From positions 1 to 33,505 of the forward strand of contig KZ539103.1 in the NCBI GenBank assembly GCA_000934665.2: DNA of 33,505 bases. The letters run 5' to 3'. Positions within the stretch are counted from its first letter, which is position 1. Each line of letters starts with the position of its first letter. This document shows positions 1 to 33,505 of the stretch, piece after piece. The notes under the pieces were generated by a model that was given only the letters and a program-made list of their open reading frames with translations, was not told where the DNA came from and searched no databases. The translations under genes and the position numbers were made by a program. The DNA comes from Catajapyx aquilonaris (taxonomy: Eukaryota).

Positions 1-186
1 CCCCCCTGCCCCCCTGCGCGTCTTCCCCAGCCCTCCTCATCCCTGACCTGGCCACTCCTCTCCTCCGACTCCTCGCTGGCTGTGCTACCGCAATGGCTTA
101 AACGAATAGTACGATTCCAGTGCCCGGCAGGAAATTAGTTCGTGCGTACTGGGAGCACTTCCAGACGGTATAAACACGCCTTTAAA

Positions 187-1204
187 AGGACCTTCAAACT
201 CCCCTAGCCACGAACCGGGAATTCCATCCCCGCCTGGAGCGAAAAAGAGGGGCGCCAACAGTCTCGTGACGTGTCGCTAGCCTCAAAACAATCCAAATGA
301 ACACGAATAAAAATTGAGCCTAAATGACCTCCGGAAGGACGAACCGGCTACGAACATGGTGGTCGACCGTCCACATCTTTATGCTCGCCACTGTACGCAC
401 ACAGTCAAAATTTGGGCTAAAATTAATTTCCCCTCAACTATATGCACGGTCATTATTGTTTTAACAAATAGTCCACGCTATACTCCCAGTATGTGCGAAT
501 AATTATGAGCGATTGAAGAAGAAAGGCGAGCATATAGGATGGCAGAAAACTCACCACATTTCAGCAGTTGTCGTATGCGAAGTAGTAGCCTGGACTAGTA
601 GCGTGCTGGTCTCGTCTGTCTGGCGTCAACTGTCAACTCAGAATGGGACATGGGGGACTGGGGAGGGGCTGTGTCGGGCTCGGGCTGTTATGGGGGAATA
701 TCGGAATGTGAAGCCCGGGGGGCAGGGGGTGGGGGACTTGGAAGGAATTTGGGGTCTGGAAATAGCCAGAAATGTAGAGAAACCTAAACGTGGCCTTGTA
801 TGTATGACCAGTTATTAGCTCTTGGTATGACCCATTGGCTGATGATGCCCTACTTACGTGATCCTTGACACATACTATCATGATCATGTGATGATTATAT
901 ACCGCGAGCTACATATTTACACAATTGAGTCTGTTATACCTTGGTTATACCGATATGGCAGTTTCAAAATTATTATATACGGTTCGACAAATATCCCATT
1001 GATTATTATTGAACAACGGGACAATTTTGTTGGACATCCGAACACGACAATAACAATTTTCTCACTTGCTCCTTCCTCAAAGCGCTTTACAAACGTGGCC
1101 ATTGACATCGGTATTAATTATTATCCAGGTCGAGATATAAAATCAGGCTTTCCCATAGAAAGTGGAATTACATGTTAACGCAAAAATATTGATACAATTT
1201 TATT
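187..1204 (+). repeat. Left arm of a ~1 kb diverged inverted duplication (partner 10647-11639)
   Basis: Long blocks match the reverse complement of 10647-11639, e.g. ggcgccaacagtctcgtgacgtgtcgctagcctcaaaaacaatcc, aataaaaattgagcctaaatgacctccggaaggacgaac and cacttgctccttcctcaaag. Colinear, with indels. No TSD seen at the outer ends. Confidence 0.92.
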
Positions 1205-1461
1205 GCCAATTCAGGTGACCACATTTACGTTTAGTGCGGATTATCCGTGCATGGATAAAACAAATAAAAGTTTTTCTCGCAAACAAATAAATCTAACAGA
1301 CTTTTTCCATAATAAACTTCCAAACTAAAAATCTACGGCAATTTCTCTAATATAAATCTTAATTATAGCATAATACAGTATGCATACAGTTGTTCATTAA
1401 AAACCTGTGAATGGCTCATTATTTTACGGTGTCTAAGACCATTTTGTGGTTAACCGGCGAC

Positions 1462-1554
1462 ATACGTGCAGCCATTAGCCCGGATAATCGGGAGTGCAGT
1501 GTATCGCATATCGACTTTCCGGATTTTACGGAAATATCACGAAATCATTCCAAG
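1462..1554 (+). repeat. ~93-bp dispersed repeat, inverted copy at 8155-8250
   Basis: atacgtgcagccatta(tta)gcccggataatcgggagtgcagtgtatcgcat(a/t)tcgactttccggattttacggaaatatcacgaaatcattccaag is nearly identical on opposite strands. The cggataatcgggagtgcagtgta part resembles a TA-flanked Tc1/pogo-type MITE end. Confidence 0.85.
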
Positions 1555-3033
1555 CTTCATTTTCAGCTTGGCATCGCAATTTTTTGCGATAGAGCGGACA
1601 TGAAGCGACGATTACTTTTTTCGTTGAATACCGCATTTGATCCCACCAATCGGATGCTCAACATCTCTACTAAACAATGCCAACCTTAAAATTGGCCAGT
1701 GTTGCTGTTCTTTGGCACCAGCTGCTCATACGTTCAACTGTGCGCGCCAAAGGCCTTTTGGTGTCTGGGGACACGCGCGGCTTTTGGCGCCTCTGTAAGC
1801 ATTGCTATTCATTCGATCACTTCTCAAGTGTGTCTGTTGGATGCAGCTTGATGTCCTCTTTCGATTGGTGTGCTTAAATTGTCGGAGCGTGATCTCTGTG
1901 TGCTTCAGTTTCAGTAACTAACCAGAGTCATCCGAAAGCTTTGGTTCGTTACCAAAAATTACAAAAAATTCCTGTACACACCTTATGCCAATGATTTGGA
2001 GCATCAAACATGGAAACCTCTGTGGGAGTCGCGTAATACAGCAGTGTGCAAAGATTCAGCCCAATTCCATACCTCCATGTATTTATTTGGACGGTAACGA
2101 ACCAAACCATTTTTTCCTGCCGCCGAGCGTGCTCCCTCCGATCTCGAAATCCACGCCCAATAATGCAGAAATTTTTATGTAATGGTTTTAAATGGCGCTG
2201 ATTTCAGATCCGATGTCAGAAATTCAAAAATCAAAATGGTTGATCCAATATCGCAATATGGCAGACAGCATGTGCAGAGAATTGGACAGATATACAGTAT
2301 TAGCGTCAAAATTAGTTTACGGCGGCTTTAGAGGGCTCTGATTTCAAATTCAATGTAAAAAGTTACAAATGAAAGTGGCGCGATGTGTCATACGGATATG
2401 CCCTGATGCTCCCGCCGATTTTATTGGGAGGAAGGGGGAGAGATGCAGCTCTTCAATGGTTCTTATTTATGATGCTGAAAACAAATTTTCATGAATAGGC
2501 CTATCCCTAATGTTATAAACAGTTGCCTCCATTTACAATGCCACTGCAAGATGGGTGGTCCGGAAGTTAATTGTCTCTATAGCGGTCTTTGGTTCTTCTC
2601 AGTCATGAGAGCCTCCCGCTTTTTATAGGCCGGAAATCAAAAAATTTGCATTTTTCTGAATTTTTGCAGGTCTGAATTTATTGGAAAATTGACTGAAATG
2701 ACCCATTTTCAAATACCTTCATTTATAGGCTTAGTAAATTTTTATATATGGTCACATCATAACTCCTTATACATAGTCATATGCATATTGGAGAGAATGA
2801 ATTCACCCTGTTCACTGCTATCGAATTTCTTGTGTTAATGAAATGAAAGTCAGTCATCTCTAAGAGTTTATTTTCATGTAATCATATAATATCAAGTGGT
2901 CTATTCTTTTAATTTCAAATGGTAACGTGTCTGTCGTACTGATGAACGTCCTTGTCTTTCACTGCCCGAGATGATTTTTGTACATACGAGCCAAATTGTA
3001 ATTTTGTTGTTATAAATTTGTGAATAAACCATT

Positions 3034-3121
3034 ATCCCACCAAAAACCTTTCAGTAAAAAAAGGCCAAGTTCTCCTGACTGCTTGGCCGTAAAAAGTGGT
3101 GAGATCTGAAATACGGCCAAG
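3034..3121 (+). repeat. Solo 88-bp copy of the outer arm of the 4911-5412 foldback
   Basis: atcccaccaaaaacctttc(a/t)gtaaaaaaaggccaagttctcctgactgcttggccgt...aaatacggccaag matches 4911-4998 with about 3 substitutions. Confidence 0.9.
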
Positions 3122-3691
3122 CTTTTAAATCACCCCCTATTTTCCTGGTCATTCTAGAGTCTATCTATTAGGTCATCTCACACCATTATTTATTTATATA
3201 GTTCTTCATTGTTTCCATTTCTAGGATACGGAGTGGAATATTAAGGCGTTTTGACTTTGTCTGTTTCCCAAGCACATCATTTCGTTGTGAGCAACAAGTC
3301 ATGAGTTTAGTGTACCAGCCCTCCTGTATGCCACTACAATCCCATCAAACTCTTCTTGGTGCTGAATGTTACAATATTACTGCGACTGACAGCATGGAAT
3401 CATAAGTACTCCGTTACCTGAATTAATGGGACAAAGTCCTCCTTCCATATTTCAGAAGAATATACGTTACGTACCCCTTGCGAAATACTGAAAAGAGTAG
3501 TAATACCTCCGCCGTGGCGGAATGAAAGTACCGAAACTAGGCAGGCGCACGTACGACCTTCCCCAGTTAATTTAAGATGTACCACAGGTCTTACTCAAGT
3601 AATTCTCAAAGTATTGGGCGGAATGACCTGTAAAAAGTATGTTGTACAGTCGCCCAAAGAAGTATCTACACCTCGAAAATCCCACTCATCG

Positions 3692-3990
3692 TTGGTTTAT
3701 ATTATTTTAAAAAATAGTGAAGGGAAAGAGAGAACAACGGTATGCAAATAAGTCATGGTTTATTAATAACCAGTCCAATGACTATCCAGATCAATGCATT
3801 TTTGTAGTCGTTTTGCTTGTCGTTTAGGCATGGATCGGACTGAGTTTGCACAAAAAAATGCCAAAACGACTTCAAAAATGCATTGATCTGGATAGTCATT
3901 GGACTGGTTATTAATAAACCATGACTTATTTGCATACGGTACCGTTGTTGTCGCTTTCCCTTCACTATTTTTAAATCTAATATAAACCAA
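3692..3990. mobile_element. ~300-bp foldback/MITE-like palindrome
   Basis: Arms 3692-3815 and ~3861-3990 are reverse complements (gtatgcaaataagtcatggtttattaataaccagtccaatgactatccagatcaatgcattttt is matched exactly). Loop is ~45 nt. Confidence 0.85.
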
Positions 3991-4910
3991 GCTCTTAAAA
4001 TTAGTTGGGAGGGGGACCGACTTACTGTTTTCTTCTTCTTTTTAATGTAAATGGGCAATTCCACGAAAGAGCGGACATGGGGTGCGGTTCTTACATCTTG
4101 ACCCAGTTGGAATCTGAGTGACTAAAACCGAAGCATGTGGACCATGGTTTCCTTAGCCATGTTAGTTTGTGACAGTATCATTCCCAACAACCCAGTATTA
4201 TTCCCAGAGTCTAAGCGTGCTCTCTGTGATATCCGCTCGGCTAATGCGCATTGCCAGCTGGTTATTCGCTGTACCGGATATGTGAAAGGAAGAGAGACAA
4301 ACGTCTTCATATAATTCAAGGGCACAAAATGCAACATCGATCTGTGCAATCACTTTGCTGTATGCATGAATGTGTGACCTTCCACAGCCACACTAAAAGG
4401 TATCCACTTGACGTGGTTGTACGTAACGAAATAATCCGACTAATGTGTTGTATGCATGTGCTGTTTAAAATGTGGTCGTCAAATGCTGGGCCCTTCGTTA
4501 GATTATACTGGTCCAGCCGTGTGCAAAATATCAATGTCGTCAGACGTTTCGATCTGGGTGAAAACAGCGTTACGTACCATCCAAACTGAGCGCAAGCACC
4601 TGACAACGTGCAGCTCAGATTACGCTCGCCAATGCAAAAAGCAGTGTATGCTTCTTGTGCCGGGACACCTCTGGATCACAGGTCAGTTGTTTGACAAAAA
4701 AAACGCGTATACGCATGTTTATACCCTTCTTTCGCCAACTTGCAAGCGTCTTTTGTCCGTGAACTTACAGAAATGTGCGCGAAAACATCTAAGGAGAGGC
4801 AGTTTTATTTATGTAAACAAAATTTAATAAACATATGACGCAAAATGGAACGTTGCATTAATTGTTGTGGCCTTTACTTTCATCCTGAAAACTGACCTAA
4901 GTTAGTTCCT

Positions 4911-5412
4911 ATCCCACCAAAAACCTTTCTGTAAAAAAAGGCCAAGTTCTCCTGACTGCTTGGCCGTCAAAAGTGGCGAGATCTGAAATACGGCCAAGTT
5001 CAACGTCGTACTCATTACTGGCATTCTCAAATTCTTCAACCTAAACCACTAACTTGATTTTTCCAGGTCGACCTTAAGTTAAATAAACAGAAAATTCTAA
5101 TGTTATTTCTCCTGATGTCACTTGCTGGCTATTGCTCATGTGCATGTCCGAGGTATTGTTGAATTCTACAACTGTTTCAATGTTTTAAGAGCAATAGCCA
5201 AGTGACATCAGGAGAAATAACATTAGAATTTTCTGTTTATTTAACTTAAGGTCGACCTGGAAAAATCAAGTTAGTGGTTTAGGTTGAAGAATTTGAGAAT
5301 GCCAGTAATGAGTACGACGTTGAACTTGGCCGTATTTCAGATCTCACCACTTTTGACGGCCAAGCAGTCAGGAGAACTTGGCCTTTTTTTACAGAAAGGT
5401 TTTTGGTGGGAT
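4911..5412. mobile_element. Near-perfect 502-bp foldback palindrome
   Basis: Arms 4911-5137 and 5189-5412 are reverse complements except for one substitution and a 3-nt indel. Loop is 51 nt (5138-5188). Confidence 0.93.
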
Positions 5413-5618
5413 CTCACCTCTTTTTGTAGGCAGGGGTGTAGGATAATATTATAAGATAGCTCGGGGAGCCCCCTACGGTTGGGCGTGGAAGCAATGGTCC
5501 GTAATATTCAAAGTACGGTAATGAATAACTTAGAGCAAAATGTGTAGGTTATATACGAAAGTATGTAAAACTCTATCTTTTCCTCTGAATAGGTATGAGT
5601 TTCTTCTGCTCTCTCATA

Positions 5619-5985
5619 TTACTCTTCCTTTTTTTCTGTTCTGGTTGTGCGAATTGGAGATCTGCTACACCTGATCGCCCTTTTGAGTATGGATGAGCCT
5701 GGTCGGTAAATAGATCTCAATCTATCGTACTCCAGAATAGCTGACTCTTGAGCCTTGATGTTAGTAAAGGAGGCATTGATGAGATGCACTCCGTTGATAC
5801 TTTTAACTCTGGAAAGAGCCACGTAGGCTTGACCGCACGAGAAGACAGAGGAACCATTATCGATGAGTGCATTAGTGAGACTAAGGCCATGGCTCTTGTG
5901 TATGGTAATGGCATATGCCACACAAATTGGGAATTGTTGGCTGTACACATAGGCTGTGATGAATTCGAATTTTGTATTTTAGGTA
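5619..5985 (-). pseudogene. C-terminal PIF1-family (SF1B) helicase fragment of a Helitron/Helentron Rep-Hel protein
   Basis: KFEFITAYVYSQQFPICVAYAITIHKSHGLSL...VFSCGQAYVALSRVKSINGVHLI contains PIF1 motifs V/VI (QFP...A.TIHKSQG.SL; GQ.YVALSR). 5' truncated. Confidence 0.9.
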
Positions 5986-6479
5986 TTTATGTATTTAGGT
6001 ATTTGTATGAAATATTTGTATTTGTATGAAATGCAATCGCAGCTTCAGTCAGATAGCTAGCGGCAGTGACGTAGCCAGGAATCCAGGGGGGGATGTCCGC
6101 CGCAGGCGAAATTTTTTCGGGTTGAAGGTCACACGAGCTTCGGTGAATATGGGAGATTTGAATGGGTGTGTATTAGATGAAATTGGTAGCACTTTTTCCC
6201 CCCAAAAAATCATGAATTAGTAATTTCCTTGACATGATTTTTTTAATCAACAAGATTTCGGGGGCTAGCGGTATGCAGGAGGGGNGGGGGAAGGGAGGGG
6301 GTGAGGAGATGAGAACGGGGGGAAGGTAGGAGGAGCACCATCATAAGTGGAAATTCAAAGTAAAAAAGTAATCCGTGGTAAAAATGCCGCATCTGGTCAG
6401 CAGCAGCAGACTTCGTGAAAAATTTTTTTTTTGAGCATTTAGACTCGAAAAAGTGCCGTTTTCAGATTTATTCTGGTGT

Positions 6480-6807
6480 TTGTTTGACAAACTCTACCAG
6501 CATACCAAATTTCAGCATCCTAGGACCACTGGAAGTACCGTATAATTTTGATGATCTGTCAGTGAGTGAGTGAGTCAGTGAGTGAGTGTCACATTTTGGC
6601 CTTTTTGGGAGTTTTTAGGATTTTTTAAGTCGGAAATGAAAAGAGATATGAACATGGAAGTAAGGGGGCATTATTTTTAATCGATTTTTATCTACCCAAA
6701 TAAAAATTTTGAAGCCACCTATGTTCACCAGGGCGAAGATTCGAGGGGGTCAAAATGACGTGAGTTGTGTCGGGTAAAGGTGGTCCGGCAGTGCGACGAG
6801 AACTTGG
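6480..6807 (+). mobile_element. DINE-1/HINE-like (Helentron-associated) non-autonomous repeat fragment
   Basis: ccaaatttcagc...ggaagtacc..ttttgatgatc followed by a (GTGA)n/GTCA microsatellite at ~6560-6590, and a terminal gagaacttgg resembling a subterminal IR. Recognised by resemblance; boundaries approximate. Confidence 0.4.
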
Positions 6808-6910
6808 AGGGGGCACTGCCGTGCCCCCTAATTTCAGTGCAGCGGAGCCATAATAAGATTATGAATACACAGACATTCCAATCTCCAAAAAATTATGCTA
6901 CTCCCAGTAA

Positions 6911-7239
6911 CGGGTCGTCATATACCACGTTACTGTTTTTGGGGGGGAGGGGGGTGGTCTGCTGATATACCACGGTTGGTCACNNNNNNNNNNNNNNNNN
7001 NNNNNNNNNNNNNNNNNNNNNNNNNNNNNNNNNNNNNNNNNNNNNNNNNNNNNNNNNNNNNNNNNNNNNNNNNNNNNNNNNNNNNNNNNNNNNNNNNNNN
7101 NNNNNNNNNNNNNNNNNNNNNNNNNNNNNNNNNNNNNNNNNNNNNNNNNNNNNNNNNNNNNNNNNNNNNNNNNNNNNNNNNNNNGGGGGGGGGGTCAAAA
7201 AGTGGCCAAAAATCGGTCGCGTGGTATTTGGACGACCCC
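6911..7239. mobile_element. Tourist-like (PIF/Harbinger) MITE spanning an assembly gap
   Basis: TIRs cgggtcgtcatataccacg / cgtggtatttggacgacccc with TAA on both flanks (6908-6910 and 7240-7242). Confidence 0.75.
6984..7184. other. Assembly gap (201 N)
   Basis: Run of Ns; true length unknown. Confidence 0.99.
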
Positions 7240-8154
7240 TAAATCGCTGTAGGTTGTACGTAACGATACCGGGTGGTACGTAACGGGTGGATATCTCAAA
7301 TATTTTCAGGTTCAAAATGAGAATTCTCCCAATATAATGGCGTGATGAGGTTCCTCGCACCCTACTGCCCCACATGCACTTGAGCTTCGAAACCTGTGCG
7401 GTCAGATTTCGCAGAGTTTCCCCCTAGTTGCATATACCCCAGAAACTGGTGTCCAATGACTGATGGTACGTAACGAGATTTCAGACAATCGCACACGCGT
7501 GGATGGCCATCGAATGAAATTTCCAAGATGTCCCTCACCTTCACATTTCTGCGCTGCATCTGATTTTCAAAACAGTTAATCTATTACGGCAAGTACCTAG
7601 CCGCGGTGGACTCCTAAACACCTCAACACAGCTTCCGATTGTCTGTACGTAACGCGTGAAATTGCCCAAATTGCATGGGTATTTACAATAAACAGGAGGT
7701 CATTTTTCATCATTTGTGATGTTTTTTTCCCAACACTACTCATCACCAAATGGCCATAATTAATGCCATCGAAAGCAATAGGTAGCTAACTTTTATTCAC
7801 ATTTTCCGCTAATCATTTGGACTTTTCCATTCCATGTGAATACAATTTGCAATATTTGTGCTGCAGTGTGACATCTGCTGTTCAGTTATCTAAAGTTGTC
7901 GATTTAAGATGATTGTCATAAGCATTTATGCTTGCAATTATGCTAGGGAATAGGACTGGTGATTGACAGCTGACATTTCCTTACAACTGCACAATATTCA
8001 TTATATGTCCTATTATGTCCTGATATTGTGGTGTGTCGCATACCCTACAGGATGAGTGGGATTTTCGAGGTGTAAAGATACTTCCTTGGGCGACTGTACT
8101 ACTGCAAAATACTGATAGCAGTCGGCAGTCTTTTATATTGAAAAAAAAATTAAA

Positions 8155-8250
8155 CTTGGAATGATTTCGTGATATTTCCGTAAAATCCGGAAAGTCGAAA
8201 TGCGATACACTGCACTCCCGATTATCCGGGCTAATAATGGCTGCACGTAT
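8155..8250 (-). repeat. Inverted copy of the 1462-1554 repeat
   Basis: Reverse complement match to 1462-1554 with one substitution and a 3-nt indel. Confidence 0.85.
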
Positions 8251-8490
8251 CATACAAGTCCTGCCAGAAAGTTTAGGAAAACCCTCCCAAACTGTATTCT
8301 TCTTCCTGTCCCCAAACTTTTGGACAAATCGATTTTTTTCATGCACCAGTCAATTGTACGTAAAAAACAGATTCATTACGACATATTAGTTTGAAGTGTA
8401 AGCCTAATACAGTCTGTGTAATTAATTATTAAAGTATATTAATACTGATGTATCAGACACTTTCTAAGCTCATGGATTTTCTCTCATGGA

Positions 8491-8789
8491 AATGCTAAGG
8501 TGTGTGACTATGAAATTTCGAGAAAAAATTGTCCAAAATGTACTGTATGTGTTGCTTAAGAAAAAATGGGAAAAATTCCTTTGGCTAAGTAAAAAATATG
8601 GCGCCATTTTGTGAGTGATATTGCCAATTTAGTATGGGATTTTGTATGGACTAAACCTTTTGCCAATTTCGTCATTTTTTTACTTTGCCAAAGAAATTTT
8701 TCTAATTCTTTCCTAAGTTACTACCACATACAGTAGGTACCTTTTGGACTATTTTTCCTCGAAATTTCATAGTCATACACCTCAGCATT
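8491..8789. mobile_element. Diverged ~300-bp foldback MITE
   Basis: aatgctaaggtgtgtgactatgaaatttcgag...ctcgaaatttcatagtcatacacctcagcatt termini. Complementarity continues inward (tactgtatgtg/cacatacagta; tttggctaagtaaaaaa/ttttttactttgccaaa). Confidence 0.8.
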
Positions 8790-9122
8790 GTAAAAGCCTA
8801 AAAGCCAGTCTGTACTCAGTTTGGTACCTGGAAGGTCCCCGGGGGCTGCGATTTTTAAGCGAGTTGTATCAACTCCATTGTTGCCAGTGGTCAATCTGAT
8901 CCTAATCTGGAAGGTTTGTGGTGTGGGGAAAAAAAAAATTATTGAGGGTGGTCTTTCCCCCTCCCCCCCCCNAAAACCCTAACTCAATTTACTCAATCAC
9001 ATGCAGGTTTAGCATCCGTGTGAAAAGTCTTGTTTACGAACTATCCATATTGTTAGCAAAATGTTACCCTGCTTGCTCTGGGCTGAACGCGCATTTTACA
9101 GTTTAGTATACTTATTATATTA

Positions 9123-10230
9123 CAGTTGAATCCGGATGTAACAGCCTCGGCTATAGCAGACTTTTGGTTATAATGGCCGGTCCCTGCATGCTTCCATAAA
9201 GCCCGGTGTATTTTACTTCTGATATAACAGACTCATTTTCACCTCACCTCGGGTACAACACACAATCTCTTGGCCCCTCGGTGGAAAAATATCTTGTTTC
9301 CCAGGCATAAAATTTGCAAAAAGGAGATATTTCGGATATTTTGGTCTTGAATAATTTTCGGGTGAGATAATATTGCATTTTTGACAGATAGGCCCCCACC
9401 ATCACAAATTGCATTAAAAAAATTTTCCAATCGTTAGTGCTTCGTTTGTGCCCGTTTGTGCCGAAAACATAGTTCCTCTCTAGCTGCAGCCAATCTCTAT
9501 GTATAAATTATTGAAAATTCTGACGATGACGTCACAAGCCCCCCCCCCCTCGCCCCCGCCAACGGAATTGAGCACTTATTAATTCACTCCAATCATCTCC
9601 TGACTATAATAGACCAGGTTTCTGAAAATACCACCCCTTGCACAAAGGCATATTGGGAAATCATCTTAAAGAAGTTATAGTCGCCTGACTAACTTCTTCA
9701 TGATGATTTTCCCAATATGCCTTTGTGACTAACTAACTGACTAACTGCCTTCTAACTGCCTGACTAACTGCCTTCTAACTGCCTGACTAACCTCTTCATG
9801 ATGATTTCCCAATATGCCTTTGTGCAAGGGGTGGTATTTTCAGAAACCTGGTCTATTATAGTCAGGAGATGATTGGAGTGAATTAAGTGCTGAATTCCGT
9901 TGGCGGGGGCGGGAGAGCTGGTGACGTCATCACCAGAATTTTCAATAATTTATATCTCGAGATTGGCTGCAGCTAGAGAGGAACTGTTTTCGGCACAAAC
10001 GGGCACAAGCGAAGCACTAACGATTGGCATTTTTTAAAAATGCTATTTGTGTTGGTGGGGGGGGGGGGGCAACTTAACGGACGTCTACCATTCATCGGTA
10101 TGTAGTCTAGTAGTGCATATAGCAGCCATATTGAAAGCAGAAATCTGCTTTAGTTGCAAAAGTGACGATTTTGCTATATAACAGACATTTTCCATTGTCT
10201 CTTGAAGTCAGTTTTATCCGGATTCAACCG
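9123..10230. mobile_element. Tc1/mariner-pogo-type MITE with TA TSD, interrupted by a foldback
   Basis: TA|cagttgaatccggatgtaac ... gttttatccggattcaaccg|TA, with repeated subterminal (g)ctata(t/g)/ataacagac-like motifs at both ends. Confidence 0.75.
9393..10061. mobile_element. ~670-bp foldback element with a duplicated and microsatellite-filled loop
   Basis: Arms ~9393-9677 and ~9786-10061 are reverse complements (e.g. aattcactccaatcatctcctgactataatagaccaggtttctgaaaataccaccccttgcacaaaggcatattgggaaatcatc). The loop contains a duplicate of the start of the right arm plus ctaactg repeats. Confidence 0.9.
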
Positions 10231-10646
10231 TACTGGTACTGCTAAGTTAGAAGTAACTAGTAGTACGACGAAAATTCCACCCATTGTTTTCACAAAGGAG
10301 ACTTCATGAACAGTAAATTGGAAATTGCTTGAGTGAGCCTGCGTTTCAGTACTTTCATTCCGCCATGGAGGTCTTACTACCCTTTTTTTTTCACTCGGGG
10401 AATGTTTTTGCTTTTATTACTTTAGCCCTATAAAATTTGGGCAATTTTTTGTACCATTATCTTCCATCCATAAGTCCTCAAAAGGAATATTATTGTGCCT
10501 ATATTTCGGGATATTTTCATGCCTGAAAATTTAGAATTGAATTAGGCCTATAAGCTGTTACAAATTCCAAATGCGATTTATGGGATGGTATAAGTTTGTA
10601 AGAAACCCGAATTACGAATTAAACATAGGGTCGACAAATTTAAGTT

Positions 10647-11639
10647 CATTAAAATTTTACTAATATTTGTGCGTTAACATGTAATTCCACTTGTTATATG
10701 GGAAAGCCTGATTTAATATCTCGGCCTGGATAATAGTTAAAATCGATGTCAATGGCCACGTTAAAAAAAAAAGACAACCCGCATTAATGAGAGAGAGACC
10801 CCCGTTTGTAAAGATCTTTGAGGAAGGAGCAAGTGTGAAAATTGTTATTGGTGTGTACGGATGTCCAACAAAATTGTCGCGTTACTCAATAATCAATGGC
10901 ATATCTGTCGAACCTTAAACAATTTTGAAACTGCCATATCGCTATAATAGACTCAATGATCATGATAGTAGCCTATGTAGGGCATCATCAGCCAATGGGT
11001 CATACAAGGCCACGTTTTGCTTTCTCGACATTTACAGCCCCCAAATTCCTCCCAAGTCCTACCTCTGGCCTTCTTGGTGCCCCNCCCCCCCCCCCCGCGC
11101 TTTCACCTTTGATTCCGTTAGACGCATTCCAGTTTCCTCCCCCATAGGCTATTGGCAATAACAGGTAGCAGCCCACAGTTCCCCAGTCCCCACCCCATTG
11201 CCCATTGCCCATTCTGATTTCGGAGTTGACGGTTGACACCAGACAGACGAGAAGAGCACGCTACTAGTCCAGACTACTTCGCATACGACAACTGCTGAAA
11301 TGTGGTGAGTTTCGTCCTGCCATCCTATTTGCCCACCTTTCTTCTTCAATCGCTCAAAATTATTCGCACCGTGCATACTTGAGGGGGAAATTAATTTTAG
11401 CCCAAATTTTGACTGTGTGCGTACAGTGGCAAGCATAAAGATGTGGACGGTCGACTACCATGTTCGTCCTTCCGGAGGTCATTTAGGCTCAATTTTTATT
11501 CATGTTCATTAGGATTGTTTTTGAGGCTAGCGACACGTCACGAGACTGTTGGCGCCACACTTTTCGCTCCAGGCGGGGATGATGTTACCGGTTCGTGGTT
11601 AGGCGCTAGGGGAGTTGAAGGTTGAAGGTTGAAGGTCCT
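10647..11639 (-). repeat. Right arm of the ~1 kb inverted duplication (partner 187-1204)
   Basis: Reverse-complement colinearity with 187-1204. The ORF track shows the same spurious peptides on opposite strands (KKKG..IGWQ..HHISAVVVCEVV). Confidence 0.92.
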
Positions 11640-12100
11640 AGGGTGGGATTGGGCAGGGTGGGTGGGTGGAATCAGGTGGAATGCGGGCCTCCTTCCCACC
11701 CACTGGTCACCTCCCCCAAAATGTCCGGCTTCCTTTTCCATTTCCCCGAAAGTGAGTGACGCGCATATTTCAAAGGCGACTGCCCCGCCCTCTGCTCACG
11801 GGGAGTCCAAACTAGGAGGTTTAGGTTCTGGCCGCATGAGAGGCGTCGGGCGCTGATTCCCCCTGGTGCAGGGGTTCCTTTGAGTGGTTCCCAATCACAA
11901 ACGTCTCCAGAGTCCAGACAGCCACCTCCATACCACTACACCACCTCGCCTGCGCGCCATCGTGCGGGAGGGCCTTCTGATCTAAAGTCGAGCGCGCTAA
12001 CCAACACACTACAGCAGCCATCGCTGGGACAGCTCCTTCCGACGGGGGTTCTTATACTGCGCAGAGGTCAGGCCGCCGTTAAATGACCAATTTACGTGGA
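11500..12100 (+). promoter_or_regulatory. GC/CpG-rich promoter-like block with a possible first exon
   Basis: Sharp rise in GC and CpG. CRE/E-box-like CACGTCACG at ~11534-11542 is also conserved in the left arm. GC-box ccccgccc at ~11783. Candidate donor GAG|GTCAGG at 12066/12067. Confidence 0.4.
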
Positions 12101-12342
12101 GGGGGGCGAGCGTGTTGATATTTTCAGTGCTGGAATATTAATTTTCACTGCTTGATTTGGGCAGGGGGTAGGGGGTACGATGGACTAACCTAACCTTCAC
12201 TCGTTGCGTATACAGCCCTATCCTCAGCGTATACAGCCAGCCTAACCGGGACTTATCTGGGGAATTGCTGCTTAAATTTTGTCATGTAGAAAAACATATC
12301 CTGGGAGTGACAGTTGAAATCTAATGCTGGAATTGTTTACAG

Positions 12343-15300
12343 GTTACTGCAACTAGTTCCACGTTTGACAAGGTGCTTGGGGAAAGCAGTTCTTCCGGAA
12401 GCGTCCGCAACCTGATCTGCATCAGGGGAGGATGATTGTTACAACCCAACAGACCCGTGATGAAACAACAGCTTTTGTGTGCAGGTGAATAATCCAGATG
12501 AATAATCAGTTTTTTCCCCCACTATTATGAACTTCTGAGAGTACTTCAATGGGGATTTTTTTTCATGTAAGGTGTACGAAAAGTTACATAAGATTTAACT
12601 GGTCAGTCGCAATTTGAATTTTTTGTCACTTGTTGACTCGTGTTGACTCTTGGGTTAGCAGGGGCATTGGGTGGATGATAATTGCATATCATGGACTGAT
12701 ATGAGTCACTGTCATGTGCTGATAAGAAATTGAGTCAATCATAATGGCTTAGCTTAAGATTTGTGGTAGATATTTGTGATAGTTAGCAGATCACTGGCTC
12801 TTAATGTATTTCTTGTCTCTAACGTCACATTTAATGCAGATTATTATTTATTTAATTTATTTAACAAGCACCATTTCTATGGTGTGTAACTTGAATCTAA
12901 TGGACGTGGTGTTGGGTGATTGCAACAATGAGCATTAAAGAACTTGGGCAAAATGAGATTTTTTGGGTGCACTGTGGTGTGAATGAGCATGTGTAATGCA
13001 TAATTTTTGTGGCAATAAAAAATGTTGGGCAGTTTGTAGCATGACTAATTGAGGGGCTCCCAACTAGAGTGGTTCAAGTCACATAATGTTGTTTCCCAGA
13101 TATTGGGATTTGAAGTTAATGACTTACACTGAAGTCATATGTGATCAAATACGAATCTTGGTGGTTCAAGTCTTCCAGGAATTTTTCTCTGCACATCAAC
13201 TTGAACTGCAAGTTTAAGATGGTATAGCGCCGATGCCAATGCTATGTATAACTTTTTGAATTATTTTTTGTCGCTTGAACCACTCGTGTTGGGAGCCCCT
13301 CAATTGTTCACTGAAAGCATTTTAGTCAAAGAAATGACCTATGTGCTGTACCAGTTGCACTATGTGATGGGTTACTGTTATAGTTACTACAATGGGATAC
13401 AAGTTTATAAGTTTGTGCCAAGTGTAACTTCTGTGATGTCAATAATGCCAGTTGTAGGGCTGCATCAGTTTGAAATTATGATCCACTGTTGCCATATTGC
13501 AAGGTTGTATTATGAGTAGAGTCCGGATTTTTAAGCAACGGCCTATTAGTTCCTTACAAGTTGGGACTGTTTAGTGAAGAGATCTATCCCTTTCATAAGT
13601 GCAGGATGTAGAAAATGTAGGTTTTATAGTGCCTAAAATGGCCTATTTCGTGGTTTTGGGAACTATGTTGCACAACTTCTTATGCCTATTTGGCCTTTTT
13701 TGGGATAGTTTTGGAACTTTTTGCAGTCATTTTGGGACTTTTTGGGCCTATTCCTTCAGAGGCATGTTTGGTTTTTTTGAGGAGTATTTTTTGTGCTCCT
13801 GAAATGACCCAAAATCGTTCAGAAGTAATACGAATCATGTTTCTGTGACACATATTTATGCCAGATATTTTTCTAAATTTTCCTTGGATTTGAAAAATTT
13901 TTGGCAACATATTATGCACGTATGGTGCAAGTGGAGACTGGCTATTAGCGGGAGTGTCCAGAGAAAGTGATGCTTGCACTTTATGTGTCTTTTGCTCAAG
14001 TTTTGTGATTTTCTGACAGTTGATCATTGTTATTCGATTTTTCCTCTGGTTTGTGACCTTATATTTATACTTTAGGCTTATATAATTTTCATGGCTATTT
14101 AATTTTCAGTAACATGATCCCCAAAAAAGGAAACTCTTTTGTGCCTATTTTAGGGGTTTTTTGTGCCGATTTAACTGCCTATTTGCCTAAAATCTGGACT
14201 CTAATTATGAGACCTGGATTGTACAAAATGTGGCATGAATTTAGGCTGGAAAATTATTTTCTTTTGATAATTATTTTGTGGTGTATCAACATATTTTTTA
14301 TTGGAAGTTCCTCAATTTCAGATGAAATATTGAAACTCAGCTTTTAAATCTCTGGGCAGTGAAAACCTATGCTTCGATGTCACCACTATTTTGCATTTGA
14401 AGCCACAAATCGTGATATGAATGTATCGTAATTTTAATTTTAATGACAATTGCAGATGCCCATTTTTCGAAGGTAGAATTTAATGAAGTCAGTGCTCATT
14501 AAACAATATGGCAGTACCTCGATTGGAGTATTACAAAGAGGAATTATTGCATTTTAAATTTCATTAAAATTATTGTTAGTGGACAATATGTGAATCAAAA
14601 AACTGGTGTGCAATTGTAATAAAAAATGACAGTTAAGGTTCCTAATTCCCGCTGGGGCCAATTCAGATGCAACAAAATTTCATGTTCTCAACTTTCAAGG
14701 CCAGGTGTGCAACACTCAGACAACAGTAAAAAACTCAGTCATACTTTCTCATCTAATACTGTTAAAACCATTTCTGATAAAAATTGGGATGCTTTGGTGT
14801 TATCAAGCATTTTGCATGTTACAAAAAAGCTTGCACAAAATGGATGTTGGCTTTAACTTCCCAGTCTTGGCATAATCCTCCAAACCATCTGAATTCAGGC
14901 AACATTTTCTCCCGAAAAATTAACGTAATGGAACTATTGTCAGTCATTTTTAATATAAACATTTGCGTATGTCAGTTATTGCATAGTTAGGGGGGATGGA
15001 CCAAGCACAGAGTTGTTGTTAGATCATTGTCATGTGCAATCTTGATTCTTTTTATTGAGGGTGTGCCAAATGTTTTGATGATGATGAACAACAGTTATTG
15101 TGTAATTAAATCCCCAACTGAGAGATGTAGATTTTAATTTTTTTTTCAACTTCATATGCCACAGAAATGATTAGGAGCATTACATTGTATGCATTATTTG
15201 GCAATATCAGAAAATGCTGTAAATTTTGAAAATTAATATTTTATCAAACGAGTGATTGTGCATCCCTGTTTGTACAATGTGCCAACACTTTGCAAAGGAA

Positions 15301-15885
15301 ACCCCAAACTTCCCATACATGATACCCATTAATATCAATTTTAGATGACAATATACTTGTAACCCTGAAAGATTGCTCATCTTCCATCATTTCTGTAAAA
15401 GCAATTAAATAGATTTTTTAAATGCTTTTTGTAATTGTGAGATTGAAGAAATAAATTTTCAAATCCATATTTCTCAATTTCATGTATAAGTGCATAAATT
15501 TCATTTTAATTTTTTATTTAATATCCACTGGAAACAACCTCATTAAAATTGTGACAGTGAGGGGATCCTTAACGAATTGGCATTGACCGTTGCATTGGGT
15601 CGTGCTTGTGTTAATTGACAGTGTGACTGATATTAATTTTATTTTCAGAAAGATAAGTCATCTGACCATCGCCATCAAATGACTGGCAACCGTGAGGAAC
15701 TTCTTGAAATACTTGGCAACAATTCAACAAGGGATGAGTCTTGGGAACATGACAACTCCCTCAAAGGAGGCTTCATGGGGGCAATTGGTTAGCGGTGGAT
15801 GGAATGGCGGCCCATACCTATGGAGTGAAACATCAGCTCAGTTTGGGATGACAATGGTGATCAGCCTCACCTGGCTAATGTGGAG
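12343..15885 (+). ncRNA. Candidate spliced non-coding (or decayed) transcript: exons 12343-12484 and 15649-15885, further acceptor at 18409
   Basis: Branch point plus acceptor ctaat...tgtttacag|g with donor cag|gtgaat; ctgat...attttcag|a with donor gag|gtaatt; tttctttttttgcag|a. Exons are GC-richer than their flanks and have stops in all frames I tested. Confidence 0.35.
13517..14203. mobile_element. Complete non-autonomous hAT element (MITE), 687 bp
   Basis: TIRs TAGAGTCCGGATTTT / AAAATCTGGACTCTA with a perfect 8-bp TSD ATTATGAG (13509-13516 and 14204-14211). Multiple subterminal GCCTAT motifs. Confidence 0.93.
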
Positions 15886-16222
15886 GTAATTGTCACACTG
15901 TACTAATGTTTCTTTTAGGGGAAGTTAACCGTAATTATGGCAACACCATTATTTGTCACAATTGGACTAAACCCATCTCAAATTTTTAAGGCTTCTTGAG
16001 TAGTCTAAACTGCATTGGCAGATTTCCTAAGCTGTGGTCTGCACAGTGATATGCATATATATTTTATTGTATCTGGGACACTTGTAAAATACGTTTGCAA
16101 CATCTTGAAATTTCTCATTGCCTTCAAACTGGAATGAAAGTAACTTCAAAAGGCAAGATAGTAGACCTTCTCCTGGCAAGGCTCAAAAAATGGCGAGGAT
16201 ATTGATTTGATATTTGATAGGA

Positions 16223-17875
16223 AGGCAATTCCAGGACAAATCACGCAAAGGACTTCACCCCCTATTTTTTGATTGCAATGAAATTAGGTACAATATAATT
16301 CTCCATAAGGAATATAGCTCAAATCAATTTTTTTAAACAATTCAGGGTCACTAGGTCACAATTAATTAAATGGGCAAAATCCCATAAAAACCGGTTAAAA
16401 GCCCCACACCCGTGGACAAACGACCCTATGTCTCGTGAACTACACTGCACAACAATATTTCTGATATACGAATGTGCTGTCCAGGATTGAGAGATTGCGA
16501 TGATTGAATGATCACATTTCTTGAGTCGGCCTAAAGGTGTTATATTTAGAGTTCATTGCGGACAAAGTTATTAAGTTCAACTAACTATCTCCTTTGGCCT
16601 TAAAAATTATATATACCGTGTTCTGTACTTCAACAACCATTTTTTACTGATTTTTCCAGGGTGGTCCCTCAGTAAGTTTCGCCATAATAAAATAAAACAT
16701 GTTGGTCAACTCTGTATTTTGGTTGTATAAATTCACGAAATTTGTGCCAAGGCTGGCAGGGTCGGCATCAGGGTCCATCTGTCGCGAAGGAGGTTGGGAA
16801 CATGCCACGTATTCGCAGCCTGCCTTTACTCCTGATGGACCCTGCCATTCTTGGAAAAATTCGTGACATCATACAACCAAAATCCATCTTATAGCTCTTG
16901 GAAAATTCAGAAGATCATGTTCCCTCATTTGTCGTAAGCCGGAAGCATAAACCACCTGCACATGAAATGAGGCATCGTACATGAGCACCTACAACAGTTT
17001 GTAACAATGTGTTCCAATCATGTTCGTGCAACGATCACATCTTACGTATAAAATGACAGTGTGGGCTACCAGTGCACAGAATTTCAAGAATATGTGTGAG
17101 ATTTCGGCATTTAAGAGTTGACCTCTGCCCCCCAAAAAGGGGTCACCTGGTCATTTTGAGCAGGTCACTTTAGGTGCGTTTTTCATGTACCGAATTTCTA
17201 CCAATGTACCGAATTTCTAGAAAATCGGTGAGACCTTGGAAAGTATCCATTGTGAGTTCAAGAGGTCATAACTTTTGACCTTGTGGGCATCCGCCTAAAT
17301 TGTTTGCATTTTCTTTAGTAAGTTACCTGCCTATTACCACTTCCCTTGTCAGTTCGAACAGAAAGGCAATGCTGGGACAACCTCCTTAAAAATATCAATT
17401 GTAAAGTTCAAACAGAAAGGACCTGACATCACACCATATTGCCCTAAACAAAAATCGACTACTCCTGTATTTCTAATGGTTTTATAAAACTGACTGGGGT
17501 TATCGCTACCTGCGATTTTTCCCCACCCCCTCACGTGCGCTTGACCTGTGACTCGGATACACCCTGTATCACACCCTTATTCAAACTTCAAAAATTTGAA
17601 CATTCAATCTTCGCAATCTCTCAATCCTGGACAGCGCATTCGTACCTCAGAAATATTGTTGTGAAGTGTAGTCAACGAGACATAGAGTTGTTCGTCCCAG
17701 TGTGTGGGGCATTTCACTGGATTTTGACTACTTCATTACATATCATCTAATGACCCAGAATTGTTTGAAAAACTTGATTTCATCCTCTATTCCGTATGGA
17801 GATTTATCGTACCAAATTTTATTGAGATAAAAAAAGGGGGTGAAGTCCATTGCATGATTTCTCCTGGAATCGCTC
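16223..17875. mobile_element. Non-autonomous DNA transposon with ~300-bp imperfect TIRs (termini resemble the Sola-like element)
   Basis: aggcaattccaggacaaatcacgcaaaggacttcaccccc / gggggtgaagtccattgcatgatttctcctggaatcgctc. Complementarity continues to ~16520/17590 (gctgtccaggattgagagattgcga). Internal small palindrome at ~16716-16884. No TSD recovered. Confidence 0.8.
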
Positions 17876-19269
17876 GGGTTGTAGATGTATGACGAATGCC
17901 ACAACAGATTTTAAGGATCTGGTTTTTGGTTCGTACCTATGAGCCGAGCTTTTTTTAACACACAGTTTTCATTATGTGACATAAAATTAAATTGGGTATA
18001 TCCCAGCTGCACCTTAGGTGATACTTCACTACACTACATCCCTCTCATTTGAATTTCTGGTTTATTAGATACATCAATGTAAATGGGAGTCTTCTTCAAG
18101 AAATGGGTGTAGCGTAATAGGTAGTACTTATTTTCAGACACACCAGCCATTGCATGGATGTGTTCTTGTTCTGTACCATGTGTACTTTGACAGAAAATTA
18201 ACAAGTGTCCAGTGTTAGCCAGAAACAGATTTTTGCATTGATTTTGCCACAAAAGTAACATGGCTTGGACGTCCTTTTTAAAAGGGGAAATGGGGTGCTG
18301 ATAAAGTGTTTTATGACATTCGAATGTTAGGTGTTGTGATTGCCATTTTTCTAGTGTCCTGAATGTGTGATATAAATTGAAAATTAATACGTACTTTCTT
18401 TTTTTGCAGATTGAAAATAGTACATCCACGCAGCATCTCATCTGGGTTTTAAATCGTATGCTTTACCTGTTGGCAATGATTCGGCAAGTAGAAGGCATTC
18501 CAAACGAAACGCTGGAGGCTTTGCTACCCTCCTGTGTTCCATGCACCGTGACGGTGTTGCGGTCTGGTGGTGCCAACAACTCAGCAGTGAGATGGCACTC
18601 CTGCCTCGCCCATCCTTTAGGGTTGGACGTCTCCAGGGACACCACAGAAGTGAACAACCCAGCATAGCCTGACCATTTGGCACTCTTGTATTTCTCCCTC
18701 CATTTTTGCGAGTACCTGACCAGGCTCGAGAATTTTTAAATAATGGTTATGTGGGTGTAGCGACGACCACCACTGCACCCCCAGTCTTGTGGGATAAGCC
18801 ATGAGGCATGATGATGAAGTTACATAACCAACCTTGCCTATAGAATCACATGTGACTGATGTACAAAGCCAACGCTCCTGCCCTTGACTCGTATGGAAGG
18901 ATCTGATGGACGGGATGAGGAGGAGGCCTGTGGGAAGGTGGGAAGGGAAGGGCTTCAATCCCCCAACCATCAAGAGATCCCTTGCGGGGTACTGGCGGGG
19001 ACGACGTGAGGGTAGCAGTTGGGAAGAAGACCCATGGGCCTGGTTGCCGCCATTGTTCGAGATGGCTAGACGTCCCCGTTCCTGCCTGAGTGATGGAAGA
19101 ACTAGCTCAAAGAACGAGTCACATGTGGGAAATTCGCATGGGCTGGTTGGTCATGTTTCCTCTGCATCTGTATCAATTAATGTCTCCATCTTGACTACAG
19201 GAGGGGGTGGTAGGGAATAATAAAGAGAACAGGGGAATGGAACGGCAAGGAACATCCTGCCATGAAAAA

Positions 19270-19415
19270 TCACCAGTCACCGTGCTGTTCTGGGCGACCT
19301 CTTCCCATGCTCTCTCCTTGGAATCCTTGTTCTGGTACTGCCAAGTCCGCATGTCCCAAATAATGGGTTTCTCAATGTATGGGACAAACACCTCGTATGA
19401 TGCTGTTGCAGCCAT
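19270..19415 (-). pseudogene. N-terminal half of a MADF (Myb/SANT-like) domain, possibly a Harbinger DNA-binding ORF remnant
   Basis: MAATASYEVFVPYIEKPIIWDMRTWQYQNKDSKERAWEEVA fits the MADF pattern P.(L/I)WD....Y.N...K..AW.E(I/V)A. ATG in AAAGATGG context. A Harbinger-like terminus GGCCTGGTCACAC lies upstream at 19667-19655. The C-terminal half was not found. Confidence 0.7.
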
Positions 19416-21550
19416 CTTTTTTTAATTTTTATTATTTACTATTTATTTTTATTGACCAAGGAACCAGCAGTAAATGGAACAGGTTGGGTGAGCTGGGGTC
19501 GCAGGGAGGGGTGGGCAACCAATCGACTTATCGTGGAGGCATCCGGTGAGCTGGATGTAGTAAAGACTGGGGCCTCTCTGCGTTTCCCCACTTTTCCCCC
19601 CTATTTTTGCGCCCAAAGAAGCCCTCTGGGCTCAACTGGACCCTACGATCGCAAGTGTGACCAGGCCGGTGAAGGCAATTTCGCATGTCCAACCAACGCA
19701 GCGTCTTCATGACAGACCCATGAAGCCTGCTGGGCAGCTCACATTAACACAATTGGGTGTTTTAATTTTGTCCCAGATAATCCCACTGTCCTGGTAGGGG
19801 ATGAAGAGCTCTGAACCATATTGTGTGGTCCATCGTTGGAGGTACACTTCTTCTAGGTCCCCATAGAATTTTCACAGGTTTCACTTGGTTGCAGCCATCA
19901 TAATTCATACCCAGTCATCAGCCTGCGGCTCTTTAGGGGGGAAGTTCATCCCAATTTTTGTTTTGACTGGAACTCTTTGCTTTCATTTTTACTTTGCTTT
20001 TCGGGATAGGATACTCAGTCAGTGAACTAAGAGCAATCTCCATGTTTCCCTTCTGATATGATCGTTACTCTCTCAGCCATTAGGAAGATATTGCCCTGAG
20101 AAAGTTCACACACCTGCCATTCTATGGAAAGTGACTTCAATTGAGGTGTAATAATGCAGTAATTCATGTGCCAATTCCTGTCCGCCTCTCGGGAGGTTCT
20201 ACAGTAGGTTGTTTCGGTGTGTTGGTCCATTTGTGTACAAAGAGGCACTAGCCGGGCCACCTATTTTACAGTTGCAATACTAATAACTGCAATAAGTGCA
20301 ACACGTGCAAAGTTGGGCATGTAGCAATTGTTGCAGCATACCTTACTGTTTGATTGTTGTTGTTTGATGTTGCACCTGGATGACTGTCCATCCACCTCCA
20401 TCAGTGACCATGTCACACTACACCTGTACTTCTCACAGTGATGAGACAACAGGTAATATAACGCGTGATTTCTCTGCAGATTGTATGTGAAATGCTTGTC
20501 TTACTACCAAGGAAACCAAAATACCTCATGATCAGCGCCGTGGACCAGGAAGACAATCGTCATACTCAGTCGGTCTGAAGCTGGGATGGCACTTCTGTAA
20601 TTCGTGTCTTGTTTGGTGATGTATGGCCTGAGAAGACACAAAAGATAAGATCATACTCGACACTCTGCAAGATCAGTTCTGTAGTATGAATAACATACCT
20701 CTACAACCAACTAGAGAGTCTGGCACAAGTGACAAAAGATGGTCATAGGGCTTTGGAGTCCTCCGCATGAACCTATTTTTCTATGGATTGACTTGTTACC
20801 TACTCAGTTGATTGTGCATAGGATCCAAGTCTTTTCCGTATACAAACTGCGAGACTCCATCGTCTTAATGAATAGTAAAAGTGTCTATGCTCACAGAGGA
20901 AGCTATTTCCCTGGCTCTCTAATGGTCTGTGATGTTATACAGTTAAATTTTTCACAAACTACAGTCTTGCAGAGTAATCGAGCAATTACGTGGTGGGTTA
21001 TGTATGGTGTTTGTAAGAGATTGGCCTTGATTTCTGATCTTACATGCAGGTCCTCTGTTGCACTGGGTGAGGATTCAACAAACGCAAGAGTAAATGATGA
21101 AGAATGCGTTCTGCAATGGTGTGTGGACTGTCTTAGTTCTTGTTATCCCTCAACTTATCGAATTCAGTTCCCACACTTTGGCCCAGTGTTGACGGTGAAA
21201 TTGACAAGTCCTTTATAACATTGGCCAGTCGGTTGTTCAGTCTAGTGTTCCGTATCGCGTGATCGTTAACTTGACCTAACAGGCTTGTTTGTTTTTCTAA
21301 TAAGTGAAATGTCCGCCTTCATGTCATATTGAGGGGTTTCGAGATTTCTGTTAAAAGAAAATTGGCTATAGCACATGGTTACCTGGACTTTAAAGTACAT
21401 CAACTCTTATGGCTGTATGAACTGAAGTATTTTACTGTTATTATTATTCGTGTTATTAACATTCCGACTCTTAGGCTCACGATCAAAATGAAGTTAATCA
21501 AATTGGTGAACTTAATTATTTTGCCAATATGATACAGGTGGTAGGGGTGG

Positions 21551-22224
21551 TGTCACGGATACAAATTTTAGGGGGTTGTAACCCCCCCAAACAAGCAGAG
21601 AAAGTTCATTTATTCTCTCAACAATAATTCAGGCTAGGGGAACAACGTTCCTCTCAAAAGGGTTCACAATAATGCTGGAAGGGTTAATGGACGGCTAGGA
21701 AGGGCAGACTTACAGTTCAAACAAGCCTGAATAAACTCACCCAAAATATCACAAGTGAGAATCCAATACATTTGGTTCCAACCACCAAAAAAAGGCACTT
21801 CTCGCACGAAAGCACTTTCACTAGCTTTCAACTCCAAGCCTCAATTTCACCAGGGCCCAATTGGAGTGAAACAAATGGGAACACTAAGCACTCACTCACA
21901 GGTGAACACAATGGCACAACTCTCCTGGTTGAAAAGATGATCCCGAAACAGGGACGTCACGTCGAATTTACCAAAAGGATTAGGACGACAACTTCAACTC
22001 CAGAGTGTGCCTCAGATGAGTATTCCTCCACGTATCCGTAAGGAACACCCTCCCAAAACGGTACAATTCACTCCCCAAATGGTGAAGGTAAACGTGTACA
22101 ATTTTCCCACGAATTACCCACTTCCAACTTCACCTGAAGAATCCCAGTAGACAATCCCCACTGGTCCTCAGGGGAGCCCCCAAAAAAGAGACTAGCTATC
22201 ACTAGTCCTCCAGGCGTTACTGAG
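21551..22224. mobile_element. Possible LTR-like fragment abutting the truncated ankyrin copy A
   Basis: Starts TGTCACGG. AATAAA on the minus strand near 21610. A/C-rich LTR-like composition. No second LTR terminus or TSD found. Confidence 0.3.
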
Positions 22225-23000
22225 CTTTAGCAACCCCTTGAGCATTTCCTGGCAGTCGTGGTAGGCGGCGAGGTGGAGGGCCGTTTCCCCGTCTTTGTCT
22301 GTGGCCTCCAACTCCGCGCCCTTCTTCAGTAGCATCTCAGCCATTACCCAATGACCAGTCATTGCCGCCATGTGTAAGCCTTGGACATCACACACATTTG
22401 GCCACGTAGGCTGATCGTGTGAGTTCATCATCACACGTGGCACTGACGTCTGCACCTTTGGTCAGTAAGTGCTTGGCTATGCCCAAGTGGTTATTGCTAA
22501 TGGCGCCGTGAAGGGGAGTCATCCTTTGGAATCCAGGATCATTCACGCTGGCACCGGCACCAAGGAGGGTCTTCACCACCCCTTTGTGCCCGTGCCAGGC
22601 CGCCCAGTGAATGGGCTGGGCATCCCTCTCGTCACGGGCCGACACGTAATCTGTCGGCCCGTTCTCCAGCAATAAGGAACATGCCTCAGCATGCCCGTTT
22701 TGGGCAGCCCTGGAATAAACCAAGATAAGATAACGATATAAACCATGATAACTTAATGCAATGTTGAATAGCAGCAATTCACCTGTGAAGGGGTGTGGCC
22801 TTGGTCCTCTTGTCCCCTACGGTGACATTACAGCCCTTCTTCAACAGGTACTTCAACACATTGCTGTGCCCGTTGGCCGCGGCTTTGTGGAGACATGCTT
22901 CCCCAAACTCGTCCTCTGCGGCCAAAACTGCCCCCTCGCTGTGCTTCTCTGTCAATTCCTTGAGCACGTCCAACTGGCCTTCCAATGGGGCCTCTAGCAT
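22225..23000 (-). pseudogene. Ankyrin-repeat protein, copy A (exons 23003-22783 and 22709-~22225; frameshifted and 3' truncated)
   Basis: TPLH/ANK motifs (GEACLHKAAANGH, ATPLHRAAQNGH, QPIHWAAWHGH, MTPLHGAISNNH, GETALHLAAYHD). 73-nt GT-AG intron 22782-22710. Frameshift at 22390. Homology to the paralogues stops at 22225. Confidence 0.9.
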
Positions 23001-23062
23001 GGCCTGGGTGAAGACCAACAGTCGCATGTTAGTCTACATATGTTTCACAGACTTCACAGTGT

Positions 23063-23550
23063 CATGCGGCTGATCATCAATATTAAAAATGGGTCCAAGT
23101 ACATCAAAGTAGGCCCAGATTATCTCTCGCTAATGCCAGATTCTCCCTGTTCTCACTGCAACCAGAAAGTCATGCTTGATCTCTACCATATAATATACGA
23201 CTGTCCAGCTTTCACACCCCCACGTAACACGTACTTATACGCATTCCCACCTGCACCAAACTTACACTTGGCTACCATGGCAAGCAATATACATGGTAGC
23301 AATTTCGATAACTTACTTAATTTTCTCCAAACGCAAATAAACGCATGACTTTTTTTACTTACTGAAGCATTAAAGATGCATATGAACGACACAAAGTCCC
23401 GGTGTATGAAAAATGCCTGCCTTTTTTTCTCCTATTTTCTTTTTTTTTTGTATATGTACTAGCACCACATTGTAATTATGTAAACCCGATCCGTCTCCCC
23501 CTAATGGTCCAATGGGGTAAAATCAAATTAATTAATTAAAAATTAAAAAC
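23063..23550 (+). mobile_element. 3' end of a non-LTR retrotransposon (CCHC knuckle, 3'UTR, AATT-rich tail)
   Basis: CSHCNQKVMLDLYHIIYDCPAFTPPR is the C-x2-C-x9-H-x4-C knuckle typical of LINE ORF2 C-termini. Stop at 23348, then a tail aaattaattaattaaaaattaaaaa. It replaces the upstream region of ankyrin copy A. Confidence 0.8.
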
Positions 23551-23564
23551 TTAATGCAAATTAT

Positions 23565-24440
23565 CTACTCCACATGAGCCCGTCGCCGCTTCCCACTTCT
23601 CTGGCGATTGCTCAACTTTCTCTTTTCTGCCCTTATGTATAGGTGGCAACCTCATTGTGTTCGTTTGCCTCGGCCAGATCCTCTGGCTTTTTGCATTTGG
23701 TCGTGGTGGAGGTGGCCTCCATGTCGGCCCCCTTTTCCACCAAGAAGGCCACCACATCTTCGTGGCCACGATAGGCCGCCACATGCAGAGGGGTCCACCC
23801 ATCCACAGTGGTGGCCTCCAACTTGGCCCCCTTCTCCAACAGCAACCCTACCATGGCCTTCAAACCATGGTAGGCCGCCAGATGGAGAGGGGTCTGGCCG
23901 GATTTGTTTGCGGCTTCCAAGTGCGCGCCCTTCCTCAGCAGCAGCCTGACCGTCGCAAGGTGTAATGGGGTCTCCCTATCCTTGTTTTCCGCTCCCATGT
24001 TGGCATTTACCTTCAGCAGTTCGCGCACCATTTCCACGTGGTTACAGTAGGCCGCCAAGTGGAGGGCCGTCTCTCCATCTTTGTTCTTGGCCTCCAGCCC
24101 CGCACCCTCCTCTAGCAATACCTGGGCCATTTCCACACATCCTGTTGTAACTGCCACATGAATGGCCTGGATGTCCAATAAACGTTTTGCGGGGTACGCC
24201 GACCTTGTTACTTCGTCGTCACAGCGGGCGTTGATGTCGGCACCGTTGCGCAGTAACGACTTTTCGATTCCTACATGTCCACTACTCACCGCGCTGTGAA
24301 GCGGCGTCATCTTGTGGTATCCGGGGTTGTTGCTGCTGGCACCAGCGAGGAGAAGTGTTTCCACCACCTCCTGGTGCCCATGCCACGCGGCCCAGTGAAA
24401 GGCCTGGACGTCAGAGATTCGTTTCCCAGGGTATGTCCAA
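23565..24440 (-). pseudogene. Ankyrin-repeat protein, copy B (5' truncated; ~7 repeats; late frameshift)
   Basis: ORF 23633-24472 has canonical repeats (GETALHLAAY, GQTPLHLAAYHG, GWTPLHVAAYRGH). In-frame 6-codon deletion versus copy C (LHLA/TVRLLL). A 2-nt TA duplication at 23640 removes the basic tail, whose restored stop is at 23565-23567. Confidence 0.9.
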
Positions 24441-25574
24441 TCTATGGATGCGTTGTAATAATCTAAGTACACTAAAACTCACCGGTCTACCGATAGGAGG
24501 GTTCTGCATAAAATAAATGGTGCACTTACCATATTCCTTAACGGACCTGTAAGTGGCACATAAATAGGTCCGGAGGGGTAATGAAATCTCAGGCTCTTTC
24601 CATCCCACTTGTGCTTCGCCTGCACCACAGGGGTGTGGAGCGAATTTTGGTAAGCTTGCACGTACTGGAATCTGAAATTAGGGCCAGTAAAAACCACCAC
24701 TAGTGATATCTGAACATATTTGACCATGTAAACCCTCAGGAAATAAATTTTATAAGTAACAATGGTCATGCCATAAGCCTGAGTTCTACATGTCTCAGGA
24801 GTACCTTGGGTGAGGCAGATGCTGAAGGTGCTCTTTGAATAAATGATTAATTTCAACCTCAAGGTCCTCCTGAGTGGCAGTTTCACACCTGGTGAAGCCA
24901 CTTGAGCCTCTTGGTCTGATGTAATAAGACCCTCTTGCCTCGAGGCAAAGTCAACTGCCCATGCTTATCAAGTCTCGTTGGTACTCATGGGCAGTGACAG
25001 ATCTCCTTCTCTGCTCTGCGGAAAACTGAAAAGCAAGTGGAGTGCATCCAAGTCAAGCAAAACTTCATGAGGGTTACATCTAATTGCATTACATCGACAT
25101 TTTTACACTGATGTTCTCTCTACGGCGAAGAGATTCATCATGGCGTTTGTTGGTCTCAAAGGTAAAGTAGCAAAAAACAAACATCCCTCATTTGAAGTTG
25201 TACATCGTAAGTGCTAAGTATCTTCTGGCAAGAATATATTCTGTAATTGATGCATTTCCATTCCCTACAAGTTGAGTTTGTTCCATATGTGTGTACAAGC
25301 TCTTCTGATGCTGGGGGGGGGGGGNGTTTGGAAGGGCGTATGTTTACGTACTTTTCATGACACTTAGGCCCGTAAAAATGCACGGGTGGGATCTCACCTG
25401 TCTGCAAGGAGACCCTCCGCTGCAGCTAGGGGGCTGGGCTGGACACGAGACGGGGCAGCGCAGGGGCGGATCCGAGGTCCGACAAAATAATGCTGCTGTG
25501 GTCCACCCACACCAGCCAAGACAAAGCCTCTCACAGTCAGACGACTCCAGCTTGACTTCAGCAACCAGTCAGGT

Positions 25575-25980
25575 GTCACATCAGTGGGTTCTGGCGCTTG
25601 TAGTCCCTGGTTGGTTCGCTCCTGCACAATTGGAGGTGGCAAAAACCTATCAGGTAGAACCTTTAACAAAGAACTTCTCCATGGCCGACAACAAGATTCA
25701 TTATGGCACTTCACAATCTGTAGAAAATACTGGCACTCTCAAACATGCTCTGCCTTCCACTGAGAATCTGCAAAACGAAAAGAAAAAATTATACTATGAT
25801 AACATTGACAAGAAAGAATACAGAACTGTAGTCGACATGATTTCAAAATTCACAAAAGTGAAAATGAACTTTTCCTTAAACTGTCATTCAATACCTTTTT
25901 CCATTTGCAGCGATTCTTCTGATTCTTCTGGCAAAACATAATGTGCCATAACTGGAAAACCATCTAATACAGATTCAGAC
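25575..25980 (-). pseudogene. Intron-containing fragment of a DDE transposase C-terminal region (Zator-like, tentative)
   Basis: Splicing a GT-AG intron 25894-25768 gives SESVLDGFPVMAHYVLPEESEESLQMEK-DSQWKAEHV*ECQYFLQIVKCHNESCCRPWRSSLLKVLPDRFLPPPI. I recognise the 'IDG.PV.A.Y...HVR.SQY.LQIVKC...CC...R....RFLP.P' pattern of a widespread transposase-derived family. TGA sits at the expected Arg. The Zator label is from memory. Confidence 0.55.
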
Positions 25981-26049
25981 ATCTATGCCTGGGAAACTAA
26001 TGCGCAATTTTATCAAGTCTTGGGGGCGGAGCCCTGTACGATATTTCAA

Positions 26050-26400
26050 CAGGACTTCCACAGAATTGGGTTAGATCGCGTGAGAAGATCTTCCAGTCCA
26101 CGCACGGTCATCTTATCATTGGCCAAGCGCATGCTGGGCAGTTTGGGGCAATTTGTGGCAAGAAAGGAGACATTTGTCACCTACTCCTTGGGTTCTGTCC
26201 AAGGCAACTCTTTCGAGTTTGCGAACCGCTGTCTGTAGAGAGAAGAGCGAGTCGACCCACCCCATGCCAGGATTTCCATTCGACTGCATATACACTGCAT
26301 TCAGATCAAGCCGGCGGAGGTTACTCTGGCCCAAAAATGAAATATTTCGTGCGGAACCCCATATTTGCAAGTTCCAAAAATAATACATTTTCAAACTCCA
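26050..26400 (-). pseudogene. Leucine-rich repeat (cysteine-containing, FBXL/AMN1-type) gene fragment
   Basis: NLRRLDLN...KLERVALDRTQGVGDKCL [frameshift ~26165] LATNCPKLPSMRLANDKMTVRGLEDLL fits the LRR-CC consensus V.D..L..LA.NCP.L..L.L.....T..GL..L. Confidence 0.6.
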
Positions 26401-26634
26401 TGGGATTACATTAGCGACCACATATAATGACATTGAAGTGTGTAATCAGTTTCTAGACCTTTTCTCATTCTTTCAGGGAGCATGTGAATCGATATATCGT
26501 AACCTAGGCAACGTATCGATGCCAGTATCGGCTTGGGCGATAACATCATGGCGGCCTATGACGCTCATTGCAAACATGTCCAACGTCAGGAATAAATTCC
26601 ACAGCCCAGCTGCACCCAAAGTACAGAGCGGAAG

Positions 26635-27580
26635 GGGATATGGTGTCTTTCGGCAACTCTCCCGCCCCTACCAATAGCTCCGGGAACCTTTTAGGATCAA
26701 GAGCAGAGCAGTCTTTCAGCAAATCCTTGTTGGGGGAGAAACGATTCCGTAAGCCCTGTATAACCTGGTCAACTATGACGAGAAAAGACAATGGTTGGAA
26801 AGTGATCCTCTTGAGCTGCAACTGCATTCGGGCCACGGTCTCTTCCGATTGCATGAAAGTTTGAGGCAATCTCCACATCCAAACCCTTTCCAGAAAGTCT
26901 TTTATTCACAGCATTTATGTAGCGTCTTGCCTTTTTACGGAAAGCAGTCCCGCAGTTTTCCCACTTTTTAAAGCAAGCTTTCTACCAATGCAAATGTTAC
27001 CTGATAATCAATGTCTGGTGATTGCCTTGATTTGGAAACTGGCGTGCTTTCTTTGAATATATCTTTCATGATAAGGGCAGTCAGGATTGTCTCTATCTGC
27101 ACCATGCATGAATGAGTGTGCCGGCAGAAAATGCAGCCTTAGACTCAAACGAGGGTGACGACTGTATTTCACTCATACATGCTAAGTAATCTACTAGTCT
27201 ACTGTTTTGTTCATCCCCAAGTTCGTCCTGTTCATCTGTAACCGACAACAATGCGGCCGGCTTACTCCACCATCGCGTAGCACCAATTTTCTTCAGTTTT
27301 CTTAATTTATCATGGAAAGTGCTGGAAGCGTTAACGAATCTTAACCACACCTACATTCGCTTGTGCGAGTCAGAAATAAATACCGCCCCAGTTTCAACCA
27401 AACCAAATAGTTTTTTTATTTCTAAGCAGGAGGTAGTACAAGTACTCAGACCTAAATTTAAACAATGGCCATCAGCACAATGAGGGAACATTACATTCGG
27501 ATTATCGGCTTTGAGCCTTGTCTGTACCCCTTTGTAGCATCCAGACATATTATACGCTCCATCAAAAGAACATGCTATAG
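26635..27580 (-). pseudogene. Degenerate hAT transposase (ZMYM1-like/Tip100-type) catalytic and insertion domains
   Basis: FDGAYNMSGCYKGVQTRLK...HC..HCLNL, KLKKIGATRWWSK, D..IQ.LRNRF...ALDP. In-frame stops at ~27351 and ~27093 plus frameshifts. Confidence 0.9.
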
Positions 27581-27796
27581 TACGGCGGCTTATTGAAGGT
27601 ATTATGCACTTCGAGCCAAAAGCGATTTAAATTTTTTTTTCGTGATGTACGCACCAAAAGGAGCATTTTGAGGGTTGGAGCCACCTCCAAAGGTGTCTGG
27701 TAATATTGTTGTACACCCCCGCAAAGTTTTATATGTGGCATAAGTGATTAGGTTTGCATCAGATTCCCTCTACATTGGCTAGAAGATGACTTATCA

Positions 27797-28245
27797 TTAC
27801 ATATCGCCATCCTTGCTCTCCTGACAACCACCACACTTACAGAGTGTCGTGCAGGGAAGACCAACCTTGATGCAACCACAGCGCCTTGTGCAGGACTCAT
27901 TACGTCCACATGAAATAAGAGATCGGCAGGCTTCCCTGCAGGTGGCAAAGAAGTCCATTTGACCTGAAATATAAATGTCATATTAACATGGCATTAGATA
28001 TACAAGTGCTTAAATTCGTAAAAAGTTAATTTTTTATAAACGAATGAAACTTACGATCCAAATCGGAGACGCTGGACTCGCTTCCATCCATCCACATTCA
28101 GCAAGATCGGGTAGTTTCGGATATTTAACAAGGCTTTGCCCCCAAACATGCCTAGCTTGATATGCTGCTCGTAGGACGTGTAGGTGCAAGGCATCTTGAG
28201 TCGGTGGAATATTTTCTATATCCCTGCCTTTGTGGGTGACCAGGT
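27797..28245 (-). pseudogene. C-terminus of an Academ-type transposon protein (post-XPG region plus Cys-rich CXC/Cys8 finger), two exons
   Basis: IENIPPTQDALHLHVLRAAYQARHVWGQSL...ECGW, then a GT-AG intron 28054-27964, then VKWTSLPPAG [frameshift ~27930] ACRSLISCGRNESCTRRCGCIKVGLPCTTLCKCGGC...stop at 27797. Confidence 0.75.
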
Positions 28246-28398
28246 GCTTCAGCATTATTTTTAAAAACCATACGTTCTTACTTAGTACTCAGACTTTGGT
28301 TAATGTACATAAAGAATATAGATAACATATTATTATCGATATTGAATATTCTATGGGTATGGTATATAAAATAATGAGTCTTTAAGTGTAACTTTTTA

Positions 28399-28745
28399 TC
28401 ATCCGTCCATGTCTTCTCCGGGTTGGTATTCACACGTGGCCAGGTAGTCATCTTCGACTGACCATTCAATATTATTTCGGTGACACCAATAATCATAGTA
28501 TTCATCTTCTTCATTTATTCTAACCCACGCTTCACATCTTTGTCCGTTTATAATCTCATAACCAAAATCGAGATAGCAGCCATCTATATGATCTTCGTCA
28601 TATAAATTGGCAAATTCAGTACCATCAAATTCAAAAATCGCATCATCTAAACAGTAGTCCCATTTATCGATAAATTCATCGTCATCTTCATCCCACACGT
28701 CATTCAGAGCGTAGCTATATCGAAAGATATATCCCAGGCGGGATA
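28399..28745 (-). CDS. Orphan acidic, aromatic-rich ORF (~115 codons open, no upstream in-frame ATG), function unknown
   Basis: VWDEDDDEFIDKWDYCLDDAIFEFDGTEFANLYDEDHIDGCYLDFGYEIINGQRCEAWVRINEEDEYYDYWCHRNNIEWSVEDDYLATCEYQPGEDMDG. Strongly biased D/E/Y/W composition and AT-ending codons unlike the GC-rich ankyrin genes. Confidence 0.5.
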
Positions 28746-28799
28746 TATCTCATGGGCGGGGCTCGATCCCGTGCTCCCTCAGACGCCCTCTTACGGAAG

Positions 28800-29730
28800 C
28801 CCCGAAGGGTCAACCACAAACACTCTTCTTTGGGGACAATCTTTCTCCCACAGGCGCAAACACAGTTGAGCCGGGTGGAGAGAGGGGGCGCTCCCTAAAT
28901 TTGGGAAGGGGCTGAAAATGAACTATTTTTTGGCGCATTTTTTCAGTTCGTGGTTCCAAGTACACCAAACAGCAACTCCTACACCTTCGACAATGGCTTA
29001 TTCCTAACACATAACTAACTAACCCATCACCAAACAGCAACCCCTACACCTTCGACAATGGCTTATTTATTCCCTTACACATCCATCTATGTACATTTTG
29101 TACAAGTTAAATAATCAGGGAGACATGACACAAACCTGCTTAACCCCAACACTAATGTCAAACCAGTCAAAGAAAGAAACCCCACTAGTTCTAACAAAAG
29201 CTCTACCTTCTTTATACAATGACTTTTTGACTTGTGACCCGCTTAACTCTTTCCATCAAGCCTTTCCCTGGTACTGTACACTAAACTACTGTACAAACTA
29301 ATTCATTCATATACCGATACATCACGGTTTTCCCAGCGGGGTGCCAGTGGATAATGTGGAACGACCGAACAGGTCCTCCTTACACTCACATGGTCATTAA
29401 CTTATATACTAAAAGACATCAACAAACAAAACAACCCCGACACCGGTTCCCCCGTGGAGACCAGAGGGCGAAGGGCGCCTTTAAACAAACATACACATGT
29501 GCACACACTTCCAGTTGGGGGTGGGAGTGGGGGTGGGGGTGGGGGTAAAGGGGCACTAAAACGCGCGCACACGCACACGCACACAGGCCCATCTGCACTG
29601 CATCAGCACTCCTCTTGTGTCTTGTGTCATTTCGGAGATTGTGGTTGCCTTAGGAGGGATGATCCTCGCGTAGCCGCGCGTAGCATACTCCGAGCGGTGA
29701 CGCCGGCCTGGACCNCCCCCCACATCGAGT
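28800..29730 (-). mobile_element. Probable 5' part of an LTR retrotransposon (LTR remnant, PBS, 5'UTR)
   Basis: Minus strand ...tcgttccACA (29355), an 8-nt spacer, then TGGCACCCCGCTGGGA (29346-29331), resembling a tRNA-Arg primer-binding site. GT-rich UTR-like sequence follows. The distal LTR end is not defined. Confidence 0.45.
28963..29067 (+). repeat. 40-bp direct repeat x2
   Basis: caccaaacagcaac(t/c)cctacaccttcgacaatggcttatt at 28963-29002 and 29028-29067. Confidence 0.9.
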
Positions 29731-29829
29731 GAGTGATGGGTACTAAATGCTCTAATTAAATGCTAAATACTAACTACTGCATAAAAATGTAATTAAATCC
29801 TAAATGCTAAATCTAGCCTAATGTATATT

Positions 29830-30100
29830 TCCAGACCTACCACACTGCAAGATATCCGGGAAAGCAAAAAGATTATGGGTGGAGTAACTTTGGTTTCGAC
29901 TGGGGACTTCAGGCAGACATTGCCTGTTGTATATAGCGCGAGGCACACGAGCCAAGGTTGCCTCAAGCCTTCTTATGTCTGGACTCATGTTACTAAATTC
30001 CATCTCTCTACGAACATGAGGGCCTATTATTTTGCTTGGTGACCACTCCTCAGAGGAATTTGCACGTGACCTGTTAAAATTAGGAAATAGCCAATTTAGA
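29830..30100 (+). pseudogene. Helitron PIF1-like helicase internal fragment (motif III-IV region)
   Basis: LQDIRESKKIMGGVTLVSTGDFRQTLPVV...CLKPSYVW..V.KFHLSTNMR, then after a frameshift EEFARDLLKLGN. Confidence 0.9.
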
Positions 30101-30225
30101 ACCGATGCCCTAGGAAAAGAATGTTGACATGGGATTGATCGGTACAAAGGTGTCCCCTGTCGACGAATGAAATTTTAAGTCTTTTCCAATACCAGAGACA
30201 CAGTTGGTTGTGTGACAGAGCAATA

Positions 30226-30845
30226 TTAACTCAGAAAAACAACGCCGTCCCTCTCTACTTCAGGTACGCAAAAAACTAGTTTTGTTTGGCCCATTACAGT
30301 GGGAGAATTACGCATCTCTCTATGGTGAACTGTTAATTGGACTTTTGTTGGGAAATGGTCTGAACCAATATAGTCTAACACTTGGAAATCTGTAACCGAG
30401 GCAAGAGCATTCAAGGATACCACTATGTAGTCAATCACCGATTGGCCTCCTTCACAAGAGTTAAACAATGTGTGTATTTTGTCAAATGGTACCCTTCTTA
30501 CATCATACAGATAACGTTTGCGAGGAGATCTAAAGAGAGGACAGACGTAAAGTAAATGGTATAGGTTGAAGGTTTCTCTAAAATTACATAATGGGTATAA
30601 TTCCTGCCCCATCCAACCTATCTTGTACCCATCACATCACAAATATAAATTATTGCATCTAAGATTGATCCACAATCTAAGCAAATGGACGGGAAGAGAC
30701 ATGCTGCTATAATGCTGACGTAGGTAGGTGGGGTTAAGGTCTAAGTAATAACTATTTGTCGAGGATGCTGCCATATTTAGGTAATCTTGTTGAATTGAAT
30801 TATCTATAAATGTTTGCAGTAATCTTACCCATCGTGCCTTCCAGA
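30226..30845 (-). mobile_element. Non-LTR retrotransposon ORF2 fragments: C-terminal region/knuckle joined to an APE endonuclease C-terminus
   Basis: YPLCNFRETFNLYHLLYVCPLFRSPRKRYL (degenerate CCHC) followed in frame by GQSVIDYIVVS...SDHFP (APE motifs). Confidence 0.85.
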
Positions 30846-32075
30846 CTAGTCTGTGCGTCGCCGCTTCACACCTCTCTGGCGATTGCAAAACTTTTTCTTT
30901 TCTGCCATGATGTAGGAGACAACCTCATCGTGGCCGTTTGCCTTGGCCAGATCCTCTGGCGTTTGGCATTGGGTCGTGGTGGTGGTGGCCTCCAGGTCGG
31001 CCCTCTTCTTCACCAGGAAAGCCACCACATTTTTGTGGCCACGATAGGCCGCCACATGCAGAGGAGTCCTACCATCAGCAGTGGTGGCCTCCAGCTTGGC
31101 CCCCTTCTTCAAAAGGAACCGCATCTTGGCCTTCTGGCCATGGTGGGCCGCCAGATGGACTGCGGTCTGCCCACCTTTGTTTGCAGCGTCCACCTGGGCC
31201 CCCCTCTTAAGCAACAGCCTGACTACAGCTGTATGGTTGTGGGAGGCCGCAAGGTGTAGCGGGGCCTCCCCATCAACGTTCACGGCCCCCATGTTGGCCC
31301 CCTTCTTCACCAGTCCTGCGACCATCTCCAGGTTGTTGTGGTAGGCTGCGAGGTGGAGGGCCGTTTCCCCCTCTTTATTTGTGGCCTCCAGTTGTGCCCC
31401 TTTGGCCAGGAGCATCTGGATCATCTCCCAGTTGCCCGTGGTGGCCGCCAAGTGTATGGCCTCGAAGTCGAGATGGGTTTCCCAGGGTACGCTGCCCTGG
31501 TCAACTCGTCGTTACATCTGGCGTTGATCTCAGCACCGTTGTGGAACAACAGCTTCGCTATACTACCTACATGGCCACCGCTGACGGCGCTGTGCAGGGG
31601 CGTCATTTGGTTGAAGCCGGGATCGTTTACGCTGGCACCGGCACCAAGGAGGGTCTGCACCACCTCCTTGTGCCCATGCCAGGCCGTCCAGTGGATGGGC
31701 TGGTCGCCCCTCTCATCACAGGCAGACAAGCTGGCCTCGCTGCCAATGAGCAGCTTGCATGCCCCAACATGCCCGTTTTGGGCAGCCCTGGAATAAACCA
31801 AGATAATGTAACGATATAAACCATGATAACTTAATACAATGTTGAATAGCAGCAATTCACCTGTGAAGGGGTGTAGCCTTTGCTGTCGTGTCTGGCACGT
31901 TGACGTCGCAACCCTTCTCCATCAGATACTGCAGCACGTTCTTGTGGCCATTTGCTGCCGCCTTATGGATGCAGGCTTCACCCAAGTGGTCCACTGCGGC
32001 CAAACCCCCCTCCCCGTGCTCCCTTGCATGTCCCTTGAGGACGTCCAACTGTCCTTCCCATGCAGCGTCCAACAT
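30846..32075 (-). pseudogene. Ankyrin-repeat protein, copy C (most complete; ~10 repeats plus a basic NLS-like tail; single frameshift)
   Basis: Acceptor cag|GCCATG at 32078, exon 32078-31861, 73-nt GT-AG intron 31860-31788, exon 31787-30846. 1-nt deletion at 31470-31471 versus copy B (atc tc gac vs atc tct gac). Ends KKKFCNRQRGVKRRRTD-stop. Upstream donor GAT|GTGAGT at 32178/32177. Could be an intact gene if the indel is an assembly error. Confidence 0.9.
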
Positions 32076-32289
32076 GGCCTGGGTGAAGACCAACAGTCGC
32101 ATGTTTAATACATAATTATGTTTCACAGGCTTCACAGTGTAGGTCTAGGCCTATACACAAAAGCATAGGCTACTCACATCAGCTACTCCTTCGTTCAGAG
32201 ATGCAGGAGCTGCACAATTTTCACAGTTGGGTTCCTGTTGATGATAATACAAGTATTCTATAATATTAAAATGCTTGCGTTGCACCTTG

Positions 32290-32435
32290 CACGTATAATC
32301 CCTCTGATTGGTCCGCCCCCGTATTGTTGCCGCCACCTCTTCCCATTGGCCCCCGTCCATTGTTGCTGCGTCGTATCCATGGCGCATTGTTACCACGACG
32401 CCTCCGATTGGCCCCCGTTCCGAGCATGCGCAATG
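32290..32435 (-). promoter_or_regulatory. Candidate promoter of ankyrin copy C: three CCAAT boxes, a GC box and an NRF1-like site
   Basis: ATTGG at 32307, 32345 and 32407, each followed by (tccg)cccccgt. TGCGCATGCTC near 32422-32432. TTATA near 32295. All oriented toward the gene. Confidence 0.6.
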
Positions 32436-32577
32436 GGGGTGGAACACGTCCAGTTGCCTGCTGACCTCCTTGGGAGAAGGTCGCTTTTTTTTCGTCTCTC
32501 CCGCCGCCGTCATCGTCCCCCTGCCGGACCTTTACCCCTTCCCCACCTATGCTACCTGTCCCCCCTTCGCCACGGCG

Positions 32578-33505
32578 TAGGGTGACCAACTTTTTACTGG
32601 GCCAACCCGGGACATTAAGCTGCTTATTAATAAGCTGTTATAATAGCAGTTTTTTATAAGTTAATGAAAATACATGTTTCATATATTAGATTATTTTAAG
32701 GTTCAGTCTGCTAGAGTGATATATAGGCCCAACCTGATACACATCCTCACCAGAGCCCAGATGACAGAGGTTGAGAGGTGACAAGTTCAAGCAATAATAA
32801 ATACAGTGAACCCTCAATTTTCCAGTTATCATATCTTTCCAGACAAAATTCTGGATGACCTTAACACCAATTCACAACCATCTTGTCTTTTCTTTAACAT
32901 GAGGATAAAACTTAATACTAATGACAATCATAGAGAGTCAGTGTTAAATATATCTGAATATTGACATGCAACCTTTTCAATCTTTCTGTTTCCCTTTCCA
33001 ATAATACTTATCTGACCTGGCTGCAGCTTTTAGAACATCTCTCTTGTCTTTTATATAATGGTAAAACTGAAGACAGTCGAATTTTAAATTAACTTTGACT
33101 TGCAACTCTGCCCTCATCAAGCCCACATTACACAGATTCCTGGTATCATTCCAGTGAGACGCCATCATGCTAAATATTCTTTCCACAAAAGCATTTGCAC
33201 AAGGAATACTTAGAATCTTGCTTATAAGCAACAACAGGTTTTTGAACTTGTATGAATTACTCTCCAGTTCACCAAAAATGTCCACCCATTTTTTTGTCTA
33301 CTGCTTTGTCGGGGAAGGCCATTTGATTGTCCGTGAAATGTTTTGCATCAATGAATTCATCGTATAGGCTATCCATATCCAATACGTCCATCATTTTTAG
33401 ACACTCAGATGCACTTTGGATGTCCTCATAAGTCAAGCTTTTTGTTTTCAGCGAACATGGTGTCAATGCACATAGGTAATTTGAATTTGTAAAGGCAAAG
33501 TTTGA
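32578..33505 (-). mobile_element. 3' end of an hAT (Blackjack-like) transposon
   Basis: Terminus TAGGGTGACCAAC...CCCGGGACA at 32578, ~400 bp beyond the transposase stop. The element runs off the window. Confidence 0.8.
32977..33505 (-). pseudogene. hAT transposase C-terminal dimerisation domain
   Basis: LYDEF...VDKK [frameshift in T7 run ~33290] WVDIF...NLLLLISKILSIPCANAFVERIFSMM..HWNDTRN...ELQVKVN..FDCLQFY...SDKY. Confidence 0.92.

Follow-up and report, generated by a model that had tools for sequence, protein, structure and literature searches.

Short introns of an ankyrin-repeat gene family in Catajapyx aquilonaris are nearly identical between gene copies whose exons split long ago. Across four paralogues from three contigs, and in one additional allele, intron e (63–73 nt) was 95–100% identical at the positions that could be aligned. 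Two of the paralogues, copies A and C, lie in the window, the 33,505-nt stretch of contig KZ539103.1 that was analysed here, and the other two (C5091 and C2705) lie on other contigs. In five deep pairs among these four genes, 0–3 of 63–73 intron sites differed, compared to 41–61% of four-fold degenerate sites (Fisher p from 4e-8 to 7e-16). The best explanation as a whole, to which we assign a probability of about 0.5, is that the four copies are ancient paralogues of one multi-exon ankyrin-repeat gene, from a family evolving by birth and death, and that intron-biased ectopic gene conversion, as in the primate opsins, acted on them in a family with patchy exchange elsewhere. The introns were most likely copied repeatedly between genes, which would be a remarkably extreme instance of a known process, though not every detail fits.

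Gene copies and their divergence

The features of the copies in the window are listed in Table 1. Splicing was inferred from GT-AG borders, the restored reading frame, and the presence of outgroup introns at the same position. C2705 is the only intact paralogue; frameshifts or a stop codon disrupt A, C5091, and C in both its alleles. Our searches found no upstream exons of A, B, or C, and a match on C2188 was a shared 924-nt repeat. A search for orthologues gave 463 matches at E<=1e-30 among 7530 candidates, and the 120 matches listed were generic ankyrins with 24–46% identity.

Table 1. Features of ankyrin copies A, B, and C on contig KZ539103.1.
Feature	Position	Strand	Remarks
Copy A exon 3	22240..22709	-	frameshift near 22395; cut off by unrelated sequence near 22240
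Copy A intron e	22710..22782	-	73 nt, phase 2; splits the TPLH|xAA ankyrin motif
Copy A exon 2	22783..23003	-	221 nt; ankyrin repeats; frame open
Copy A intron d, remaining 3' part	23004..23062	-	acceptor region of the sequence-only reading; ATG in frame with exon 2
Copy B	23580..24410	-	5'-truncated paralogue; exon-3 part only, without either intron
Copy C exon 3, ending in the stop codon	30846..31787	-	frameshift near 31470; contains a block with 12% allelic difference
Copy C intron e	31788..31860	-	73 nt
Copy C exon 2	31861..32078	-	218 nt; frame open
Copy C intron d, complete	32079..32177	-	99 nt; 1/67 aligned sites differ from C5091, plus four insertions of 4–14 nt
Copy C linker exon	32178..32234	-	57 nt; 20/57 sites differ from C5091
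Copy C intron c remnant	32235..32280	-	adjoins a high-copy repeat; moderately similar to C5091, with 4/28 sites mismatched and a single 9-nt gap

As the sequence-only reading had noted, introns e of A and C differ at three positions, exact identity continues through 14 nt of the upstream exon and 20 nt of the downstream exon, and the two copies share the upstream acceptor block. The 3/73 intron differences between A and C compare with 29/70 four-fold sites of exons 2 and 3 together (Fisher p=4e-8), and the same contrast was found for A–C5091 (3/63 vs 40/67), C–C5091 (3/63 vs 36/69), C–C2705 (1/63 vs 37/65), and A–C2705 (0/63 vs 39/64, plus two 5-nt insertions in the intron of A). Lower divergence of paralogue introns than of synonymous sites, one of the patterns by which the opsin case is recognized, was thus seen in all five pairs, and intron d, the next intron upstream, behaves like intron e between C and C5091. 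Across the family, intron distance does not track dS, a relation that was named beforehand as grounds for abandoning the idea.

The exon split is old, with dS of 0.68–2.0, and the exons of the paralogues diverged under purifying selection (dN/dS of 0.13–0.46 in all ten exon-by-pair values of the deep paralogues, about 0.2). This ratio shows past function and not distinct function, and three of the four copies are now broken. For exon 2 of A and C, the earlier count of 48 identical amino acids was right, but over 71 aligned residues instead of 73. Describing its synonymous sites as almost saturated was somewhat generous (NG86 pS of 0.58, dS about 1.1). Ten of the 12 conserved codons in GEAC(L/I)HKAAANGH do differ at the third base, as judged by eye from the alignment, but this motif is a hot patch (p=0.002 against the remainder of the exon, post hoc); over the whole exon, 20/47 conserved codons differ at position 3, together with 12/23 four-fold sites.

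The outgroup copies C1000 and C993 have a 57-nt intron in the place of intron e, in which 21–24 of 57 sites differ, and outgroup introns at this position are 57 and 408 nt long. The alleles of copy C differ at 3/73 sites in intron e, which is about background. No similarity was found between the 3'UTR of C and those of C5091 and C2705.

An unrelated NACA duplicate has the same signature: 47/108 nt of its exon and position 3 of 10/16 conserved codons differ, compared to 5/57 and 19/190 nt in the flanking introns. Introns were ordinary in the control families, which rules out slow introns as a general rule in this genome. Those of Pirh2 track four-fold sites (20/445 vs 4/64, 70/400 vs 15/94, 35/560 vs 9/104, and 78/388 vs 20/96), with two short introns showing just 0–2 differences among three copies; intron ends of the ankyrin-kinase family diverge more than four-fold sites, and introns of neighbouring genes differ at 17/72 and 6/66 sites. 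The repeat at 190-1205/10647-11622 of the window did not resemble a gene in structure and could not serve as a control.

Gene conversion and constraint

Under the preferred reading, ectopic gene conversion would have copied patches between family members, and patches on the short introns to either side of exon 2 would have persisted because they were neutral. Patches on exons may have been purged, or blocked by mismatch, with about one third of the residues differing. The homogenised introns would then be the last near-identical islands and so have stayed the favoured substrate, while A and C, 9 kb apart, share an additional tract that extends into the exons by 14–20 nt. This account requires no dedicated machinery for diversification.

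Patchy exchange within the family was observed. One exon-3 block differs at 48/396 sites between the alleles of C, compared to 115/4066 in its flanks (p=1e-14), and four-fold differences between C5091 and C1000 rise from 6/44 in the upstream exon to 17/41 in exon 3. About 11 synonymous sites in the flanks of the A–C intron show no difference (P about 0.002). Identical runs in exon 3 were not significant in any of the eight pairs tested (best p=0.054, A–C). A divergence/polymorphism test of intron against synonymous sites, based on one allele pair, gave p=0.013 for exon 2 alone and p=0.23 for exons 2 and 3.

Several details speak against conversion. The islands are just 63–99 nt, and according to PMC3924837 a few hundred similar nucleotides are typically required for pairing. 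Two partner copies lie on other contigs. Between A/C and C5091/C2705, identity ends at the splice sites, and synonymous differences persist at distances of 7, 9, and 13 nt from the junctions, although a tract covering them would alter no residue. Exon and intron trees, built for this genome only, are topologically compatible and thus offer no topological proof of conversion. In introns d and e, copy C differs from C5091/C2705 by six insertions of 4–14 nt and only 2–3 substitutions. Allelic and close-copy DNA has 9 indels of at least 4 nt per 231 mismatches; because the introns exceed this ratio (P about 1e-3 with the most lenient ratio), their indel count looks old and not recently reset.

The same insertions are what could be expected if purifying selection kept the cores of introns d and e, with small insertions tolerated between motifs and substitutions purged. 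This was the second option of the sequence-only reading, and it survives as a serious competitor of conversion, though one that we consider rather unlikely. The conserved sequence could control splicing around a weak donor, contain an internal promoter with a start, or act as an antisense or DNA element. The six insertions fit a synonymous clock (about 3.5 expected from 9/231), inserted bases vary and core bases hardly do (5/42 vs 3/130, p=0.02, a hand tally that is sensitive to alignment), and the conserved stretches coincide with the intron borders. Compared to intron e of copy A, the intact C2705 has 0/63 differences and the broken C5091 has 3/63. All four copies have an ATG within the last 27 nt of intron d that shares the frame of exon 2, and this part could be both coding sequence and splice signal. 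However, nearly every base of two introns would need to be constrained in a dispensable family. Family-wide constraint is counted out because the C1000/C993 intron diverged normally; constraint would have to have arisen in the A/C/C5091/C2705 clade or have disappeared from the C1000 lineage. In a control ankyrin family, intron ends differ at 0.28–0.30 and four-fold sites at 0.19 (21 non-independent pairs, 7 exons).

Two specific forms of constraint were rejected. Intron-encoded structured RNAs such as mirtrons and snoRNAs are recognized by a stable hairpin or an Rfam match. Intron e forms no stable hairpin (z of +0.73 and +1.25), and the only Rfam match in 21500-33505 was a 28-nt piece at E=2.3 outside the intron; pairing between introns d and e was not significant either, with 45/500 shuffles equally good. 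Intron e is also not coding sequence, as no frame survives the 10-nt difference between its 63- and 73-nt forms.

Less probable explanations

A lower probability than that of constraint is given to A and C being young duplicates of a C5091/C2705-like gene, in which exons, not introns, were accelerated or overwritten. The exon sequence would come from spliced cDNA or from older paralogues, whose introns, being unrelated, would halt the tract where exons end; strong selection on codon usage could have the same effect. Between C and C5091, all three comparable introns are close and all three exons far, and at third positions the A/C branches are about 6 times longer. The A/C exons have GC3 of 0.68–0.73 compared to 0.47–0.55, with intron GC unchanged, and T>C changes occurred at 11/19 ancestral T sites in A and 8/20 in C. 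A captured 87-nt piece of exon 2 of A has four differing sites, all within 10 nt (P=0.003). However, relative-rate tests on both exons together gave synonymous significance in only 2/8 (A only, with outgroup C1000) and are open to composition bias, while open frames and dN/dS of about 0.2 fit slow ordinary divergence. Sequence searches found no donor exons, and A–C differences are transversion-rich and non-directional (9 transitions, 20 transversions). The excess of intron insertions is left unexplained here as well. CpG-type hypermutation of the exons was ruled out, the differences being transversion-rich and T>C-biased.

We consider it quite improbable that exon or intron status itself sets the divergence of duplicates, through a splicing-aware, RNA-templated process acting on many duplicated genes, in which excised intron RNA repairs paralogous introns or spliced cDNA overwrites exons. 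Such a process would explain the splice-site borders, the too-short islands, the untouched insertions, and the recurrence at NACA.

The sequence-only reading had proposed an ankyrin-cassette diversification system, in which conserved intron anchors let exon 2 swap between ankyrin genes and diversify binding surfaces. Its weaker part, that conversion homogenises the non-coding stretches, agrees with the preferred reading. The two conserved introns do bracket exactly one exon, and the ankyrin repertoire of the genome is large (of 759 candidates, 150 were scored and at least 100 of these matched). We found no swapped exon and no sign of positive selection, and the proposal now appears very improbable. 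A swap of the exon-2 cassette was rejected among the four paralogues (AU p=0.013 and 0.002), A and C group together in exon 2 as well as in exon 3, and between the alleles of C exon 2 hardly differs (5/218), their difference sitting in exon 3. Whole-exon dN/dS values are well below 1, the anchors occur at only five places, and most of the genes are broken. The exons also do not match single repeats: exon 2 is 218–221 nt long with phase 0/2, and exon 3 holds many repeats.

Assembly collapse, or a single chance conversion between A and C, is already largely refuted and is the least credible of these explanations. The shared stretches are longer than 31 nt and short-read graphs break at them, and runs X1–X3 come from one sample that may be the source of the assembly; coverage of the genes in run X5 was minimal. 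However, there are five distinct intron versions, each with its own substitutions and indels, and the pattern covers two introns and three contigs. Read-derived contigs match 21500-22719 and 30794-31797 with 0 differences; they run from the separate exon 3 of A and of C into the shared junction, end at 22719 and 31797, 10 nt inside the intron, and do not point to the collapse that had been a stated concern.

A mobile, Introner-like intron would be found at unrelated sites, in positions where outgroups have none. Intron e does not fit this description: the outgroups have introns at its position, and a search gave five exact matches, all in the ankyrin family, and two matches with two mismatches elsewhere.

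Known systems and meaning

PMC3213168 and PMC3924837 describe intronic gene conversion with maintained exon divergence in the primate L/M opsins, and the latter reports a second primate duplicate pair of this kind. As in the opsins, introns of the ankyrin paralogues diverge less than exons at both synonymous and non-synonymous sites. The opsins have synonymous divergence of 6.1–6.4%, introns totalling 3.0–3.3 kb, and a tandem pair about 24 kb apart, whereas the ankyrin family has dS of about 1 or more, far shorter islands, copies on three contigs, and introns that retain lineage-specific insertions.

Other repeat-protein families resemble it in part, as described in the sources cited. The Type I resistance genes of lettuce RGC2 include many broken copies, and frequent exchange is said to homogenise their introns, but they have high Ka/Ks (PMC9406545), unlike the ankyrin family, where exon orthology is also not obscured. 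Argiope MaSp2, in an arthropod repeat-protein cluster, has small near-identical introns for which intergenic conversion was proposed; its introns, however, are iterated within a gene, homogenisation extends to its exons, and from one gene to another the introns diverge rapidly (PMC9779670). Brown-algal ROCO LRR genes were proposed as diversified immune receptors, with one 72-nt phase-2 exon per repeat and diversifying selection (PMC11378527), neither of which applies to the ankyrin family. A literature search, with most subscription papers outside its scope, returned no case of such depth with introns this short.

That introns can be more alike than synonymous sites is already known from closely related tandem pairs; in the ankyrin family, the contrast holds at dS of about 1 or more and on islands below the length that conversion is believed to require. 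Under constraint, two short introns would hide an unknown element. Conversion, if it is responsible, acts on homology that is much shorter and more isolated than is usually assumed, and dating duplicates by their introns would be unreliable in this genome.

Intron and exon divergence in the paralogues

Paralogues A and C share a nearly identical intron e, the short intron between exons 2 and 3, beside a much more diverged exon 2. The intron coordinates and the 3 A–C differences of the sequence-only reading were confirmed, with exact identity running 14 and 20 nt into the exons. Removing intron e joins TPLH to xAAQNGH in frame, and the introns are predicted to be spliced. The earlier count of 48 identical residues in exon 2 also stood, over 71 rather than 73 aligned residues. 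Between exon 2 of A and that of C, 12/23 four-fold sites differed, as did the third base in 20/47 conserved codons (dS ~1.1). The third-base changes reported for 10 of the 12 codons of GEAC(L/I)HKAAANGH were correctly counted, but this motif is the most diverged patch of the exon. In the exon flanks of intron e, none of ~11 synonymous sites had changed (P ~0.002).

The contrast is larger than first noted and extends to relatives on contigs C2705 and C5091. Intron e differed at 0/63 aligned sites for A–C2705, 1/63 for C–C2705, and 3/63 for both A–C5091 and C–C5091, while four-fold sites in the same pairs differed by 52–61%. Between C and C5091, the complete intron d, which lies between a linker exon (20/57 differing) and exon 2, differed at 1/67 sites. 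dN/dS was 0.13–0.46 in 10/10 deep exon-by-pair values. The rooted exon tree, (C1000/C993, ((C5091, C2705), (A, C, B))), was strongly supported by exon 3; exon 2 rejected trees splitting A from C and could not place the root. Since the intron tree was compatible with it, the anomaly, which is real and statistically extreme, lies in branch length rather than topology.

Coordinates of features in the window and at other loci of the same genome (G000)
Feature	Position	Strand	Remark
Copy A intron e	22710-22782	-	73 nt, GT..AG
Copy C intron e	31788-31860	-	73 nt, GT..AG
ATG in intron d	23004-23027; 32079-32102		
Second YP-x-K linker, start of copy B	24410-24440	-	clade-specific, before first repeat
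Helicase fragment	5622-5978	-	weak Pfam match (E=1e-4)
Part of 924-nt repeat	32933-33505		98% alike in C2188 and C7645
Chimera L116	G000:C3998:1429-1662		single open frame
Tandem repeat locus L047	G000:C2482, 395-1137		55-nt repeat, ~13 near-identical copies, in intron amid ankyrin exons
NACA duplicate UBA exon	G000:C1693:9350-9457 vs 27330-27437 (L077, L096)		exon deeply diverged, introns ~90% identical

Family members, assembly and other elements

Genome searches located five sites bearing intron e and the acceptor block, namely A, C, C7645, C5091 and C2705. C7645 matched the window flanks at ~96–97% across 4 kb and is read, from this similarity, as the other allele of C; between the two (31240–31660 vs L023 on C7645), break points differed, and the exon-3 block was 12% different and exon 2 ~2%. 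More distant members have an intron at the same place (57 nt in C1000/C993, 408 nt in C7603), so the position is ancestral and a mobile intron need not be invoked. Copies B, C11069 and C9038 are fragments. Among A, C, C5091 and C2705, only C2705 has both exons open, leaving 3/4 genes broken. The C2705 gene has additional ankyrin and linker exons upstream; none were found upstream of A, B and C. Pfam detected only ankyrin repeats in the family, and the matches listed included no close relative outside this genome. In A, C, C5091 and C2705 the intron-d ATG shares the reading frame of exon 2, whereas in C1000 it does not; such an ATG could have permitted translation of the 5'-truncated copies. 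The doubled linker of copy B suggests an internal rearrangement preceding truncation.

The window is the entire contig C2324 of a 286 Mb assembly. Four of five available sequencing runs were examined, all in the form of read-derived contigs, runs X1–X3 being a single sample and possibly the source of the assembly. These contigs showed no gap or difference against 21500–22719 and 30794–31797, and the frameshifts of A and C are therefore real. Both matching contigs stop 10 nt within intron e, where a 39-nt junction common to A and C makes the assembly graph branch. Assembler collapse of the introns, which the sequence-only reading had considered, is very unlikely to be the cause, since five distinct versions of intron e are present in the assembly; the read-derived contigs were concordant.

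Locus L116 joins window 28593–28742 (150 nt, 98%) to 22875–22961 (87 nt, copy A exon 2), which looks like gene-fragment capture and accounts for the 22958-to-28593 joint found in all four read sets examined. Its exon 2 piece was 83/87 identical to copy A; all four differences are confined to the GEAC motif, in a stretch of 10 nt. A candidate helicase fragment at ~29840–30100 may resemble a PIF1/Helitron motif, and the translated 924-nt repeat looks hAT-transposase-like.

Proposed conversion and alternative accounts

The best single account, with a probability of about 0.5, is intron-biased conversion, which would homogenise introns while exon patches are kept out through selection or mismatch. 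Intron e had no structure, no Rfam match and no reading frame common to the copies, outgroup intron divergence was normal, and alleles of C differed at 3/73 intron sites, a background level; together these favour conversion. A NACA duplicate on C1693 bears the same signature: its UBA exon differed at 47/108 nt, with 10/16 conserved codons altered at position 3, and its flanking introns at 5/57 and 19/190, the identity borders being splice sites. This duplicate is a mosaic of segments 70–97% alike, the pattern expected under conversion. PMC3213168 and PMC3924837 describe intron-biased conversion for primate opsins, and the manner of working here may be alike; the literature searched, of limited coverage, held no case of such depth.

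Slow introns as a general feature of the genome were countered by control families. Ankyrin-kinase exons were 74–83% identical, with introns alignable at their ends only (0.28–0.30 differing vs 0.19 at four-fold sites); in Pirh2 copies, intron divergence followed four-fold sites overall; and other C5091/C2705 introns differed at 4/58, 7/60 and 24/144 sites, with 7/44 at four-fold sites of the adjoining exon.

Some observations fit conversion poorly. The identical islands span only 63–99 nt and two partner copies lie on separate contigs, whereas PMC3924837 puts the similarity typically required for pairing at a few hundred nucleotides. Between subclades, identity stops at splice sites, and synonymous differences persist 7, 9 and 13 nt off. 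The introns of C gained six insertions of 4–14 nt and just 2–3 substitutions; judged by 9 such indels per 231 mismatches in close comparisons, partly of coding DNA, the insertions fit the age of the synonymous divergence and not a fresh reset. By hand tally, variability was also higher at inserted than at core bases (p=0.02). Such observations favour long-term preservation of the core, via selection or repeated very short templated repair. Selection on the core, to which these same observations point, has perhaps one chance in a handful of being the explanation. Several small insertions (31788–31860, 32079–32177, 23004–23062) have a TA-NNN-TA form or are short tandem duplications, and may resemble Tc1/mariner excision footprints.

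That A and C duplicated recently, their exons having since been accelerated or overwritten, is improbable: a GC3 shift and T>C bias agree with it, but relative-rate support was weak (2/8 synonymous tests with the two exons combined). It is very improbable that an RNA-templated process, aware of splicing, acts on duplicates throughout this genome. The ankyrin-cassette diversification once proposed, with exon 2 exchanged between genes, is scarcely credible: conserved intron anchors do flank exactly one exon, but tree tests revealed no swapped exon 2, C alleles vary in exon 3 and not exon 2, whole-exon dN/dS is low, and most of the genes are broken; the ROCO repeat-exon shuffling described in PMC11378527 has an exon architecture unlike that of these paralogues.

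Exchange of sequence was evident within the family. Within one exon-3 block, 48/396 sites distinguished the alleles of C, compared with 115/4066 in the flanks (first part of exon 3: dS 0.23, dN/dS 0.26), and between C5091 and C1000 the upstream exon was far more alike than exon 3. From these contrasts and the unchanged A–C flank sites, we conclude that the family exchanges sequence patchwise.
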